Positions 1 through 64,000 of a stretch of DNA of 64,000 nucleotides are shown here, piece by piece. The position numbers and the translations under genes are program-made. How positions within the stretch are numbered: the first letter of the stretch is position 1; each line of letters starts with the position of its first letter. Under the pieces are notes generated by a model, which was not told where the DNA came from, did not search any database, and saw nothing but the letters and a program-made list of their open reading frames with translations. Source of the DNA: Christensenellales bacterium (lineage in GTDB: Bacteria; Bacillota; Clostridia; Christensenellales; JBMNTQ01); NCBI GenBank assembly GCA_050945835.1, contig JBMNTR010000001.1, positions 84,090 to 148,089 on the forward strand, written 5' to 3'.

Positions 1-41
1 GGAGCTATGGCGAAAAATGATCGCTTCTACTCAAAAATTGA

Positions 42-70
42 TTGAATCTAAGCAGTTGTTGTTGTATAAT
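42..70 (+). promoter_or_regulatory. sigma-A-type promoter for gdh
   Basis: TTGAAT (42-47), 17 nt spacer, TATAAT (65-70). GGAGG lies 8 nt before the ATG at 142. Confidence 0.6.
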
Positions 71-141
71 AACTAGGGTCTGAGCTAAGAAGAGTGCGAT
101 ACGCTTTTTATTAGAATTTTAGCAATTTTGGAGGTATAACA

Positions 142-1428
142 ATGGCAGAGGCAGCATATAACCCGTTTCATAACGCGCAAGCACAGTTTGACAAGGTGGC
201 GGATATTCTAAACCTTGACAGTGGCACACGCGAACTTTTAAGGCGGCCCATGAACGAGGTGCATTTTACAATCCCCGTAAAAATGGACGATGGTTCCACA
301 AAGGTTTTTGAAGCCTTCCGGTTTCGCCATAATGATGCAAGGGGCCCGGCAAAAGGCGGAATACGCTTTCATCCCCACGAGACGGCGGACACAGTTCGCG
401 CGCTTTCCATGTGGATGACATGGAAGTGTGCTGTTGTGGATATTCCGCTGGGCGGCGGCAAGGGCGGCGTGGTTTGTGACCCGAGGACGCTTTCCGCGGC
501 AGAGCAGGAAAGGCTTTGCCGGGGTTATGTGCGCCGGCTCGGTGCACAGCTTGGTCCAAATGTGGACGTTCCGGCGCCCGACGTGATGACGAACGGCCAG
601 CACATGCTTTGGATGCTGGACGAATACGAGGCGATCAATAGTGCGCATTATCCTGGAGTGATCACAGGAAAGCCCGTAGGTATGGGCGGATCGCTCGGCC
701 GCACCGAAGCCACCGGTTATGGCATCATCTACGTGTTAAAGGATTTCTTGCAAAAGCAAGGCATGGATATCGCAGGCATGACGGCGAGTATACAAGGATT
801 TGGAAATGTGGCGGAGTACGCCGCACGCATGTATACTGAGCTGGGCGGAAAGATCATGGCTGTATCCTGCTGGAACCAAAACGAGAAAAGAGCCTACACT
901 TATAAGAAAGATGGCGGCTGTGATATCCTTGAGCTGGTCTCGATTAAGGATGCGTTTGGCGGCATAGACAACGAAAAGGCGCTGGCGTTCGGCTATGAGC
1001 TGCTTGAGGGCGACGCATGGATCGCACAGGATGTGGACATACTGATTCCGGCGGCACTCGAAAACCAAATCACGCCTGCCATTATGCCCAAGATCAGCAA
1101 TTCTGTGAAGTTCATCGTGGAGGCGGCAAACGGCCCCACCACCCCTGATTGCGATGCGCTCATCAACGAGCGCGGCATCACGCTGCTTCCGGACTTTTTG
1201 TGCAACGCCGGCGGTGTGACATGCAGTTACTTTGAGCAGGTGCAGTGCAATATGAACTACTTCTGGGACAAGGCCGAAGTGCTTGAGAAGCTCGAATATG
1301 CCATGACAAAGGCGTTTCGTGCAGTGTATGAAATGTCAAAGGAGAGAAATCTGACGCTTCGCGACGCGGCGTATGTAATCTCCATCAACCGCGTGGCGGA
1401 TGCCGTCAAGCTTCGCGGCTGGGTATAG
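142..1428 (+). CDS. gdhA: NAD(P)-specific glutamate dehydrogenase
   Basis: 428 aa. Glu/Leu/Phe/Val dehydrogenase signature IPLGGGKGG and Rossmann motif IQGFGNVA. Strong RBS. Confidence 0.95.
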   Translation: MAEAAYNPFHNAQAQFDKVADILNLDSGTRELLRRPMNEVHFTIPVKMDDGSTKVFEAFRFRHNDARGPAKGGIRFHPHETADTVRALSMWMTWKCAVVDIPLGGGKGGVVCDPRTLSAAEQERLCRGYVRRLGAQLGPNVDVPAPDVMTNGQHMLWMLDEYEAINSAHYPGVITGKPVGMGGSLGRTEATGYGIIYVLKDFLQKQGMDIAGMTASIQGFGNVAEYAARMYTELGGKIMAVSCWNQNEKRAYTYKKDGGCDILELVSIKDAFGGIDNEKALAFGYELLEGDAWIAQDVDILIPAALENQITPAIMPKISNSVKFIVEAANGPTTPDCDALINERGITLLPDFLCNAGGVTCSYFEQVQCNMNYFWDKAEVLEKLEYAMTKAFRAVYEMSKERNLTLRDAAYVISINRVADAVKLRGWV

Positions 1429-1465
1429 CATAAAAACCCGCCGGTTTATATTGAGATGAAAATGC

Positions 1466-1546
1466 AAGCCGCCCTTATAAGGGCGGCTTGCGCGCTGTTG
1501 AACTGTATGCGTAACACAGGCGGTGGACACAACGCCTGTGTTACGC
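1466..1546 (+). terminator. two tandem GC-rich hairpins downstream of gdh (no clear U-tract)
   Basis: First hairpin: GCAAGCCGCCC/GGGCGGCTTGC, 11 bp stem at 1466-1493. Second hairpin: GCGTAACACAGGCG/CGCCTGTGTTACGC, 14 bp stem at 1509-1546. Confidence 0.4.
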
Positions 1547-1646
1547 GAAAACCGCATATCGGTCACATCCGCCGATGGATGACACCATGACAAAAAATGC
1601 AATGTGAATAAGAAAATCCGTCATTTTCAAAAGAATTTTTATTTTT

Positions 1647-1676
1647 TTGCAGAAACCGTATTCTCTGGGATATAAT
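1647..1676 (+). promoter_or_regulatory. sigma-A-type promoter
   Basis: TTGCAG (1647-1652), 18 nt spacer, TATAAT (1671-1676). It lies inside the 5' end of the tracked ORF, which argues for a later start codon. Confidence 0.5.
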
Positions 1677-1742
1677 ATGATCAACGTTCGTTTGGATATA
1701 AAAAAGCATTCGTTCATGGCATACATGAAGGGAGGATATACA

Positions 1743-2837
1743 TTGACGTTTGAGAAAAACCGGCCGGTTTGCGTGAAAAAATCGCCCGCGAAGCGGCGGC
1801 CGTATTATAAGAGGATACTCGCATGGGCGCTCGTTGTGCTGATGGTGCTTTTGCTTACGGGCTGTGCACAGTGCATTGTAAAGGTCAACGTGCAGGCTGA
1901 TAAGAGCGGTGATGTGAGCGTGATACTCGGGCTGAACGATATAGCGGCGGCCATGGGCGGCGGTATGCTGGACACCGCAAAAGGCACGTTTGACAGCGCG
2001 GGCTTTGAAGCTTCGGATTATGCATACGGCGGCTATTCGGGATATCAGTTCAGAAGGAGCGCAAACGATCTGCCCGCGGTGCTGAATTCCGGCGTGTTTG
2101 CCTCCTTCGCAAACAGCTTGAGCTTGACGTATGCAACTGAGAGCGGTCATGATACTATAAAGCTGTCCGGTACGGTAGATGTGGACAAGCTGTTGAAAGA
2201 GCATGGCGGTGTGACGGCCGCTCAGGCGCAGGCTTCGGGCGCCGAGCTGAGCTTTCAGGTTACGTTCCCTTACCCTGTTTCGGAACACAACGCCTCCAAG
2301 CTTTCAGAGGACGGCTACACCGCCTACTGGAATCTGTTCGGCGGCGGTGAGCTCTTTGCAAAGGCAACAGACGGTGCCCGGGCAGGCGAAGCGGGTACAG
2401 CCGCAAACACCTCCTTTTTAGATGGCCTGCTCAACAGGATCAAAAGCCCGGAGTTAAGGCCTATACTGCTGCTGGTGGGGGCGGCTGTGCTGCTGGTCAT
2501 CATCATATTGATCATCGCAGGCATTCATCGCAGGCGCAAGAAGAAGCGGCTCGCCCGTATACAACAGGAACGCGCTTCGCGTACACGCGCCTATTCGCAG
2601 CCCCCGCCGTACACACCCAACACGATGTATGCGCAGCCCCCGCCGCCGCCGCAGCCCTATGCGCCGCATACGCCACAGCAGCCATATACACAGCAGCACG
2701 GCTTCGCACAGCCGCAACAGCAGCCTGCCCAGCGCCCATCAGGGCCAATGGCTGACCAACAGACACCAAAGGACACAGCGCCCGCGAAACCGACCCGCAG
2801 GCCGCCCAACCGGGTGATCGGCCCGGATGACGAATAG
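1743..2837 (+). CDS. lipoprotein-like membrane protein with a C-terminal TM helix and a Pro/Gln/Tyr-rich cytoplasmic tail (unknown function)
   Basis: TTG at 1743 lies 7 nt after GGAGG. Signal peptide with lipobox LLLTGC. TM helix PILLLVGAAVLLVIIILIIAG followed by RRRKKKR. Tail reads PPPYTPNTMYAQPPPPPQPYAPHTPQQPY. Maximal ORF is 1647-2837. Confidence 0.6.
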   Translation: MTFEKNRPVCVKKSPAKRRPYYKRILAWALVVLMVLLLTGCAQCIVKVNVQADKSGDVSVILGLNDIAAAMGGGMLDTAKGTFDSAGFEASDYAYGGYSGYQFRRSANDLPAVLNSGVFASFANSLSLTYATESGHDTIKLSGTVDVDKLLKEHGGVTAAQAQASGAELSFQVTFPYPVSEHNASKLSEDGYTAYWNLFGGGELFAKATDGARAGEAGTAANTSFLDGLLNRIKSPELRPILLLVGAAVLLVIIILIIAGIHRRRKKKRLARIQQERASRTRAYSQPPPYTPNTMYAQPPPPPQPYAPHTPQQPYTQQHGFAQPQQQPAQRPSGPMADQQTPKDTAPAKPTRRPPNRVIGPDDE

Positions 2838-2842
2838 CGCCC

Positions 2843-3709
2843 CTAGCTCTTGGCCTTGCGCCCCAGGGGCTCGAAATAACAGACAGCAGCCAGCAAAAAG
2901 CAAACGCCGGCTGTGATCTGGTAATAGAGATTTAATCCGGTGATGAAGGAGAAAGCACTGAGCAGCGCCCCGCACATGGCATAGCGCTTGGCTTTTTCCT
3001 TCTGGAAGATGTATGCTGTGATGTTTTTGGCCTTGAAACGTTTTCTCATGGATCGCGCTTCCTCAAGCAGCCAAACATCAAAGGCGTCGTCGCCGGGGGT
3101 GAGGCCGGAGGATTGCCAGTAGGCGATCAGGGCATCCGGATGCACGAAATGGATACAGCGAAGCGGCATGCGCTGCATGAGCGTACGCGCCGCTTCCGAC
3201 AAGGTGGATGTGCTGATGAGCACGCCTGCCTGCATATGTTCGGCCTGCATACGCTCATAAAGCGCCAGCACATGGTGCGGCATACACGCGCCCTTGCCGT
3301 ATAGCCGCAGCAGATCCACACACGCGCCCTTGCAGACGATGCCGTCATGCTGCACCTGGGCGCCATAGGAGCCTGAATGATTGAGATAATCGCGGCACAG
3401 ATACAGAAAATCCTCCCTGGGGAGCAGCAGCAAGGATTCCTGCAGAAAGACTTTCTTCATCTTGGCGCGGAATTTCAGCACGAAACGCGCATAGCGCAAG
3501 TCCTGTATGAACTTGGCGAATATGCTGAACAGGAGCACGCACAGCAAAGCGACGAGCGCCGCGAGCATCCTGCTGCGCAGCGAATAAAGCAGCACGAGAT
3601 ACGAAGCGGTGAGCAGCAAAAGCCTGAGCAGCACATAATCGATGACCCTCGCCGCTTTTGAACGCCCATTATGCATCTGCTGCCTGTAATATGGATGTAA
3701 TTCCTGCAT
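2843..3709 (-). CDS. hypothetical polytopic membrane protein
   Basis: TM helices at both ends flank a soluble core of about 150 aa. The ATG at 3709 is preceded by a GGCGGGG RBS-like sequence. The tracked ORF extends to a GTG at 3790 through AT-rich sequence. The stop codon is 5 bp from the convergent gene. Confidence 0.45.
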   Translation of the reverse strand: MQELHPYYRQQMHNGRSKAARVIDYVLLRLLLLTASYLVLLYSLRSRMLAALVALLCVLLFSIFAKFIQDLRYARFVLKFRAKMKKVFLQESLLLLPREDFLYLCRDYLNHSGSYGAQVQHDGIVCKGACVDLLRLYGKGACMPHHVLALYERMQAEHMQAGVLISTSTLSEAARTLMQRMPLRCIHFVHPDALIAYWQSSGLTPGDDAFDVWLLEEARSMRKRFKAKNITAYIFQKEKAKRYAMCGALLSAFSFITGLNLYYQITAGVCFLLAAVCYFEPLGRKAKS

Positions 3710-3889
3710 TAAAATCCCCGCCTTTGTGTTATGATAAAAAGAAAGCGCGTGTGTGTTTTTCGCTGTATTCCCTTTATGCATTATAGACACGAATTTGTGA
3801 AGCTATACATGATTGAAACAGCGCTGAATCTTTACTTTTCGGGCGTGAAAAGGTAAAATAAGAGCAGGAAAAAGGAGCAAACTGAGAAT

Positions 3890-4552
3890 ATGGTGGAAGC
3901 AGATCGCGGCGTCTGTACGCTGCAGCAATTCAGGGAAACCAAAGGCGAACGCGGAAAGATCGGGATCCTGGGCGGTACGTTCAATCCGGTGCACCGCGGC
4001 CATATCGCCATGGCTAAGCGTGCGGCGTTTCTTTTTTCGTTAAACCGGGTGATCTTTATTCCGGTGGGCACTCCGCCCCACAAGCGGGATGAGGATGTCG
4101 CCCACGGCGAACACCGCTATGCGATGCTGACATTGGCCACCCAAGATGAACCGCAGCTTGAGGTTTCGCGCATGGAGCTGGACCGCAGCGGTTACACCTA
4201 TACCATCGATACGCTTAAAGAGCTGCGTCTGCTCTATCCGGATGAGAGCTTCTGCTTCATCATGGGTGCGGATACGCTGTTTGAAGTGGAGACCTGGCGG
4301 GAATATGAGCAGGTGATGAAGCTGTGCTCCTTTGCCGCGTTTTACCGCGACGGGCACGACAAAGATGCCATCGAACGGCAGGCGCAACGGCTCTGGCTGC
4401 TCTATGGAGCGCAAATTGAGATCGCCGAGTTTTTCGGCTATGACATCTCATCCACACAGATCCGTGCCATGGTGCGCGCGGGCGAAAGCATACACGCGCT
4501 GGTTCCTATGCTGGTGGAGCGCTATATCTACGACAACGGAGTATACGTATGA
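3890..4552 (+). CDS. nadD: nicotinate-nucleotide adenylyltransferase
   Basis: GILGGTFNPVHRGH nucleotidyltransferase motif and ISSTQIR C-terminal motif. Confidence 0.9.
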   Translation: MVEADRGVCTLQQFRETKGERGKIGILGGTFNPVHRGHIAMAKRAAFLFSLNRVIFIPVGTPPHKRDEDVAHGEHRYAMLTLATQDEPQLEVSRMELDRSGYTYTIDTLKELRLLYPDESFCFIMGADTLFEVETWREYEQVMKLCSFAAFYRDGHDKDAIERQAQRLWLLYGAQIEIAEFFGYDISSTQIRAMVRAGESIHALVPMLVERYIYDNGVYV

Positions 4553-5136
4553 ACAGGGAGCAGATGCTGCAAAAGCTCAAAAACGCGCTGGAACGGGAGC
4601 GTTTTGAGCATACTTTGCGCGTCGAATGCTGTGCGGTGGAGCTTGCGCAGCGCATAGGCTGCGACAAAGCTAAAATCAGCACGGCGGCCCTGCTGCATGA
4701 CTGTGCCAAGGAATACGGCATCGAGCAAGGCCTGGCACTGGCCGCGCGTTATGGTGTCGAACTGGATGAATACCAGCGCAGCCAGAGAAGCCTGCTGCAT
4801 GCACCGCTGGGTGCTGGCGTGGCCAGGATTGAGTATGGCGTGACGGATATGGCCGTGCTCAATGCCATCGAATTTCACACCACAGGCAGGAAAAACATGT
4901 CGGTGGAAGAAAAGATCATCTATATAGCCGATGCGGTGGAATCGGGCAGACAGTTCAGCGGTGTGCAGGTTTTGAGGAATCTATGCAGAAAAGACCTTGA
5001 TTCGGCTATGCGGTATGCGCTGAAAAATGGTATCATAGGCTTAATAAGAGGCGGCCACATCGTACACCCCGACAGCATCGAGGCGTTGAACAGCCTTATA
5101 CAGCCGCAAACAGGCGGCTCCTATAAAGAATTTTAA
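4549..5136 (+). CDS. yqeK: HD-domain bis(5'-nucleosyl)-tetraphosphatase, YqeK family
   Basis: ATGA overlap with nadD. HTLRV...LLHDCAK HD motif. Conserved nadD-yqeK-rsfS gene order. Confidence 0.85.
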   Translation: MNREQMLQKLKNALERERFEHTLRVECCAVELAQRIGCDKAKISTAALLHDCAKEYGIEQGLALAARYGVELDEYQRSQRSLLHAPLGAGVARIEYGVTDMAVLNAIEFHTTGRKNMSVEEKIIYIADAVESGRQFSGVQVLRNLCRKDLDSAMRYALKNGIIGLIRGGHIVHPDSIEALNSLIQPQTGGSYKEF

Positions 5137-5151
5137 TCAGGAGGAAACAGC

Positions 5152-5499
5152 TTGAGAGACATCAGGGAACTGGCATTGAACATTGCCCGTATACTAAGCC
5201 AAAAGGGTGCCGAGAAGGTACAGGTGATCGACATACGCGAATCCAGCGTGATCGCGGACTATTTTGTGGTGTGCGGCGGCCGGAGCGGTGTGCAGGTGAA
5301 AGCGCTGAGCGACGAAGTAGAAGACAGGCTTGAAGAAGAAGGCACGACGGTTCTGCGTAAGGAGGGCTATCAGCCCGGCAGATGGATCGTGCTGGATTAT
5401 GGAGATATATTGGTGCATATCTTCTTAAACGAGGAGCGTGAATTCTATGATATTGAGCGGCTATGGGTCACGGGCGACAATCTGATCGATATTGAATGA
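5152..5499 (+). CDS. rsfS: ribosome silencing factor RsfS
   Basis: 115 aa. ADYFVVCGGRS and WIVLDYGDILVHIF motifs typical of RsfS/YbeB. TTG start after AGGAGG. Confidence 0.9.
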   Translation: MRDIRELALNIARILSQKGAEKVQVIDIRESSVIADYFVVCGGRSGVQVKALSDEVEDRLEEEGTTVLRKEGYQPGRWIVLDYGDILVHIFLNEEREFYDIERLWVTGDNLIDIE

Positions 5500-5501
5500 A
5501 T

Positions 5502-5528
5502 AAAAAGGCGGTGAACCCGCCTTTTTTA
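5502..5528. terminator. bidirectional rho-independent terminator
   Basis: AAGGCGG-TGAAC-CCGCCTT hairpin (5505-5523) flanked by an A-run and a T-run. Confidence 0.8.
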
Positions 5529-5637
5529 GTTTGATGGCTATAGCAAAGCATACCCGTTGCCTATCAAGGGCGGCATGTATGCTTTTCTGTATACACAAGC
5601 GCGCGGCATGCTTTGCAAAAATCGGAGGCCGCAGCGC

Positions 5638-5928
5638 CTAAAACCCGATACGCGGATTGTTTTTGGACGCGCGGTATAACACGAACTTCCTGCCGATGCA
5701 TTGCACAGGCTCGGCGTTGGTCGCCTTTGCAAGCTCTTCGCAGGCTGTGCGCGCGTCGTATTCGCTGTTCTGCTGCACGGTGGCCTTCACCAGCTCCCGC
5801 GCTTCGAGCGCATCATCCACCTGCTTGATCAGATTGCCGCTGATGCCCTCTTTCCCCAGATGGATGATGGGTTGGATATCGTTGGCCAGCGAACGCAAAT
5901 AGGCCCTTTCTTTACTCGTAATCATCAT
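5638..5928 (-). CDS. yhbY: YhbY-like CRM-domain RNA-binding protein (ribosome assembly)
   Basis: 96 aa. LTSKERAYLRSLANDIQPIIHLGKEGI matches the YhbY/CRS1 family pattern. Confidence 0.85.
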   Translation of the reverse strand: MMITSKERAYLRSLANDIQPIIHLGKEGISGNLIKQVDDALEARELVKATVQQNSEYDARTACEELAKATNAEPVQCIGRKFVLYRASKNNPRIGF

Positions 5929-5937
5929 ATTTTCCTC

Positions 5938-7191
5938 CTAATCCACAAAATCAAACGCCAGAGAACCCAGATACACCGTGTCGTTATGCTGTGCGCCGCG
6001 TTTGCGCAGCTCATCGATGATGCCCTCATCCTGCAAAATACGCTGGAACCGCCGCATGGAGTCCGCGTCGTCGGTGAAGGTGGAATCCAGCAGCCTGTCT
6101 ATAGTAGGCCCGCTGACCATATAAGCGCCTTCCTGCACGGCGATCTCGTAGCCCTCCTGCTCCAGCGCATATTCAAGCGCCTCCTCATAGAATGTTTCAG
6201 GCGGGCTGAGCGTGGCAAGAAGCTGGGATGCGCGCTGCATCAGCTCTTCAACGCCTTGCCCCGTAGCCGCAGACACAGGGAAAACCTCCACATCTGGATA
6301 TTTTTCCCGAAAGAAGGAGAGATAGACATCCGCGCCGGTCAGGTCCATTTTGTTGGCGGCCACGATGTGTATGCATTGCGCCAATTTTTCGCTGTATGCA
6401 CGCAGCTCCTGGTTGATCGTCTCGTAGTCCTCTAACGGGTCGCGCCCTTCGCAGCCCGACATATCCAGCACATGGATGATGACGCGCGTACGCTCGATAT
6501 GCCGCAGAAACTGATGCCCCAACCCCGCCCCTTCATGCGCGCCCTCTATAAGTCCGGGTATATCGGCGAGCACAAAGCGTGTGCCTTTGACATCCACAAC
6601 GCCCAGATTGGGGGAGAGGGTGGTAAAGTGGTAATCCGCGATCTTGGGCCGCGCCTTGGAGACCATGGACAGCAACGTGGACTTGCCTACGTTGGGGAAC
6701 CCCACCAGGCCCACATCCGCGATGCATTTTAATTCCAGCGTCAATTCATACGCTGTTGTTTTGCTGCCCGGCTGCGCAAAACGAGGCGCCTGGCGCACGC
6801 TGTTGGCAAAGCGTGTGTTGCCGCGCCCGCCGCGCCCGCCGCGAAGCAGCAGCCTTTGGGCTGTATCTGCACCCATATCCAGCAGCACACGGCCGGATGC
6901 GTCCTTTACCAGTGTGCCCGCAGGCACTGGGATCACCAGATCCTCCCCGTTTTTGCCGCGCCGGTTGTTTGAAAGGCCGTCCTCCCCGTTTTGTGCGAAA
7001 TATTTGCGCTGGTAACGAAAGCTCATCAGCGTATTGATGCCGTGATCCACGCAAAAAAGAACGCTGCCGCCGTCGCCGCCGTCGCCGCCGTTGGGGCCGC
7101 CTGCCGGCACAAATTTTTCCCGGCGGAAGGAAACGCAGCCGTTGCCGCCGTTTCCTGCTTTTGCCGTGATGGATACTACATCTATAAACAT
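5938..7191 (-). CDS. obg: GTPase Obg/CgtA
   Basis: MFIDVVSITAKAGNGGNGCVSFRREKF Obg fold with glycine-rich N-terminus. G1 motif GFPNVGKST and G3 motif DIPGLIEGA. Confidence 0.95.
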   Translation of the reverse strand: MFIDVVSITAKAGNGGNGCVSFRREKFVPAGGPNGGDGGDGGSVLFCVDHGINTLMSFRYQRKYFAQNGEDGLSNNRRGKNGEDLVIPVPAGTLVKDASGRVLLDMGADTAQRLLLRGGRGGRGNTRFANSVRQAPRFAQPGSKTTAYELTLELKCIADVGLVGFPNVGKSTLLSMVSKARPKIADYHFTTLSPNLGVVDVKGTRFVLADIPGLIEGAHEGAGLGHQFLRHIERTRVIIHVLDMSGCEGRDPLEDYETINQELRAYSEKLAQCIHIVAANKMDLTGADVYLSFFREKYPDVEVFPVSAATGQGVEELMQRASQLLATLSPPETFYEEALEYALEQEGYEIAVQEGAYMVSGPTIDRLLDSTFTDDADSMRRFQRILQDEGIIDELRKRGAQHNDTVYLGSLAFDFVD

Positions 7192-7412
7192 GCTGGCTCC
7201 TCTGTGTTTTTATTCAGGCAAGGTTTGCCTGCAATCGATTATACCAATATGTGCCGTTTATATGCAACTGTAATTCATTTTGCTGAAATTCATACAGGCG
7301 GGTTTGGATATGAACACCTGTGCATAGGACGCTTTTTGTGCTAAAATGTAAGACGCAGCCATAACTTTCAGCACGGGGCTGCGTATACTCATCAGACGAA
7401 GAAGGTTGCTAA

Positions 7413-7940
7413 ATGGACGAAAAAAAACTTGTCCTTCGGGCACAAGACGGGGATATGGATGCATTTGACCAGTTGGTCCTTCATTGTTGGGATCATGCGC
7501 TGTTGTTTTGCACGCGTATTTTGCACGATTTCCATGCTGCTGAGGATATTCTCCAGGAGAGCTTTGCGGCCGCATATCTGCACTTAGGCGACTATAACCC
7601 GCAGTATGCGTTTAAAACGTGGCTATACCGCATCATACGTAATCGCAGCATCAGCTATCTGCGCAAAAAGAAACCCTTGAGGATGGAGGATTCCTATGAG
7701 GTGAAAAGCCCCGAATCGGTGGAGGAGCTGTTTTTGCAGGAGGAGCTGGCCAAAGAACTGCACAGCGCAGTTGACCGGCTGCGTTCAAGCCATCAACAGG
7801 TGCTTACGCTGGTCGGCTTTGAAGAGATGAGCTACCGCGAGGCGGCCGAGGTGATGGGCAAAACGGAAGGGCAGGTAAAAGCACTTTTATTTAGGGCGCG
7901 CAGAGCCCTTAAAAGACAGATGGAAGGAGGAGCATCGTGA
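7413..7940 (+). CDS. ECF (group IV) sigma-70 family RNA polymerase sigma factor
   Basis: 175 aa. Region 2 reads FKTWLYRIIRNRSISYLRK. Region 4 HTH reads LVGFEEMSYREAAEVMGKTEGQVKALLFRARRAL. Confidence 0.9.
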   Translation: MDEKKLVLRAQDGDMDAFDQLVLHCWDHALLFCTRILHDFHAAEDILQESFAAAYLHLGDYNPQYAFKTWLYRIIRNRSISYLRKKKPLRMEDSYEVKSPESVEELFLQEELAKELHSAVDRLRSSHQQVLTLVGFEEMSYREAAEVMGKTEGQVKALLFRARRALKRQMEGGAS

Positions 7941-9298
7941 ACAGCTATACGTCCAAACAACAACGCATTTTAAACGGCGTGCATCATAAGATCGAGCTTC
8001 TCCGGGAGCAGGAACAGCAAACGAAGAGGACGCTTGCCCGCCCGTTTAAAAAATATTGGGCCGTTCCTGTTGCGGTGGGTGCAATGGCCTTATTGATCGC
8101 GCTGCTGGCCGCCAACCCGTTTCTTGGACAACAGTTTGATGAGGCTGCGCCGCAGCAGTTGGCGGATGCCGGCGGGGGATACGGCGAACACAGTGCCGCG
8201 CAAGAGGAGGCGGAGCTCGAAGCGATGCCTGAGGACGGCGCTTTTTACGCCCGAGGTGGGGAAGACGAGACCGAACAGTTTTTTGCAGATTCATATGGCC
8301 CTGCAAACCCTGAAGGCACGAACAGCGCGTTTTCATTGGCGCTGTTGAACGCGTCGCTGCAAGAAAAAAAGGGCAGCGTGGCCATTTCACCGGCGGCGGC
8401 GGAGCTGTCGCTGCTGATGCTGTATACAGAAGCCTACGGCGAGACGCAACAGGCGCTTGCCGGCGTGCTTCACATACACAGCGAAGCGGAGGCGTTGGTG
8501 AGAGCCGCCGCCATACAGCATGCCTTTTCAAGGAACGCAGGGCAGCTGGACATTTGGCTTTCATTGGGGGGCAAGAGCGCGTTTGATGCGGAATTTGCTG
8601 AAAGCGCAAGGGAATATTTTGGCGCGCAGACGGATGACGAAAGCGCCCAGAGCCATGAGAAACAGCTTGAGGACGCCGGGCATGCCGAATTAACGGTGTT
8701 CAACGCGGCGAACATGCGCAGTGATGCAGAAAACAGTGCTGCGGACGATACAAGCGATGGACACACAGAGACGGACGGGCAGACGGAGCGCTTGCATCCA
8801 ATCATAGAGGAGATGGATTACGCGTATCTGGACGGGTTGCATTATGTGGCATTGCCCTATACGCAAAACAGCCGGATTATGCTGGTGTTGCCGCAAGAAG
8901 GCACGGATGTGCAAACGGCGGCGGGCATTATGGCGCAAGCCGGGCTGGAGGCGATGCTTGACAATATGGAGCGGCAAACCATACGCTTGCTCATGCCGGA
9001 TTTCGACATAAGCAGCGACACCGATCTCGCACTTGCCTTGCAGGGGATGGGGCTGGGCCGTCTGTTCGACGAAGAGCGCTGTGAACTGAACCTGACGCAA
9101 GAGGGGGCGGGCGGCGGTGTGTATGTCGGGCAAATGATGCAAAGCTGCGGCGTGGGCCTGCGCAAGGCAGGCGCTGAAACGTTAGAGCCAAAGGACGCTG
9201 TGTTTTCCATGGCGCTGCACGAGCCGTTTCTATATGTCGTATACAGTGAGGAAGGTATGGTGCTCGCCTGCGGCTCGGCTGCCGGCGCGCATGAATAA
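7937..9298 (+). CDS. single-pass membrane protein, putative anti-sigma factor with a serpin-like extracytoplasmic domain
   Basis: ATGA overlap with the sigma gene. TM helix at aa 40-64 and acidic linker. From about aa 128-453 there are serpin-like motifs: SVAISPAAAELSLLMLYTEAYGETQQAL, YVALPYTQNSRIMLVLPQEG, LMPDFDISSDTDLALALQGMGLGRLF and HEPFLYVVY. Confidence 0.65.
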   Translation: MNSYTSKQQRILNGVHHKIELLREQEQQTKRTLARPFKKYWAVPVAVGAMALLIALLAANPFLGQQFDEAAPQQLADAGGGYGEHSAAQEEAELEAMPEDGAFYARGGEDETEQFFADSYGPANPEGTNSAFSLALLNASLQEKKGSVAISPAAAELSLLMLYTEAYGETQQALAGVLHIHSEAEALVRAAAIQHAFSRNAGQLDIWLSLGGKSAFDAEFAESAREYFGAQTDDESAQSHEKQLEDAGHAELTVFNAANMRSDAENSAADDTSDGHTETDGQTERLHPIIEEMDYAYLDGLHYVALPYTQNSRIMLVLPQEGTDVQTAAGIMAQAGLEAMLDNMERQTIRLLMPDFDISSDTDLALALQGMGLGRLFDEERCELNLTQEGAGGGVYVGQMMQSCGVGLRKAGAETLEPKDAVFSMALHEPFLYVVYSEEGMVLACGSAAGAHE

Positions 9299-9310
9299 AG
9301 GACGGATAGG

Positions 9311-10105
9311 ATGGAAAAGGGGATCTATACCTGGTTTGGCTATCTGCTCGGACTGGAAGAAAGCCTGCACATGATCAAAGAGGCGGGTTTCGATGCGATC
9401 ATGCTGTGGTGGGGGGATACGCTGGCCGATTACTACGGCACGAAGGACGAGCTCGCCCGTATGGTACGCCAAAGCGGCTTGGCTTTAGACAATATCCATG
9501 TGCCCTATGAGCATGTGAACGGCTTCTGGTCGGACGATGCGGCTGCGGTGGCCGGCTTGCTCACAGTATATAAGGGATATGTGGACGATTGTGTCCGCTA
9601 TGGGTTTCCGGCTATGGTGATGCATCCGGAGGATTACGGAAAGGCTGCGGGCGTCAACGAACGCGGATTGGATGCGTTTGCCGCACTTTGTTCCTATGCG
9701 GAAAAAAAGGGCGTATGCATCGCGCTGGAGAACACCGTGGACAACGCCTATATGAGGTCGGTGCTGGCGCATAAGGGCTGCGAAGGGTTTGCTTTCTGCC
9801 TGGACACCTCGCATGCGCATCTTTCAAAGGACCAACAGGAGTTGATGGCGCTTTACGGCGACAGGCTTGCATATCTTCATCTGTCGGACAACGATGCGTC
9901 ATATGACCAGCATCATCTGATCGGGCAGGGCACTGTCGATTGGGAGGCGTTTGCGCGCCTCTTGAAGAACAGCGGGTTTAACGGGCGGCTCTCCTTGGAA
10001 GTAGTCGCTTCGTCTGTTATAAAAAAGCAGATGGATGCAAAGACATTCTTAGACATGGCCTATGAATCGGTCTGCTGGTTGGAGGCGCTCATAGAAAACG
10101 TGTAA
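9311..10105 (+). CDS. sugar phosphate isomerase/epimerase (xylose isomerase-like TIM barrel)
   Basis: 264 aa. Pattern ...IALENT...DTSHAH...LHLSDN... is typical of the AP endonuclease 2/xylose isomerase-like TIM barrel family. It starts 12 nt after the upstream gene. Confidence 0.8.
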   Translation: MEKGIYTWFGYLLGLEESLHMIKEAGFDAIMLWWGDTLADYYGTKDELARMVRQSGLALDNIHVPYEHVNGFWSDDAAAVAGLLTVYKGYVDDCVRYGFPAMVMHPEDYGKAAGVNERGLDAFAALCSYAEKKGVCIALENTVDNAYMRSVLAHKGCEGFAFCLDTSHAHLSKDQQELMALYGDRLAYLHLSDNDASYDQHHLIGQGTVDWEAFARLLKNSGFNGRLSLEVVASSVIKKQMDAKTFLDMAYESVCWLEALIENV

Positions 10106-10132
10106 TCCGCTCAAAAGAGCATCACACGCGCA

Positions 10133-10173
10133 CCCTTGCGCTGCGTTTGCAGCGCAAGGGTCGTTTATTTTTT
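10133..10173. terminator. terminator hairpin between convergent genes
   Basis: 12 bp stem CCCTTGCGCTGC/GCAGCGCAAGGG with a 4 nt loop (10133-10160), followed by TCGTTTATTTTTT. Confidence 0.8.
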
Positions 10174-11271
10174 ATTGAACATCTGCATGAGCTGCAGCAT
10201 ATTGCCCATACCGCCGCTGCTGCTCGGCATACCGCCCTTCGCGCCGCCCTGCAGCATGCCCATCATGTTCATGAGTTGTGCAGGGTCCATACCGCCGCCG
10301 CTGCTCGGCATACCGCCCTTCGCGCCGCCCTGCAGCATGCCCATCATGTTCATGAGCTGTGCGGGGTCCATACCGCCGCCGCGGCCTTGCGCGCCATCCT
10401 TCGCGCCGCCCTGCAGCATGCCCATCATGTTCATGAGCTGTGCGGGGTCCATACCGCCGCCGCTGCCCGGCATGCCGCCCTTCGCGCCGCCCTGCAGCAT
10501 GCCCATCATATTCATGAGCTGTGCGGGATCCATACCGCCGCCACCACCCTGTGCGCCGCCTTGCATCATATTCAGCATGTTCATCATGGACAGCATGCTG
10601 TTCATATCCATACCGCCATCTGCGGATGAACCGGCGGCGGACGGCGGGGCTTCATACGAAAAGGCTTCAGAAGGCTCCTGCGCCTGAGCGGAATAAGGCG
10701 TGTGTGCAGCATCTTTGTACTGTTCGGTGTAAGGCGTGTGTGCAGAATCCTCGTACTGTTCGGTGTAAGGCGTGTGCGCTACGTCTTCGCAGTGCGCATC
10801 GTCCGCCCAGACATAAGCTTCCTCAGGCGGCTCATATTCCGGTGCGGGGCTGCCATAGGCGGCTGTGTCATATTGTGTGGAATAGTATCGCAGGAGTATG
10901 TCGATGATCCTCTGAAGCTCGTCGCGCGAGGAAGCGTCGCAATAATTTTTAAGCACCTTCAGCAGACCGATTTGGCGCTCCTCATCGCTCAGACCACAGC
11001 CCTGATGTGCGAACTCCATCTGTTTATAGGGAATGCGCTCGCGCAGCCGGTGGAGCTCGATCACCACATAAGCGTCTGTCTGCTGCGGGCCGCTCAGATA
11101 AGGAAACAACGATTCAAACAGCTCGATGGTCTCCACCGAGTCATAAAGCCCAGCGCAGAGAAGCGTGAGCATAAGGCCGGAGGTGGGGCGGTAAGCATCT
11201 GCCCTCGGCGCGGATGGATCGGCTGTCCCTGAGAAGGTTTGACGGGGCAGTCGGTGATAGGCAGGCTTCAC
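10165..11271 (-). CDS. hypothetical protein with a Met/Gly-rich 27-aa tandem repeat C-terminus
   Basis: GTG start 8 nt after AGGAGG. Helical N-terminal domain of about 135 aa, then AHTPYTEQY(E/K)D repeats and 4-5 copies of GGGMDPAQLMNMMGMLQGGAKGGMPSS. Confidence 0.6.
   Translation of the reverse strand: MKPAYHRLPRQTFSGTADPSAPRADAYRPTSGLMLTLLCAGLYDSVETIELFESLFPYLSGPQQTDAYVVIELHRLRERIPYKQMEFAHQGCGLSDEERQIGLLKVLKNYCDASSRDELQRIIDILLRYYSTQYDTAAYGSPAPEYEPPEEAYVWADDAHCEDVAHTPYTEQYEDSAHTPYTEQYKDAAHTPYSAQAQEPSEAFSYEAPPSAAGSSADGGMDMNSMLSMMNMLNMMQGGAQGGGGGMDPAQLMNMMGMLQGGAKGGMPGSGGGMDPAQLMNMMGMLQGGAKDGAQGRGGGMDPAQLMNMMGMLQGGAKGGMPSSGGGMDPAQLMNMMGMLQGGAKGGMPSSSGGMGNMLQLMQMFNKK
10181..10560. repeat. 81-bp tandem repeat, about 4.5 copies, in-frame within the CDS
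   Basis: Units start at 10261, 10342, 10423 and 10504 (CATCATGTTCATGAGCTGTGCGGGGTCCATACCGCCGCC...). Central units are near-identical at the DNA level and the flanking units are degenerate. Confidence 0.9.
10695..10780. repeat. 36-bp tandem repeat, about 2.4 copies, in-frame within the CDS
   Basis: AAGGCGTGTGTGCAG...GTACTGTTCGGTGT units start at 10695, 10731 and 10767. Confidence 0.85.
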
Positions 11272-11516
11272 ACTTTTAACCTCCTAACGTTGGATTCAGT
11301 ATGTCCACATGAAACGAAGATCCATCAAAAGGGCGTGTGTTTGCCCGGGGTGTGCGGATATTCGCAGTCTTTTCAGGCGTTCGCAGCGGCCATGCCGAAA
11401 GAACAGATCCACGAAGCCTTCACAATAGTCTATGCCATAATTTGAAATAGTGAACCGATTCGCAAAACAATGAATATATTGTAGGAAACAGTTTGTTTAA
11501 TAAGGGAGGTATATAT

Positions 11517-12050
11517 GTGAGAAACCTTAGAAACCCGCACAGCCGCCCGCCGGCTAAGCCTATGAATACCAGCAACCGCCCCCCGGCGCCGCAGACCGCT
11601 GCCCCGCAGCAAAGGCCTGCCTCCCAACGCCCGCCGGCCGCAAAAGGCGAACAACATACCGCTGCCGCCCGTCCGCAGGGACAGCGCGTACAGCCCGCGC
11701 AGAACAAGCAGCAGCACCCATACCCGCAGCAGCCCGTGCAGAACAAGCAACAGCACCCATACCCGCAGCAGCCCACGCAGAACAGGCAGGGCGCCGAGCC
11801 GGATTACAGCTGTCTGAACCAGTCGCAGAAGCAGCAATATGACACAATGCAGGAGCAAATGCGGCGTTATGAGGGTAAAAGCGAAGCGGAACTGTTGAAC
11901 GAGATCAAGCGCATGAGCAAAGCAGGGCGGGAGAACGGCACGTTTGATGAAAAAAAGCTCAACCATTTTGCGAACACCATCTCCCCCATGCTCAACGAGG
12001 AGCAGAAACGCCGGCTGCAGCATATCATGCAGCAGATCAACCCGGTCTAA
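11517..12050 (+). CDS. hypothetical Pro/Gln-rich protein with a small helical C-terminal domain
   Basis: GTG at 11517 lies 7 nt after AAGGGAGG; the tracked ORF starts at TTG 11493. PQ-rich N-terminal half with VQNKQQHPYPQQP repeats. C-terminus reads GKSEAELLNEIKRMSKAGRENGTFDEKKLNHFANTISPMLNEEQKRRLQHIM. Confidence 0.5.
   Translation: MRNLRNPHSRPPAKPMNTSNRPPAPQTAAPQQRPASQRPPAAKGEQHTAAARPQGQRVQPAQNKQQHPYPQQPVQNKQQHPYPQQPTQNRQGAEPDYSCLNQSQKQQYDTMQEQMRRYEGKSEAELLNEIKRMSKAGRENGTFDEKKLNHFANTISPMLNEEQKRRLQHIMQQINPV
11700..11789. repeat. 39-bp tandem repeat, about 2.3 copies, in-frame
   Basis: CAGAACAAGCA(G/A)CAGCACCCATACCCGCAGCAGCCC units start at 11700 and 11739, with a partial third unit. Confidence 0.85.
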
Positions 12051-12238
12051 GCTGCGCCCTGAGCATCCTCCGGCACCGAGGCGGCTGCAGACATCAGCAC
12101 ACATTTTGATGCGGCAGGACACGCAAAAACAGAGCAGCCGCCTGGCTTTATTGAAAGCGCGCGCACAAGCCCCGCAGGTGCATGAGGAGGAAGTGATCGA
12201 GTATACGTTTTTGGCAATATCCGTCACCAGGGACATGC

Positions 12239-12267
12239 TTGCGCCCGCAGGCGGATGCTATTATAAT
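12239..12267 (+). promoter_or_regulatory. sigma-A-type promoter for nth
   Basis: TTGCGC, 17 nt spacer, TATAAT. Confidence 0.55.
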
Positions 12268-12317
12268 GGCATTAAGAGTATGAGTGCCGGTATGTCCGGC
12301 GTAAAGGGGGTTTATAC

Positions 12318-12962
12318 ATGACACAGCGTGAGCGGATGGATGAGATCATCAGGCGGCTGGGCATAATCTATCATGATGTGGCGTGCGGCCTTGCGTTTGA
12401 AACGCCTTTTCAGCTGCTCGTCGCCACCATGCTGTCCGCGCAGACGACGGATGTGCAGGTCAATAAGGTGACCAGCGAATTGTTTTTGCTCTATCGCACG
12501 CCGCTTGATTTCGCCGGGCTTGCGCAACAAACATTAGAGCCGCTCATCAAAAGCTGCGGGTACTACCATACGAAAGCAAAACACATCATTGCCGCCAGCC
12601 GTATGATATTGCAAGAGTATGGAGGAGAGGTGCCGGATACGATAAAGGAGCTTATGAAGCTGCCCGGCGTGGGCCGAAAGACTGCGAATGTGGTGTATGC
12701 CAATGCGTTCGGCGGTGACGCGATCGCTGTGGATACCCATGTGTTTCGCGTGGCGAACCGGCTGGGATTGGCGAAGGCTAAGAATGTCGAAAAAACTGAG
12801 ATGCAGCTGATGCAAAACATCCCCAAAGAGCAATGGTCGAAAGCGCACCACTGGATCATTTGGCATGGCCGCAGGATTTGCTCCGCGCGCAAGCCCAAGT
12901 GTGAAACATGCCCGTTGGCCGATGTGTGCAGCTTCTATATGGCACAGGTGCAGGCTTCTTAG
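12318..12962 (+). CDS. nth: endonuclease III (DNA-(apurinic/apyrimidinic site) lyase)
   Basis: HhH-GPD motif LPGVGRKTANVV. C-terminal 4Fe-4S cluster loop CSARKPKCETCPLADVC. Confidence 0.95.
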   Translation: MTQRERMDEIIRRLGIIYHDVACGLAFETPFQLLVATMLSAQTTDVQVNKVTSELFLLYRTPLDFAGLAQQTLEPLIKSCGYYHTKAKHIIAASRMILQEYGGEVPDTIKELMKLPGVGRKTANVVYANAFGGDAIAVDTHVFRVANRLGLAKAKNVEKTEMQLMQNIPKEQWSKAHHWIIWHGRRICSARKPKCETCPLADVCSFYMAQVQAS

Positions 12963-12983
12963 AAATATGCTGCATATAAAAGC

Positions 12984-13010
12984 AAAGCCCCGAAACTTCG
13001 GGGCTTTTTT
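12984..13010. terminator. bidirectional rho-independent terminator
   Basis: AAAGCCCCG-AAACTT-CGGGGCTTTTTT. Confidence 0.8.
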
Positions 13011-13034
13011 GTGCTATAAAAAATTCTGATCGCC

Positions 13035-13655
13035 TTATCTGATGAAATTGGTGCGCGTAATGGGGCCGATCACAGGCGGCTTGATGCCGGCCTTTTTGCC
13101 TGCTGCGATGCATTCGAGCAGCCACGCCATGTTCTGACCGATGGTATACATGATCTGCATGCCCTCGATGTCCTGGCGCACCTGCTCCGGATTGTGGCCG
13201 TGCACCATATTCCAATAGAAGGAAGAGACGATGGGCATATTGGAGATGGAAAAATATTTATTCAACATATCCATGGTCGCCGTCGTGCCCGCTCTGCGCG
13301 CCACGGCGATGGAAGCGCCCAGCTTGCCTGCATAGTCTCCGTCTGCGTAGAACACCCTGTCTAACAACGCCACCAGCGCACCGTTTGCGGAAGCGTAGTA
13401 CACAGGCGAGCCGATGACCAGCCCGTCGCATGCGCTGATCTTGTCCGATAGCGCGCAGGCCGCGTCGTCTGTAAACACGCAGCGCTTTGTCTGTTTGCAT
13501 TTCTTGCAGGCGATACAGCCGCGCACGGGCTTGGTGCCGATGTGGAAAAACTCTGTTGCGATGCCGTTGTCTGCCAGCCCCCTTTGCACTTCTGCCAGCG
13601 CGGTGCAGGTACTGCCTGATGCGTGCGGGCTGCCGTTTAATAAGAGCACTTTCAT
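13035..13655 (-). CDS. flavodoxin-fold NADPH-dependent FMN reductase / iron-sulfur flavoprotein family
   Basis: MKVLLLNGSPHASGST start motif and CIACKKCKQTKRC cysteine cluster. ATG at 13655 after GGAGG; the tracked ORF extends to 13739. Confidence 0.8.
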   Translation of the reverse strand: MKVLLLNGSPHASGSTCTALAEVQRGLADNGIATEFFHIGTKPVRGCIACKKCKQTKRCVFTDDAACALSDKISACDGLVIGSPVYYASANGALVALLDRVFYADGDYAGKLGASIAVARRAGTTATMDMLNKYFSISNMPIVSSFYWNMVHGHNPEQVRQDIEGMQIMYTIGQNMAWLLECIAAGKKAGIKPPVIGPITRTNFIR

Positions 13656-13829
13656 GAATTCATTTCCTCCACTGCATTGATATCCTCTATTATAGCATAG
13701 CGGCAAAACCGCCGGCATATGAATTGTGCAATCGCGCATACCGCAGCAAGATCGTACGCGTACAAGGAGATGAGGGCCTCGAAAAAGGATTCTCCCGCGT
13801 GCTGCGGATCACAAGAAAGGCGTGCGTCA

Positions 13830-14846
13830 TCAGTCGATGCGCGCATAAACGTCCAGCGCGTCCTCGATGTTGTGCGGCTCTGTCTGATGATCGCCGCCTG
13901 CGCCCACGGTTACGAGTATATACTCCTCTTCGTCCTTTTCGGCCAGCGAAGCCAGACACAACCCCGCTTCGGCGGTATAGCCTGTCTTGCCCCCTAAAAC
14001 CCGCCCGCCTGCGAATGCCGGATCCTGCATCTTGAGGATCATGGTGCTATACAGCGTGACGCCCTCGGGATGGACATTGGTGCTGCCTACTGTGTGCCGC
14101 ATGGTGGTGAATAGGGTGCGAAAGGTTTCATTTTGCAATGCGTGATGCAGCAATACGGCCATATCGGAAACTGTGGTGAAATGATCGCGGTCGTGCAGGC
14201 CGGTGATGTTGGCAAAGTGTGTGTCTGCCAAGCCCAAGGATTCCGCCTTGCGGTTCATCAGGCCCACGAACGCGCTTTGCGAGCCTGCCGTTTCGATGGC
14301 CAGCACAGCGGAGCATTCCCCGCCGCTGGACAGCACGACGCCGTAAAGCAGATCGATCGCCTTGACCTCTTCGCCCGCTATGAACCCCGCCATGGAGGCG
14401 TTGGCTTCATAGAGCGGGTTGAGTATTTCGTTGGTGACGGTAAACGCTTCGTTTAAGTCTGCTAAATGCTCGATGGCGACGAGCGCCGTCATGATCTTGG
14501 TCAAAGAGGCGGGATAGACTTTTTCCTGCGCGCCCTTTTCCATGAGGGTGATGCCGTCCTCAACACGCATCAATATGGCGTTGCTGCTGTGCAGCCCATC
14601 GGAAGAAACAGGTGTAAACGGACGCGGTGTGGGTGTGGGCTCGGGTGTAGGAGAAGGCGTGGGCGTAGGCTGCACAGCGGCCTGCGCGGAGGATGAGGGT
14701 GCGACTGAGTGCTGCGCTTGCGAATCCGGCGCCGATGCCGTGGGCGAGAACAGCTTCACAGCAGCAAAAACCAGCACTGCCACCAGCAACAGCAGCAGTA
14801 TAAACCGAAGCGTTGCTCTTTTTCTTCTTCTGCGATGACGAACCAT
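13830..14846 (-). CDS. D-alanyl-D-alanine carboxypeptidase (peptidase S11, low-MW PBP)
   Basis: Signal anchor RFILLLLLVAVLVF and PT-rich linker. SxxK motif PASLTKIMT. ATG at 14846 lies 8 nt after AAGGAG. Confidence 0.85.
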   Translation of the reverse strand: MVRHRRRRKRATLRFILLLLLVAVLVFAAVKLFSPTASAPDSQAQHSVAPSSSAQAAVQPTPTPSPTPEPTPTPRPFTPVSSDGLHSSNAILMRVEDGITLMEKGAQEKVYPASLTKIMTALVAIEHLADLNEAFTVTNEILNPLYEANASMAGFIAGEEVKAIDLLYGVVLSSGGECSAVLAIETAGSQSAFVGLMNRKAESLGLADTHFANITGLHDRDHFTTVSDMAVLLHHALQNETFRTLFTTMRHTVGSTNVHPEGVTLYSTMILKMQDPAFAGGRVLGGKTGYTAEAGLCLASLAEKDEEEYILVTVGAGGDHQTEPHNIEDALDVYARID

Positions 14847-15201
14847 ATTGGATTCTCCTTTAGCCTCAGTTGGCAGAATCATACACGGCCTGCGGCGGAT
14901 GATTCTATATTATTCAAGCATAAAAACGCGCGGTTGTCCATATGAAGGGCCAATTATAGCTGAAGAATTCAGCCGCGCATGAATTTTTTCGCAGCACTCA
15001 GCACTCGAAATGCCGCATAAAAGTCATGTACAAAAGGCTTAAAAAGAATTGGTGAAATATGTGATGGTTGTGTATAATAAAATTATTAAAAAGGAAGCGG
15101 CCAATGAACGACACACGCAAGGGCGGGCCGTCTTTACGCGCTATGCTGCACCATGGGAAATATCATGGCTGCCGGCATACTGCCGGAAAGGAAAGATAAA
15201 G

Positions 15202-16317
15202 ATGAATCAGACCATTCGACGCGTAAGCATGCTGTGTCTTTGCATTGTGCTGCTGTTCGTGCTGTTGGCAAGCGGCTGTTCGGTGGAAAGACAGGCGCAG
15301 CCGTCTGTGTCGCCGCAGCCGTCGGTTCAGGCGACGAATATGCCAACGCCCGCTCCCACGCCAACCCCCACCCCTACGCCTGAACCCACGCCCGCGCCTG
15401 TGCCCTATATCGAAATACAGTACGACCATTTTTTGCTCTCCAAGCGGTATCGTGAGCTGTTAAGTGATGATCTGTATGACTTGTACTGTGTATTGGTGCA
15501 GAGCGTGCTGGACTACGAGAACGAGGTCGAGATCCCCGAGCACCTGCGAAACGACCCCAACCTGCGGTTTGTCACCAACATATTCCAGCGTCAGAATCCG
15601 CTGGAGTTTTTGTCGGGCACGCCCTTTTACAGCGTGGACGGTTCTCGGTTCGAGATGGAGTTTCGCTTGCCTAAAGAAGAGCATGATGAGAAATTGAAGC
15701 AGATCGGGCAGCGTATTGAAGAGATCATACACACCAACATCCAGGAAAACTATAACGCGCTGGACGCTTCCATCGCGTTTTACCGCTATTTGTCCATGAA
15801 CACGCTGTATACCATGGAAACGGAAAGCACGGAAGCATACGGTATACTCATGAACCAAGAAGGCGTATGCACAGGCTTTGCGCACGCCATGCAGATACTG
15901 CTCACCCAATCGGGCTATGATGACGGCTATGCCGCCGAGAGCACGCCGGATGACCCGGAAATAGAAGGGCATGCGTGGAATGTTTTGCAGTTTGGCTCTG
16001 AATGGTATCATGTGGACGCGACATGGGAAAACACCGCCTACGCCGGATGGACGCTCAACTATTTCGGCATGACGGATGAGGAGCGCAGCGAAGGGCTGGT
16101 GGGGCGTATAGGCATTGAATTGCGTGAAGAGGAGCCGATGCGGATGGAATGTACGGATGAAGCGTTCGTTATGCTGCATGACACCATCGATTACCGGCCG
16201 GATCTTGAAAACCACCGGGTGATCTTTCAGGTATGGGACGGGGGCTGGTATGTACTGGATACGCAGACGCTGAATATCACGCCCGCAGACGTGCAGGGGC
16301 CGCTCAACGCGCAATAA
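15202..16317 (+). CDS. lipoprotein with transglutaminase-like cysteine protease core
   Basis: Lipobox LLASGCS after the ATG at 15202. PT-rich linker. Cys-His-Asp triad context: EGVCTGFAHA, GHAWNVL, YHVDATW. Confidence 0.75.
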   Translation: MNQTIRRVSMLCLCIVLLFVLLASGCSVERQAQPSVSPQPSVQATNMPTPAPTPTPTPTPEPTPAPVPYIEIQYDHFLLSKRYRELLSDDLYDLYCVLVQSVLDYENEVEIPEHLRNDPNLRFVTNIFQRQNPLEFLSGTPFYSVDGSRFEMEFRLPKEEHDEKLKQIGQRIEEIIHTNIQENYNALDASIAFYRYLSMNTLYTMETESTEAYGILMNQEGVCTGFAHAMQILLTQSGYDDGYAAESTPDDPEIEGHAWNVLQFGSEWYHVDATWENTAYAGWTLNYFGMTDEERSEGLVGRIGIELREEEPMRMECTDEAFVMLHDTIDYRPDLENHRVIFQVWDGGWYVLDTQTLNITPADVQGPLNAQ

Positions 16318-16373
16318 AGGCGATGACTTATAAGAAAAAAAGGCTTGTGGATCAAGCCCTTTCACACACAGGG

Positions 16374-16412
16374 AAACGGCGGCTTTGATTTTCTCAAAGC
16401 CGCCGTTTAGCC
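16374..16412. terminator. bidirectional terminator hairpin
   Basis: 13 bp stem AAACGGCGGCTTT/AAAGCCGCCGTTT with a 9 nt loop. Confidence 0.8.
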
Positions 16413-16491
16413 TTTTAGGATATGAGGTATCATCTGACAATTTTTTATATGCCGTCCAGCGATGAACAAACTGAATACGAAAAATGTATAC

Positions 16492-17019
16492 TTATTGTGA
16501 GATTTTCTTCCTCATGGGGAAAAAACTAAACGCCGTTAAGCCTATCCCCAATATAATGACAGTAAAGGTTATCGTAAAAATGGTGGGCATGGGCTCAATC
16601 TGCGCATACTGCATCGGATCTGAAAAAAATCCAGTCCCGGCGGCATACTGCAAATCAAGCCTCATTGCGTTCAACTGAATCATCCTTAATGAGAAATATT
16701 CCATTATCAACAAAACAAGGCCAACGACGACTGTGATCCAGCCAAAAGTGAATTGCCTTTTCTTCATATTTCTTGCTACAACCTCATATAATTGCGGTGT
16801 TGAAATTCCAACACGGTTCACAACATCCTTTCCAAGCAGCTCATCCGTTGAAATGGAAAATACTTTGCTGAGGGCAAGGACTTTTTCGAGTTCGGGTGAT
16901 GATTGGTCCGTTTCCCACTTCGATATCGCCTGGCGTGATACGCCTATCATTTCGGCAAGCTGCTCTTGCGACAGGCCACTCGCTTTGCGCAGCTGCTGAA
17001 TTCTTTCTCCAATATTCAT
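16492..17019 (-). CDS. XRE-family HTH transcriptional regulator with C-terminal transmembrane segments
   Basis: MNIGERIQQLRKASGLSQEQLAEMIGVSRQAISKWETDQSSP is a Cro/C1 HTH. Three hydrophobic helices follow downstream. Confidence 0.85.
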   Translation of the reverse strand: MNIGERIQQLRKASGLSQEQLAEMIGVSRQAISKWETDQSSPELEKVLALSKVFSISTDELLGKDVVNRVGISTPQLYEVVARNMKKRQFTFGWITVVVGLVLLIMEYFSLRMIQLNAMRLDLQYAAGTGFFSDPMQYAQIEPMPTIFTITFTVIILGIGLTAFSFFPMRKKISQ

Positions 17020-17429
17020 ATTTACACTCCTTTCAAGAAACATTTTACCCGTTCAAGCAGATGCAAGCTACCAGTATAACCTTGAACATGCGCAACCCAT
17101 GGTTGCAACCGATCAAAAAACGATCGTCTGCATCATGATAGAGCATCGCTTCGCGCATCACAAAGCTGTCCACGCATTCCTTACGTCACTTCGGGCTAGG
17201 CTCAAGCTGAGGCTTTACCTGTGTATTGATCCTTGATTTTCCTGCAAAGCAAAAGGAGGCACCGCCCACTTTGAACGATACCTTCTTGATTTCACTTGAA
17301 AGACGCCCTGCTGACAGCTTAAGTTTTCATACCATACTTATGCGTGGACTGCGTTCAGCCGCTTTTTTCTTGTGGCACGCAAAAGCGCCGTGAAGCTTTT
17401 TCCATATGCGCACCCATCAGCGGGCCCTT

Positions 17430-18755
17430 TTATGCGCCATAGGGCTGTGCGCCGGGCAGTATATACCCTGTTTGCCGGTAATAATCGAGCAGCAGATCCA
17501 CCACCAGCCCGTAGCTCTTGGTGCCTTGCTCTTGATGGTTGGCTTTTAAATAGAAATCGTTGATGACCTCCTGCGCTTCTGAAACAGGCCCCTCAAAGGA
17601 AGCCCAATAAGCGCTTGCATAGGCCCTGTCCCGTCGTACAGCGTCGCTCAGCGGCTCTGTTGCCTGCCAATACAGCTCGCGGGATTCGGCATACAATGCG
17701 TTGCCTGTGTAGGCGAGCGCCGTATACACGCCCGAATAGCGAAAATATACGTCGTCATGATAGGTGCAGGCGATAAACGCGGCGAAGTTCGCTTCCTCTT
17801 CCGGTGCGATGCCTATGGAATGCGCCATTTCATGTGAGGCTGTGAAGGGCAGATTAAAACCGGGCATATCGATATTGACATTGGGTTCAAATGTAAACGG
17901 GACATAGATTCCAGCGATCCCCAAATAGGACATTCCTTCGGAATACAAAACGGGCTTGGGGCGGGCATAGATTCCTTTCAACGCGGGAAAATCAGATTGC
18001 GCGCGCACATACCCTTCCCGGGTCATCGAAAAGAGTGTGTCTGTGCTGTGCGGAAGCTGCAGCACACCCTCCTCATCCTCCGGCAGGCTTTCACGCAGTT
18101 GTGAAGCTTCTATTGCCAATTGCCTGCAAAGCGTATACAACTCCTGCTGTGTGGAAAAGCTCGCGTGCAGCCCGAGACGGACCGCAAGGGGCGCGCGGTA
18201 ATAATGAAAGCCCCACAGCGTCAAAAAGCTGAACAAGATGATGGAGACCGCGCACAGCATACACGCAACGCTGCGCAGCAACGCGCGATACCAGTAGCGT
18301 CTGTAGTAGATCACACGTATGAGGCTGAACACGATATAACCGGCGGCGAGTAGACAAAACGCGTAAACGGCCAGTTCTGCGAGCGATATGGGCAGCAGGC
18401 TGAAAAGGCTGCCATACAACAGGCAGAGCACAGGATAGAAGAGCCGTGCGTAGATTTCAGCGAACGCGTCCATATGGACAGCCGCCGTATAGGCGAATAG
18501 TGTGGCCGTCATAAACCCGGCTGATGTGAGCAGCGGCGTTTTTAGGTTGAGCGCACGCCGTGTATAGCGTTGCTTTGGGGCATGTTTTTGTGCGGTGAAG
18601 GTATCCGAAATGCGCATGGCGGCGCTGCTGTGCCTGTGTTTTGACGCATCGGAATCTGCGGTGATCCCCGAGACACGCGCTCGATGCACGATTCCCTTGA
18701 GCTCTTCTTGTTTCACACAGGATCTCCCTTTCCGGACGAAAACGTCCAACCTCAA
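17430..18755 (-). CDS. DUF3810-family membrane protein (putative zinc metallopeptidase)
   Basis: Several TM helices. HEMAHSIGIAPEEEANFAAFIAC matches the DUF3810 HExxH...EANF pattern as I recall it. The start is uncertain, with a possible ATG at 18617. Confidence 0.65.
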   Translation of the reverse strand: MRLDVFVRKGRSCVKQEELKGIVHRARVSGITADSDASKHRHSSAAMRISDTFTAQKHAPKQRYTRRALNLKTPLLTSAGFMTATLFAYTAAVHMDAFAEIYARLFYPVLCLLYGSLFSLLPISLAELAVYAFCLLAAGYIVFSLIRVIYYRRYWYRALLRSVACMLCAVSIILFSFLTLWGFHYYRAPLAVRLGLHASFSTQQELYTLCRQLAIEASQLRESLPEDEEGVLQLPHSTDTLFSMTREGYVRAQSDFPALKGIYARPKPVLYSEGMSYLGIAGIYVPFTFEPNVNIDMPGFNLPFTASHEMAHSIGIAPEEEANFAAFIACTYHDDVYFRYSGVYTALAYTGNALYAESRELYWQATEPLSDAVRRDRAYASAYWASFEGPVSEAQEVINDFYLKANHQEQGTKSYGLVVDLLLDYYRQTGYILPGAQPYGA

Positions 18756-18970
18756 AACAGTTCAGCGCCGGGGCATCAAAAGGCGCGGTTTTGCGCATAG
18801 ACACACCCGGCGCAAACCGCCCGGCCCCCCACACCAATACATACAGGCGAGCGCATACCCGCCCTCATGATGTTGCGCGCAAGCCGTGCAACAGGCGCGC
18901 TCATCCCTGCTCTTCGCAAGCTGATAGCTAACAAGCAGCTTGTTTGCCCGGGAAAAGCGCGCGCGCAACG

Positions 18971-19378
18971 TTACAGATCCAGCAGACCTACATCGTTTTC
19001 CTCGAATATGCGGATAGCTTCTTTCGGCTTATCCACCCTGAATATGACCACGGCCTTGTGGTCGATGTGGCGCACCATGGAGTACAGGTATTCGATACTG
19101 ACCTGCCCCTGGCGCAGCAGATTCAATATGCGCGCAAGCCCGCCCGGCGCATCCGGCACCACCACGCCCATGACGTCGGTCAGCGTCGCGGCATAGCCGA
19201 ATTCGTGCAGCAAGGCTAGGGCTTTTTCCTTGTCGCTTACAATAGCGCGCACCATGCCGAAATTGGCGGTATCCGCTAAGGAAAGCGCCAGCAGATCGAT
19301 GCCGTTATCCCCCAGCAGCGTGCAAAAATCGGCGATTGCGCCGGTCGTATTTTCAATAAAGACAGAAATTTGTTTCAT
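18971..19378 (-). CDS. ACT domain-containing protein
   Basis: 135 aa, two ACT-like halves (QISVFIENTTGAIADFCTLLGDNGIDL). It has the typical position immediately downstream of paaK. Confidence 0.85.
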   Translation of the reverse strand: MKQISVFIENTTGAIADFCTLLGDNGIDLLALSLADTANFGMVRAIVSDKEKALALLHEFGYAATLTDVMGVVVPDAPGGLARILNLLRQGQVSIEYLYSMVRHIDHKAVVIFRVDKPKEAIRIFEENDVGLLDL

Positions 19379-19421
19379 CGTTTACCTCCCATACGGCGTT
19401 CTTTGCGAATCCTCCATATAC

Positions 19422-20747
19422 CTATTCGTATAGCTTGCGCTTATCGAGTATGCGTTTGGCTTTGCCTTCGCTGCGCTCGATGCTCCTAGGCTGCATGAGC
19501 CGTACCTTCGCGGAAAGCCCCAGTATATGCATGATGCTGCGTTGCAGCGTTTCACGCAGCTCCTCAATTTTGCGTACTTCGTCGTGTATCAGCTCAGGCG
19601 CCATCTCCACCTGCACTTCCAGGGAATCCAGATTGTTGATACGATCCACCACCAGCAGATAATGAGGCGAAATACCCGGTGTTGCGGTGAGCACCGTTTC
19701 GATCTGCGAGGGGAAGACGTTCACACCGCGTATGATGAGCATATCGTCGGTGCGCCCTGTCAAGCGGTGGATGCGCCGGTGTGTGCGCCCGCAGACGCAA
19801 GGCTCCGGTATGATGCAGGTGATGTCGTGTGTGCGGTAGCGTATGGTGGGGATGCCCTCCTTGCCCAATGTGGTGATGACGAGCTCGCCGAATTCGCCGT
19901 CGGGCAGCGGTTCGCCGGTGGCGGGATCCACGATTTCCACCAGGAAATAATCCTCCCAGACATGCAGGCCATATTTGGCTTCCTTGCATTCCATGGCCAC
20001 GCCCGGCCCCATGGTTTCAGACAAACCGTAGATATCCAATGCATCGATATGCATCAACTCCTCGATGTGGCTGCGCATGCCTTCTGTCCAGGGTTCTGCT
20101 CCGAAACAGCCTGCGCGCAGCTTGAAATTCTCCAGCGGGATGCCCATCTCATGGATTTTTTCAAATATCATCAGTGCATAAGAAGGCGTGCAGGCGAGTA
20201 TACTGGCGTTGAAGTCCTGCATCAGCATGATCTGCCGCATGGTGTTGCCCGATGAAATAGGCAGCGCCATAGCGCCTAGGCATTCGGCGCCGTAATGGAT
20301 GCCCATGCCGCCTGTAAACAGCCCGTATCCGTAGGCGACCTGCACCACATCGTTGCGTGTAGCGCCGGCGCAGCCTAAGGAGCGCGCACAACACTGCGCC
20401 CATATACCGATATCGTTCTGCGTGTAGCCCACGGTGGTCGGCTTTCCGGTGGTGCCGGAGGAAGCGTGCAGCCGCACGATCTGATCCATAGGCGCAGAAA
20501 ACATGCCGAAGGGGTATGTGTCCCGCAGATCTGTTTTGTTGGTAAAGGGGAGCCGCCTGATATCATCCAGCGACTGGATGTCCTGCGGGGCGACGCCGTG
20601 TTCGTCAAATAGCCGCCTGTAAAAGGGCGAATTTTGATAACAGTGAGAGACTGTGCCTTGAAGCTTGAACAACTGCAAGCTCTTGATTTGTGAGCGGCTC
20701 ATACACTCCATTTTTCGATCAAAGATCGCGACAGTGTTTTTATCCAT
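19422..20747 (-). CDS. paaK: phenylacetate-CoA ligase
   Basis: 441 aa. SSGTTGKPT AMP-binding motif and the typical PaaK N-terminus (ME.MSR.QI..LQL..L). Confidence 0.9.
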   Translation of the reverse strand: MDKNTVAIFDRKMECMSRSQIKSLQLFKLQGTVSHCYQNSPFYRRLFDEHGVAPQDIQSLDDIRRLPFTNKTDLRDTYPFGMFSAPMDQIVRLHASSGTTGKPTTVGYTQNDIGIWAQCCARSLGCAGATRNDVVQVAYGYGLFTGGMGIHYGAECLGAMALPISSGNTMRQIMLMQDFNASILACTPSYALMIFEKIHEMGIPLENFKLRAGCFGAEPWTEGMRSHIEELMHIDALDIYGLSETMGPGVAMECKEAKYGLHVWEDYFLVEIVDPATGEPLPDGEFGELVITTLGKEGIPTIRYRTHDITCIIPEPCVCGRTHRRIHRLTGRTDDMLIIRGVNVFPSQIETVLTATPGISPHYLLVVDRINNLDSLEVQVEMAPELIHDEVRKIEELRETLQRSIMHILGLSAKVRLMQPRSIERSEGKAKRILDKRKLYE

Positions 20748-20986
20748 CGATATTATTGCCTCCAGAATGCTCGTAATAACAGTAAATAAACGTATTCAGT
20801 CATAACAATATGGTGTATAATATTAAACGCAACAAGATTAAGATATAAAACAGCCGAAAACTATTTTATGACATAAATCAACATCATTATACAATAACTT
20901 CGATGCAATGAACAGGTTTATTTTTGCCATATATAAGACCATGCAGTTGGTAAATAATGCAAAACTAGAAAGGGCGCTGAAGAAGG

Positions 20987-22963
20987 TTGAAAACAATATG
21001 CCACGTTGTGAAGGGCAGATGGGGATTGCAAGAGGACCTAGCGGGGATGCTGTCAACAGTGGCCAATGAGTTTAAGAGCATGGTCACCGTCTCCTGTAAA
21101 GGCAAGCGCGCCAACGCAAAACAATTGAGAGAAATCCTTAAACTGGCAGCACAATACGGGGATCTGCTGGCGATCCGTATCGAAGGGGAGGACGCACTGC
21201 AAGCACAGCGGTGTATTGTAAATGTGCTGTCTAAAATATCTTCAGAACAGCAAGAGGAAAGCGAAAAGCCTCAGGAAGACGAAGCGGATGCCGAACAATA
21301 CCGCGACACGGTTTTCTGTGGAGGTACAGTCACGGGTGTGATTCATTTTTTAAAGCGAAAACAGCATTGCATGGATGTGGAAAAGCATCGTGCGGGTGAT
21401 GAAAAAGAGCGGTTCAACGCCGCGCGCAGCCAGATATGCGACAAGCTTAAAAAATGTGCGGATGCCATGCGTGAAACAGACGCCGGTATCGCACTGATTT
21501 TCGAAACACAAATCATGGTGCTGGGCGAGGAAGAGCTGGGCGGCGCCGTCAACTGGCTGATCGATATCGGGTTCAGCGCGGAGGACGCCATCAGCCGAAT
21601 CGCGCAGCACTACCAGCAGGCGGCCGAGAATTCGGGCGATATGCTCAACGAGCGCATGATGAATGTTTGTGATCTGGCCGCCTGGCTGCTGCATGCCTTA
21701 AAAGGAGACTTGCAGCAATCAGGCGCGGAGATGAAAGGGAAAGTAGTCGCGGCCGAGTTGATCAGCGTGACGCAGCTGCTTTCCCTTCAGCAGAGCGGGG
21801 TTACCGCAGTGGTCACGAAAAAAGGATCTATGAATTCGCATGTCACCCAACTGGCCAGTGGATTTGACATGACCTATGTGGGAGCGCTGGAAGAAGAGTT
21901 TGACAGCTTGCTGGCCCACGAAGGTGAGTACGTGGTGGTCGACGGCAGCACAGGCGTGATCCATCTGGCGCGGGAGCCTTTAGAAGAACAGGCGCAGAGC
22001 ACACAGCAAAGCAGACGCGATGCAAAGCCGGCGATCTCCTTAAACGGAAAACACATTCCCGTTTTAGCCAGCGTAGGTACGCTGGAGGGGTTGCAGACAG
22101 CGATCCGTAACGGAGCGGACGGCATCGGGCTTTTGCGCAGCGAGCTGTTGTGTACGCCCGACATGAGCTGGGAGACGCAGTGCTTCATGTATCGGCAGGC
22201 TGCCAGTTTAGCGGGCGGGAAGTGTTTGACCATACGAACATTTGATTACACGGCGGATAAAATGGGGGCCCACGAAGCACCCGCAATGGGTGTTCGCGGC
22301 GTGCGGGGGGTACTCCAGAACGAACAGGAGATGTACACGCAACTCTGTGCCATACTGGTTGCGTCTGTGCAGGGTGAGATCGATATCATGCTGCCCATGG
22401 TGAGCATGGCGGAAGAGGTCCGGCTTATACGCGGTATGATGGAGGATATCAAAAAAGAGCTGAGCAGCCAAGGCATACCCTATCGCGACGATATCAAGCT
22501 GGGCGTGATGATCGAAACACCCTCCTCCGCCATCATCAGCGATGTGCTGGCCAAAGAATCGGACTTTTTTGCCATTGGATCCGGCGATCTCACACAGTTC
22601 ACCATGGCTGCGGACAGAAGTGAGTCTCGCTTGCATGCGTATTACGATGTCGGCAATGAAGCGGTGTTGAGACTGATCCGTTTTACCGCCATGAACGCAC
22701 ACCGCGCAGGCATACCGGTGTTTATCTGCGGCGAAATGCAGGCGGATAAACAAACGGTACAAAAGATACTGCAAACGGGTGTGGGCGCCATATCCACAGC
22801 CATGAACCGCATCCACTGGATGAAGGAGATCATACGCGAAACGGACATCGGCGAGCATACGTGTGTTGCACTTCAGAGTGTTTTAGAGGACGGGGCGTCC
22901 GAATCAGGCAGTTCCGATCCCGTTGCGCAGGTGGAATCGGCATCCATCTGTGAGAGTGGATGA
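20987..22963 (+). CDS. PTS Enzyme I-like PEP-utilising enzyme fused to an N-terminal degenerate HPr-like domain
   Basis: N-terminal ~85 aa align to HPr, but GLQEDLA replaces GIHARPA and NAKQ replaces NLKS. EI motifs are present: GSMNSHVTQLA (phospho-His), GIGLLRSELL, IRTFDYTADK, MLPMVS, GVMIETP, FAIGSGDLTQFT, ICGEMQAD. The TTG start is uncertain. Confidence 0.8.
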   Translation: MKTICHVVKGRWGLQEDLAGMLSTVANEFKSMVTVSCKGKRANAKQLREILKLAAQYGDLLAIRIEGEDALQAQRCIVNVLSKISSEQQEESEKPQEDEADAEQYRDTVFCGGTVTGVIHFLKRKQHCMDVEKHRAGDEKERFNAARSQICDKLKKCADAMRETDAGIALIFETQIMVLGEEELGGAVNWLIDIGFSAEDAISRIAQHYQQAAENSGDMLNERMMNVCDLAAWLLHALKGDLQQSGAEMKGKVVAAELISVTQLLSLQQSGVTAVVTKKGSMNSHVTQLASGFDMTYVGALEEEFDSLLAHEGEYVVVDGSTGVIHLAREPLEEQAQSTQQSRRDAKPAISLNGKHIPVLASVGTLEGLQTAIRNGADGIGLLRSELLCTPDMSWETQCFMYRQAASLAGGKCLTIRTFDYTADKMGAHEAPAMGVRGVRGVLQNEQEMYTQLCAILVASVQGEIDIMLPMVSMAEEVRLIRGMMEDIKKELSSQGIPYRDDIKLGVMIETPSSAIISDVLAKESDFFAIGSGDLTQFTMAADRSESRLHAYYDVGNEAVLRLIRFTAMNAHRAGIPVFICGEMQADKQTVQKILQTGVGAISTAMNRIHWMKEIIRETDIGEHTCVALQSVLEDGASESGSSDPVAQVESASICESG

Positions 22964-23169
22964 GCGCACGGTATTATGAAAAGCGAAGGGCGTTATGCGC
23001 AGGCCGGAGGAATGACGCCGAAGCATAAATACGAACGGCGCTGCAAAAACAAGCATTCAAGCAGGCGTCGTTTTTTGCAGCGCGCAGCAAACCCGGAGGA
23101 TCAGCGCTTGACCTCGGCCAAGGCATGTGGGATAATAAACGCGATTCTAACATTTGGAGACACCCCGCT

Positions 23170-25104
23170 ATGCATATAACAGCGTGCTACATCGTAAGAA
23201 ATGAAGAGCAAAACATCAGACGTTCCATCGAAAGCCTGAAAGACGTGTGCGCCGAAATTGTGGTGGTGGACACCGGCTCTGAGGACGCCACGGTGAAAAC
23301 GGCAAAAGAGCTGGGCGCCGATGTGTATCATTTCGAATGGGTGAATGATTTTTCAAAGGCGCGCAACTTTGCGCTGTCCAAGACGAAGGGCGATGCGGTC
23401 ATCTTTCTGGATGCGGACGAATGGTTTGTGAACCCCTTGACCCAAGAACATGTGCAGCGCCTGAAAGAGGAGCTGGCATCGGGCGCGGATGTGTTCACGC
23501 TCCCTTTTCGGAATATTTCCGGGCAAGATGTGTCGGAGCCTTTCTTTTTAACGCGCATTTTCAGGAACCATACGGGTATTCAATATATTGAGCCTATACA
23601 CGAAACCATCAACAAGACGACGAATTCTAAAAGGCTGCCCGACAGCTTTTTGGTCTATCATTCCGGCTATGAAACCGATGTTTTCGAAGACAAGCTTAAG
23701 CGTAATCTGCATGTGCTGAAAGCCCGGCTGGAAAATGAAAAATCCCCGATTCACCGCATCGTATGTTATTTCTATATCGCACGCGAGTCTTTAAGCTTGT
23801 CACGACCAGAGGATGCTGCCCGCTATTTAAAGCTTTTTTTCAAGCAATGGAGCCCGAAAAGATTTCCCACCATTCAAAACATCGCGATCGCGGCCCATCA
23901 ACTGCGCATAAAGCTTGTGTCCGAGCATCCGGACCATGCGCCGGGTGATGAGATATGTAAAGAGTATGTGGCGCAATTCATAAAGGAATTCCCCGCACAC
24001 CCGGTGTCAAGGTTTAGTGAGGCGCAATTCTATTATGCGCGCCAAGGGGATTTTCGCCGTGCGCGCGCGGCGATCCGTGAGATGGAAGCGTTGGCGCAAA
24101 GCTATGACGCCAAAGAATTCCCGCACGACATCACCAACATAGAGCTTTTCATGCAGGGTGCGTTGTCCATGAAGGCCGCGATAGACTACGGTCTGGGCGA
24201 CCAGGCGGCGGCGCTGGATACGCTGATCACGCTTTTTAAAGGTTACGCGCTGGATCCGAAGCTGTTTTTGCTGCTGCTGCACATCATCAAGCACCAGCCG
24301 GCCGCCGAGATCATCGCCTTTATACAGGCGCTCAAGGGTACGCTTACTGTGGCCGAGCTGGAAGGGATACTCCGACAGCTTCTTTATTTTCCGGCGCTGA
24401 AGGATGTCTATATCCACTATTGCATGGAACACCTCAAAAAAACGCAGCGGCACAGCAGCTTCAGCGCAATCGCGTCGCTGCTGGAAAAAGGCCGTGAACG
24501 GCACGCCGTCAAGGTCGCGCAGGATCTATCAAAAGCCGACAGGCAATCCTCCGATGTGCTCCTGTGTGCCGCCCTCTTTTGTGCGAACGACGCAGCGCTC
24601 TGTGCGTCTTTACCCAAAAACGGGCGCATCGACCGGCTGTTAGCCGGCTGCTTTACGGGGGATGCTTTGGAAAACTTTACCATATATGAGCTGACCATCC
24701 TTTCGGAGGCGATGAAGATCATGCTCTTTGCAAGCCGCGAAGGGGCGGTCGGGCGGATGATGAAGCTCATGGAGGGCTATACATACGAGCGCTATTTGAT
24801 GCGGCACAACTATTCACTCATGGCGCAGGATTACCGCTCCATACTGCAGACGCTGGACTTTGATCCGGACACGCTGCCGCCTTCGGCTTGTTCCAACACG
24901 CACCTGCTGCTTGGGATTGCCAACCGGGAATTGCGCCTGTATGATGCTGCTTTTGCGCATTTTGAAAAAGCGCTGCTGGCAAGCCCGAACAACCGTGAGC
25001 TCTATAAAGAATGCCGTGTGCTGTACAGCATGGCGCCCGGCTATGAGCAGTGGGTGAAACAGCTGATACAGCAGCATGAGCGCATGAGAAGCGCGGCTGA
25101 ATAA
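23170..25104 (+). CDS. family 2 glycosyltransferase with a C-terminal TPR-like helical repeat region
   Basis: ITACYIVRNEEQNIRRSIESL...VVVDTGSEDAT...FLDADE is a GT2 DxD core. A long helical C-terminal region follows. Promoter: TTGACC, 17 nt spacer, GATAAT at 23107-23135. Confidence 0.8.
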   Translation: MHITACYIVRNEEQNIRRSIESLKDVCAEIVVVDTGSEDATVKTAKELGADVYHFEWVNDFSKARNFALSKTKGDAVIFLDADEWFVNPLTQEHVQRLKEELASGADVFTLPFRNISGQDVSEPFFLTRIFRNHTGIQYIEPIHETINKTTNSKRLPDSFLVYHSGYETDVFEDKLKRNLHVLKARLENEKSPIHRIVCYFYIARESLSLSRPEDAARYLKLFFKQWSPKRFPTIQNIAIAAHQLRIKLVSEHPDHAPGDEICKEYVAQFIKEFPAHPVSRFSEAQFYYARQGDFRRARAAIREMEALAQSYDAKEFPHDITNIELFMQGALSMKAAIDYGLGDQAAALDTLITLFKGYALDPKLFLLLLHIIKHQPAAEIIAFIQALKGTLTVAELEGILRQLLYFPALKDVYIHYCMEHLKKTQRHSSFSAIASLLEKGRERHAVKVAQDLSKADRQSSDVLLCAALFCANDAALCASLPKNGRIDRLLAGCFTGDALENFTIYELTILSEAMKIMLFASREGAVGRMMKLMEGYTYERYLMRHNYSLMAQDYRSILQTLDFDPDTLPPSACSNTHLLLGIANRELRLYDAAFAHFEKALLASPNNRELYKECRVLYSMAPGYEQWVKQLIQQHERMRSAAE

Positions 25105-25324
25105 GAGCAGCCCTGCCTTTGTGGTGTGTGCGGAGTTTTCTGATGAAAAGCTGCATGAAAACAGCCCGAAGAGTAAAAAATCGATCTATTGAAGCGTGCC
25201 TTCTTTGTGCAGGGGATGAACGAAGGCTGTCTGCCGGGTGCAAGATCAGATGTTAGAAGCACATGAATCCTTTTGGCCGTTTGGCGAAGAGGTTGTGGGT
25301 GTATGGATAGAGGAGTGTTGAAGA

Positions 25325-26047
25325 ATGTCTGTAGAGATACTGCCCATCGTCGAGCAACAAGATGAGCAGATTAGAATCGTCGGCTACGAAGAACGGGAGA
25401 AGATCCACCGCGAAGGGCTGCGGCATGTGACCTCGCTGGTGCTCCCTGTTTTCGCACAGAACCGACGCAAAGTTTTAACGCTGGATAAATTCAATAAAGC
25501 GCGGAAGAAAGCGCAGCTAAGGGGTATGCCCGCTCCGCAGCGCAAGCCGCAGATCGATGTGTTTGGCGGCCATGTTACGCAGCAGGAGCTTCGGCTTAAG
25601 GACAGGAGCGAAGGCATACTCAGCGGCGAGACCATGCGCAGGAGCGCGTTGAAGGAATTGAGCGAGGAGCTCTTTCTTGTCAGCGATTCCAAACTATACG
25701 CTTATCCTGTGGATGCAAGCAAGCTGTATGAGCTGGGCTGGTTTGCGTATGAGGGCTGCGGCAATAACGAACTGGGCTTCGCTTTTCTCTATATGCTGGA
25801 CGGCTACCCGGATAACGACCGCTTTATGGGCGCGGACTGTGTGTTGAGCGCGGAGTCGGGCGTTGAAGAGATCAGCCTGGACACGAATATCTACACCATC
25901 ATGGAGTTGTTAAAGAAAAACCGTCTTGAGAATGAAAGCGTGCAGTCCTATGAGATCTGTGACGGTTTAAAGCGCCTGTTAGACGAGCAGGACACGCTGC
26001 TTCCGCTGCTGGAAAAGACGTTGTGCATCCCCATCCGGCTGACCTGA
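25325..26047 (+). CDS. divergent NUDIX-fold (IDI-like) protein, function unknown
   Basis: HREGLRHVTS...FGGHV...SGETMRRSALKELSEELFL resembles a Nudix box with REL>KEL and EETG>EELF substitutions and a basic insertion. Confidence 0.45.
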   Translation: MSVEILPIVEQQDEQIRIVGYEEREKIHREGLRHVTSLVLPVFAQNRRKVLTLDKFNKARKKAQLRGMPAPQRKPQIDVFGGHVTQQELRLKDRSEGILSGETMRRSALKELSEELFLVSDSKLYAYPVDASKLYELGWFAYEGCGNNELGFAFLYMLDGYPDNDRFMGADCVLSAESGVEEISLDTNIYTIMELLKKNRLENESVQSYEICDGLKRLLDEQDTLLPLLEKTLCIPIRLT

Positions 26048-26182
26048 CAGGCCTGTAACACACAACAAACGGCATTTTTGCATTGAAATCGTTACATGTT
26101 TCAAGTATACTTAAAAGTAACAAATGATCGGATATCAGGCTGTTTATAAATCAAATCATTATTTTTTAAGGAGTGGACGCAC

Positions 26183-27046
26183 ATGAAGAAAAAATATGCC
26201 GGTGAAACGTACACATTGTCCAACGGGGTGAAAGTACCGGTGATCGCGCTGGGCACCGCGCTGACGGACGACGGCGCCACAGCGGCGCGCTGCGTGATGG
26301 AAGCGGTGGAAGTGGGATACCGCAGCATCGATACCGCCGAAGCCTACAAGAACCAAAAAGGGATCGGAGAGGGCATCGCGAATTGCGGATTAAAGCGTGA
26401 AGAACTCTATATCACATCCAAAGTTTGGAACAACAACCATGGCTATGAGAACACCATCAAGGATTTCAAGAACACGTTGAAAGATCTGCAGCTGGATTAT
26501 ATCGATCAGTTCCTCATCCATTGGCCAGGCCCGCCCGAGAGTTTTATACCCACCTGGAAGGCTCTGGAAACGATGTATAAGGATGGTCTTGTGCGTGCGA
26601 TCGGGGTGAGCAACTTCAAAGCGCACCATCTCAAAACACTCATGGACAATGCCGAAATCATGCCCATGGTGGATCAGCTTGAGCACCATCCGGTGTTTAT
26701 TCCGGTTGAAGAGATCGAATTCTGTCGTGCCAACGGCATACAGCTTGAAGCCTGGCGGCCGATCTGCTGGGGTGTGCTCGATCAATACGAGATCATGCAT
26801 GAGCTTGCAAAAAAATACGAAAAATCCACCACACAGATCGCTCTGCGCTGGCATCTGCAGCGTGGAATCCGCCCGCTGCCCAAGACGGTGCGCAAAAGCC
26901 GTATGATCGAGAATATCGATGTGTTTGACTTCGATATGGCCCAAGAGGAGATCGACGCGATCAGCGCGCTGAACACAGGGGTACGGCAATCGGGTCAGGA
27001 TCCGGATACGTTCTTCCTGGTGGAAATGCCCATCATCACCGAATAA
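26183..27046 (+). CDS. aldo/keto reductase
   Basis: LGT...GYRSIDTAEAYKNQ...ITSKVWN...IHWP... is the AKR catalytic tetrad context. RBS AAGGAG. Confidence 0.9.
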   Translation: MKKKYAGETYTLSNGVKVPVIALGTALTDDGATAARCVMEAVEVGYRSIDTAEAYKNQKGIGEGIANCGLKREELYITSKVWNNNHGYENTIKDFKNTLKDLQLDYIDQFLIHWPGPPESFIPTWKALETMYKDGLVRAIGVSNFKAHHLKTLMDNAEIMPMVDQLEHHPVFIPVEEIEFCRANGIQLEAWRPICWGVLDQYEIMHELAKKYEKSTTQIALRWHLQRGIRPLPKTVRKSRMIENIDVFDFDMAQEEIDAISALNTGVRQSGQDPDTFFLVEMPIITE

Positions 27047-27061
27047 AACATATGCAATGCG

Positions 27062-27088
27062 AGCGGGCCGTTCTTGGCCCGCTTTTTG
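27062..27088 (+). terminator. rho-independent terminator
   Basis: AGCGGGCC-GTTCTT-GGCCCGCTTTTT. Confidence 0.85.
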
Positions 27089-27190
27089 TCTGCTCTTCCA
27101 TTCGAAAAAAGGTTTGTACACAATCTAAGGCTTTGTTGGGGGGACACAAAAAAATATTGTATGCGTATAATTGAAAATATGCTATTGATT

Positions 27191-27227
27191 TCCCATATGT
27201 TTTCATGTAGCATGAAAACATATGGGA
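27191..27227 (+). promoter_or_regulatory. perfect 17-bp inverted repeat (hairpin or operator) in the 5' region of the DUF1292 gene
   Basis: TCCCATATGTTTTCATG-TAG-CATGAAAACATATGGGA. It ends 21 nt before the ATG at 27249. Confidence 0.6.
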
Positions 27228-27248
27228 CCATAGAAAGGGGCATTGAAT

Positions 27249-27581
27249 ATGGAGGAAGAAAGAGATTATATCGTTTTTGAAGATGAGGACGGAAGCGAAA
27301 TAGAGTTGGATATCATCGATGTGTTTGAGCATGCGTCCAAGTATTATGCCGTGCTGATGGATCTAAGTGATATCGTAGATGAGAATGGCGGCGTTCGTGA
27401 GGATGCACCAACGGCGGAAGAAAAAGAGATGTTTATCATGGAGATCATACCCGGTGAAAAGGAAGACGAGCAGGAGTTTATCCCCGTGGATAACGATGAA
27501 CTGCTGGACGAGCTTTCAGAAGTGGTGTATGCACGTATTTTCGAAGCGAGCCAGCCCGGGAATTGTGAAGAATTAAGCTAG
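27249..27581 (+). CDS. DUF1292 domain-containing protein
   Basis: IVFEDEDGSEIELDIIDVFEHASKYYAVLMDL plus an acidic C-terminal half is typical of DUF1292. Confidence 0.8.
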   Translation: MEEERDYIVFEDEDGSEIELDIIDVFEHASKYYAVLMDLSDIVDENGGVREDAPTAEEKEMFIMEIIPGEKEDEQEFIPVDNDELLDELSEVVYARIFEASQPGNCEELS

Positions 27582-28020
27582 GGCCATACCGTGCAATTCG
27601 GCGAATATGCGGTTTTTTTCGGGGTGTTTTCTTCGTAAAATCCCCTCCAATGCTCAAAAAGGCGTTGCTGTGTTGGCGTTCTTGTGTTTGTAGTGCATGA
27701 ATGCGCGCGATTCTTTGCGGCTGCTCTATGCTGCTTTTTCGCCTTGAGACGTTTCATACAATGCGTGCGGCATCTCTGCTTGGCCGCTCGAAAAGTTTTG
27801 TGTGTTTTCGAGCTGTTTGAGTGTGCCTGTGCTGCAAAAATCTGCAACGCGCAGATTTTTAATTGAAGGCTTCATAAATATGAGCTGTTTTTCCATATAC
27901 AGAGCTTTTGGCCGGGATCTTTTGTGCAGCCGGAGCTTTTTTTTATGCCTTTTTTCACAAGCCAACAGGCATATCCGACGCTTGAAAGTATGAAGGCGGT
28001 ATTAAAGAATATTGCTGAAT

Positions 28021-28061
28021 TTGTATAAACTATTGCACTCGGCATCAATTGTTTATACAAT
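28021..28061 (+). promoter_or_regulatory. sigma-A-type promoter bracketed by a 10-bp inverted repeat
   Basis: TTGTATAAAC (28021-28030) and GTTTATACAA (28051-28060) form the inverted repeat. Promoter: TTGCAC (28033-28038), 17 nt spacer, TACAAT (28056-28061). Confidence 0.5.
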
Positions 28062-28374
28062 GATGATGATCAAGACATGCATTTAACTTGTTTACACACG
28101 CCAAAAGGGTGGCTTTTTATCACACGATGCATGTTTGGCACGGTCTATTTTCTGCTTTGCGATAGTGGGTCTACATCGCGGCACCGTGGCAATTCTTTCG
28201 TTTTACCAGTCGGAATTCGAAGGAATACCCTCTTTTTTGTTGGCGTAAGCCAGAAGAGACCAGACGGGAAACCTTGTTTGCCCACCAACCAGTGTTCTTG
28301 CAGCAGGTTCGACAAGCCTTTTTGCGGCCGGCTGCAATTCGGATACGAATAGATTGCGAAGGAGGAAATTTTTT

Positions 28375-29448
28375 ATGTCTAAAAACGTCACAAAAATGGA
28401 TTTAAAAGAAGATAAAACGATATGGGGCTTTATTAAAAGGGCGGCACGGCGCTACTTTTTAGACGCTTTGTCCGCCATGGCGCTGGGGCTTTTCGCGTCG
28501 CTGCTCATTGGAACAATACTCGAACAGATCGCAAAAATATTCGGGCTGGATGTATTGATTTCTATTGCCGAAGTTGCAAAGAATGGTTATGTGGTGGGCG
28601 CCGCGATCGGCGTTGCCATCGCCAGGGCGCTGAAAGTCGCGCCGCTGGCCATTTTTACGGCTGCCGTTACGGGCGCTGCGGGCTATATGGGCGGAGGCGG
28701 GCCGGTAGGCGCTTATGTCGCCGCTGTGGTGGGCGCTGAATTCGGGAATCTGGTCGCGGGCAAAACGAAGGTGGATATCATACTGGTGCCTTTGGTCGCG
28801 CTCGTCACCGGCGGGCTGGTGGGCATCTTCTTAGGGCCGCCGCTGGACGCCTTCATGAAGTGGCTGGGCGTTTTGATCGGGCAGGCCACGTTGTTAGCAC
28901 CCATTCCCATGGGTATCATCGTGTCTGTGGCGATGGGGCTGATTTTAACAGCGCCCATTTCCAGCGCGGCTTTGGCAGCCATGATCTTTACGGACGCCAC
29001 AGCCCCCGGCGTTGCGCTGGCGGCCGGTGCTGCGACGGTAGGCTGCTGCGCGCAGATGGTCGGTTTTGCCGTTTCCAGTTGGCGTGAGAACAAGATGGGC
29101 GGGCTGCTTGCACAAGGGCTGGGGACGTCCATGCTGCAGGTTGCGAATATCCTCAGGCATCCGTTGATACTGATCCCGCCCACTTTAGCCTCCGCGATAT
29201 TGGGGCCGCTGTCCACCACGCTGTTCGGCATGACCAACCTAGGCGTTGCAGCCGGTATGGGCACATGCGGGCTGGTGGGGCAGATCGGTACGTTTACGTT
29301 TATGGGTGCGACAGAAGATTTCACGACGATCCTCATCAAGGTGCTGCTGCTGCATATCATATTGCCTGCTGTGCTGTCCTTGCTGTTCAGCGAGGCGATG
29401 CGCAAAAAAGGCTGGATCAAATTCGGCGATATGAAGCTGGAGCTTTAA
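28375..29448 (+). CDS. polytopic membrane protein, PTS EIIC_2-like permease family
   Basis: ATG at 28375 lies 8 nt after GAAGGAGG. Gly/Ala-rich, with about 10 TM helices. Assigned to the stand-alone EIIC_2-type family from recall. No EIIA or EIIB gene is adjacent. Confidence 0.65.
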   Translation: MSKNVTKMDLKEDKTIWGFIKRAARRYFLDALSAMALGLFASLLIGTILEQIAKIFGLDVLISIAEVAKNGYVVGAAIGVAIARALKVAPLAIFTAAVTGAAGYMGGGGPVGAYVAAVVGAEFGNLVAGKTKVDIILVPLVALVTGGLVGIFLGPPLDAFMKWLGVLIGQATLLAPIPMGIIVSVAMGLILTAPISSAALAAMIFTDATAPGVALAAGAATVGCCAQMVGFAVSSWRENKMGGLLAQGLGTSMLQVANILRHPLILIPPTLASAILGPLSTTLFGMTNLGVAAGMGTCGLVGQIGTFTFMGATEDFTTILIKVLLLHIILPAVLSLLFSEAMRKKGWIKFGDMKLEL

Positions 29449-29465
29449 CAAAAAGATATTCGAAC

Positions 29466-29491
29466 AAAAAAGTGGCGAAAGCCACTTTTTT
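29466..29491 (+). terminator. rho-independent terminator
   Basis: AAGTGGC-GAAA-GCCACTTTTTT. Confidence 0.85.
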
Positions 29492-29577
29492 CGTTGGGCA
29501 GGTGTGTGCTGTTCCCGCACAAAAGGCCCATGTCTTCATAGGCTCTTCCAATCCTCGGGGAAAAGGATGTATTTTAT

Positions 29578-29606
29578 TTGTATTGCTGAGCGAACTTCGG
29601 TATAAT
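29578..29606 (+). promoter_or_regulatory. sigma-A-type promoter for serS
   Basis: TTGTAT, 17 nt spacer, TATAAT, about 20 nt before the ATG. There is no room for a T-box leader. Confidence 0.6.
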
Positions 29607-29627
29607 AAACTGATGAGGTGAAAGAAC

Positions 29628-30890
29628 ATGCTGGACATCAAAAGAATTATTCAAGACCCGGAAGCGTTCAAAATGGCTATGAACAAACGGAATTTCGAAG
29701 CCGATTACGATGGTTTGCTGGAGCTGTCTGCGCAGCGCAGGGAGATCTTGCAGGAAGCGGAATCGCTCAAGGCGCAGCGCAACGCTGTATCGGCGCAAAT
29801 TCCCGCGCTGGCGAAAAAGGGGGAGGACACATCCCCGCTCAAGAATCAGATGCGGCAGGTGGGCGGCCGGATCAGCGAGCTGGACGAGCGGCTTAAGGGC
29901 GTTGAGCAGCAGTTGGAAGACAAGCTGCTGCGCATTCCGAATATGCCGCATGATTCCGTGCTGCCGGGGAAAGACGAAAAGGACAATGTGGAGGTGCGCA
30001 GGGTAGGCACACCGCCCGAATTTGATTTTGAGCCGCTGCCGCATTGGGATATCGGCACAGATTTAAACATACTCGATTTTATCACCGCCGCGAAAACCAC
30101 GGGGGCACGGTTTGTGTTCTCTAAAGGCTTGGGTGCGAAGCTGGAGCGTGCGCTGATCAGCTATATGCTGGATCTGCACACGCAAAACGGCTATGAAGAA
30201 GTGTTGCCGCCCTATATGGTCAACCGCGCTTCCATGACAGGCACGGGCCAACTGCCCAAATTCGAGGAAGACGCCTTTAAACTGGCTGGAACGGATTATT
30301 TCATGATACCCACGGCGGAGGTTCCGGTGACGAATATGTACCGCGACAGCATCGTAGAGCACCCGCTGCCGCTAAAATACACGGCTTACAGCGCGTGTTT
30401 CCGCGCAGAGGCGGGCAGCGCCGGGCGGGACACGCGAGGGTTGGTCCGCCTGCATCAGTTCAACAAGGTGGAGCTGGTGAAATTTGCAAACCCCGATTCT
30501 TCTTATGACGAGCTCGAATCCTTAACCCGTGACGCCGAAAGGGTGCTGCAAGGCTTAGGGCTTGCTTATCGCGTGATCAGCCTTTGCGGCGGGGACTTGG
30601 GGTTCAGTGCTGCAAAGACATACGACATCGAGGTGTATATGCCGAGCTATGGGCGGTATGTGGAGATTTCGTCCTGCTCGAATTTTGAAGATTATCAGGC
30701 GCGGCGCGCCAACATCCGCTATCGCGCGGATAAAAAGGGCAAACCTGCGCTGCTGCATACGTTAAACGGCTCGGGCCTTGCTGTGGGGCGTACTTTGGCC
30801 TGTATTTTGGAAACATACCAGCAAAAAGACGGCAGCGTGTGCGTGCCTCAGGCGCTGCGTGCGTATATGGGCACGGATGTCATCCGTTAG
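29628..30890 (+). CDS. serS: seryl-tRNA synthetase
   Basis: 420 aa. N-terminal coiled coil ([12 protein letters not shown]...). Class II motifs [21 protein letters not shown] and [10 protein letters not shown]. Confidence 0.95.
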
Positions 30891-30954
30891 AGGGGGGCTG
30901 CTTGCCCGCGCTGCATTTTTTGGATGATCAAAGGCATGAAGTGAGGTAGACTTT

Positions 30955-32055
30955 TTGAGCAAACCCATGTTATCCATCAAAGAATCCATACTGCTGCTGC
31001 TCGTGGTGGCCGTAGCCGTGTTGGCGTTGGTTTTTTCATCGGCAATGAGTGCATTCGGTCTGTTTGCGCTGTTGCTGGTCGGCGTGGCGGCGTGCGTGCT
31101 GCTGTTTGGATCCGCGGGATTCATCTATCTGGCCGTCAGGCACTCCTTTTCATATGCGCTCACTTGCCTGGCGTTGAGCGCTGTGGTTGTGGGTGTGCTC
31201 ACAGGCAGCTATCTTGCGGGCGTTTTGTTCATGCTCTATACGCTGCCGCCCACCGTGGCCATCGCGCTCTGTTTAAAGAAGGATCGCTTTCGCTTTCAAA
31301 CATTCTTCATCGGTTTTGCCGCATACCTGCTGGGGGCGGCTCTGATCGCGGGATTTATCAGGCTCTATGCCGGTCAGGATATATTGAGCTGGGCGCTCGG
31401 GCTGTTTGAGGACGCATTTACCAATGCGGCGCCGGACACGGAAGCCTATCGCTACATGGTCATGTTCGGATATTTTGATTCCATAGCGGATCTGCCGCTG
31501 GGGATGGGTACACAGGGTTTTTTAGATGCGATGCTGGGCACGACGGTGCTGGATGCGGCGGTTTATGCGCCGCGCGCATTGACACAGATTGAATGGATGA
31601 TGAACAACGCTCTGCCGACGCTGCTGCTGGATATTTCGTTGCTGGGCAGCCTGGTTTCCTTTGGGGTGCCGCATAAGTTCGCGCGCAAGCATATGGAAAG
31701 CTTAAAGCCCATGAAACCCTTTTCCGAATGGGAGTTGCCGCTGGGCGTGCTGATCGTGCTGGCTGTGATTGGAATTGGCGCCACGCTGTTTGCGGGTGAA
31801 TATCCGGACGCTTCCACCATGGCGTCCAATCTGGCGCTGCAGATGGGCATTTCGCTTTACACCGTGATCGGGGTGAGCACGGCGGTATTCTTCATGAAAA
31901 AGCTGGGCAGGACCAAAGGTATGACTTTGCTGCTCATACTGATGCTGATGATGATCACGCAATTCACGCTGGTGGTGCTGGGCGTGGTCGAGCAGTGTTT
32001 TCGTTTGCGTAAAAGGGCGCAGCAACAACCGCCGTCGGATCAAAACAGACCGTAG
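30955..32055 (+). CDS. DUF2232 (YybS-like) integral membrane protein
   Basis: About 9 TM helices. It sits directly upstream of rplI-dnaB, as in the Bacillus yybS locus. Confidence 0.7.
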
Positions 32056-32077
32056 AACTGTGAAGGAGGTCATAGAT

Positions 32078-32527
32078 ATGAAAGTAATTTTACAGCAAGA
32101 TGTGAAGGGCAGTGGAAAAAAAGGCGATGTGATCAATGTCAGCGACGGGTATGCGCGCAACTATTTGCTTCCGAAGGGCCTTGCGCAGCCGGCGGACGTC
32201 GCCAATATGAATGAACACAAACAACAGAAAAAAACACAAGCCTATCGGGCGCAGCAGCAGCGTGAGGCGGCCGAGGAGACGGCGCAAAAGCTCAACGGCC
32301 AGACGGTGCGCATCGAGGCGAAATGCGGCACGAAGGGCAAGCTGTTTGGCTCTATCACCTCCAAGGAAATTGCCGATGCGATGAGCGGGCTGGGATTCAC
32401 GATCGACAAAAAGAAGATCGATCTGAAAGAACCCATACGCGCGCTGGGTGTTGTGGAGGTGCAAATCAAGCTGCAAAGCGGCATACAGGCGAAGGTGAAT
32501 GTGGAGGTCGTCGCGCAGGAAGCCTGA
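32078..32527 (+). CDS. rplI: 50S ribosomal protein L9
   Basis: [36 protein letters not shown] is the canonical L9 N-terminus. Confidence 0.95.
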
Positions 32528-32579
32528 AAAGAGCTGAGTTTTTCAGCATATCCCGCCAAAGAAGGAGGAAGGAAGCCCA

Positions 32580-33893
32580 TTGAACGATAAGCGCATACCG
32601 CCGCACAACCGGGAGGCGGAACAGTCTGTGTTGGGCAGCATGCTCATAGATGCGGCGAGCGTAGCCTTGGCTGTGGAGGCGTTATCGCCGGACAGTTTTT
32701 ATAATCCGTCCCACAAGGAAATCTTTGAAGCGATGTGTTTCTTGCATGAGAACGGAAAACCGATCGACCTTGTGACCATCACGGACGAACTGGACCGGCG
32801 CAAAACGATATCGAAGGTAGGCGGCATCGAATATTTAACGGAGCTTTCCATGTTCGTGCCGGCCACATCGAATGTTTCGCATTATATCGCCATCGTAGAA
32901 GAACGGGCCACGCTGCGCAGACTGATACAGGCGGGCAGCCAAATCGCAAAGGAGTCCTTCGAATCGGAGCTGGCGCTGGAAGAGATCATCGATAAAGCGG
33001 AAAAACGCATATTCGACATCTGCATGCGCAAGCAGGGGGAATCCCTGCTGCACATCAAAGAAGCGTTGTCTGAAGGCTTTTTGGCCATCAACGCCGCAGT
33101 GAAGAACAAGGGCGGTATCACGGGTACACCTACGGGCTTCAATGAATTGGATAAGCTCACCTCGGGGCTGCATGAAACGGAGCTGGTCATCGTGGCCGGG
33201 CGTCCGAGCTCGGGCAAAACGAGCTTTGCTATGAACATCGTGCAGAATGCCGCGCTGAAGCACAATATCCCGGCGGCGGTGTTTTCGCTGGAAATGCCCG
33301 CTAGGCAGTTGGGCATACGCATGATGTGCTCGGATGCTTCTGTGGATATGGAGAAGGTGAAATCGGGGAATCTGTCGCTGGACGAAATACAGCGGCTGGC
33401 GCAGTCCATGGGGCGTTTGAGCCTCGCACCCATCTATGTGGACGATACGCGCAGCATATCGCCATTGGAGATCAGAAGCCGCTGCCGCAGGCTGAAAATA
33501 GAAAAAGGGCTTGGCTTGGTGGTGGTGGATTATCTGCAGCTCATGGAAGGATCCGCGCGCGCGGAAAACCGGCTGCAAGCGGTTTCGCAGATGACACGCC
33601 AGTTTAAAAACATGGCGTTTGACTTAGAGTGCCCCATCATATTACTGTCGCAGCTTTCGCGTGAATCGGAAAAACAGGGCCGGCGTCCCAGGCTGTCCGA
33701 CCTGCGTGAATCAGGCTCCATTGAGCAGGATGCGGACATCGTGATGTTTGTGCACAGGGAAGCTTTAGCCGAAAACGAGGAGGATAAGGGCAAGGCCGAG
33801 ATCATTTTAGCCAAGCAGCGCAACGGCCCCACGGATATCATCCGGCTGGCCTGGCAGGGGGAGTATACACGCTTCTTAGACGCCGCGTTTTAA
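32580..33893 (+). CDS. dnaB: replicative DNA helicase
   Basis: PPHNREAEQSVLGSML N-terminus. Walker A GRPSSGKTSFA. SLEM, VVVDYLQL and SQLSR motifs. Confidence 0.95.
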   Translation: MNDKRIPPHNREAEQSVLGSMLIDAASVALAVEALSPDSFYNPSHKEIFEAMCFLHENGKPIDLVTITDELDRRKTISKVGGIEYLTELSMFVPATSNVSHYIAIVEERATLRRLIQAGSQIAKESFESELALEEIIDKAEKRIFDICMRKQGESLLHIKEALSEGFLAINAAVKNKGGITGTPTGFNELDKLTSGLHETELVIVAGRPSSGKTSFAMNIVQNAALKHNIPAAVFSLEMPARQLGIRMMCSDASVDMEKVKSGNLSLDEIQRLAQSMGRLSLAPIYVDDTRSISPLEIRSRCRRLKIEKGLGLVVVDYLQLMEGSARAENRLQAVSQMTRQFKNMAFDLECPIILLSQLSRESEKQGRRPRLSDLRESGSIEQDADIVMFVHREALAENEEDKGKAEIILAKQRNGPTDIIRLAWQGEYTRFLDAAF

Positions 33894-33967
33894 AATCAAA
33901 AAAATTTCTCGGAAGTTAAAATTCGTTAAAACATTCGAAAAAACGCTGGTGATGCGGCTTCTTAATA

Positions 33968-33995
33968 AAACCACCTTTTTATTCAGGTGGTTTTT
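33968..33995 (+). terminator. rho-independent terminator
   Basis: AAACCACCT-TTTTATTC-AGGTGGTTTTT. Confidence 0.85.
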
Positions 33996-34062
33996 CCTAT
34001 TTTATATTTGTATGGATTCGGCAATACTAAAAACAAGAAAATCAAATGGGGGTTTTGCCGTT

Positions 34063-35313
34063 TTGAACCAATTGATTGTACCTAAAAGCCGGCCGTTAAC
34101 CGGACGTGTGCGTGTGAGCGCGGCTAAAAATGCACTCTTGCCGGAAATGGCCGCGGCGCTTTTATGTGATCATACCGTGCTGGAAGATGTACCCAGATTA
34201 CAGGATGTTTTTGTAATGGCTGGCATTTTGCGTAAATTTGGCGCAGAAATCACGACCCACGGACGCGCATTCGTCATCGATTGCAGCCATATCAACTCCT
34301 ATGAGGCCATAGACGGCCCGGTGCATAAGCTGCGCGCCTCCATATTGGTGCTGGGCCCTTTGCTGGCGCGTTATGGCGAAGCGAGGATCGGTACGCCGGG
34401 CGGATGCCCCATTGGCGAACGGCCTATCGATATCCATATTGAAGGGCTTCGTGCCATGAATGCGCAAATCAGCATCAACGGTCATATCGAAGCGACGACC
34501 ACAGGGTTGCGCGGTGCGGATATTATGCTGCCCTATCCCAGCGTGGGAGCGACGGAGAATCTGATGATGGCGGCCACATTGGCCAAAGGGAAGACGATCA
34601 TACGCAATGCCGCAAAGGAGCCTGAGATCGGGGATCTGGCGCAGATGCTGCGTGCGATGGGCGCACACATTGAGGGCGAAGCGGAGGGTGAGATCCATAT
34701 AGAAGGAAAAAAATCATTGAGCAGCGTGGTGCATCACCCCATACCCGACCGCATCGAAACGGGCACTTTGATGGTGGCGGCTGCCATCACGGGCGGAGAT
34801 GTTACGCTGCAGCCGGTGCGCTGTGAGCATCTGCTGCCTACCTGCATCGCATTAAGTCAGGCAGGTGCAAGGATCAGCGTGGCAGGCAACGCCATACGCG
34901 TGCAGGCGCCGCCGAGATTACAGCCGCTCAACGTGCGCTCTATGCCGTATCCGGGGTTTCCCACCGACATGCAGGCGCAGGCCATGGCGCTGGCCTGCTG
35001 CGCAGAAGGGCAAAGCCGGATCGAGGAGACGGTGTTTGAAAACAGGTTCCGGCATGCAGAAGAGATGCGCAAGATGGGCGCGGATATTCTGATACACGAT
35101 TCCTATGCCCTCATCAACGGCGGCAACACATTAGAAGGCGCACAGGTGAAGGCGACGGACCTGCGCGGCGGTGCGGCGCTGGCCTTGGCGGGGCTGCGTG
35201 CGCAGGGTGTCACCAGCATCAGCGATGTGTACAACATCGATCGCGGATATGAACGCTTAGACATCAAGCTGAACAGCTTGGGTGCGGATATCAGGCGGGT
35301 CGGCCTGATGTAG
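34063..35313 (+). CDS. murA: UDP-N-acetylglucosamine 1-carboxyvinyltransferase
   Basis: LIVPKSRPLTGRVRVSAAKNALL and the active-site Cys context PGGCPIGERPID. Probable TTG start at 34063 after GGGGG; the tracked ORF extends to 33949 across the terminator. Confidence 0.9.
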   Translation: MNQLIVPKSRPLTGRVRVSAAKNALLPEMAAALLCDHTVLEDVPRLQDVFVMAGILRKFGAEITTHGRAFVIDCSHINSYEAIDGPVHKLRASILVLGPLLARYGEARIGTPGGCPIGERPIDIHIEGLRAMNAQISINGHIEATTTGLRGADIMLPYPSVGATENLMMAATLAKGKTIIRNAAKEPEIGDLAQMLRAMGAHIEGEAEGEIHIEGKKSLSSVVHHPIPDRIETGTLMVAAAITGGDVTLQPVRCEHLLPTCIALSQAGARISVAGNAIRVQAPPRLQPLNVRSMPYPGFPTDMQAQAMALACCAEGQSRIEETVFENRFRHAEEMRKMGADILIHDSYALINGGNTLEGAQVKATDLRGGAALALAGLRAQGVTSISDVYNIDRGYERLDIKLNSLGADIRRVGLM

Positions 35314-35335
35314 TGAAAACGAAGGCAGCAGGCAT

Positions 35336-35371
35336 ATAAAAACGCCGGATCAAGCGAATCCGGCGTTTTTG
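35336..35371. terminator. bidirectional rho-independent terminator
   Basis: AACGCCGGAT-CAAGCGA-ATCCGGCGTT flanked by A and T runs. Confidence 0.85.
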
Positions 35372-35391
35372 AGAATATGTTTTGCAGCACG

Positions 35392-36423
35392 CTAGAGCGT
35401 GATCTCCACCTTGACGGCGCGGTCTGCGTCCTTTGCGGCCAAAAAAGCCTCTTCCATCTGCTCCTTGGTGAAGGAATGCGATATGAGCTTGCGTGCTTGC
35501 TGCCGATGTGTGTTGAGAAAATCCAAAACGGTTTCAAACTGCCCGGTTCCGCCTATGCTGCCCAGCACACGCAGTGATTTGATGACCATCATCTTCTGCG
35601 CAAATGAAGCTTCCCCCAGCATACCCAAGCAGCCGATGATGCCCAGCGTGCGCGCCAGATTGAAGCAATGGGCGAACACCTCGTTTACACCGGTGGTTTC
35701 GATGATGACGTCGTATTTCGCGGCGGAATAGATGGCGTTGTAGCTGCTGTCTTTGGGCGCGTACTCGAGCGCTTCAGGCGAGGGTATGACGGCGCCCAGC
35801 TCGTGTGCGATGCGGCAGCGGTTGTCGATCAGATCGACCAGGCTGATATCCTGTGCGCCATAATGATAGCGAAGCAGCAGCAGCGCCGAGAGCCCGATGG
35901 TTCCTCCGCCGTAGATGAGTATTTTTTTATGGTGAAAGTCGCTCTGCATGCGTTTGATCTTCTCCAGCATATTGGCGGCCACCGCTACAGGCTCTGTCAG
36001 CGCGACGAGATCGTGCGACAAGCCCTTGGGTGCGGGGTAGATATATTTTTCATCGCGCACCACATACTCGGCGGAGGTGCCGTCTATGGTGATGCCGCAC
36101 TTTTCGATGGTGTCACAGACATTTTTATCCACAGCACAGGCGGCGCAAGCACCGCAGAAGAACGAGCAGTCGCCCGTTACGACATCGCCCGGCTGGACTT
36201 TGCGCACAGCGCGGCCCGCCTTCACCACCTCGCCGGACCATTCATGGCCGAAGCGCACCGGATAACCGCACGGGCCGTTGTAAGTCCCGTTGAACAAGTG
36301 CAGGTCGCTGCCGCACAGTCCGATGGTATGCATTTTGATGAGCACTTCATGATCGGAAATGGCGGGTATGGGTTCTTCATAGGATTCGATTTTACCAGGT
36401 TCTTGCAGGTAATAGCTTCTCAT
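35392..36423 (-). CDS. zinc-dependent medium-chain alcohol/polyol dehydrogenase
   Basis: GLCGSDLH, GHEWSGEV, structural-zinc Cys cluster CSFFCGACAACAVDKNVC, GGGTIGL Rossmann motif. Confidence 0.85.
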   Translation of the reverse strand: MRSYYLQEPGKIESYEEPIPAISDHEVLIKMHTIGLCGSDLHLFNGTYNGPCGYPVRFGHEWSGEVVKAGRAVRKVQPGDVVTGDCSFFCGACAACAVDKNVCDTIEKCGITIDGTSAEYVVRDEKYIYPAPKGLSHDLVALTEPVAVAANMLEKIKRMQSDFHHKKILIYGGGTIGLSALLLLRYHYGAQDISLVDLIDNRCRIAHELGAVIPSPEALEYAPKDSSYNAIYSAAKYDVIIETTGVNEVFAHCFNLARTLGIIGCLGMLGEASFAQKMMVIKSLRVLGSIGGTGQFETVLDFLNTHRQQARKLISHSFTKEQMEEAFLAAKDADRAVKVEITL

Positions 36424-36515
36424 GGATCATAACACCCCTTCTTGATGGATCAAATAAAAACAGCCGTCAACGTTGCTGTTCAAAAAGCAAGCCGCGGCTG
36501 TCTTTATTGGTTTGC

Positions 36516-36701
36516 TTACTCAGCGGAAATTGCGCTGACCGGGCATTCACCTTCACATGCGCCGCAGTCGATGCATGTATCGGGATCGATTACATACGAG
36601 GAATCGCCCTGTGAGATCGCATCCGTGGGGCATGCGGGCTCACACGCGCCGCAATTGATACACTCTTCACTATCGATTTTATATGCCATTGAGAAAGTCA
36701 C
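36516..36701 (-). CDS. 2x[4Fe-4S] ferredoxin
   Basis: 61 aa. CINCGACEPACP and CIDCGACEGECP motifs. Confidence 0.9.
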   Translation of the reverse strand: MTFSMAYKIDSEECINCGACEPACPTDAISQGDSSYVIDPDTCIDCGACEGECPVSAISAE

Positions 36702-37023
36702 CTCCCCATTCTTGTAATATTATTGTAGCATTCGTGGTGCAAAATGCAATATTAAGATATTGTTTCATTTAGGCCTAAATCGCATGTTTTCTTTCATAAA
36801 TTGTACAAATGGGTGTGTTTGCGTGCTTTTTTTGTTCAACCAGCGAAGAAAAAAGGAAAACGCACCCTTGGGGAGTCCACGGCGCGAGCGCAATATATGC
36901 CCGCACCGCAGGTGTTTTTCCGACTGCTTCCCTTAAAAACAGGTGCAAGAAAAGCGCCGCTGCTTTTAGCATATAAAAAGGACGCGGCATAAACCGCGCC
37001 CTTTTGAAGGGAACCCAAATTCC

Positions 37024-38223
37024 CTAACGATAGACGAACATCACCTTGGCGGAAGTGCCCTGTTTGGCTTCTTCAAATGCGCGCTCATAGTCGTCGATGT
37101 CGTAGATACCGCCGATCGCCGGCATCACGTCGATCAGGCCGCTGGCCTGCAGATTGATCGCATCGTTGTAGGAGTTGTGCGCGGAAGAACCGATGCAGAA
37201 GGACAGCTTGCAGCCCTTCATCTGCAACGGGGTGTAGTTAAACTGTGCGCTTTCGCGGGAAATGCCGATCTGTATGATCTGGCTGTAGATACCCATCGCG
37301 CTGATCACGCCGGGCAGCACGATGTGCGGCAGGCCGGAGGCCTCCACCACATTGTCGATGCCCTTGCCGTTGGTTTCCTTCATGATCACATCGTGCATGG
37401 AAATACCCTTTTCGGCCAATTCGATCGGGTTGTAGACCACGTCCGCACCCATCTTCAAGGCTGCTTGGCGGCGGGATTCCTTCGTTTCAACACAGATGAT
37501 CTTGCTGGAGCCCGCGACTTTCAGGATCGCTACGGACATCAGGCCGATCGCGCCCGCGCCGAACACCAGCGATGTGGTGCCGATGCGGATACCGCCGGCT
37601 TTATCGATGATGGAGTTGAAAGCCACGCAGATCGGTTCGACCATCGCGCCGCGCACCCATGCATCATCCCCTTTGCCGTATTTTTCCACGATGCCGTTCA
37701 TGTTATACACCCATTTTGCGGGCACTGTGCAGTATTCTGCCATGCCGCCGTTTTGGGTGATGCCCACTTCGTCGAGATGCAGGCATTGGTTGTGATACCC
37801 TGCGCGGCAGGGATCGCAGGTGCCGCACCAGCCCATCGTCTCGGAAGCGACGTAATCGCCCACCTTGACATTGGTGACATTTGCACCGGCTTCTATGACT
37901 TCGCCGCAGAACTCATGACCCAACACGATGTTCATCCGGCAGTGCCCCGGAAACTCCATGTAGCCGTCGCTGTCCAGATCGGTAAACGCGACATCGGTTC
38001 CGCAGATGCCCACGCCTTTTACCTTCAGAAGAACATCGTCCGGCCCGGGCTGCACGACAGGGATATCTTTGCGATACTCCAGCTTGCAGTTGCGCCAGAT
38101 CATATTCCCTCTTCTTGTTTTTCCAGTTGTTTTTTCGTATTCCGTCAGCTCCAGACCCGGTTTAGGATCCCAATCTCCTGAGCAGAATAATCCCTTCATT
38201 ACATCCGGCATTTGATCATCCAT
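37024..38223 (-). CDS. zinc-dependent medium-chain dehydrogenase with an N-terminal extension (possibly inosose/polyol dehydrogenase-like)
   Basis: GICGTDV, GHEFCGEV, CGTCDPCRAGYHNQC, GAGAIGL. The extended N-terminus FCSGDWDPKPG recalls scyllo-inosose 3-dehydrogenase-type proteins, but that recall is low confidence. Confidence 0.8.
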   Translation of the reverse strand: MDDQMPDVMKGLFCSGDWDPKPGLELTEYEKTTGKTRRGNMIWRNCKLEYRKDIPVVQPGPDDVLLKVKGVGICGTDVAFTDLDSDGYMEFPGHCRMNIVLGHEFCGEVIEAGANVTNVKVGDYVASETMGWCGTCDPCRAGYHNQCLHLDEVGITQNGGMAEYCTVPAKWVYNMNGIVEKYGKGDDAWVRGAMVEPICVAFNSIIDKAGGIRIGTTSLVFGAGAIGLMSVAILKVAGSSKIICVETKESRRQAALKMGADVVYNPIELAEKGISMHDVIMKETNGKGIDNVVEASGLPHIVLPGVISAMGIYSQIIQIGISRESAQFNYTPLQMKGCKLSFCIGSSAHNSYNDAINLQASGLIDVMPAIGGIYDIDDYERAFEEAKQGTSAKVMFVYR

Positions 38224-38287
38224 CCTTTCTTCGATACATTCTTTAGATTATAAAACAGATTTGAACTGTTTTACTGGCCGACCCCTT

Positions 38288-38313
38288 CGTGTATGTAAAT
38301 TGTTACATACACG
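38288..38313. promoter_or_regulatory. 26-bp perfect palindrome (candidate operator) upstream of the dehydrogenase gene
   Basis: CGTGTATGTAA-ATTG-TTACATACACG, 65-90 bp upstream of the start at 38223. Confidence 0.5.
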
Positions 38314-38601
38314 AACGCAAGCCTTTATAGACCTATGACATATGAATTATACCATGATACAAAACGGAACGGCTATAGTATTTCTTGCTTAATATGGTTA
38401 TAAGCGCAAATATTGAAGCTTTCAGCAGGGGATTTGTCGTATTTATTGTGGTATAATAACTGTTAAGCAGCTGTTTGTAATCTTATGCGCGTGTATGGTT
38501 TGATGCGGCCGGCATGACGGCCGGCATGCAAAACGTGCGTGCGCAGAGGTTCGTTTGCACTATAAGGGCTTTCAAACGGCTTTAAAGGAGGAACAGAATT
38601 A

Positions 38602-39297
38602 TTGTATTGGCCCATGTATTATCGTGATCCATATTTCTGGATCATCATCGTTTGTTTGCTGATCAGCGTAGCCGCGCAGATACGCATCAGCGCAGCTTTT
38701 AAAAAATATTCTAAAATGCGCACACAAAAAGGTTTTTCAGGCCTGCAGGTGGCCACCGGTATTCTGAAGACCAAGGGCTTGTATGAGATACAGATCTGGC
38801 AAACCAAAGGAAAGCTGACCGACCATTACGATCCCAAACGCAATGTCGTGAAGCTCTCCGAGCCGGTGTATGGTTCCAGCTCCATCGCCGCGTGCGCGGT
38901 GGCGGCGCATGAAGCCGCGCATGTGCTGCAGGGTGCGGACGGCTATGGCCCGTATAGACTTCGCCGCGCGCTGGTTCCGATGACGAATCTAGTTTCCAGG
39001 CTTGCGTTTCCGCTGATCCTGCTGGGAATATTTATGGGCTATCCCGCCCTTATTCAAGTTGGCGTGGTCGCCTATGGCGTGGTGCTGGTGTTTCAGTTGG
39101 TGACGCTGCCTGTGGAGTATAACGCGAGCAGCCGCGCGCTGGATGAACTCACGGCGCACGGTTATGTCGTGAGCGACGAGATTCATGCGTGCAGAAAGAT
39201 GCTCAACGCGGCGGCGCTGACGTATGTCGCGGCGGCACTGGTGACGCTTTTGCAGATGCTGCGGCTGGTGTTGCTTGCAAACAGCCGGCGGCGCTAG
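38602..39297 (+). CDS. membrane zinc metallopeptidase (Zn_peptidase_2 / YugP-like)
   Basis: HEAAHVLQ motif. N-terminal and C-terminal TM helices. FKKYSKM motif typical of the family. Confidence 0.8.
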   Translation: MYWPMYYRDPYFWIIIVCLLISVAAQIRISAAFKKYSKMRTQKGFSGLQVATGILKTKGLYEIQIWQTKGKLTDHYDPKRNVVKLSEPVYGSSSIAACAVAAHEAAHVLQGADGYGPYRLRRALVPMTNLVSRLAFPLILLGIFMGYPALIQVGVVAYGVVLVFQLVTLPVEYNASSRALDELTAHGYVVSDEIHACRKMLNAAALTYVAAALVTLLQMLRLVLLANSRRR

Positions 39298-39307
39298 AAA
39301 ATTCTGC

Positions 39308-39336
39308 TTGCATAATCGCAAAGATCGGAATATAAT
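39308..39336 (+). promoter_or_regulatory. sigma-A-type promoter of the aro leader
   Basis: TTGCAT (39308-39313), 17 nt spacer, TATAAT (39331-39336). Confidence 0.65.
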
Positions 39337-39364
39337 AGATCAGACAATGAAAAGGAGAACAGAC

Positions 39365-39460
39365 ATGGCGCAGGTAGGCAACGCAAACTATTTTTACTTT
39401 ATGAGCCGCTTTTGTGGCTATTTTGCGTACCCTCACACAACAGCCGTCCAGAGTCTGTAA
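39365..39460 (+). CDS. candidate aro-operon leader peptide (31 codons, 4 Phe + 4 Tyr)
   Basis: AGGAG lies 7 nt upstream of the ATG. Sequence MAQVGNANYFYFMSRFCGYFAYPHTTAVQSL. A terminator hairpin follows 27 nt downstream. Confidence 0.45.
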   Translation: MAQVGNANYFYFMSRFCGYFAYPHTTAVQSL

Positions 39461-39486
39461 TCTGCTTTAAGCAAATTTTATGAATT

Positions 39487-39516
39487 GAGGCTCTCGATGG
39501 ACGAGAGCCTTTTTTA
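39487..39516 (+). terminator. intrinsic terminator (attenuator) between the leader ORF and aroF
   Basis: AGGCTCTCG-ATGGA-CGAGAGCCT followed by TTTTTT. It ends 24 nt before the aroF ATG. Confidence 0.75.
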
Positions 39517-39539
39517 ATTGTCAGGAGGGAAGAATTGAC

Positions 39540-40583
39540 ATGATCATCATCATGCGGCCGGACGCCAGCGAATGCGAAGTGCAAAACATCGAACACGAAT
39601 TGGAAAACGACGGCCTGCAAGTCCAGAAGAACCTGGGCACACACTGCGTTGTGCTCGGCGTGATCGGGGACACTACCATCGTGGACAAGGAGAAATACAA
39701 TCTGCGCAGCGGCGTGGATCGTATATTGAAAGTGCAGGAGCCTTTTAAAAAGGCCAACAGGAAATTCCATCCCGAGCCCAGCGTAATCGAGGTGGGCGGG
39801 ATTAAAATCGGCGGCGGGCGGCTGTGCGTGGCCGCGGGGCCTTGCTCTGTGGAGAGCGAAGAGCAGATCGAAAGCATCGCGCAATCGGTCAAGCAGAGCG
39901 GCGCGCAGTTCTTGCGCGGCGGCGCATACAAGCCGCGCTCCTCCCCTTATTCGTTCCAGGGGCTGAAGGATGACGGACTCAGGCTTTTACATGAGGCGCG
40001 CAAAGAAACGGGGCTGCCCATCATTTCGGAGCTGCTGGCGCTGGAGCATATGGACGCCTTTTTCCGCTACGACGTGGATGTGATACAGATCGGCGCGCGC
40101 AACATGCAGAATTTTGAATTGCTCAAGCATGTGGGGGAGATCGACAAGCCGGTGATGCTCAAGCGGGGGTTATCCTGCACCATCGAGGAATGGCTGATGT
40201 CGGCGGAATATATCATGTCCAAGGGGAATGAAAAAGTTATCCTTTGCGAGCGGGGTATTAGGACATTCGAAACCTATACGCGCAACACGCTGGATGTAAG
40301 CGCCATACCCGCCGTCAAGCGTTTAAGCCACCTGCCCATCATGGTGGATCCATCGCATGCGGCGGGGCTTTGGTGGATGGTGGAGCCGCTTTCATTGGCG
40401 GCGGTGGCGGCGGGTGCCGACGGGCTGCTGGTGGAGGTGCACAACGACCCGGAACACGCGTTAAGCGACGGCGCGCAGTCCATTACGCCCAAACGTTTTG
40501 CCGGGTTGATGAACAAGATCAGGGTCATCAGCTCGGTGACAGGGCACGATCTGCAGGAGGATCGCTATGCAAATCACAATTAA
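39540..40583 (+). CDS. aroF: 3-deoxy-7-phosphoheptulonate (DAHP) synthase, type I-beta with an N-terminal ferredoxin-like regulatory domain
   Basis: GPCSVES, LRGGAYKPRSSPYSFQGL and DPSHA motifs. An extra N-terminal domain of about 70 aa resembles that of Thermotoga-type DAHPS. Confidence 0.9.
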   Translation: MIIIMRPDASECEVQNIEHELENDGLQVQKNLGTHCVVLGVIGDTTIVDKEKYNLRSGVDRILKVQEPFKKANRKFHPEPSVIEVGGIKIGGGRLCVAAGPCSVESEEQIESIAQSVKQSGAQFLRGGAYKPRSSPYSFQGLKDDGLRLLHEARKETGLPIISELLALEHMDAFFRYDVDVIQIGARNMQNFELLKHVGEIDKPVMLKRGLSCTIEEWLMSAEYIMSKGNEKVILCERGIRTFETYTRNTLDVSAIPAVKRLSHLPIMVDPSHAAGLWWMVEPLSLAAVAAGADGLLVEVHNDPEHALSDGAQSITPKRFAGLMNKIRVISSVTGHDLQEDRYANHN

Positions 40584-41625
40584 CAGCAAACAGGGCGAAA
40601 GCCGTGTGTTCATTGAAAAGGGCTGTCTGCACCGCCGGCTGGCGGATGTGGCCGAAGGGTACGGTGAGGTGCTGGTGGTAAGCGATGAAAACGTGGCGCC
40701 ATTGTATGCCGAAAAAGTGGTGCAGACATTGCTGCACGCGGGCAAAAAGGTGAAGCTGCATGTGATCCCCCCGGGGGAGACAAGCAAGAGCCGGCAAGAG
40801 CTTTTTGCGCTCTATGCAAAGGCGATAGACGCAGGCGTCACCCGCGGCGGCGCGGTCTGTGCGCTGGGCGGCGGCGTGGTGGGCGATCTGGCGGGCTTCG
40901 CCGCGGCCACGCTGTACCGGGGGGTGGGGCTCATTCAAATTCCTACCACGCTGCTCTCTATGGTGGACAGCGCCATCGGCGGCAAGACGGCCATCAACCT
41001 AAGAGAAGGCAAGAACCTGGTCGGCGCGTTCTACCAGCCGCATAGCGCCATCATCGACCCGGATTGCCTGGCTTCTTTGCCCGATCGCGAGCTCAGGTGC
41101 GGGCTGGCGGAGGTGATCAAATACGCGCTGATACGCGACGCGGCGCTGTATGAGGAGCTGCTTGGCTATGATGAGCAGACGATCCAGCCAAGGCTTGCAC
41201 CCATCATCGCGCGCTGCTGTCTGCTTAAAAAGGCATATGTGGAGCAGGACACCTTCGATGTGGGCAGCAGGATGGAGCTGAATTTCGGGCATACGCTGGG
41301 CCACGCGCTGGAAAAGCAGGCCCTTGGACATTTGCTGCACGGGGAGGCTGTGGCCATGGGCATGGCGGCGGCGGCGGGCTGGAGCGAAGCGCTGGGCGTG
41401 TGCGCTGCGGGCACGCGGCAGCGTGTGCTTGAAATCCTCGCGCAATATGGGCTGAAGGTGTGCCCTATGGATGTGAACACCGAATTCCTGAAAAAGGATA
41501 AAAAAGCGTTTGGGGAGGGAATCAATGTGGTGTTGTTGAATCGTATAGGCGATGCGGTGGTGAAGAACCTTCCCATAGAAGAACTTATCCGCATGATTTT
41601 GGAAAGGAATGAATCGGAGGCATAA
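40567..41625 (+). CDS. aroB: 3-dehydroquinate synthase
   Basis: GGGVVGDLAGFAAATLYRGV, TTLLSMVDSAIGGKTAIN and FGHTLGHALE. Confidence 0.9.
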   Translation: MQITINSKQGESRVFIEKGCLHRRLADVAEGYGEVLVVSDENVAPLYAEKVVQTLLHAGKKVKLHVIPPGETSKSRQELFALYAKAIDAGVTRGGAVCALGGGVVGDLAGFAAATLYRGVGLIQIPTTLLSMVDSAIGGKTAINLREGKNLVGAFYQPHSAIIDPDCLASLPDRELRCGLAEVIKYALIRDAALYEELLGYDEQTIQPRLAPIIARCCLLKKAYVEQDTFDVGSRMELNFGHTLGHALEKQALGHLLHGEAVAMGMAAAAGWSEALGVCAAGTRQRVLEILAQYGLKVCPMDVNTEFLKKDKKAFGEGINVVLLNRIGDAVVKNLPIEELIRMILERNESEA

Positions 41626-41628
41626 CAC

Positions 41629-42873
41629 ATGGAAATAACGATTGCGCATGCAAAGCTTTCAGGCACTTTGGCAGTACCCCCCTCCAAGAGCTATGCGCAC
41701 CGCGCGCTCATATGCGCGGCGCTGGCGAAGGGCGATTCCGTGCTGCATCCGGTGGCGTACTGCGACGATGCGGCGGCTACCGCCCATGCGCTGAGTGCCA
41801 TGGGGCTGTGCACCATCGAGCGAAAAGGGGAGACTGTGTTCGTATCAGGGGGCGGACAGGGCAATGCCGGTGCGACCATAGACTGCAACGAATCGGGCTC
41901 CACGCTGCGGTTTTTGCTGCCTGTGTCCCTTTTGTTTGGCGGCAATGTCTTCTCAGGGCGCGGACGGCTGATGAAGCGGCCCATGGAGCCGTTCCAGCAG
42001 CTATGCGCGCAGCAGGGCTTTATGATGAATGTCGTGCAGGATGAGATCAGGCTGCGGGGCATGCTGCGCGACGGGAATTATGAACTGAGCGGCAATGTGA
42101 GCTCGCAGTTTATCAGCGGTATGCTGATGGCCTTGCCCCGTTGCGGCGGGTCCATCACGATCACCACGGCATTGCAGTCCAGCCGGTATGTGGATATGAC
42201 CATAGAGGTGATGCGCGCGTTCGGCGTGACGGTCACACAGACCAACACGGGCTTTCTCATAGAACAACAAAGCTATCAGCCCGCAAAATACACGGTGGAG
42301 GGTGATTATTCCTCTGCGGCTTTCTTCTTGGTGATGGGCGCTTTGGGCGCGCGTGTATGCGTGAAGGGATTGCGGAAGGATTCCCTGCAGCCGGACGCGA
42401 GCCTGCTGCGTATATTGCAGGACATGGGCGCGGATGTGTGTGTGGGTCATGAAGGCGTAAGTGTTGCGGGCGAGGCGCTGCGCGCTGTGGATGTGGACGT
42501 TTCGCAGTACCCCGACCTGCTGCCTGTATTGGCGGTGGCCGCAAGTGCTGTGCAGGGAAAGACACGCTTTTACAATGCGCTGCGGCTGCGCTATAAGGAA
42601 AGCGACCGCATACAGTCCACACAGGATATGATCAACGCGCTGGGCGGAGAGGCGGAATCCACGCAGGACGAGCTGACGGTGTATGGCATGGGCGGGCTTC
42701 GCGGCGGGCGGGTGGACGCATGCGGGGATCACAGGATCGCCATGGCGGCGGCGACGGCCGCCGTATGCTGCACACAGCCCGTGGTCATTCAGGGGGCTGA
42801 GTGTGTGTCCAAGAGCATGCCGGATTTTTTTGAAGCCTACCAGCGCCTGGGCGGCGATGTGCAGGCGACTTAA
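41629..42873 (+). CDS. aroA: 3-phosphoshikimate 1-carboxyvinyltransferase (EPSP synthase)
   Basis: PPSKSYAHRALICAAL, NESGSTLRFL, KESDRI and DHRIAMAAA. Confidence 0.95.
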   Translation: MEITIAHAKLSGTLAVPPSKSYAHRALICAALAKGDSVLHPVAYCDDAAATAHALSAMGLCTIERKGETVFVSGGGQGNAGATIDCNESGSTLRFLLPVSLLFGGNVFSGRGRLMKRPMEPFQQLCAQQGFMMNVVQDEIRLRGMLRDGNYELSGNVSSQFISGMLMALPRCGGSITITTALQSSRYVDMTIEVMRAFGVTVTQTNTGFLIEQQSYQPAKYTVEGDYSSAAFFLVMGALGARVCVKGLRKDSLQPDASLLRILQDMGADVCVGHEGVSVAGEALRAVDVDVSQYPDLLPVLAVAASAVQGKTRFYNALRLRYKESDRIQSTQDMINALGGEAESTQDELTVYGMGGLRGGRVDACGDHRIAMAAATAAVCCTQPVVIQGAECVSKSMPDFFEAYQRLGGDVQAT

Positions 42874-42913
42874 ACCCGCGGCCGCCATCAAGCGAAAGGA
42901 CGGATAGACGGAT

Positions 42914-43999
42914 ATGGGATCTACATGGGGGAAGAATATACGCATCAGCTTATTTGGAGAATCGCATGGCGCCGGTGTGGGCATCGTGCTGGACGGGCTG
43001 CCGCCGGGGTTTGCGCTGGATAAGGCACAGATCACGCGTGAGATGGCGCGCCGCGCGCCGGGAAAGGGCGCATACACCACTCCGCGCGCCGAGAGCGACG
43101 CGGTGCGGGTATTGAGCGGGCTTTATGAAGGCAAGACCACCGGAGCCCCGCTGATGGCGCTCATCGACAACGAAAACGTGCGTTCTGCTGATTATCAAAC
43201 CAACCTGCCCCGGCCTTCACATGCGGATTATACGGCCTTCATCAAATACGGCGGCTTTGCCGATATGCGGGGCGGCGGGCATTTTTCCGGCAGGCTGACC
43301 GCGCCTGTCGTGTTTGCGGGCGCTGTGGCGAAGCAATTGCTGCAAAAAGAGGGCGTGACCATCGGCGCGCATATACTGCGTGTGGGTGATGTGTATGATA
43401 CGCCTTTTGACGCGTGTACCGTAGATGAAGCGCAATTGAAAGCGCTTTGTGAGCAGGTGTTTCCTGTGGTGGACCCGCAGGCTGGAAAGGACATGAAACA
43501 GCGGATAGAAGACGCGCGCGCCCAAGGGGATTCTGTGGGCGGTATGGTGGAATGCGCGGCCGTCGGGCTGATTGCGGGCTGGGGCGAGCCGTTCTTCGAA
43601 AGTGCCGAGAGCGTGATCGCGGGGCTTTTGTTCTCCATCCCGGGGATCAAGGGCGTCACGTTTGGCGCGGGCATGGATTTTGCCTCTTTATGCGGCTCAC
43701 AGGCCAACGATGCGCCGGTGCTTGCGGATGGGTGCGTGCGTACACGCACGAATCACAGCGGCGGCATAGCCGGCGGCATTACAAACGGCATGCCTCTGGT
43801 GGTGCAGGCCGTCATGAAGCCCACACCTTCCATACACAAAGAGCAGCACACGGTGGATCTGAACACCATGCGCCCGGCGAAGCTCGAAATTCAAGGAAGG
43901 CACGACCCTTGCATCGTACCGCGCGCGCTGGCGGCGGTGGAGGCGTGTGTGGCGCTGGGTCTACTGGAGCTTGCGATGGAAAGGAAAAAAAGGATATGA
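42914..43999 (+). CDS. aroC: chorismate synthase
   Basis: FGESHG, RPSHADY, GGGHFSGR and SGGIAGGITNG signatures. Confidence 0.95.
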   Translation: MGSTWGKNIRISLFGESHGAGVGIVLDGLPPGFALDKAQITREMARRAPGKGAYTTPRAESDAVRVLSGLYEGKTTGAPLMALIDNENVRSADYQTNLPRPSHADYTAFIKYGGFADMRGGGHFSGRLTAPVVFAGAVAKQLLQKEGVTIGAHILRVGDVYDTPFDACTVDEAQLKALCEQVFPVVDPQAGKDMKQRIEDARAQGDSVGGMVECAAVGLIAGWGEPFFESAESVIAGLLFSIPGIKGVTFGAGMDFASLCGSQANDAPVLADGCVRTRTNHSGGIAGGITNGMPLVVQAVMKPTPSIHKEQHTVDLNTMRPAKLEIQGRHDPCIVPRALAAVEACVALGLLELAMERKKRI

Positions 44000-45099
44000 G
44001 CCTTACGGAATACAGAAAAGAGATCGACGCGATCGATGCGCACATGCTGGAGCTGCTGCAAAAGCGCATGGACGTTGCGCGCAAGGTGGGCGCATACAAG
44101 GCAGAGCACGGAATGGCGGTTACGGATGCGGCGCGGGAGAAAGAGATCATCCACATGCGGCAGCAACAGGCGGAGAATGCGGATTACGCCGCATATGTCG
44201 CACAATTCATGCGGTGTGTGATGGAATTGAGCAAGGCGGAGCAGCGCAAGGTGATGCCTGCATGTGAGCTTGCAAAACCGCACGCGGAAGAGAAAGAGCT
44301 GATCGTCGCTTATCAGGGCATAGCGGGCGCTTATGGCGAGCTGGCCGCGCGCGCCTATTTTCCTGAAGCCGCGCTTTGTCCGGTTTCGGCGTTTGACGAT
44401 GTGTTCTGCGCCGTGATGCAGGAGCGGGCGGACTATGGCGTTGTGCCTGCGGATAACGTATACGCCGGTGCGGTGATGGATGTCTATGAGCTGCTGACCA
44501 AAAACGATTGCTTTATCGTAGGCGAGCAGATGGTGGGTGTGCAGCACTGTCTGCTGGGTCTGTCCGGCGTGCGCTTGAGCGATATCAAAGAGGTGTATTC
44601 GCATCCGCAGGCGCTTGCGCAGTGCCGGGAGGTCATACAGGCGAACGGCTGGCGCAGACATACCACGGACAACACGGCGTCGGCTGCGAAAGCTGTGCGG
44701 GATATGCAGGACAAAACCTGTGCCGCCATCGCGTCGCCTGAGTGCGCGGAGGAGTACGGCCTTCACGTGCTAAACGGCTGCCTGCGCGCAAACAACCAGA
44801 CTCGATTTTTGATACTGGGCCGGCAGATGCGGTGTGACGAAAGCAGCGACAAGACGAGCATCGTGTTTACAACCCGGCATGAGCAGGGTGCGCTGTGCGA
44901 TGCGCTCGCCTGTTTTAAGCACGAACGCATCAATCTGTTAAAAATTGAGTCCTGTCCGTCTGCTGTGCGGTGGGAATATGATTTCTTTGCGGATTTTGAA
45001 GGATCGGTGCAGGAGGCGCATGTCCAACGCGCGTTGTCGGCGCTTGAAAAAATCGCGAAGGTACGCGTCTTAGGATGTTACAGAGCGTGCAGGGCATAA
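43996..45099 (+). CDS. pheA: bifunctional chorismate mutase / prephenate dehydratase with a C-terminal ACT domain
   Basis: ATGA overlap with aroC. LTEYRKEIDAIDAHMLELLQKRMDVARKVGAYK is the chorismate mutase part. YQGIAGAYGE...TRFLILG is the prephenate dehydratase part, followed by ACT. The tracked ORF 43552-45099 over-extends into aroC. Confidence 0.9.
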   Translation: MSLTEYRKEIDAIDAHMLELLQKRMDVARKVGAYKAEHGMAVTDAAREKEIIHMRQQQAENADYAAYVAQFMRCVMELSKAEQRKVMPACELAKPHAEEKELIVAYQGIAGAYGELAARAYFPEAALCPVSAFDDVFCAVMQERADYGVVPADNVYAGAVMDVYELLTKNDCFIVGEQMVGVQHCLLGLSGVRLSDIKEVYSHPQALAQCREVIQANGWRRHTTDNTASAAKAVRDMQDKTCAAIASPECAEEYGLHVLNGCLRANNQTRFLILGRQMRCDESSDKTSIVFTTRHEQGALCDALACFKHERINLLKIESCPSAVRWEYDFFADFEGSVQEAHVQRALSALEKIAKVRVLGCYRACRA

Positions 45100-45103
45100 A
45101 AAT

Positions 45104-45131
45104 GCGGCGGTGATCCGTAGATCACCGCCGC
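45104..45131. terminator. hairpin between convergent pheA and aroE
   Basis: 12 bp stem GCGGCGGTGATC/GATCACCGCCGC with a 4 nt loop. The T-run is on the minus-strand side only. Confidence 0.7.
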
Positions 45132-45140
45132 CGGGAGACT

Positions 45141-46019
45141 TTATTTGGTGGTCAGCACTTTATGTGCGGCTGTGCGTGCTTTTTCATAGGCTTCCTTGTC
45201 GACCTTGAGCCCGAGCAGGCAGTTGAGCACCAGCATCGCCTGAAAGAGCAGCATGCCCAGACCGTCGATGGTGTGCAGCTTGCGTCTTCTTGCATGCCTT
45301 AGGATTTCCGTTTCGATGGGGTTGTATATGACATCCATCACGATGGCGTTCTCCGGAAGCTCGTTGATGAAGGCCAGGCTCCTGTAATCCGCGCCGGTGT
45401 GCTTCATGCCCAGCGAGCTCGCTTGTATGAGTATATCCGCTTCATGGCAGCTGACTTCCAATTCGTTGGGGGTGAGCCCGCCGAAATAGGTTTCGATGCC
45501 GTGTTCCAGGTTGATCAGACTGGCCATATTTTCCGCCTTGCTCACGGTGCGGTTCAACAGCGTGATGCGCTGCACACCCTCACGTGCCAAGGCGTCGCAG
45601 ATGGTGCCTGTCACATCGCCGGCGCCCAGCACCACCACGCGCTTGTCGAACAAGTCCACACCTTCGTTCTTGATGGCGAGCACAAGGCCGTCACCGTCGA
45701 ACATATGTCCATAAAGCTTTTCATTCTCCACGCGCACCGTGTTGGCCGCGCCAAACAGGCTGACCGTATCGCTCAGCTCGTAGAGATAGGGGAGTATGGC
45801 CGCCTTGTGCGGCATGGTGACATTGAAACCCACCATGTTCATCATGGGGAGGCTTTCGCGGAATCTGTTCAGATCCCCCTGCTTGACATGAAAAGGCAGA
45901 TAGACGGCGTTGATGTCGTAGTAATCGAAGATGGTGTTGTGCACCAACGGGGAGACGCTGTGGGCAACCGGGTCCCCGACCACGCCCAATATCAGCGCAT
46001 TGGTATCAATTATACTCAT
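45141..46019 (-). CDS. aroE: shikimate dehydrogenase
   Basis: LGVVGDPVAHSVSPLVHN, NVTMPHK and VLGAGDVTGT. ATG at 46019 after GGAGGAG. Confidence 0.9.
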   Translation of the reverse strand: MSIIDTNALILGVVGDPVAHSVSPLVHNTIFDYYDINAVYLPFHVKQGDLNRFRESLPMMNMVGFNVTMPHKAAILPYLYELSDTVSLFGAANTVRVENEKLYGHMFDGDGLVLAIKNEGVDLFDKRVVVLGAGDVTGTICDALAREGVQRITLLNRTVSKAENMASLINLEHGIETYFGGLTPNELEVSCHEADILIQASSLGMKHTGADYRSLAFINELPENAIVMDVIYNPIETEILRHARRRKLHTIDGLGMLLFQAMLVLNCLLGLKVDKEAYEKARTAAHKVLTTK

Positions 46020-46075
46020 GGAACTCCTCCTGAATCGCACCGCACCTCCAACAAAATCTTATGCTGAAGGAAAGG

Positions 46076-46516
46076 ATGCAGACCATAATGAAAAAAATGA
46101 TGCTCATCAACGGACCAAATCTCAACAGGCTGGGCGTGCGGGAACCGGGGGTTTACGGCAGCCGTACGCTTGCGCAAATCGAGGATGCGTTGAAACAAAA
46201 AGCAAAAGAACTCGGTGTATCGCTGGAAACAAGGCAATACAACGCGGAAGGAGGCATCATCGACGCACTGCACAGTGCGGATGAGTATGACGGTGTCCTG
46301 CTCAATGCCGGCGCGTATACCCATTACAGCTACGCCATACGCGACGCCATCGCATCCATCAAGGCGCCGGTGATTGAAGTCCATCTCTCCAACATCTATG
46401 CAAGGGAACCCTTCAGGCACACATCCGTGATCGCGCCTGTGTGCAGGGGTCAGATTACCGGACTGGGCGAGACGGGGTATCTGCTTGCGTTACATGCCCT
46501 GTTAAAGTGCATATAA
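46076..46516 (+). CDS. aroQ: type II 3-dehydroquinate dehydratase
   Basis: MLINGPNLNRLGVREPGVYG, NAGAYTHYSYAIRDA and EVHLSNI. The start is ATG 46076 or 46088. Confidence 0.9.
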   Translation: MQTIMKKMMLINGPNLNRLGVREPGVYGSRTLAQIEDALKQKAKELGVSLETRQYNAEGGIIDALHSADEYDGVLLNAGAYTHYSYAIRDAIASIKAPVIEVHLSNIYAREPFRHTSVIAPVCRGQITGLGETGYLLALHALLKCI

Positions 46517-46690
46517 GGGCGCAAACCGGCTATTTATACAGCATAATACAACTTATAGCGAAAAGCAATATAATATGCATGCGGATTACCCCTTTATGCC
46601 TTTTTGGCGGCTGTGCGTGCGTTTGTTTCATTTGAAAGCCGATGGCCGCAGTGTACGCACAAAATGAACCGGGTTTTAGCAGATGTTTCA

Positions 46691-46719
46691 TTGACGCACA
46701 GCTTCGCTGACAGTATAAT
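46691..46719 (+). promoter_or_regulatory. near-consensus sigma-A promoter
   Basis: TTGACG, 17 nt spacer, TATAAT. It leaves a leader of about 160 nt before the ATG at 46888. Confidence 0.6.
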
Positions 46720-46887
46720 TGAATGAGGTATGTGTTTGGATTGGATAAGTTCAACATGAAAAAAGCATTCAGTTCAATATTTTGGGGAACGCTATTTTTA
46801 GAAAATATCAAGCATTATAAAATACGCTGATTCAATTTGTGATTCCTTTATTACATGGATGAGGAATGTAGCGGGTGAGGTATAGAT

Positions 46888-47262
46888 ATGAAAGACAAAA
46901 GGGTGATGGTCTGCGTTACCAAGCAACGAAATTGTGAGCGCTTGATCCATATGGGCCGTATGCTGGCACAACAGGAGCAACATAAACTCTCCGTGGTCAA
47001 TGTCGAGCTTCCCGGGGCTAATTTTTTGGGCAGCGACGACGAAGGAGAGGCTTTGGAGTATCTTTTTCAGGTATCCTCCGCCTATCAGGCGGATATGACG
47101 GTACTCAAGGATGATGACGTAGTGGAAACGCTGATCCGTTATGCAAAGGAAAACGGTGTGCGTAAGATTGTGATTGGCCGGGCGCTGGGGCCTGAATCGG
47201 AGTATTCCATCGTGAACCGTTTAAAAAAAGAGCTGCGGAATGTGGAGGTTTATGTGAGCTGA
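46888..47262 (+). CDS. universal stress protein (USP)-fold protein
   Basis: 124 aa. RVMVCVTKQRNCERLI...IRYAKENGVRKIVIGRA resembles the USP/KdpD-Usp fold. Confidence 0.65.
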   Translation: MKDKRVMVCVTKQRNCERLIHMGRMLAQQEQHKLSVVNVELPGANFLGSDDEGEALEYLFQVSSAYQADMTVLKDDDVVETLIRYAKENGVRKIVIGRALGPESEYSIVNRLKKELRNVEVYVS

Positions 47263-47336
47263 TGCCGGCGCAGACTATGAGGGTGCACCCCTCCTTATGA
47301 GGGATGGATGATGAAACTAAAGGAGAAACAGAACAG

Positions 47337-49127
47337 ATGGCACAGGAAATAAAAAAACGCGCCGATCAGCCGGTGGAGACGACCTGGAAGCTGGAGGATA
47401 TATACGAAAACCATGACCAATGGGAAGCGGATTTTCAAAAGCTTAAGGATATGATCCCGGAGCTTGCACGCTATGACGGCAAGATCACCTCCGTGGATAT
47501 GTTTTTGGAATATATGGAAAAAAACCTGCAGGCGCATCACTTATGCGAATATCTTTTTGTCTACTCGCGCATGCGCAAGGATGAGGACAACGCAAACGGC
47601 ACATACCAGGCTATGAACGACCGTGCGCGGGGCATCATGGTGGAGCTTTCCGCCGCGACCTCCTTCTTCCTGCCGCAGCTGGCGCGTATAAGCGATGCGA
47701 CCTTGCGCGCCTGGGCGGACGTGCCGGGCCTGGAGGATTACAGGCACTATATCGGCCAGGTGATCCGGGAGAAGGCGCATGTGCTCAGCGAAGCGGAGGA
47801 AAAGCTTTTGGCCATGGCGCAGGAGGCGCTGCATGCGCCCTCCAGCGCGTTTTCCATGCTGAACGATGCGGACATGCGTTTCCCCGCCGTGGAGCTGGAG
47901 GGCGAACAAATAGAGATCACCCATGCCAACTACGGGCTGCTCATGGAAAACGCAAACAGAGCGCTGCGCGAGGATACATACGGCAAGCTGTACGATACAT
48001 ACCGCGGGTTTGCCAATACGCTCAGTGCGCTCTATTCCTCCAATGTGAAGACGGGCGTGTTCAAAGCCAAGGCACGCGGGTTTGCTTCGGCGAGGGAAGC
48101 GGCTTTGTTTGGCAAGAATATCCCTGTGCATGTGTACGACACACTGATCCATACGGTTCACGAAAGCCTGCCTGTGATGGGCGAATACCTGTCGCTTAAA
48201 AAGCAGCTGCTCGGGGTGGAAGAGATGCATATGTATGACGTATACGCGCATCTGATCACCGATGCAGACACCCGCATGGACATCCCGCAAGCGCGCGAGC
48301 TGATACTCGAAGCGCTCGCACCATTGGGCGGAGATTACCGAAAGCTCTTAGAGCGTGCGTTTGATGAGCGCTGGATGGATTATTACGAAAACAGGGGCAA
48401 GACCAGCGGCGCGTACAGCTGGGGCGTGTATGGCGTGCATCCGTATGTGCTGCTCAACTATCAGGGCACACTGGATCATGTGTTCACCATCGCGCACGAA
48501 TTGGGGCATGCGCTGCATTCCTATTATTCCGACCAGCACAACAGCTATCTCAACGCGGGCTATGAGATCTTTGTGGCGGAGGTCGCGTCTACTGTCAATG
48601 AAGTGCTGCTCACGAAGTATATACTGAACACTACGCAGGATGAAAGATTGAAAAAATTCCTGCTCAACAAGCATTTAGAGCAGTTCAGGACGACGGTGTT
48701 CAGGCAGACGATGTTTGCCGAATTCGAGATGCTCGCGCACGATATGGCGCAAAACGGCGAACCGCTGACGGTGGATGTGCTCTGCTCGGTGTATGCCAAG
48801 CTCAACGCACAGTATTACCCGGGCGTGGTGCAGGATGAGCACATCTCGTTTGAATGGGCGCGCATACCGCATTTCTACAGGGCGTTCTATGTCTATCAAT
48901 ATGCGACCGGCTTCTCGGCCGCTGTTGCCATCGCACAGAGCATATTGGAAGCGAAGGACGAACAGCCGTTAAACGATTATCTTGCGTTCTTGAAGAGCGG
49001 AGGCAGGGATTACCCCATCGAGCTTCTGAAGATCGCGGGTGTGGATATGACCACGCCTGCGCCCGTGCAGGACAGCATGAAGGCGTTTGAGGGGGCTTTG
49101 CAGGAATTCAGGACGCTGATGTTGTAA
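47337..49127 (+). CDS. pepF: oligoendopeptidase F (peptidase M3B)
   Basis: HELGHALHSYYS zinc motif. Length and N-terminus (W.LEDIY) are typical of PepF. ATG at 47337 after AAGGAG. Confidence 0.9.
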   Translation: MAQEIKKRADQPVETTWKLEDIYENHDQWEADFQKLKDMIPELARYDGKITSVDMFLEYMEKNLQAHHLCEYLFVYSRMRKDEDNANGTYQAMNDRARGIMVELSAATSFFLPQLARISDATLRAWADVPGLEDYRHYIGQVIREKAHVLSEAEEKLLAMAQEALHAPSSAFSMLNDADMRFPAVELEGEQIEITHANYGLLMENANRALREDTYGKLYDTYRGFANTLSALYSSNVKTGVFKAKARGFASAREAALFGKNIPVHVYDTLIHTVHESLPVMGEYLSLKKQLLGVEEMHMYDVYAHLITDADTRMDIPQARELILEALAPLGGDYRKLLERAFDERWMDYYENRGKTSGAYSWGVYGVHPYVLLNYQGTLDHVFTIAHELGHALHSYYSDQHNSYLNAGYEIFVAEVASTVNEVLLTKYILNTTQDERLKKFLLNKHLEQFRTTVFRQTMFAEFEMLAHDMAQNGEPLTVDVLCSVYAKLNAQYYPGVVQDEHISFEWARIPHFYRAFYVYQYATGFSAAVAIAQSILEAKDEQPLNDYLAFLKSGGRDYPIELLKIAGVDMTTPAPVQDSMKAFEGALQEFRTLML

Positions 49128-49162
49128 TAGATTGAAATTGAAACGGAATATGAACAGGGGGT

Positions 49163-49963
49163 ATGATGATGAAACTGAGTTTTTCGACTTTGGGTTGTCC
49201 GGATTGGAAATGGGGCGACATACTCGCCGCGGCCAAGGATCTGGAATATGACGGCATCGAGGTGCGCGGCGTAAACGATCAATTGTATGTGCCTCGTATT
49301 TTCGCCGGCCGTGAAGAGACGGTGAAGGAGGAATTGACGCGGCTAAACCTTGAAATGCCTTGCATCACCTCCGCGATCGACCTGCATAACCTGAACAATC
49401 GCGCAAACAATCTCAAGGCAGGCCAGGAATATGTGGATTGCGCCCTCAGCGTGGGTACGAAATATATCCGTGTGCTGGGGGATTATCATCCGGAGCCCAG
49501 ACAGGATGTCGATGCCGGGCTGGTGAAGGAGGTCGCGGCTCAAATCGGCGCATATGCGCGTGAGAAGGGTGTCGTGATATTGATCGAGACCAACGGCTAT
49601 TTTGCAAACACCGAGCGGTTGGCTAGGCTGCTTGAGGAAATCGGCAACCCGGCTGTGGCCGCTTTGTGGGATATGCACCATCCGTATCGGTTTATGGGCG
49701 AGCCGCCGCAGGCGACGGTGGAAAATTTGAAGGGCTATATCAAACATGTCCACCTGAAGGATTCCGTGATGGAGGGTGATCAGGTGCGCTACCGTATGAT
49801 GGGTGCCGGGGATATGCCCATAGAGGCCTGCGTGACAGCGCTCACAGATACGGGCTACGACGGCTACTATTCGCTGGAATGGACAAAACGCTGGAATCTG
49901 GCGCTGGAAGAGCCGGGGATTGCTTTTGCAAACTTCGTGTCCTATATGTCGGATTACAGATAA
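49163..49963 (+). CDS. sugar phosphate isomerase/epimerase (xylose isomerase-like TIM barrel)
   Basis: KLSFSTLGCPDW...GIEVRG...ILIETNG...HLKD is the family pattern. Confidence 0.85.
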   Translation: MMMKLSFSTLGCPDWKWGDILAAAKDLEYDGIEVRGVNDQLYVPRIFAGREETVKEELTRLNLEMPCITSAIDLHNLNNRANNLKAGQEYVDCALSVGTKYIRVLGDYHPEPRQDVDAGLVKEVAAQIGAYAREKGVVILIETNGYFANTERLARLLEEIGNPAVAALWDMHHPYRFMGEPPQATVENLKGYIKHVHLKDSVMEGDQVRYRMMGAGDMPIEACVTALTDTGYDGYYSLEWTKRWNLALEEPGIAFANFVSYMSDYR

Positions 49964-50144
49964 CCAAAGCAGTACAGACGGCGCGCTTTTAGGCGCAAGG
50001 ATAGCCGCGGTACTCGTAAAAGTTCCGTGCTGTCCGCGCTGGACGAAGCGCGCGCTTTCTTATCAGAAAAGAATATAAAACGACAGGTGATGCGGGATGT
50101 ATCACGCCTAAAGGCGCATCAGCGCCAGGCAGGAGGTGTTTTTT

Positions 50145-52751
50145 ATGGTTGAGAAGTTTGAAGTAACCGGCATGACGTGCTCCGCTTGTTCGGCGCATGT
50201 GGAGCGCGCGGTGGGCAAGCTTGCGGGCGTTTCCACCGTTTCCGTCAATCTGCTGCTCAACAGCATGACGGTGGATTACGATGAAACACTGCTGCAGGCA
50301 AGCGATGTCATCGCTGCTGTGGAGCGCGCGGGCTACGGCGCGGCGGCAGAAAAATTAGAGCAAGTACAAAACCACCGCGCACGTGATGGGGCAGCACCCG
50401 CCGCGGCCGAGCGGAGCGCTATGAAAAAACGGCTCGTGTGGTCTGTTGTGCTGCTCATACCCTTGATGTATATCGCGATGTACCACATGCTTTATGATTG
50501 GTTTTCTTTGCCCATACCCGCCTTTATGACGGCGGCGTTCCACGGGGAGCATAAGGCGGTTCCCTATGCTTTTACACAGCTTTTGTTCACGCTGCCCATA
50601 CTGTATTTAAACAGGAGCTATTACCAGCGCGGCTTTAAAGCGCTGATCAGGCGTGTGCCCAACATGGATTCGCTGATCGCGGTGGGCTCGTCGGCGGCGC
50701 TGCTGTATGGTATTTTTGCCATCTACCGCATGGCTTACGCCACAGCCGCGGGCGACTGGGCGACGGTGGGTGACTATTCCATGAACCTCTACTTCGAATC
50801 CGCGGCCATGATCGTGACGCTGATCACGGTGGGCAAATACTTAGAGACCCGCTCGAAGGACAGAACCTCCGACGCGATCACCAAGCTGATGGATCTTTCC
50901 CCCAAGACGGCGGCCGTCAAGAGAGACGGCGTGGAGCTGGAGATACCGGTGGAGCAGATCGTGGTGGACGACATCATCGTGATGCGCCCCGGGCAAAGCG
51001 TGCCGGTGGACGGCGTGATCGTATCCGGGCGTTCGTCTTTGGATTTGTCCGCCTTAACGGGGGAGAGCATGCCGCAGGATAAAACCGAGGGCGATACGGT
51101 GCCTGCTGCTGCCATCAACCAGACGGGCTATTTCGAAATGCGCGCGCAGAAGGTGGGCGACGACACCACGCTCGCGCAGATGATCCGGCTGGTGGAGGAA
51201 GCGGCGTCCTCCAAGGCGCCGATCGCTGCGCTGGCGGATCAGATCAGCCGGGTGTTCGTACCCATCGTGATCGCGGTGGCCATACTCACCATCGCGGTGT
51301 GGCTGATGGCGGGGCAGACATTTGAGTTCGCGCTGTCTACGGGCATCGCGGTGCTGGTGATCTCCTGCCCTTGCGCGCTGGGGCTGGCCACGCCGGTCGC
51401 CATCATGGTGGGCACGGGCAAGGGCGCGCAGCTGGGCATACTCATCCGTTCGGCGGAGTCGCTGCAAACGGCATACGCCATAGACACCGTGGTGCTGGAC
51501 AAGACAGGCACCATCACGGAAGGCAAGCCGCAGGTGACGGATATCATCACAGCGCCCTCTATAGACGCGCAGGAGCTGCTGCGCTTGGCTGCGTCTTTAG
51601 AGCAGCCTTCTGAGCACCCGCTCTCCCATGCGATCGTAACAGCCGCACAGGAAAAGGGGCTGAGCCTTTCTGAAGCCGTGGATTTCGAGGCCACGCCGGG
51701 CCGCGGCATCAAAGCGCGTATAGAGGATCGCGTGATCAGTGCGGGCAACATCGCCTATATGGAAGAACTAGGCGTAGAGCCGGGCGCTTTGAGCAGCCAG
51801 GCACAGACACTTTCTGAGGACGGAAAAACGCCGTTGTACTTTGCACAAGACGGCGCGTTGATCGGGTTGATCGCTGTGGCGGACGTGGTTAAACCCACCA
51901 GCAAACAGGCCATTAAGCAGTTGAAGCGCATGGGGCTGAAAGTGATCATGCTCACCGGCGACAACGCGCGCACGGCGGAGGCCATACGCAAAAAGCTTGA
52001 TATCGACGAGGTGCTGGCCGAGGTGCTGCCGCAGGACAAGGAGCAGAAGATCAAATCCCTGCAGGAGCAGAATCAAAAGATCGCCATGGTGGGCGACGGC
52101 ATCAACGATGCGCCCGCCCTCACGCGGGCGGACATAGGCATTGCCATAGGCGCCGGCACGGACATCGCCATCGAATCGGCGGATATCGTGCTGATGAAGA
52201 GCGATCTGAGCGATGTTGCGTCGGCGATCCGGCTGAGCAGGGCCACCTTGCGCAACATCAAGCAGAACCTGTTCTGGGCTTTTTGCTATAATGTCATAGG
52301 CATTCCCATTGCTGCGGGCGTATTCTATCCCTTGTGGGGATGGACGCTCAGCCCCATGTTCGCCGCTGCCGCCATGAGCTTAAGCTCTGTGTTTGTGGTG
52401 GGCAACGCGCTGCGCCTGCGGTTTTTCAAGCCGGGCGTGCAACATCATGCGGACATGATTGAGCCAAAAGCAGACCAGCATCCGCCCGCACTGCAAACGG
52501 GCGGGGCATCTGAGACGAACACGGAAGAAAGTGAGACGAACACCATGCAGAGAACCATTCGAATACAGGATATGACTTGCGCGCATTGCCAGGGTGTGAT
52601 CGAAAAGGCGCTGAAAGGCATCGGCGGCGTGACGGATGTGCATACGGACTTAGCCGGTAAAAAGGTGACGGCGGACACAGACGGCAGCGTGTCCGACGAG
52701 CAGCTGCTGGCTGCGATCCGGCAGGCGGGCTATACGCCGGAGCTCGATTGA
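50145..52751 (+). CDS. copA: copper-translocating P1B-type ATPase with N-terminal and C-terminal HMA domains
   Basis: GMTCSACSAHV (N-terminal HMA), CPCALGLATP, DKTGTITEG, GDGINDAP, and a second HMA domain MTCAHCQGVIEKAL at the extreme C-terminus. Confidence 0.95.
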   Translation: MVEKFEVTGMTCSACSAHVERAVGKLAGVSTVSVNLLLNSMTVDYDETLLQASDVIAAVERAGYGAAAEKLEQVQNHRARDGAAPAAAERSAMKKRLVWSVVLLIPLMYIAMYHMLYDWFSLPIPAFMTAAFHGEHKAVPYAFTQLLFTLPILYLNRSYYQRGFKALIRRVPNMDSLIAVGSSAALLYGIFAIYRMAYATAAGDWATVGDYSMNLYFESAAMIVTLITVGKYLETRSKDRTSDAITKLMDLSPKTAAVKRDGVELEIPVEQIVVDDIIVMRPGQSVPVDGVIVSGRSSLDLSALTGESMPQDKTEGDTVPAAAINQTGYFEMRAQKVGDDTTLAQMIRLVEEAASSKAPIAALADQISRVFVPIVIAVAILTIAVWLMAGQTFEFALSTGIAVLVISCPCALGLATPVAIMVGTGKGAQLGILIRSAESLQTAYAIDTVVLDKTGTITEGKPQVTDIITAPSIDAQELLRLAASLEQPSEHPLSHAIVTAAQEKGLSLSEAVDFEATPGRGIKARIEDRVISAGNIAYMEELGVEPGALSSQAQTLSEDGKTPLYFAQDGALIGLIAVADVVKPTSKQAIKQLKRMGLKVIMLTGDNARTAEAIRKKLDIDEVLAEVLPQDKEQKIKSLQEQNQKIAMVGDGINDAPALTRADIGIAIGAGTDIAIESADIVLMKSDLSDVASAIRLSRATLRNIKQNLFWAFCYNVIGIPIAAGVFYPLWGWTLSPMFAAAAMSLSSVFVVGNALRLRFFKPGVQHHADMIEPKADQHPPALQTGGASETNTEESETNTMQRTIRIQDMTCAHCQGVIEKALKGIGGVTDVHTDLAGKKVTADTDGSVSDEQLLAAIRQAGYTPELD

Positions 52752-52856
52752 CGCAAACTGAAGCCCGCACCGCCCGGGCGGCGCTGTGTATGTGCGCAAA
52801 AAAGGAGTAAAAGCTGTGTGAATATGCGTTTGTGATCGAAAAGGGGGAACGATGTG

Positions 52857-53720
52857 ATGAAACGGATTGGATTTATCGGCCTGGGTATCATGGGGTTGCC
52901 TATGGCACGGCATTTGATGGAGAAAGGGTATGCGCTCTATGTGTATACCCGCACGCGCAGCAAGGCGCAGCCGTTGCTGGATGAGGGTGCTATCTGGTGC
53001 GACGGGCCGGGCACGGTCACCTTTTTGTCCGACGCTGTGATCACCATGGTGGGGTTTGTGCAGGATGTGGAGGATGTATATTTCAAAAAGGACGGCATCA
53101 TTGCAAACGCCAAGCCCCGCAGCTATCTGATCGACATGACCACCACATCGCCCACGCTGTCCGCGCGCATTTATGACGCGGCGAAGGAGAAGGGCGCGCA
53201 CGCGCTGGACGCACCGGTATCCGGCGGGGAAACAGGCGCGCAAAACGCTGCGCTGTCCATCATGGCGGGGGGCGATCGTGAAGCATATGAAGCCTGTCTG
53301 CCGCTGTTTGAATGCATGGGCGCGCAGATCACATACACAGGAGCGGCAGGCAGCGGACAGCACACCAAGATGGCCAACCAAATCGCCATCAGCGGCGCGC
53401 TGGCGGGCGTGTGCGAAGCGATCGCATACGGCAGGCAAAACGGACTCAACCTCGATACCATGCTCAAGAGCATCTCGAAGGGTGCTGCGGGCAGTTGGCA
53501 GATGGAAAATCTGGGCCCGCGCATACTGCAGGGCGATCTTGCGCCGGGGTTCTTCATGAAGCATTTTATAAAGGATATGGGCATCGCGCTGAGTGAGGAA
53601 CAAGATTTATCCTTACAGGTTTTAAAGACGGTGTATGACGCTTGCAGGGAGCTGCAGGCACAAGGGCTGGGCGATTGCGGTACACAGGCGCTGATCAGGC
53701 ACTATTGCGATGTTGATTGA
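52857..53720 (+). CDS. NAD(P)-dependent 3-hydroxyisobutyrate / 2-hydroxy-3-oxopropionate reductase family oxidoreductase
   Basis: IGFIGLGIMGLPMARHL, DAPVSGG and KMANQI motifs. Confidence 0.9.
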   Translation: MKRIGFIGLGIMGLPMARHLMEKGYALYVYTRTRSKAQPLLDEGAIWCDGPGTVTFLSDAVITMVGFVQDVEDVYFKKDGIIANAKPRSYLIDMTTTSPTLSARIYDAAKEKGAHALDAPVSGGETGAQNAALSIMAGGDREAYEACLPLFECMGAQITYTGAAGSGQHTKMANQIAISGALAGVCEAIAYGRQNGLNLDTMLKSISKGAAGSWQMENLGPRILQGDLAPGFFMKHFIKDMGIALSEEQDLSLQVLKTVYDACRELQAQGLGDCGTQALIRHYCDVD

Positions 53721-53877
53721 GTGTCGTCAAGCTTTCACGGCTATATGAGCGCAGGGCCGCTTTCAGGCAGGGCTTATGGATATGCCATGACATGAGGCTC
53801 GTTTTGCAGCAGATCAACCGTTATCCTGTGCGCCATATAGCGCTGCGAACGGATTAAAATATGGGCCAAAAACGATC

Positions 53878-53911
53878 TCCCCTTTGGATATTCCCTTCAA
53901 AGGGGATTTTT
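53878..53911 (+). terminator. rho-independent terminator
   Basis: TCCCCTTTG, 11 nt loop, CAAAGGGGA, followed by TTTTT. Confidence 0.75.
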
Positions 53912-53934
53912 ATTGAAATCATTGGTTATTTTAA

Positions 53935-53963
53935 TTGTGTATTGAGGGCCGCATTGATATAAT
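53935..53963 (+). promoter_or_regulatory. sigma-A-type promoter (extended -10) for the NifU-like/GGGtGRT operon
   Basis: TTGTGT, 17 nt spacer, TATAAT, with TG one base upstream of the -10 element. Confidence 0.6.
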
Positions 53964-54028
53964 GAATGGAAAGCCTTCCTTCGTAGGACAGGCTGACTGT
54001 AAACAACAGATGAAGGAGGAAAGGATAT

Positions 54029-54721
54029 ATGCAATATTCCAGCGAAGTGGAAAGAATGTCATGTGTTGCCAAGGGGCCAAAGCACGGCCCCGCGCCGATT
54101 CCCGAGGAAGGAAAATGGGTGCAGGCGAAGGAAATAAAGGATATAAGCGGCTTCACGCATGGTGTGGGCTGGTGTGCTCCGCAGCAGGGTGCCTGCAAGC
54201 TGACCCTGAACATCAAGGATGGTATCATAGAGGAGGCGCTCATCGAAACGCTGGGCTGCTCCGGCATGACGCATTCCGCGGCCATGGCTTCGGAGATTTT
54301 GCCGGGCAAGACGATTCTTGAAGCGCTGAATACGGATCTTGTTTGCGACGCGATCAACACCGCCATGCGCGAGCTGTTCCTCCAGATCGTTTATGGGCGT
54401 TCGCAATCGGCTTTCTCCGAAGGCGGCCTAGTCATCGGCGCCGGGCTGGAGGATCTGGGCAAGGGCTTGCGCAGCCAGGTGGGCACCATGTTCTCCACCA
54501 AGGCGAAAGGCCCCAGATACTTAGAGCTTGCCGAAGGCTATGTGTTGGAGATGGCACTCGACAAGGACAGACAGACCATCGGCTATAAGTTTGTTCATGT
54601 GGGTAAAATGCTCGAAGCGATCAAAAAGGGTGTCGATCCTAAGGAAGCCTATGAAAAGAACATCGGTACTTATGGCCGTTACGCGGACGCGGATTCCTAT
54701 ATCGATCCGCGTCATGAGTAA
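54029..54721 (+). CDS. NifU/IscU-like Fe-S scaffold-domain protein with a ~100-aa C-terminal extension
   Basis: GVGWCAPQQGACKLTLNIKDGIIEEALIETLGCSGMTHSAAMASEILPGKTILEAL parallels the IscU pattern NP.CGD..L...V..G.I.DA.F...GC...IASSS...E...GKT..EA. A third Cys lies in DLVCDAI. Confidence 0.7.
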   Translation: MQYSSEVERMSCVAKGPKHGPAPIPEEGKWVQAKEIKDISGFTHGVGWCAPQQGACKLTLNIKDGIIEEALIETLGCSGMTHSAAMASEILPGKTILEALNTDLVCDAINTAMRELFLQIVYGRSQSAFSEGGLVIGAGLEDLGKGLRSQVGTMFSTKAKGPRYLELAEGYVLEMALDKDRQTIGYKFVHVGKMLEAIKKGVDPKEAYEKNIGTYGRYADADSYIDPRHE

Positions 54722-54730
54722 GGAGGATGG

Positions 54731-55732
54731 ATGATGATTACATTTGAAGGTTATGAAAGAAGAATCGAAGGCATTGAAAAATGCATGGAGGAATACGGCA
54801 TTCAGGGGCTTGAGGATGCGCGTGATATCTGCAAAGACAAAGGGATCGATGTAGAAGAAATCGTGCACAGCATACAGCCTATCGCATTTGAAAACGCTGT
54901 GTGGGCCTATACGCTGGGCGCTGCGATCGCCATCAAAAAAGGCTGCACGAGTGCAGCACCTGCCGCGGAAGCCCTAGGCATCGGCTTGCAGGCGTTTTGT
55001 ATCCCCGGCTCGGTGGCGGATCAGCGCAAGGTGGGGCTGGGTCATGGGAATTTAGCGGCTATGCTGCTGCGTGAAGAGACGAACTGCTTCTGTTTCCTGG
55101 CGGGGCATGAATCCTTCGCTGCGGCGGAAGGGGCCATAGGCATCGCCAGAACGGCGAACAGGGTGCGTAAAAATGAGCTGCGCGTGATGCTGAACGGTCT
55201 TGGAAAAGACGCCGCGCATATCATCAGCCGCATCAATGGGTTTACGCATGTGGAAACCGAATACGATTGCGCGACCGGCGGGCTCAAGGTTCTTTGGGAA
55301 CGCCCGTACAGCGACGGCGAACGCGCAAAGGTGAAATGCTACGGTGCGGACGATGTGAGCGAAGGCGTGGCCATCATGTGCCACGAGGGCGTGGATGTAT
55401 CCATCACTGGCAACTCCACCAACCCGACGCGCTTCCAGCATCCGGTGGCGGGTACGTATAAAAAATGGACTTGCGAGAATGGCATAAAATACTTCTCCGT
55501 AGCCTCCGGCGGAGGCACGGGCCGTACGCTGCACCCCGACAACATGGCGGCGGGCCCGGCTTCCTACGGCTTAACGGACACCATGGGCCGTATGCATGGC
55601 GACGCGCAGTTCGCGGGGTCTTCATCCGTACCGGCGCACGTTGAGATGATGGGACTCATCGGTATGGGCAACAACCCGATGGTGGGCGCTTCGGTGGCTG
55701 TTGCTGTTGCCATCGAGCAATCAAACGCCTGA
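54731..55732 (+). CDS. GGGtGRT-motif protein (conserved, uncharacterised family)
   Basis: 333 aa. Contains VASGGGTGRTLHPDNMAAGPASYG. The family name is recalled from NCBI protein family naming. RBS AAGGAGG. Confidence 0.75.
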   Translation: MMITFEGYERRIEGIEKCMEEYGIQGLEDARDICKDKGIDVEEIVHSIQPIAFENAVWAYTLGAAIAIKKGCTSAAPAAEALGIGLQAFCIPGSVADQRKVGLGHGNLAAMLLREETNCFCFLAGHESFAAAEGAIGIARTANRVRKNELRVMLNGLGKDAAHIISRINGFTHVETEYDCATGGLKVLWERPYSDGERAKVKCYGADDVSEGVAIMCHEGVDVSITGNSTNPTRFQHPVAGTYKKWTCENGIKYFSVASGGGTGRTLHPDNMAAGPASYGLTDTMGRMHGDAQFAGSSSVPAHVEMMGLIGMGNNPMVGASVAVAVAIEQSNA

Positions 55733-55765
55733 GCATCACAATTTTATTAAAGGAGGAATAAAACC

Positions 55766-56110
55766 ATGCCGTATATCAGAGCAAGAATCGGCACAACCAT
55801 CACAGAAGACCAGAAAACCGCCATCAAAGCGGATCTGGGCAAAAAGATCGAAGCGCTTCCCGGAAAAGCGGAATCGGGCCTGATGGTGGATATTGCGGAC
55901 GGCTGCGATCTCTATTACCAGGGAAACAAAGGCAACTGCGCGTTTGTAGGCGTGTATCTCTATAAATCGTCGCCCAGGGAGACGAAGGCGAAATTCGCTC
56001 AGCTCGCCTGCGAGTGTATCGCGGAGCATACGGGCGTTTGTAAAAACAACGTGTATATAAACTTCTGCGAGCTGCACGACTGGTTTGGCAACGGGCAGTT
56101 TTTGGAGTGA
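55766..56110 (+). CDS. tautomerase/MIF-superfamily-like small protein (Pro1)
   Basis: 114 aa beginning MPYIRARIGTTITEDQKTAIKADLGKKIE. Pro directly after Met and a beta-alpha-beta pattern, as in 4-OT/MIF tautomerases. RBS AAGGAGG. Confidence 0.55.
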   Translation: MPYIRARIGTTITEDQKTAIKADLGKKIEALPGKAESGLMVDIADGCDLYYQGNKGNCAFVGVYLYKSSPRETKAKFAQLACECIAEHTGVCKNNVYINFCELHDWFGNGQFLE

Positions 56111-56116
56111 TCCATC

Positions 56117-56656
56117 ATGCGGATATTAGCGGAAGAAACATTGGCGCTCGCGATTGATTTTCAGGAGCGTTTAATGCCTGTGATCGACGATGCGCAGGAG
56201 TTGGTGAAAAAGACGCAAATACTCTTAAAAGGGCTTGCCATGCAGCATATCCCGGGCCTTATCAGCGAGCAGTATCCCAAGGGCCTTGGCGATACGATCC
56301 CCGAACTGGCTGAATGCACGCACTGGCCTTCTTTGGAAAAGACGAGTTTTAGCTGCGCGATGTGCCCTGAAATGCTGGAAAAGATTCGGTCCTATGGCCG
56401 TAAAAACGTGGTGATCTGCGGCGTGGAAGCGCATATCTGCGTGTTGCAGACAATCGTCGATCTGATCGCGCAAGGTTTTTGCGTGGTGCTGATCGCCGAT
56501 TGCGTCGGCTCGAGAAACCCGCGGGATGCCGAGATCGCCATCGCGCGTGCGCGGCAGGAGGGCGCTGTTGTAACGAGCTGTGAATCCCTGCTCTTTGAGT
56601 TGGCTGTCAGAAAGGAAAACCCCTGTTTTAAGGAGTTGTCCAAGCTGATTAAGTAG
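56117..56656 (+). CDS. isochorismatase-family cysteine hydrolase
   Basis: ALAIDFQERL, VVICGVEAHICVLQT (catalytic Cys context) and 179 aa length. Confidence 0.85.
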   Translation: MRILAEETLALAIDFQERLMPVIDDAQELVKKTQILLKGLAMQHIPGLISEQYPKGLGDTIPELAECTHWPSLEKTSFSCAMCPEMLEKIRSYGRKNVVICGVEAHICVLQTIVDLIAQGFCVVLIADCVGSRNPRDAEIAIARARQEGAVVTSCESLLFELAVRKENPCFKELSKLIK

Positions 56657-56680
56657 CGGTCGATGGATCTGCAAACGAAA

Positions 56681-56722
56681 CAATCCCCCGCAAAAGCATT
56701 TCAGTGCCTTCGCGGGGGATTG
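56681..56722. terminator. hairpin between the convergent operon and murI
   Basis: 11 bp stem CAATCCCCCGC/GCGGGGGATTG with a 20 nt loop. Confidence 0.65.
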
Positions 56723-56730
56723 TTATGCTG

Positions 56731-57516
56731 TTATGATTTTTGCACAGATGAAGAGATGAAGCGCTCAAACACACGCACATCGCCAGAGGAATAGTATTCC
56801 GCAGAGCCTGTGCCGCAAAGCTTGAGCAGCCCGCGCCGCTCCAGCACATGCTTTAAGTGCAGCGCGGTGCCCATGTGGCCGTCCAGCACGGGCAGCCCGT
56901 TCCAGTAGGCGCCGGCGGCCTGTGTGACGGCATGGCGCAGAAACACATAATGGGTGCAGCCCAGCACGATGGCTTGCACCGGCTCCTTAGCAATAGGCGC
57001 AAAAGCGTTGTGCAGATAATCATAGATCTCGGGGGCCTCGAAATCATGGGTTTCGACGAGCTCCGCCAGCCCCGGGCAGGGCAGGTTGATGACACAGTCC
57101 GTGCCGCCGATCTTTTCTATCAGCCGCAAATAGCGCCCCTGTGAGAGCGTGGCCGGTGTGGCCAGCACGAGCACCTTGCCGCCGCTTAGGAATCTCAAGG
57201 CAGGCTTCACAGCCGGCTCCATGCTGATGACGGGCATATCGTTTTCGCTGCGCAGACGATTGATGGCGACGCTTGTGGCCGTATTGCAGGCTACGAGCAG
57301 TGCTTTCACGCCTTTTTTCAACAGGAAATCCGCCGCGTTCAATGTGAGCAGCAATATGTCCTCAGGGCTTTTCATGCCATAGGGCGCATGGATATTGTCG
57401 CCGTAGTAGAGAAAATTTTCCCGGGGCAGTATCCGCCGCGCTTCGTGGAGCACGCTCAACCCCCCTACGCCGGAATCGAATACGCCGATCGGTCTGTTCT
57501 TCATGTAACGATCCAC
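56731..57516 (-). CDS. murI: glutamate racemase
   Basis: IGVFDSGVGGLSV, LLVACNTAT and LGCTHY motifs. Confidence 0.9.
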   Translation of the reverse strand: MDRYMKNRPIGVFDSGVGGLSVLHEARRILPRENFLYYGDNIHAPYGMKSPEDILLLTLNAADFLLKKGVKALLVACNTATSVAINRLRSENDMPVISMEPAVKPALRFLSGGKVLVLATPATLSQGRYLRLIEKIGGTDCVINLPCPGLAELVETHDFEAPEIYDYLHNAFAPIAKEPVQAIVLGCTHYVFLRHAVTQAAGAYWNGLPVLDGHMGTALHLKHVLERRGLLKLCGTGSAEYYSSGDVRVFERFISSSVQKS

Positions 57517-57703
57517 CTTTTCTGGCCTGGGCCTACATTTATTATAATACCGCGTGCGTTGATGTCAAGCACAGCGGATAGGGGAAGCCGTTTTGCCTCA
57601 AAATAGCATGAGGCACGCATACGATATCAGAAATAAAAGTCGCAATTTTGTAGCAATTTTGTATTGCTTAGTGGTGGGTAAACTGATACAATGATCCATA
57701 CAT

Positions 57704-57719
57704 ACACAATATATTGTAT
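57704..57719. promoter_or_regulatory. NrdR-box-like palindrome upstream of nrdJ
   Basis: ACACAATATATTGTAT compared with the recalled NrdR box consensus acaCwAtATaTwGtgt. It lies 48 nt upstream of the ATG. Confidence 0.5.
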
Positions 57720-57766
57720 GATCATATCCTATGAATATACAACATAAGCGAAATGAGGGCTTTAGC

Positions 57767-60034
57767 ATGGCTTTTTCCAAAAATGCGCAGACAGTGCTGC
57801 AAAGGCGGTATTTATCCAAAGACATAGAGGGGAATACCATCGAAACCATAGACGATATGTTCGAACGGGTGGCGGCTTGTATCGCTGATGTCGATCGAAA
57901 ATACGACGCAAAAGCCGATGTCGAAGGGCTGAAGGCGCGCTTTAAGGACTTGATGCTGGCTCAGAAGTTCATGCCCAATTCGCCCACACTCATGAATGCG
58001 GGCAAGCCATTGGGGCAGCTTTCGGCTTGCTTTGTGCTGCCGGTGGGCGATTCCATGGAAGAGATATTCGACGCGCTGAAAAACGCGGCGCTGATTCACA
58101 AGAGCGGCGGCGGGACGGGTTTCAGCTTTTCGCGCATACGCCCGGCGGGCTCGTCGGTGCGTTCCACCGGCGGTGTGGCCAGCGGTCCAATCAGCTTCAT
58201 GAAGGTGTTCAACGCCGCCACGGAGGCGGTCAAGCAGGGCGGCACGCGCCGGGGTGCCAACATGGGCATACTGCGTGTGGATCATCCGGATATCATGGAT
58301 TTCATCACCTGTAAAAAGGGAAACAGCGACATCACCAACTTCAACATCAGCGTGGGCGTGACTGAAAAATTCATGCAGGCCGCGCGAAAGAACGAGGAAT
58401 ACGACCTGATCAATCCGGTCAACGGCCATATAGAAGGGCGTTTGAATGCGCGCGAAGTCTATGATCTGATCGTGGATATGGCGTGGAGCAACGGGGAGCC
58501 CGGCATCATCTTTTTAGACAGACTCAACAAGGACAACATGACCCCTGCATTGGGCGACATCGAGAGCACCAACCCCTGCGGGGAACAGCCGCTTTTGCCG
58601 TATGAAAGCTGCAATTTGGGCTCTGTCAATCTGGCGAACATGATCAAAAAACAGGACAAGGGCTTCATTGTAGACTACGATGAATTAGGGCGTGTGGTGG
58701 ATCTGGCCGTGCACTTTCTGGATAACGTGATCGACGCCAACAAGTATCCCTTGCAGGAAATCGAGGATATGACTAAAAACACACGCAAGATCGGTCTGGG
58801 CGTGATGGGCTTTGCAGACTTGCTGTTTTGCTTGGGCATTCCCTATAACTCCGAAGAGGCGATTCAAATAGGCGAAAAGATCATGGGCTTTATACAGGCG
58901 CGCGCACACAGCGCATCCGAAAAGCTGGCGATATCGCGCGGAGCGTTTCCTGCGTTTGAAGGCAGCATATTGTCAAAAGAAAAGCCCCTGCGCAACGCGA
59001 CATCGACGACCATCGCACCCACCGGCACGATATCCATCATCTGCGGCGCTTCCAGCGGCATCGAGCCTTTGTTTGCGATCAGCTTTGTGCGCAACGTGAT
59101 GGATGACGACGAATTGGCCGAAGTACATCCCTATTTTGAAGCGGTTGCGAAGGAGCAAGGCTTCTATTCCAAGGAGCTGATGCGGCGCATCGCGGAGGAA
59201 GGCACGCTAGCGCATATAGAGGAGATCCCCCAAGGGATACGGGAGGTGTTCGTCACCTCGCATGATATAACGCCCGAATACCACATCCGTATGCAGGCGG
59301 CGTTTCAGAAATATACGGACAATGCCGTTTCCAAAACCGTCAATTTCCCCAACAGCGCCACACGGGAGGATGTCAAGACGGTGTATGATCTGGCATTTGA
59401 TTCAGGCTGTAAGGGCGTGACCATCTATAGAGACGGCAGCCGTGATGTGCAGGTGCTCTACACAGGTAAAAAGGAAGAGCCTTCCGCCGAAAAAGGGCAG
59501 ATCGTGCCCCGGCCGCGTCCGGATATCACGCAGGGGTTCACGGAGAAAGTACGCATTGGCTGCGGCAACCTGTATGTAACCGTCAACTACGACGAGGAGG
59601 GTATCTGCGAGGTCTTTACCAACCTGGGGCGTGCGGGCGGCTGCCCGTCGCAGTCGGAGGCTACCAGCCGGCTGATCTCCACGGCGCTGCGCTCAGGTAT
59701 GGACGCTTATTCGCTCATCGAGCAGCTCAAGGGGATTCGCTGCCATTCCACTTTGCGCCAGAAGGGTTTGAAGGTGCTCTCCTGTCCGGATGCGATTGGT
59801 AAAGTGCTTGAGAAGGTCGTTAAGATGCAGGAGGAGCAAAACGGCGGCATCAACATGAAAAAACCCGCCGAAAGCAGTGTGCAGGAGACGGTGTCCTGCG
59901 GGGAAAACTGCTCGGCGTTCAAGGGGCGCACACAGGAGAAACCGGCGGGCGATTGCCCCGAATGCGGCGGGGATGTGGAGCATGAAGGCGGCTGTGTGGT
60001 GTGCAGAAACTGCGGCTATTCCAAGTGCGGATGA
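57767..60034 (+). CDS. nrdJ: adenosylcobalamin-dependent (class II) ribonucleotide reductase
   Basis: QRRYL, NSPTLMNAG, LSACFV, NPCGEQPL and TIAPTGT motifs. Single-chain architecture with a C-terminal Cys4 finger CPECGG...CVVCRNCG. Confidence 0.9.
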   Translation: MAFSKNAQTVLQRRYLSKDIEGNTIETIDDMFERVAACIADVDRKYDAKADVEGLKARFKDLMLAQKFMPNSPTLMNAGKPLGQLSACFVLPVGDSMEEIFDALKNAALIHKSGGGTGFSFSRIRPAGSSVRSTGGVASGPISFMKVFNAATEAVKQGGTRRGANMGILRVDHPDIMDFITCKKGNSDITNFNISVGVTEKFMQAARKNEEYDLINPVNGHIEGRLNAREVYDLIVDMAWSNGEPGIIFLDRLNKDNMTPALGDIESTNPCGEQPLLPYESCNLGSVNLANMIKKQDKGFIVDYDELGRVVDLAVHFLDNVIDANKYPLQEIEDMTKNTRKIGLGVMGFADLLFCLGIPYNSEEAIQIGEKIMGFIQARAHSASEKLAISRGAFPAFEGSILSKEKPLRNATSTTIAPTGTISIICGASSGIEPLFAISFVRNVMDDDELAEVHPYFEAVAKEQGFYSKELMRRIAEEGTLAHIEEIPQGIREVFVTSHDITPEYHIRMQAAFQKYTDNAVSKTVNFPNSATREDVKTVYDLAFDSGCKGVTIYRDGSRDVQVLYTGKKEEPSAEKGQIVPRPRPDITQGFTEKVRIGCGNLYVTVNYDEEGICEVFTNLGRAGGCPSQSEATSRLISTALRSGMDAYSLIEQLKGIRCHSTLRQKGLKVLSCPDAIGKVLEKVVKMQEEQNGGINMKKPAESSVQETVSCGENCSAFKGRTQEKPAGDCPECGGDVEHEGGCVVCRNCGYSKCG

Positions 60035-60232
60035 ACGGAGCATATGCAGAGTAAGAAAAAGATTCAGCACCCCGGGCTTCATTGAAAGACCCGGGGTGTT
60101 GCGCGAAAAGGAACCTGTGCATATCATCCGCAAAAAAGCCTTTCGAAAAGCCGTGCGCGGCGTAAAAGAGGCGCAGATACGAAAAATGGCCGCAGCGGTA
60201 GGGGTCTATGACCGGCACAAGGCTTTGGGGGT

Positions 60233-60260
60233 TTGATTTTCATGTGTGCGCTGGTATAAT
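60233..60260 (+). promoter_or_regulatory. sigma-A-type promoter (extended -10)
   Basis: TTGATT, 16 nt spacer, TGgTATAAT. Confidence 0.55.
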
Positions 60261-60361
60261 AAGATTGTTCTGCAGGCGCCGGATTTTAAAAGAAGGCTTT
60301 GCCTCTCTTTCGAGGGCAAAAACACCATGCAGAACGAATGGTATGGAGGAGAAAAGGGATT

Positions 60362-61534
60362 ATGGACTATGGTTTTGCACATCGGCTGGATGGCATCACA
60401 GGCAGCGCGATTCGCGAGATTTTCAAGCTGCTGCAGGAGCCGGGCATCATTTCGTTTGCGGGCGGCAACCCGTCGGCGGATACGTTTCCTAAGGACGAGC
60501 TTGCACACATCGCATCGCGGCTGACGAAGCAGCGCCCTGAAACGGTGCTGCAATACGGTATTACGGAAGGATATGCCCCCTTGCGGGAGACGGTGGCGAA
60601 TATGGTAAGCCGGCGCGGCGTGCTGGCTGCGCCTAGTGATGTGATCACGCTGACAGGCTCTTCCCAAGGGATCGACTTGGCGGCGCGCGTGTTTCTCAAT
60701 CCGCAAGACAGGGTGCTGGTGGAAGCGCCGACCTTTCTGGGCGCGTTGCAGACCTTTCGCACCTATCAGGCGGAGCTGATTCCCGTTGAAATGGACGACG
60801 AGGGCGTGCTGCTGGAGGATTTGCAGCAGAAGATGGAGCGATACAGGCCCAAATTCTTCTATGTGATACCCACCTTCCAGAATCCGTCGGGCAAGACGCT
60901 GAGCTGCACGCGGCGCAAGCGCATAGCGGAGTTGGCGAAGGAATACGGCGTGATGGTGATCGAAGACGATCCTTACGGCGATCTGCGCTACGAGGGCGAG
61001 CCTTGCCCGTATATCAAATCGTATGACGACGACGGCCGTGTGCTTCTGCTGGTGAGCTTTTCCAAGATCATTTCACCGGGGCTGCGCGTGGGCGCTGCCG
61101 TGGGCGCACCGGAGGTCTTGAGGAAGATGGTCATTTGCAAGCAGGGTGCGGATACGCACACGCCTGTGCTGACACAGGCGATGGTGGACGAATATGTACG
61201 CCAGGGCGCGCTGTATAGCCATATCGACGAGGTTTGCGCTGTGTATAAACAAAAAAGAAACGCCATGCTGGCGCATATGCCGGAGGTTGCGCACACATAT
61301 ACGCGCCCTGAGGGCGGACTGTTTCTGTGGGGCACGTTCGCACCGGGGACAGACGCGCAAATCCTATTGAAGGAAGCCATCAAAAAGGGCGTTGCGTTCA
61401 TACCCGGCGCGCATTTTTATACATCGGAAGGGTATGCACATACCTTCCGACTGAATTTTTCAAACGCCAGCCTGCAACAGATCGAAGAGGGTATGGAGAT
61501 ACTCAAATCGGTGGTGAAAGGGCAGGGCGCATGA
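60362..61534 (+). CDS. PLP-dependent class I/II aminotransferase (2-aminoadipate/aromatic aminotransferase-like)
   Basis: ITGSAIREIFKLL..PGIISFAGGNP and FSKIISPGLRVG (PLP-Lys context). ATG at 60362 after GGAGGAG. Confidence 0.85.
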   Translation: MDYGFAHRLDGITGSAIREIFKLLQEPGIISFAGGNPSADTFPKDELAHIASRLTKQRPETVLQYGITEGYAPLRETVANMVSRRGVLAAPSDVITLTGSSQGIDLAARVFLNPQDRVLVEAPTFLGALQTFRTYQAELIPVEMDDEGVLLEDLQQKMERYRPKFFYVIPTFQNPSGKTLSCTRRKRIAELAKEYGVMVIEDDPYGDLRYEGEPCPYIKSYDDDGRVLLLVSFSKIISPGLRVGAAVGAPEVLRKMVICKQGADTHTPVLTQAMVDEYVRQGALYSHIDEVCAVYKQKRNAMLAHMPEVAHTYTRPEGGLFLWGTFAPGTDAQILLKEAIKKGVAFIPGAHFYTSEGYAHTFRLNFSNASLQQIEEGMEILKSVVKGQGA

Positions 61535-61651
61535 CGCATCAAGCGCCTGCGGTTGTATGATGGGTGCTTGCGGTGCCGGATGCCGCTGCTTTTGCGTGCT
61601 TGCACTGCATGAAAACGCAAGACGGGCCGAAACGAGACTGGCAAAGAGCGA

Positions 61652-62665
61652 TCAGCTCTCTTCGCAATCGCGGATATTATCGATCAAAAAGCGGCCGTCT
61701 TCTGTGCGTAGGATGTCGAACAGAAACAGACGGCCCTTGTCTTTCTCTGCATTCAGCGCGCCCACGCACACGAGCGACGGGTCGGGACGCAGCGGCGGTT
61801 CGCTGTATAGGAGATGCCCTTGGAAAAAGTCCTTCACCTTCTGTATGTCCATCTCCTTTAAGAGCTCCGAAGTAAGATACGATGCCGCTTCCTCCATAAG
61901 TCCTAAATGCAGCGCGTCCAGCAGCGCTCTGCCGGTTTGCGCGGGGGTGGTGAGGGGCAGCGCGTCGCGCGTGAAGAAGCCGATTTCCTCTTTTATGGAC
62001 CGCCCGTCGTAAATCTGCTTGCGCTGATGACAAACGGCGTCGTTCTGCTCTGTGATCACTTCTATTTCATCCTGTTTAATACTGAACATCCCTTCGCTTT
62101 CAAACAAAAGCCGATAGGCGGTGCCGTCGTGCAGTGCGCAGAGCAGGTAATTTTCCTCTACGCCGTGCAGCAGCAGCGCCGTGTGTGTGCCTAAGCGTAT
62201 AAAGTCGAGATAAGGTTTGGAGAGCTTCTGCTTGAGCGTGTGGTGGAAGAGCAGCGTATCATCACCCAGGTGCTCCAGCGCGAGGTGCTGCTGCGCATCC
62301 TGATATAGGGTCGCTGTATAATGTGTGTACTGCGTCTGTGTAACGATGCGGGGCATATGCTGCGACAGCTGATTGACCTGCTGCATGGACATGTTGAGTA
62401 CCACCACGCCGCCCGTCCAATGCACGGCGTGCAGCCGCCCGGACGCAGCAAAGTGCAGCCGCCCGCGCGACAGCGTGAGCGCTGTGCTCAGCGGCAGATA
62501 GTTTTCGCGAAGGGGCATCAATGTCACATAGAATTTGGTGTCGATGCCGGCGGGCAGTGTTAAGCTGGGGGAGAGATCGTTGATCTCGCCCCAAACGCGG
62601 CCGTCCAGCAGCACGAGCGCAGGGCATTGTGTGCATCGAAGAATGACGAGCGGAAGCGGATCCAT
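61652..62665 (-). CDS. hypothetical protein
   Basis: Long ORF with protein-like composition. ATG at 62665 lies 9 nt after GAGGTG; the tracked ORF extends to 62770 through AT-rich promoter-like sequence. I recognise no motif. Confidence 0.5.
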   Translation of the reverse strand: MDPLPLVILRCTQCPALVLLDGRVWGEINDLSPSLTLPAGIDTKFYVTLMPLRENYLPLSTALTLSRGRLHFAASGRLHAVHWTGGVVVLNMSMQQVNQLSQHMPRIVTQTQYTHYTATLYQDAQQHLALEHLGDDTLLFHHTLKQKLSKPYLDFIRLGTHTALLLHGVEENYLLCALHDGTAYRLLFESEGMFSIKQDEIEVITEQNDAVCHQRKQIYDGRSIKEEIGFFTRDALPLTTPAQTGRALLDALHLGLMEEAASYLTSELLKEMDIQKVKDFFQGHLLYSEPPLRPDPSLVCVGALNAEKDKGRLFLFDILRTEDGRFLIDNIRDCEES

Positions 62666-62796
62666 GGCAAGCATCACCTCACTAACCATGTATAGTAAGG
62701 AACGCGCCGGTCTATGAGTGAAATTATAAAACCGCATATAAATCAGCCTGCTGGCTCGCGTAGTGTACAAGCATATGCCTGACGAAGGTTATTCGA

Positions 62797-62840
62797 TAAA
62801 AAAAAGCCGCCCTTTGCGCTGATACGCAGCAAGCGGCTTT
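62797..62840 (-). terminator. rho-independent terminator of the URO-D-family gene
   Basis: On the minus strand, AAGCCGC...GCGGCTT is followed by TTTTTTTT. Confidence 0.8.
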
Positions 62841-62863
62841 GCCTATAGAAGGGCGGTTGCAGA

Positions 62864-64000
62864 TCACAGCCTTCCGGCGGTGTTGAATTCCTTCACGGCC
62901 TCCAGCATGGCCACGATGTTTTCTGTGGGGGTATTCGCCTGCACGTTATGGATCGCATTGAATATAAACCCGCCGTCTTCACCGAATATTTCGCAGCGCT
63001 GCAGCACCTGTTTGCGTACCTCCTCGGGCGAACCGAACGGCAATACATCCTGTGTATCTACGCCGCCGCCCCAGAAGGTGATGTGTTTTCCGAATTCTTT
63101 TTTCAGATGCACAGGGTCCATGCCTGCAGCTGAGCACTGCACGGGGTTCAACGCATCAAACCCGGCTTCTATCAGATCCCCGATCAACGGCTCTACCGCC
63201 CCGCAGGAATGCTTGAGTATTTTCCATGGGGTATTTTCGTGTATCCATCTGTTGGCGCGTATATAATGCGGCATATATAACTCAAGGAATATCTCCCTGG
63301 AGACAAACAAGCTGTTTTGGTGTGCTAAGTCCGTGGCGCAGGTAAAGGCAACGTCTATCTTATCTCCGCATCGTTCATTGATCGCTTTCATATTTTCGAT
63401 GGCGATATCCGTTTGCATTTCGAACATACGATAGACATACTCCGGATAGAGATGCGGCATCATATACCAATCTGCGATATTCCGTATGCCCTTTGGCTCG
63501 AGTAGCCCGCAGCCTGCGATATCCGCGGCATCTCCCAGCCCCATGCCCGGCATCGCTAAAACGGTTGCGCGGCCGGTATCGTAGGCGCGAAGGATCTCTT
63601 TTTCGATCCAGTCGAGGTTTGCTTCATCCAATATCCTCCATTCCTCAATGTTGAGTGCAGGATCCGTTACGTTATCGTCTATATCGCCCTTCTGACGGTA
63701 GATCGCGTCGAAGTAGTATCCCCCCTGCGGAAAATGTCCGGACGGCTCATAAGCGCGGTTATCCTGCGGATATACGATATACCCGCCTTTTCCGTCCGGT
63801 TCCGGGTTGTATTTTCCCGGGACGAGTATATCCAGGCCTTGCGGATTTTTCCATGGTTTCCAATCCGTTCTGGGGAAACCAAACAGCGTTCCCATAGGGA
63901 ATATGGGTGTGCAGTCCGTTCCGATGGCCTCTGCAAGATCGTCCTCGATGACGCCGGCCATGGTGAACACATCCAGTGCTTTTACCAGTTGGTCGTCTAA
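62864..64000 (-). CDS. uroporphyrinogen decarboxylase (URO-D)-family protein, likely methyltransferase-like; 5' end outside the window
   Basis: The frame stays open to the window edge. The C-terminus GGGVDTQDVLPFGSPEEVRKQV...GGFIFNAIHNVQANTPTENIVAM is typical of the URO-D/MtaA-like family. Confidence 0.8.
   Translation of the reverse strand, partial: LDDQLVKALDVFTMAGVIEDDLAEAIGTDCTPIFPMGTLFGFPRTDWKPWKNPQGLDILVPGKYNPEPDGKGGYIVYPQDNRAYEPSGHFPQGGYYFDAIYRQKGDIDDNVTDPALNIEEWRILDEANLDWIEKEILRAYDTGRATVLAMPGMGLGDAADIAGCGLLEPKGIRNIADWYMMPHLYPEYVYRMFEMQTDIAIENMKAINERCGDKIDVAFTCATDLAHQNSLFVSREIFLELYMPHYIRANRWIHENTPWKILKHSCGAVEPLIGDLIEAGFDALNPVQCSAAGMDPVHLKKEFGKHITFWGGGVDTQDVLPFGSPEEVRKQVLQRCEIFGEDGGFIFNAIHNVQANTPTENIVAMLEAVKEFNTAGRL

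Follow-up and report, generated by a model that had tools for sequence, protein, structure and literature searches.

Pairs of ECF sigma factors and anti-sigma factors are among the main bacterial routes for sensing the surroundings, and we know of no established signal for most ECF groups. In the regulated-proteolysis pairs sigma-E/RseA (with DegS and RseP) and sigma-W/RsiW (with PrsW and RasP) the anti-sigma factor has a class I anti-sigma domain, which is zinc-binding in RsiW. In the sigma-V/RsiV system of Bacillus subtilis and Clostridioides difficile the co-transcribed single-pass anti-sigma factor has an ectodomain that binds lysozyme, a hostile host enzyme, and the operon, auto-induced after stepwise proteolysis with site-1 cleavage by signal peptidase, encodes a countermeasure. 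Bacterial serpins have been investigated as inhibitors of proteases in the gut, where they may be relevant to inflammatory bowel disease; to our knowledge, almost nothing has been reported on their regulation outside bifidobacteria. Bifidobacterium breve has a protease-inducible serpin operon under a two-component system (Alvarez-Martin et al. 2012, cited in PMC8201313), and the siropins of Eubacterium siraeum are inhibitory serpins of the gut (PMC5127057). Clostridial sigma-I/RsgI systems illustrate how single-pass, proteolysis-activated anti-sigma families swap ectodomains for different extracellular cues (PMC10556640; discussion in PMC7826278).

The locus described here is on contig JBMNTR010000001.1 of a Christensenellales bacterium (gut Clostridia) and comprises three genes on the + strand of the window, the term used for the whole 64-kb stretch of DNA analysed (Table 1). 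The genes are read as an operon at 7361-10171 encoding an ECF sigma factor, a membrane partner and a TIM-barrel enzyme, an assignment that forms part of an overall explanation judged moderately probable as a whole. The partner, a candidate anti-sigma factor or sensor, has the same sequence as NCBI MGI6174630.1, which is entered as 'MAG: serpin family protein [Christensenellales bacterium]'. The sigma and partner genes overlap by 4 nt (7937-7940) as the first-pass annotation had stated, although the letters are GTGA rather than the ATGA it gave, with a GTG start codon at 7937 and the TGA stop at 7938-7940.

Table 1. Features of the sigma factor/serpin locus (positions in the window)
Feature	Position	Strand	Basis or description
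Possible housekeeping-type extended -10, TGcTAAAAT	7339..7347	+	read from sequence; block conserved in L001
Candidate ECF-type promoter: ATAAC 7361-7365, 16-nt spacer, CGTATA 7382-7387	7361..7387	+	motif pattern
ECF (group 4) sigma factor, 175 aa	7413..7940	+	Sigma70_r2 and Sigma70_r4_2 matches
Ribosome-binding site GGAGGAG of partner gene, inside 3' end of sigma gene	7926..7932	+	read from sequence
Single-pass membrane protein with serpin-fold ectodomain, 453 aa	7937..9298	+	ORF; Pfam Serpin E = 4.9e-26
Cytoplasmic tail, aa 1-40	7937..8056	+	predicted helix with motif KQQRILNGVHHKI, then basic stretch
Transmembrane helix, aa 41-59	8057..8113	+	Kyte-Doolittle 19-residue window score 2.31
Extracellular juxtamembrane segment and acidic linker, aa 60-125	8114..8311	+	read from sequence
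Serpin-fold domain, aa 126-453	8312..9295	+	AlphaFold2 model and Foldseek
Degenerate core segment, aa 226-290	8612..8806	+	alignment with relatives and model
Reactive-centre loop remnant, aa 409-422 (RKAGAETLEPKDAV)	9161..9202	+	model and alignment
Xylose-isomerase-like TIM-barrel protein, 264 aa, operon gene 3	9311..10105	+	AP_endonuc_2 match 1.1e-31
Intrinsic terminator, operon end	10132..10171	+	13-bp stem, 9 G-C pairs, then T-rich tail

The arrangement is like that of sigma-E/RseA and sigma-W/RsiW in its gene order, translational coupling, single-pass partner with a cytoplasmic N terminus and AAC...CGT-type promoter, and differs from RseA and RsiW in having a tail of ~40 residues with no detectable domain and an ectodomain with the serpin fold. 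As in sigma-V/RsiV, an ECF sigma gene is co-transcribed with that of a single-pass partner; RsiV, however, has a non-serpin ectodomain, a recognised anti-sigma domain and a lysozyme signal, and steps equivalent to those of RsiV would be hypothetical here. As in B. breve, envelope signalling dedicated to the serpin gene would let a gut bacterium match inhibitor production to its environment, but there the system consists of a histidine kinase and response regulator and the serpin is a separate, unfused, secreted inhibitor. Sigma-I is not a canonical ECF factor, and the RsgI proteins described in these sources have an N-terminal domain of their own and ectodomains of the carbohydrate-binding or SEAL kind, with no serpins among them. 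We infer that the system described here is a variation on ECF/anti-sigma signalling in which the partner would act as the anti-sigma factor and sense proteases. No description of a sigma factor with a membrane serpin was found in the searchable literature, in keeping with the earlier remark that no ECF group of this architecture had been described; serpins are not mentioned in the available main text of the 2021 ECF classification paper, and in the siropin paper (PMC5127057) sigma factors are unmentioned, 'Sigma' being a reagent supplier.

The sigma protein is composed of sigma-2 and sigma-4 domains alone (Sigma70_r2, 9.6e-15, aa 32-87; Sigma70_r4_2, 1.5e-12, aa 115-166), without region 3, and its length falls in the ~170-200 aa range of ECF group 4. 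It scores 110.8 bits against TIGR02937 (sigma70-ECF, cutoff 42.9), so that all three profiles agree with the initial identification of 7413-7940 as an ECF sigma gene. The NCBIfam search of this protein gave no named equivalog above cutoff, the best similarities, SigM and SigW, being far below theirs. The candidate ECF-type promoter ends 25 nt 5' of the sigma start codon, and its AAC-N16-CGTATA motif, which resembles the sigma-W consensus, occurs once in the window against a chance expectation of 0.21. Of 17 related sigma genes, 12 carry the pattern (AAC/GAA)-N15-17-[CT]GTATA within the preceding 100 nt and at fixed spacings, compared with a background rate of 0.0036 per 100 nt. With its AAC-type -35 and CGT-type -10 the element is predicted in silico to be an autoregulatory ECF promoter. 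The putative extended -10 further upstream is preceded by a weak -35-like TGTGCA at 7319-7324 and is assigned with low confidence because it is missing from the hits of the consensus scan. A sequence in the sigma leader first read as a hairpin overlaps the ECF promoter elements, and that reading is revised.

The partner has the layout of a membrane anti-sigma factor, being coupled directly 3' of the sigma gene with a single transmembrane (TM) helix and a cytoplasmic N terminus. One hydrophobic segment is present in the protein, which bears out the single TM helix proposed in the first-pass annotation (there placed at aa 40-64). Residues 1-40 contain nine Lys/Arg, which fits an N-in topology, and no Cys, so the HxxxCxxC motif is absent from the ~40 cytoplasmic residues as had been noted. 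The N-terminal anti-sigma domain of class I anti-sigma factors, often carrying HxxxCxxC, is lacking, and a Pfam search of six cytoplasmic tails at E <= 10 detected no zf-HC2, RskA or other anti-sigma domain. The tail motif is common to the orthologues P0014, P0109 and L010, and residues 55-80 are identical to those of P0002, the whole proteins being ~72% identical.

The ectodomain is a very divergent serpin. The partner matches Pfam Serpin (PF00079) in two stretches with 92.3 bits (cutoff 27), matches PDB serpins in sequence with values reaching 1.9e-06 and, among 1.84 billion representatives, has its best match outside its own cluster at 3.5e-21; the NCBIfam search matched it to no family. 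This divergence is the reason that word-index homology searches returned only 2-3 proteins, and the relatives of the same architecture were found by an exhaustive HMMER scan. An AlphaFold model from a two-sequence alignment (pLDDT 33) was replaced by an AlphaFold2 model of the ectodomain from a 131-sequence alignment, which has a pLDDT of 87.1 and a pTM of 0.88. The top Foldseek matches of this model in the PDB are all native-state serpins (E 1.4e-21 and below, TM-score 0.70-0.76), with native miropin (PDB 5ncs) third and chains of Hsp47 (PDB 4au4, 7bee) among them. The Pfam, AlphaFold and Foldseek results thus agree with the serpin identity first proposed by eye, and every serpin-like segment quoted at that stage is found in the translation. 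Siropins and miropin (Tannerella forsythia, oral) share the fold, the habitat and the broad serpin clade of the canonical relatives, but they act as inhibitors in soluble or lipoprotein form and their loops are of full length, whereas the window protein has no usable loop. Hsp47 provides a parallel for a serpin fold put to a use other than trapping proteases; it is, however, a soluble chaperone in which helix F and a loop of full length are retained, while the domain here is shortened in both and tethered to the membrane beside a sigma factor.

Substantial differences from inhibitory serpins occur in two areas. In the model a 14-residue loop joins strand 5A to strand 1C, and the stretch that runs from hinge Gly to PF motif counts 18 residues compared with 28-31 in 16 relatives. 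The loop is therefore shorter than in inhibitory serpins as first described, by 10-13 residues relative to these relatives rather than the 15-20 estimated at that stage. In place of the canonical hinge G-T-E/K-A-A-A-x-T of a full-length reactive-centre loop the window protein has GAETLEP, with Leu, Glu and Pro at small-residue positions; the comparison of loop and hinge agrees with the earlier view that Pro and charged residues in the hinge argue against a classical suicide inhibitor. The second area is the helix E/strand 1A/helix F segment, which has 26 residues compared with 43-46 in relatives, ~18 fewer, and which is intact, together with FKGxW, in inhibitory serpins. Here acidic low-complexity sequence takes the place of the FKGxW motif of strand 3A, the IN.WV..T.G.I motif is also absent, model residues 114-131 and 154-162 are coil or of low pLDDT, and there is no helix in the E-F segment. 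It is very unlikely that the window serpin is a classical inhibitor, and for its loss of inhibitory machinery the serpin-fold domain is named a pseudo-serpin. The ~18-residue core deletion and the loss of FKGxW had escaped the first-pass annotation.

The pairing of sigma factor and serpin is seen again in many unrelated contigs, which argues against chance. Related loci were collected by searching genomes with the sigma alignment and metagenomes with the serpin alignment. Among contigs showing the upstream region, all 12 serpins with a tail and TM helix lie directly 3' of an ECF sigma gene (window, L001, L003, L006, L010, L002, L008, L017, L020, L091, L097 and L148; P0052 of L007 was left out, its contig beginning 39 nt upstream of the gene). 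Five of these 12 fused cases are syntenic orthologues and hence not independent, and the sigma factors fall into about five groups with at most 33-37% identity between groups; the survey for serpin genes beside ECF sigma genes elsewhere, suggested at the outset, thus yielded about five ECF lineages. At each related locus the junction of sigma and partner genes is an overlap of 4-14 nt or a gap of at most ~15 nt. A second arrangement, found at the split loci L012-14, L018, L019, L033, L071, L076, L079, L101 and L123, has three genes in the order sigma factor, tail-TM protein and lipoprotein serpin. The separate tail-TM proteins gave no domain in a Pfam search and have a tail of the same kind as the fused serpins, and it is always their gene that overlaps the sigma stop codon. 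From this distribution the tail and TM helix appear to be a discrete sigma partner unit. L020 is a second, independent degenerate fused serpin and is followed by a canonical lipoprotein serpin. The idea that all clostridial serpins are sigma-linked was rejected, as in the related lipoprotein-serpin clade a sigma gene is present within 3 kb upstream at 6 of 47 informative metagenome loci and absent at 41, so that the link characterises a subset of the clade rather than all of it; no sigma gene adjoins any of the three serpins taken as controls, which have signal or lipoprotein leaders. The relatives show repeated origins of the sigma-serpin pairing, and these point to an undescribed circuit that would sense or counter proteases.

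The explanation held with moderate confidence, as one joint judgement, is that the sigma factor is held by a membrane partner with a pseudo-serpin sensor ectodomain. The partner would be a type II single-pass protein whose ~40-residue cytoplasmic helix and TM helix form the sigma-coupled unit, acting as the anti-sigma factor and keeping the sigma factor at the membrane. The ectodomain, a serpin fold minus its inhibitory machinery, would descend from inhibitory serpins of gut Clostridia that are tethered to the membrane and have ECF sigma factors as partners. Across the family an extracellular protease attack, directed at the loop where the loop is intact, may remove the ectodomain; this loss would lead to intramembrane proteolysis of the tail and TM helix, release of the sigma factor and auto-induction of the operon from the AAC-N16-CGTATA promoter, with a rise in surface serpin as the result. 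The domain of the window lineage, unable to trap a protease, would be kept as a sensor or scaffold, and the TIM-barrel enzyme would be the only product of the operon without a regulatory role. Binding of the tail to the sigma factor, release by proteolysis and a protease signal are putative steps, and the protease signal is least secure for the window member because the bait loop is lost there. A tail of ~30-40 residues is also shorter than classical anti-sigma domains, which counts against the anti-sigma reading. The recurrent link nevertheless provides a testable hypothesis in which the signal would be proteolytic attack and the response inhibitor production, and intact inhibitory fused serpins, partly degenerate ones and the loop-less window protein form a natural series that would show the re-use of the serpin fold in signalling.

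A bolder version, which we regard as tentative and rather doubtful, is that in gut Clostridia serpin ectodomains serve ECF sigma signalling as suicide-substrate sensors of proteases. A protease of the lumen attacking the reactive loop would be trapped or would cleave the loop, and the ectodomain, by changing its conformation or being lost as a consequence, would license intramembrane cleavage of the tail and TM helix, freeing the sigma factor for the production of more serpin; the window protein and, independently, L020 would then be pseudo-serpin descendants specialised as sensors. If true, gut Clostridia would have a self-contained 'protease alarm plus antidote' built in about five independent ECF assemblies, fused and split. 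It is unlikely that the partner is only cargo, a surface-anchored (pseudo)serpin transcribed by a sigma factor that is controlled otherwise, with a plain signal anchor at its N terminus. The absence of a recognisable anti-sigma domain from the tail would fit cargo, as would the surface lipoprotein form usual for serpins of the clade and the place of the split-locus serpin as a downstream operon member and not the sigma partner; but the sigma stop codon at split loci is overlapped by the tail-TM gene without exception, the fused serpins carry this unit and not a lipoprotein leader, tail-TM serpins all follow a sigma gene where most lipoprotein serpins do not, and the operon contains no other candidate regulator.

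The rates of evolution bear on the two remaining alternatives. Relative to L001 the partner has a dN/dS of 0.29 (95% CI 0.22-0.39) compared with 0.07 for the sigma gene and 0.04-0.13 for neighbour genes, about four times faster than the latter, and it is 72% identical in amino acids where the sigma factor and Obg are 94% identical. This speed, the lost serpin motifs and inserted low-complexity sequence, and a dN/dS of ~0.9 for the loop remnant (on 19 codons only) would suit an ectodomain that is a decaying relic, drifting functionless beside a tail and TM helix kept since the sigma factor must be restrained. However, the ectodomain value of 0.32 (95% CI 0.24-0.44) is clearly below 1, its C-terminal half (aa 291-405) is the most constrained part at 0.17, both lineages retain an uninterrupted reading frame and the model gives the fold high confidence; the tail and TM helix, at 0.23 with overlapping confidence intervals, are not more constrained than the ectodomain. 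As judged from these ratios the partner is under purifying selection and probably still functional, and because of them a pseudogene or relic is given little weight and considered distinctly improbable. Purifying selection on a retained serpin fold could also indicate an active inhibitor, tethered at the cell surface and acting through an unusual short loop by tight, non-suicide binding, and between the two close relatives no part of the C-terminal half varies more than the loop remnant, a pattern typical of specificity loops. In established serpin biochemistry the inhibitory mechanism is known to tolerate loop length changes of one or two residues only. With a loop 10-13 residues shorter than in every relative, Leu-Glu-Pro where small residues are needed and a truncated helix E-F region, such an inhibitor is highly improbable.

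The TIM-barrel protein has a weak similarity to CbiR (47.7 bits, below the cutoff of 105). Its gene is conserved at the locus in L001 only; L006 and L010 lack it, the serpin gene there being followed by one of opposite orientation, and the TIM-barrel gene was rejected as a conserved regulon member on this account. The earlier proposal that it is the regulated target therefore does not stand as a general feature, while its co-transcription in the window does. The gene begins 12 nt after the partner gene, as stated initially and now joined by the AP_endonuc_2 match, and a strong terminator comes only 3' of it.

The three + strand genes for the sigma factor, the serpin-like protein and a TIM barrel make up a single unit, whose sole strong terminator (13-bp stem) lies at 10132-10161. 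The proposed check of the sigma protein against the Pfam sigma domains was run and both domains were matched; the protein scores 110.8 bits against the general ECF model TIGR02937 (cutoff 42.9) and passes no named equivalog model in a search of NCBIfam-type models. The junction with the next gene had been read as ATGA; the actual sequence is GTGA, because the TGA stop of the sigma gene (7938-7940) overlaps the GTG start of its partner at 7937. The partner is composed of a basic, Cys-free N-terminus of 40 residues, a hydrophobic helix (aa 41-59), an acidic linker and the serpin part, with no detectable anti-sigma domain. The suggestion that the TIM-barrel gene is the regulated target holds as far as co-transcription, seen here and in L001 (the locus of the nearest relative), and fails for membership of a conserved module, as the gene is outside the conserved sigma-serpin module. 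The best named similarity of its product is to CbiR, a cobamide-remodelling phosphodiesterase, at 47.7 bits, far below the cutoff of 105. No further serpin and no further sigma factor of this kind is present within the 64-kb window. Converging on the operon terminator is a 368-aa ORF (10165-11271, - strand) with 4.2 tandem copies of an 81-nt (27-aa) Met/Gly-rich repeat (GGMDPAQLMNMMGMLQGGAKGG...), followed by a 185-aa Gln/Pro-rich ORF (11493-12050, + strand) with 2.5 copies of a 39-nt repeat (..NKQQHPYPQQP..); Pfam searches gave no match for the former and no significant match for the latter.

Features of the sigma-serpin operon and its upstream region
Feature	Position	Strand	Details
TGcTAAAAT element	7339-7347		conserved
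ECF-type promoter candidate, ATAAC-N16-CGTATA	7361-7387		3' end 25 nt upstream of the sigma start
ECF sigma gene	7413-7940	+	175 aa; Sigma70_r2 and Sigma70_r4_2 matches
Ribosome-binding site, GGAGGAG	7926-7932		serves the 453-aa ORF
Membrane protein with serpin ectodomain	7937-9298 (GTG start)	+	453 aa
Xylose-isomerase-like TIM-barrel gene	9311-10105	+	12 nt after the serpin-like gene; match 1.1e-31

The by-eye reading of the ectodomain as a serpin is borne out by the Pfam Serpin model (E = 4.9e-26, 92 bits) and by the AlphaFold model of aa 120-453 (131-sequence alignment, pLDDT 87.1, pTM 0.88), for which Foldseek against the PDB returned serpins only, all in the native state (E about 1e-21, TM-scores 0.70-0.76), among them Manduca serpin K, protease nexin-1, miropin, conserpin and Hsp47. 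The protein is extremely divergent in sequence: when 1.84 billion representatives were searched exhaustively with HMMER, its own cluster alone scored below 1e-30, and the next match was at 3.5e-21. Alignment of the ectodomain with 17 relatives defines three defects, in the loop and its hinge, in the helix E-F region and in strand 3A. The segment running from hinge Gly to conserved PF motif has 18 residues compared with 28-31 in the relatives, so that the shortening of the reactive-centre loop noted in the first-pass annotation stands and its estimated size of 15-20 residues does not. The hinge reads GAETLEP in place of GT(E/K)A(A/G)A(A/V)T, the helix E/strand 1A/helix F segment has 26 residues rather than 43-46 and is without the IN.WV..T.G.I motif, and an acidic low-complexity sequence, modelled as coil or with low confidence, stands in place of the FKGxW of strand 3A. 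The serpin trapping mechanism is strictly dependent on loop length and it is therefore very unlikely that the window protein is a classical inhibitory serpin, in agreement with the first-pass annotation, which had judged it probably not a classical suicide inhibitor.

These defects do not mark a dead gene. The nearest relative, P0002, is encoded in L001, which is fully syntenic with the window, and amino acid identity between the two is 94.5% for Obg, 94.3% for the sigma factor and about 72% for the serpin-like protein. The corresponding dN/dS is 0.04-0.13 for neighbouring genes, 0.07 for the sigma factor and 0.29 (95% CI 0.22-0.39) for the serpin-like protein, so that purifying selection on this protein, though relaxed, is clear. 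For the ectodomain by itself the ratio is 0.32 (0.24-0.44), with the C-terminal half of the fold being the most constrained part (0.17) and the loop remnant near-neutral (0.92, 19 codons). At the outer membrane face, 26 consecutive residues (aa 55-80, 8099-8176; ALLAANPFLGQQFDEAAPQQLADAGG) are the same in P0002, making this stretch a candidate processing or interaction site.

A few of the best serpin representatives have the N-terminal layout of the window protein in place of a signal or lipoprotein leader. P0014 (L003-5) and P0109 (L006) are each encoded directly after an ECF sigma gene (174-175 aa), the reading frames overlapping by 4 nt, beside obg and yhbY; they thus lie in orthologues of the window locus, although these serpins share only 27-33% identity. 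For P0022 (L002) and P0070 (L008) the preceding gene is a different ECF sigma gene and the context is unrelated. Genome loci found by a sigma alignment scan, then searched with HMMs, added the fused loci L010, L017 and L020 and a split arrangement (L012, L013, L014, L018, L019 and L033), in which the sigma stop is overlapped by the gene for a 199-297-aa single-pass protein and a lipoprotein serpin lies downstream. These single-pass proteins have a short tail (M+xxxEYKxEIFRR...) and no domain in a Pfam search. The remaining 45 sigma loci are more distant (L021-L032 and L034-L066, from other phyla or from Lachnospiraceae), and none of them contains a serpin. A metagenome scan with a serpin alignment, sampling the best 80 relatives of one serpin type rather than a random set, added split loci L071, L076, L079, L101 and L123 and fused loci L091, L097 and L148, many of the loci using quite different ECF sigma factors. 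Both the sigma and the serpin HMMs applied to the loci were home-made, and some start codons of fused ORFs were chosen by eye. By pairwise identity there are about five sigma lineages, A1 (that of the window sigma factor), A2, B, C and D, with at most 33-37% identity between groups; each lineage includes fused proteins, and A2 and B also include split loci. In L018 (5084-6136), L033 (5084-6139) and L076 (1603-2610) an extra lipoprotein of 335-351 aa, with no Pfam domain, is encoded between the tail+TM and serpin genes. Serpin genes are also found in tandem, two or three together, on gut and rumen metagenome contigs (L133 404-4447, L078 10-2279, L007 40-2837).

The survey of sigma-serpin adjacency that had been called for thus places every informative serpin bearing a cytoplasmic tail and TM helix directly after an ECF sigma gene (12/12, five being syntenic orthologues and not independent). 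Three control serpins with ordinary leaders have no adjoining sigma gene and, in the lipoprotein-serpin clade, only 6 of 47 informative loci have one within 3 kb upstream, so the sigma link is specific to a subset. That the link is tied to the tail+TM unit is the strongest argument for this unit as the sigma partner.

The degeneration of the serpin is, on comparison of hinges and loops, lineage-specific. A canonical hinge and full-length loop are retained in most fused serpins (L002, L008, L017, L091, L097, L148, L007a) and in all those of split loci. Within the clade of the window the hinge is ever less canonical, from SG(T/A)EAHSATG in L003 and L010 to TETTASAETH in L006, and the loop is deleted in the window and L001. 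The fused serpin of L020 is independently degenerate, with a Pro-rich hinge (SERPAPTKS) and a loop segment of 22 residues compared with 30, about 8 being lost. In L020 (4519-7384) and L091 (890-3914) a further serpin gene, canonical in type, lies behind the fused and sigma-coupled one; that of L020 encodes a lipoprotein serpin, and the two serpins of L020 look as if they divide the work, one as sensor and one as effector.

The protein identical to that of the window is listed at NCBI as 'MAG: serpin family protein [Christensenellales bacterium]', and public annotations name just 'serpin family protein' or 'serine protease inhibitor'. The remark in the first-pass annotation that no ECF group with a serpin architecture is known agrees with the literature searched: full-text searches for serpin with anti-sigma, ECF or extracytoplasmic function, of incomplete coverage, gave nothing relevant, papers mentioning both dealing with each separately, and the architecture is absent from the main text of the ECF reclassification paper and from the siropin paper, the gut serpinome review and the serpin phylogeny paper. 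The serpin would be a new sensor fold in ECF/anti-sigma signalling, and the pairing a new regulatory context for bacterial serpins.

The best-supported reading of the window protein is a sigma-coupled, membrane-bound regulator with a pseudo-serpin sensor domain, which would originate from a family functionally linking ECF signalling and surface serpins. For the family, by analogy with sigma-V/RsiV, sigma-W/RsiW and sigma-E/RseA, the most likely mechanism would be protease-triggered removal of the serpin ectodomain, after which intramembrane proteolysis would free the sigma factor and lead to auto-induction. Bifidobacterium breve provides a second analogy, in the form of a serpin operon that is induced by proteases and described as under two-component control (cited in PMC8201313). 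In the case of the window protein the weakest point is what kind of signal it would receive, because its loop is lost.

The promoter candidate upstream of the sigma gene fits positive autoregulation. AAC-N16-CGTATA occurs once in 64 kb against 0.21 expected, and an equivalent motif is found at a fixed distance upstream of 12 of 17 related sigma genes (background 0.0036 per 100 nt); the motif resembles the sigma-W-type consensus. Basal transcription may come from the upstream TGcTAAAAT. An inverted repeat, CGCAGCC (7354-7360)/GGCTGCG (7377-7383), flanks the -35 and extends into the -10 of the ECF-type promoter; it is kept in L001 and could be an operator or the leader hairpin of a transcript starting at TGcTAAAAT.

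Follow-up and report, generated by a model that had tools for sequence, protein, structure and literature searches.

A probable leader-peptide attenuator with Phe and Tyr codons upstream of the aroF-pheA operon of a Christensenellales bacterium

The region upstream of aroF in the 64-kb window (the whole stretch of DNA analyzed here, from a Christensenellales metagenome-assembled genome) very probably contains a ribosome-mediated, leader-peptide attenuator that makes transcription of the aroF-aroB-aroA-aroC-pheA operon (39540-45099, plus strand) depend on how fully tRNA-Phe and tRNA-Tyr are charged. Its parts, their statistics, two mutually exclusive folds and a conserved design were computed directly. 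The downstream genes are those named in the original prediction, and Pfam agrees with each assignment. The first gene, aroF (39540-40583), encodes a DAHP synthase with a ferredoxin-like N-domain, and is followed on the same strand by aroB (40567-41625), aroA (41629-42873), aroC (42914-43999) and pheA, a chorismate mutase/prephenate dehydratase gene that runs from an ATG at 43996, set separately, to 45099. The products of the operon are chorismate and prephenate/phenylpyruvate. Convergent with pheA lies aroE (45141-46040, minus strand), and between the two, directly after pheA, is a 12-bp hairpin (45104-45131) that the scan reported on the minus strand only; its position suggests that on the plus strand it serves as the end of the operon. 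The upstream neighbor of the leader is a Zn-peptidase gene with its stop codon at 39297.

A putative promoter (39308-39336, plus strand) was read in the sequence, with the -35 element TTGCAT at 39308-39313, a 17-nt spacer and the -10 element TATAAT at 39331-39336. These hexamers, spacer and coordinates had been predicted correctly, but the description of the promoter as near-consensus does not hold for its -35 element, which is identical to TTGACA at 3 of 6 positions; the promoter was missing from a consensus scan because of this weak -35. The same layout (TTGnnn-17-TATAAT/TATACT) is also found 5' of the leaders at two other aroF loci, L082 and L085. A Shine-Dalgarno sequence, AGGAG (39353-39357, plus strand), stands 7 nt ahead of the ATG at 39365, which opens a leader ORF of 31 codons (39365-39460, plus strand; TAA at 39458-39460) with the peptide MAQVGNANYFYFMSRFCGYFAYPHTTAVQSL. 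As originally described, this ORF holds four Phe and four Tyr codons (8 of its 31 codons) and zero Trp codons, and it was picked independently by a gene caller on the Logan contig. The presumed regulatory codons are Y9, F10, Y11 and F12 (39389-39400), F16 (39410-39412), Y19 and F20 (39419-39424) and Y22 (39428-39430). Seven aromatic codons fall within one 12-codon stretch of the ORF; dinucleotide shuffling of the 300 nt preceding aroF, repeated 200 times, gave 1.6 on average (p<=0.005). The leader is the most aromatic Shine-Dalgarno-preceded small ORF of the 64-kb window, where the others reach at most 5 per 12 codons (540 ORFs, both strands). The aromatic codons are scattered along the leader with no single long tandem run, a feature that counts against the attenuator reading.

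Downstream of the leader ORF, both the scan and folding identified an intrinsic terminator (39487-39515, plus strand), in which AGGCUCUCG (39488-39496) pairs with CGAGAGCCU (39502-39510) around the loop AUGGA. The hairpin and T run had been proposed with a stem of 9 bp; both were recovered at the same place, with a longer stem of 10 bp (39487-39511); the T run (39510-39515) stops 24 nt short of the aroF ATG at 39540. The terminator energy of -16.9 kcal/mol (z -5.9) was equalled by none of 200 shuffles. Folding also confirmed the suggested pairing between AGAGUCU (39450-39456), at the end of the ORF, and AGGCUCU (39488-39494), in the 5' arm of the terminator, and showed that it continues as CCGUC (39444-39448) with GAUGG (39496-39500). 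The resulting antiterminator of 12 bp consists of a 5' strand made of the final sense codons of the leader (CCGUC-C-AGAGUCU, 39444-39456, plus strand) and a 3' strand made of the terminator 5' arm and part of its loop (AGGCUCU-C-GAUGG, 39488-39500, plus strand). The antiterminator fold (39441-39501) has an energy of -17.6 kcal/mol (z -2.29). When the region from -20 to +15 around the stop codon was duplexed with the 5' arm and loop of the terminator, the window gave -17.9 kcal/mol (z -3.46, p=0.007).

Ribosome positions were modelled as masks with an assumed footprint of -15 to +12 (28 nt). Given this footprint, the antiterminator 5' strand would lie under a ribosome whose A site holds the stop codon, and a ribosome stalled at Y22, the last Tyr codon, would leave that strand (39444 onward) uncovered. 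For the partial transcript, stalls at Y11, F12, Y19, F20 or Y22 gave folds in which 8 of the 10 nt of the terminator 5' arm were sequestered (-17.6 kcal/mol); with everything masked through a stop-codon ribosome, leaving the RNA free from 39471, 1 of the 10 nt was sequestered (-3.5 kcal/mol). In this thermodynamic modelling the antiterminator and terminator were mutually exclusive, as the original prediction had anticipated. With the 28-nt mask, the Shine-Dalgarno-start region can pair with 39444-39458 during stalls at Y9, F10 or F16 and the terminator is predicted, and with the ribosome at the stop codon the terminator arm pairs weakly over a long range. Full-length equilibrium folds preferred the terminator at all ribosome positions, so the switch must be kinetic, as in classical attenuators. 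In ribosome-free MFE folds, 39356-39370 (plus strand) pairs with 39444-39458 and could tentatively be regarded as an anti-antiterminator, a pairing absent from the L082 folds.

An earlier measure, the count of partial transcripts in which the terminator arm is paired upstream, was dropped as evidence; about 70% of shuffled controls do likewise, so that the count does not discriminate and energies alone do. It was superseded by an energy-based, position-specific complementarity test. A search across leaders for the segment that pairs best with the 5' arm of the terminator alone gave no significant result (mean z -0.47).

Inside the leader ORF, the scan and folding located a further hairpin, P1 (39404-39419, plus strand), with the sequence AGCCGC-UUUU-GUGGCU followed by AUUUUGCG. 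P1 has an energy of -9.8 kcal/mol (z -2.76) and is terminator-like in the scan. Its counterpart at L082 is GGCCGC-UUUA-GCGGCU, likewise followed by AUUUUGCG, and hairpins within the ORF recur throughout the class (mean z -1.40 over 43 leaders, p=3e-7). Together with the U-rich tract, P1 is probably a transcription pause hairpin. Two other roles were considered for it and rejected. The 5' arm of P1 (UGAGCCG, -9.7 kcal/mol) was the best-partner pick for the window, but was dropped as the main antiterminator because it would be masked by a ribosome stalled at codons 9-16. P1 also does not serve as the 1:2 hairpin of a classical 1:2/2:3/3:4 scheme, as its 3' arm in the window (GUGGCU) resembles the terminator 5' arm and is not complementary to it. 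That scheme suits some Oscillospiraceae leaders, for example L007 (GGCAAGG with CCUUGCC).

From these elements we infer how leader translation, ribosome stalling, polymerase pausing and the regulatory outcome may be connected. Transcription would start at about 39343, just past the -10 element, and a ribosome would load at AGGAG and the ATG at 39365 and translate the 31-codon leader, with P1 and its U-rich tract probably pausing RNA polymerase until the ribosome comes. When Phe-tRNA and Tyr-tRNA are both plentiful, the ribosome would reach the stop codon at 39458 and cover 39444-39456; the terminator (39487-39511) and its T run would then form, and the transcript would end about 24 nt before aroF. 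If charged Phe-tRNA or Tyr-tRNA runs short, the ribosome would stall at one of the eight Phe/Tyr codons (9-12, 16, 19, 20 and 22), and CCGUC-C-AGAGUCU would take the emerging AGGCUCU-C-GAUGG (39488-39500), depriving the terminator of its 5' arm. With this arm sequestered, the polymerase would be expected to read through into the operon. The idea that a ribosome at the stop codon masks the antiterminator, and that a Phe/Tyr stall frees its 5' strand, goes back to the original prediction and is supported here by folding, by conservation and by the negative Rfam search described below.

Among 5.8 billion proteins, the aroF product closest to that of the window shows 70% identity and belongs to the closest relative, L082, where the order is again Zn-peptidase followed by aroF-aroB-aroA. 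The L082 leader, MATNMGRNYYWFIGRFSGYFALPELDRAGALTN, shares the aromatic core and P1 with the window leader, and the C-terminal third is not conserved between the two. At L082 the sequences of the terminator and of the small ORF end differ from those of the window but pair (-16.9 kcal/mol, z -2.74). We then surveyed 82 other aroF loci for a Shine-Dalgarno-preceded small ORF with at least 6 aromatics per 12 codons. Such an ORF was found at 34 of the 82 (about 40%), in 31 of these at p<=0.01, and is accompanied by a strong terminator in 32 of the 34, in line with the expectation that a Phe/Tyr-rich ORF and a terminator, both present at L082, would be conserved in relatives. Carriers of the design include the medically important C. 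difficile and Veillonella (V. parvula), along with Pelosinus, Acholeplasma and many gut Clostridia. The gap between leader stop codon and terminator has a median of 33.5 nt, and the region under a terminating ribosome shows complementarity to the 5' arm and loop of the terminator (n=40, mean z -0.96, t-test p=2.4e-4). Across the class Phe makes up 17% of leader residues, Tyr 12% and Trp 1.3%, and the aromatic richness is not just U-richness, since the Tyr codons are near-balanced (TAT 81, TAC 71). A leave-out nhmmer profile built from the other leaders matched the window leader only marginally (E=0.046; 0.47), so that common descent across the whole class is no more than a possibility. A higher-scoring match of that search, at 16508-16590 on the minus strand, was spurious and lies within a 183-aa ORF.

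Known regulatory families gave no match. A search with 4227 Rfam families found nothing at E<=10 in 38800-40000, whether known leader, T-box or riboswitch, and nothing at the gathering score in the whole window; the covariance models of Phe_leader (RF01859) and T-box (RF00230) both had no match in the window. The T-box result carries weight, since at four other loci (L017, L024, L040 and L041), the first with an apparent UAC (Tyr) specifier, this search did detect T-boxes in the same slot before aroF. TRAP-type repeats, expected as 9-11 (G/U)AG triplets 2-3 nt apart, were also absent from 39343-39540, which has 8 scattered triplets and a longest spaced chain of 1. The earlier observation of neither a T-box nor GAG/UAG repeats therefore stands. 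These results bear on an alternative in which a trans-acting factor or ligand (an RNA-binding protein similar to TRAP, PyrR or LicT, or a riboswitch that escaped recognition) sets the terminator and the ORF is incidental or modulatory. The entire leader RNA does exceed shuffles in structure (z -4.0), and such a factor might bind at P1 and the U-rich tracts. However, besides the empty Rfam search and the absence of (G/U)AG repeats, what dissimilar sequences keep is a Shine-Dalgarno sequence and, from a start codon on, an open frame containing Phe/Tyr codons, of which both Tyr codons are in use, whereas conservation of a nucleotide motif is absent among the leaders. The adjacent genes, a Zn-peptidase and aro genes, also include no candidate regulator, and we regard this alternative as improbable.

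Leader peptides of this kind either have database entries, in several species, as hypothetical proteins or are unannotated, and gene callers pick such ORFs, as would be expected if the ORF encoded a functional small hydrophobic or aromatic protein, for example a membrane peptide, next to a hairpin that is a partial terminator or processing signal unrelated to charging. We consider this very unlikely. Neither Pfam nor NCBIfam gave a family at E<=10 for the five leader peptides tested, and the leaders have no more in common than their aromatic richness and a loose template of two blocks, while the N- and C-termini vary, lengths range from 13 to 53 aa and the mean column identity is 23%. The ORF also stays tied to a terminator and aroF whichever gene precedes: at L085 leader and terminator stand ahead of aroF behind pdxS/pdxT, and at L086 behind a divergent gene.

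The same change of upstream genes argues against a chance ORF, in which case the hairpin would be the terminator of the Zn-peptidase gene and aroF would be transcribed constitutively from a separate start further downstream. The distance from the stop codon of the Zn-peptidase gene to the hairpin is 190 nt, and a weak promoter-like site (39518-39547, 9 of 12 matches) overlaps the aroF start, but the TATAAT promoter separates the ORF from the upstream gene and is kept in L082 and L085, and the aromatic enrichment is well above chance; this explanation seems just as unlikely as a small protein. Least probable of all is a TnaC-type sensor, whose nascent peptide would arrest the ribosome on free Phe/Tyr and not on uncharged tRNA: an aromatic-rich leader near a terminator would suit it, and the computed evidence fits codon-level and peptide-level stalling alike, but arrest peptides keep residues near the arrest site whereas the C-terminal third of the leader differs even between the window and L082, induction by excess product is illogical for a biosynthetic operon, and T-boxes, which sense uncharged tRNA, hold the same slot at other loci.

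With a leader-peptide attenuator as the preferred reading, the question of its wider distribution arises. Amino acid operons in Bacillota are mostly described as T-box regulated, with leader-peptide attenuators there as rare exceptions (PMC2965389), and in the literature searched no described aroF leader of Clostridia was found. We lean slightly towards a broader interpretation, in which the window element is one of a large unnamed class of dual Phe/Tyr attenuators that form a main control of aroF in Clostridia and neighboring Bacillota, alternate with T-boxes, explain the termination seen at C. difficile aroF and absorb the motif uORFC-13-1. The groups named for this proposed class are Negativicutes, Peptostreptococcaceae, Oscillospiraceae, Christensenellales and Acholeplasma. 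Its template would be two aromatic codon blocks around an in-ORF, pause-like hairpin, with one strand of the antiterminator located at the stop codon. The modest novelty lies in the wide, unannotated spread of the Phe/Tyr leader design in Clostridia, and the conceptual gain is limited because the mechanism itself is textbook. Recognition of the class would improve the annotation of leaders that are now hypothetical or unannotated and that Rfam, Pfam and NCBIfam do not recognise, supply a mechanism for the premature termination at C. difficile aroF, offer a clean natural case of exchange between T-box and leader peptide, and yield a compact Phe/Tyr-responsive switch for engineering of anaerobes.

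The window element has the features of classical attenuators, namely a Shine-Dalgarno-led ORF, enrichment of cognate codons, a terminator, a modelled antiterminator exclusive with it and a conserved design, and the design has precedents in E. coli pheL, C. glutamicum aroR-aroF and Acholeplasma uORFC-13-1. Similar to the window element, E. coli pheL-pheA combines a leader ORF rich in codons for the end product with a terminator/antiterminator and controls a chorismate mutase/prephenate dehydratase. However, pheL has Phe runs only, belongs to Gammaproteobacteria and controls pheA alone, whereas the window element has mixed Phe and Tyr codons, an operon that begins with aroF and an antiterminator 5' strand at the extreme end of the ORF. 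In C. glutamicum, the aroR leader (Phe-Tyr-Phe) was shown experimentally to attenuate aroF (Neshat et al., 2014, as cited in the review PMC11802643). It resembles the window element in its mixed Phe/Tyr leader peptide and in an operon headed by a DAHP synthase gene, but it is actinobacterial, has 3 aromatics reported compared with 8 in the window leader, and according to that review an effect came from Phe limitation only. The two leaders, likened by description, are unlikely to be homologous.

A further precedent is uORFC-13-1, a predicted ribosome-mediated attenuator of aroF whose 24 reported examples all come from environmental sequences or Acholeplasma (Brewer et al., 2021, PMC8632094). 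It shares the architecture of the window element, being upstream of aroF with a promoter, ribosome binding site, start codon, Phe codons, stem and terminator, but the leader of Acholeplasma oculi (L073) has 13 aa, MIHLNSYYYFYHM, and does not align to the window leader. Rfam 15, which is without a uORFC-13-1 model, gave no match on this Acholeplasma locus. For the C. difficile aroF 5' UTR, premature termination, observed experimentally as a short transcript, was reported in rich media with no mechanism or riboregulator given (Fuchs et al., 2021, PMC8237595). This locus (L015) likewise has a leader ORF rich in Phe, Tyr and Trp (17 of 51 residues aromatic) and a terminator, although past the aromatic template it is not alignable with the window leader. 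Finally, while the T-box leaders of aroF bind uncharged tRNA directly and need no translation, they occupy the same position as the window element, use the same terminator/antiterminator logic and respond to the same signal, the charging of aromatic tRNA.

Direct reading of 39000-39720 recovered every element of the original prediction in place on the plus strand, with two amendments. The promoter hexamers, TTGCAT (39308-39313) and TATAAT (39331-39336), and their 17-nt spacer were as claimed, but the −35, described as near-consensus, shares just 3 of its 6 positions with TTGACA, which explains the absence of this promoter from the consensus-scan list. A Shine-Dalgarno motif AGGAG (39353-39357) lies 7 nt before the ATG at 39365 that opens the 31-codon leader ORF (MAQVGNANYFYFMSRFCGYFAYPHTTAVQSL; TAA at 39458-39460), also called by an independent gene caller. 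The stop codon is separated by 27 nt from the hairpin AGGCUCUCG/CGAGAGCCU, whose proposed 9-bp stem is present but belongs to a longer stem of 10 bp (39487-39511) with a T run at 39510-39515; the consensus scan ranked this hairpin third strongest among terminator-like sites within 36-50 kb. A weak promoter-like site (TTGTCA-18-GATCAT, 39518-39547, 9 of 12 matches) was also observed between the terminator and aroF (ATG, 39540), and if active it would supply a basal transcript bypassing the attenuator.

The leader follows a Zn-metallopeptidase gene (38602-39297), and Pfam assignments downstream identified aroF, encoding a DAHP synthase with an N-terminal ferredoxin-like domain, then aroB, aroA, aroC and pheA (chorismate mutase/prephenate dehydratase). 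In the mechanical ORF list pheA reaches 43552 and is too long; its true start, ATG at 43996, overlaps the aroC stop codon (ATGA, 43996-43999), an arrangement that suggests translational coupling. A strong terminator-like hairpin after pheA (45104-45131, listed on the minus strand by the consensus scan) precedes the convergent aroE (45141-46040, minus strand), with aroQ (46061-46516, plus strand) beyond it. As called, the aroE and aroQ starts are divergent with only 20 nt between them, which probably means that the assigned GTG start makes aroE too long; inspection of this region (45141-46516) showed no leader-like ORF. The source is a Christensenellales metagenome-assembled genome, and its nearest aroF in a collection of 5.8 billion proteins is only 70% identical.

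The leader was then compared with chance expectation. Its richest stretch of 12 codons scored 7 aromatic residues; when the 300 nt before aroF were dinucleotide-shuffled, the best Shine-Dalgarno-preceded small ORF scored 1.6 on average (p ≤ 0.005). A search of the 64-kb window (54% GC) on both strands gave 3,237 small ORFs (10-65 codons), of which 540 have a Shine-Dalgarno-like motif; if the leader frame extended to a TTG start is set aside, none of the others in this set scored above 5. The terminator had a z of −5.9, and none of 200 shuffles equalled it.

These parts, together with the fold energies and conserved design described below, support the earlier reading, and we regard classical ribosome-mediated attenuation sensing the charging of Phe-tRNA and Tyr-tRNA as very probably the mode of control modeled here. 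An unhindered ribosome would reach the stop codon and cover 39444-39456, allowing the terminator to form, while a ribosome held at any of the eight Phe/Tyr codons would leave this segment free to capture the emerging 5′ arm of the terminator. The competing explanations are termination controlled by a factor or ligand, a functional small protein, a TnaC-like arrest peptide, or a chance ORF beside the terminator of the upstream gene; even taken together they seem unlikely.

Folding of 39441-39501, representing the RNA exposed before the terminator 3′ arm has been transcribed, with a ribosome on the final aromatic codon, recovered the proposed pairing of AGAGUCU (39450-39456) with AGGCUCU (39488-39494) and extended it, across a C/C mismatch, by CCGUC (39444-39448) with GAUGG (39496-39500). 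The resulting antiterminator has 12 bp (−17.6 kcal/mol, z −2.29) and a small hairpin in its loop; the terminator alone was −16.9 kcal/mol. With a ribosome at the stop codon, leaving RNA free only from 39471, the fold was −3.5 kcal/mol with the terminator arm unpaired; the modelled antiterminator and terminator are mutually exclusive. A 28-nt footprint was set on each aromatic codon in turn: ribosomes stalled at Y11, F12, Y19, F20 and Y22 yielded the antiterminator in the partial transcript, and those stalled at Y9, F10 and F16 were predicted to yield the terminator, the free Shine-Dalgarno-start region (39356-39370) pairing with 39444-39458. That pairing dominates the ribosome-free fold and would cause termination in the absence of leader translation, but we give it little weight because it was not seen in the nearest relative. 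Full-length equilibrium folds always favoured the terminator, and the decision of the attenuator must therefore be kinetic, as in classical systems. Pause hairpins that synchronise polymerase and ribosome are established for the trp and his leaders, and the simplest reading of the hairpin within the leader ORF (P1, 39404-39419, −9.8 kcal/mol, z −2.76) and its U-rich tail is that they would likewise synchronise polymerase with the first ribosome.

The closest relative, locus L082, has the same synteny (Zn-peptidase, 332-nt spacer, aroF-aroB-aroA; aroF 70% identical), and its spacer carries a TTGCGA-17-TATAAT promoter, GGAAGGAG, a TTG-started leader ORF (MATNMGRNYYWFIGRFSGYFALPELDRAGALTN) and a strong terminator. 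The two leader peptides align over NY[FY][YW]F..RF.GYFA.P, and about 55 nt align at the nucleotide level, including the in-ORF hairpin (AGCCGC-UUUU-GUGGCU in the window, GGCCGC-UUUA-GCGGCU in the relative, each followed by AUUUUGCG). In sequence, the relative departs from the window over the antiterminator strand, the terminator and the C-terminal third of the peptide. The ORF end of the relative (GGGGGCUUU) nevertheless forms a duplex with the terminator arm of that locus (AAGGCCCUC; −16.9 kcal/mol, z −2.74, p = 0.017), as does that of the window in the same test (−17.9 kcal/mol, z −3.46, p = 0.007), which is the pattern expected if pairing rather than sequence were selected. A further locus, L084 (aroF 67% identical), differs in gene order, with pheA before and a prephenate dehydrogenase gene after aroF (60-2796); its aroF product (431 aa) has an N-terminal extension, and no leader lies directly upstream.

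A wider survey covered 80 loci from an aroF alignment scan (one genome per species) and three from exact-protein look-ups, counting as leaders those small ORFs in the 300 nt upstream of aroF that follow a Shine-Dalgarno motif and reach 6 or more aromatic residues in 12 codons. Phe/Tyr-rich leaders were present in 34 of the 82 loci other than the window, 31 of them at p ≤ 0.01 against shuffles and 32 with a strong terminator as well, so the combination proposed for the window recurs in its relatives. Examples are C. difficile (MKGILKELTAKLYSFYYFMFWGFYFSAGYFFYKN...), Veillonella (MTNQISLTAKQYFYWFFIQRTGKELFVMR), Maliibacterium (MVNLSTQFYFSFGCYYFYGSFFGLGKTGDRGCHAMAC) and Acholeplasma (MIHLNSYYYFYHM). 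Median values were 30 codons for length, 33.5 nt from stop codon to terminator and 29 nt from terminator to aroF. Residues were 17% Phe, 12% Tyr and 1.3% Trp, and the near-equal use of Tyr codons (TAT 81, TAC 71) places the signal at the codon or amino-acid level rather than in mere U-richness. The peptides align only to a loose template of variable N-terminus, two aromatic blocks and variable tail. Loci from Nitrospirota, Thermodesulfovibrionales, Anaerolineales and Thermotogae had no such leader upstream of aroF.

A hairpin within the aromatic block was class-wide (43 leaders, mean z −1.40, p = 3e-7); its loop generally contains UUU/UAU codons, and a U-rich tract generally follows. A simple scan flags these hairpins as terminator-like, and they are candidate pause hairpins, or possibly weak early terminators. 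Across 40 leaders, the segment that would lie under a ribosome terminating at the stop codon (−20 to +15 relative to the stop) was complementary to the 5′ arm and loop of the terminator (mean z −0.96, t-test p = 2.4e-4; individually p < 0.05 in 10 leaders). In three Oscillospiraceae-type loci (L007, L062, L071) the 3′ arm of the in-ORF hairpin (e.g., GGCAAGG) complements the terminator 5′ arm (CCUUGCC), giving the textbook 1:2/2:3/3:4 layout, whereas the window and its closest relative place the antiterminator strand at the ORF end; the class seems to contain two variants of the architecture. One locus, L086, encodes divergent DAHP synthase paralogues (1-969, minus; 1501-2502, plus), with a Phe/Tyr leader and terminator only before the one heading an aroB-aroA operon. 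Clostridia-like aroF genes (55-59% identity) were also found on contigs L011, L042, L066, L074 and L024, from bins assigned to Barnesiella, Alloprevotella, Victivallaceae, Planctomycetaceae and Eggerthellaceae, which are probably mis-binned or horizontally transferred; aroF is accompanied by a Phe/Tyr leader in L011 and L074 and by a T-box in L024.

Four Bacillota-type loci that lack a Phe/Tyr leader have T-boxes (RF00230) immediately before aroF: L017 (2232-2465), L024 (2168-2419, and 1716-1979 on the minus strand), L040 (1169-1454) and L041 (2161-2414). Two sensors thus swap at the same slot. In L017, UAC follows the conserved GAA of the specifier loop, and the specifier appears to be this Tyr codon.

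Rfam 15 gave no match at the window leader even at E ≤ 10, nor any on 20 loci that carry leaders, Acholeplasma among them; Pfam and NCBIfam held no family for five leader peptides, which public records label hypothetical proteins. A nucleotide profile of the other leaders reached the window leader only at E = 0.046, and for this reason we do not assign it as a homologue of any named family. A better-scoring profile match (16508-16590, minus strand, E = 0.01) was rejected as a false positive in T-rich codons of the 3′ part of a 183-aa ORF.

The ferredoxin-like N-terminal domain of this type of DAHP synthase is the allosteric Tyr/Phe feedback site in Thermotoga maritima, so that enzyme activity and aroF transcription would respond to the same two amino acids. 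The pheL-pheA system of E. coli is a clear precedent for the leader-peptide mechanism, and in C. glutamicum the aroR leader (Phe-Tyr-Phe) has been shown experimentally to attenuate the aroF operon (Neshat 2014, as recounted in PMC11802643). A bioinformatically predicted motif, uORFC-13-1, combines a Phe-codon uORF with a terminator before aroF and was reported only from Acholeplasma and environmental sequences (PMC8632094). Fuchs et al. found that transcription of C. difficile aroF terminates prematurely in the 5′ UTR, where no riboregulator is known (PMC8237595); the leader identified in that species by the present survey offers a candidate mechanism. 'Regular' leader peptides were considered a noteworthy rarity in Firmicutes by Naville and Gautheret (PMC2965389), and the full-text literature open without subscription yielded no description of a Clostridia-wide aroF leader. 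The window leader would work like these named systems and shares their architecture. The mechanism is already known and the surprise is quantitative: unannotated Phe/Tyr leaders precede aroF in about two-fifths of the sampled loci, across Clostridia and their allies, alternating with T-boxes.
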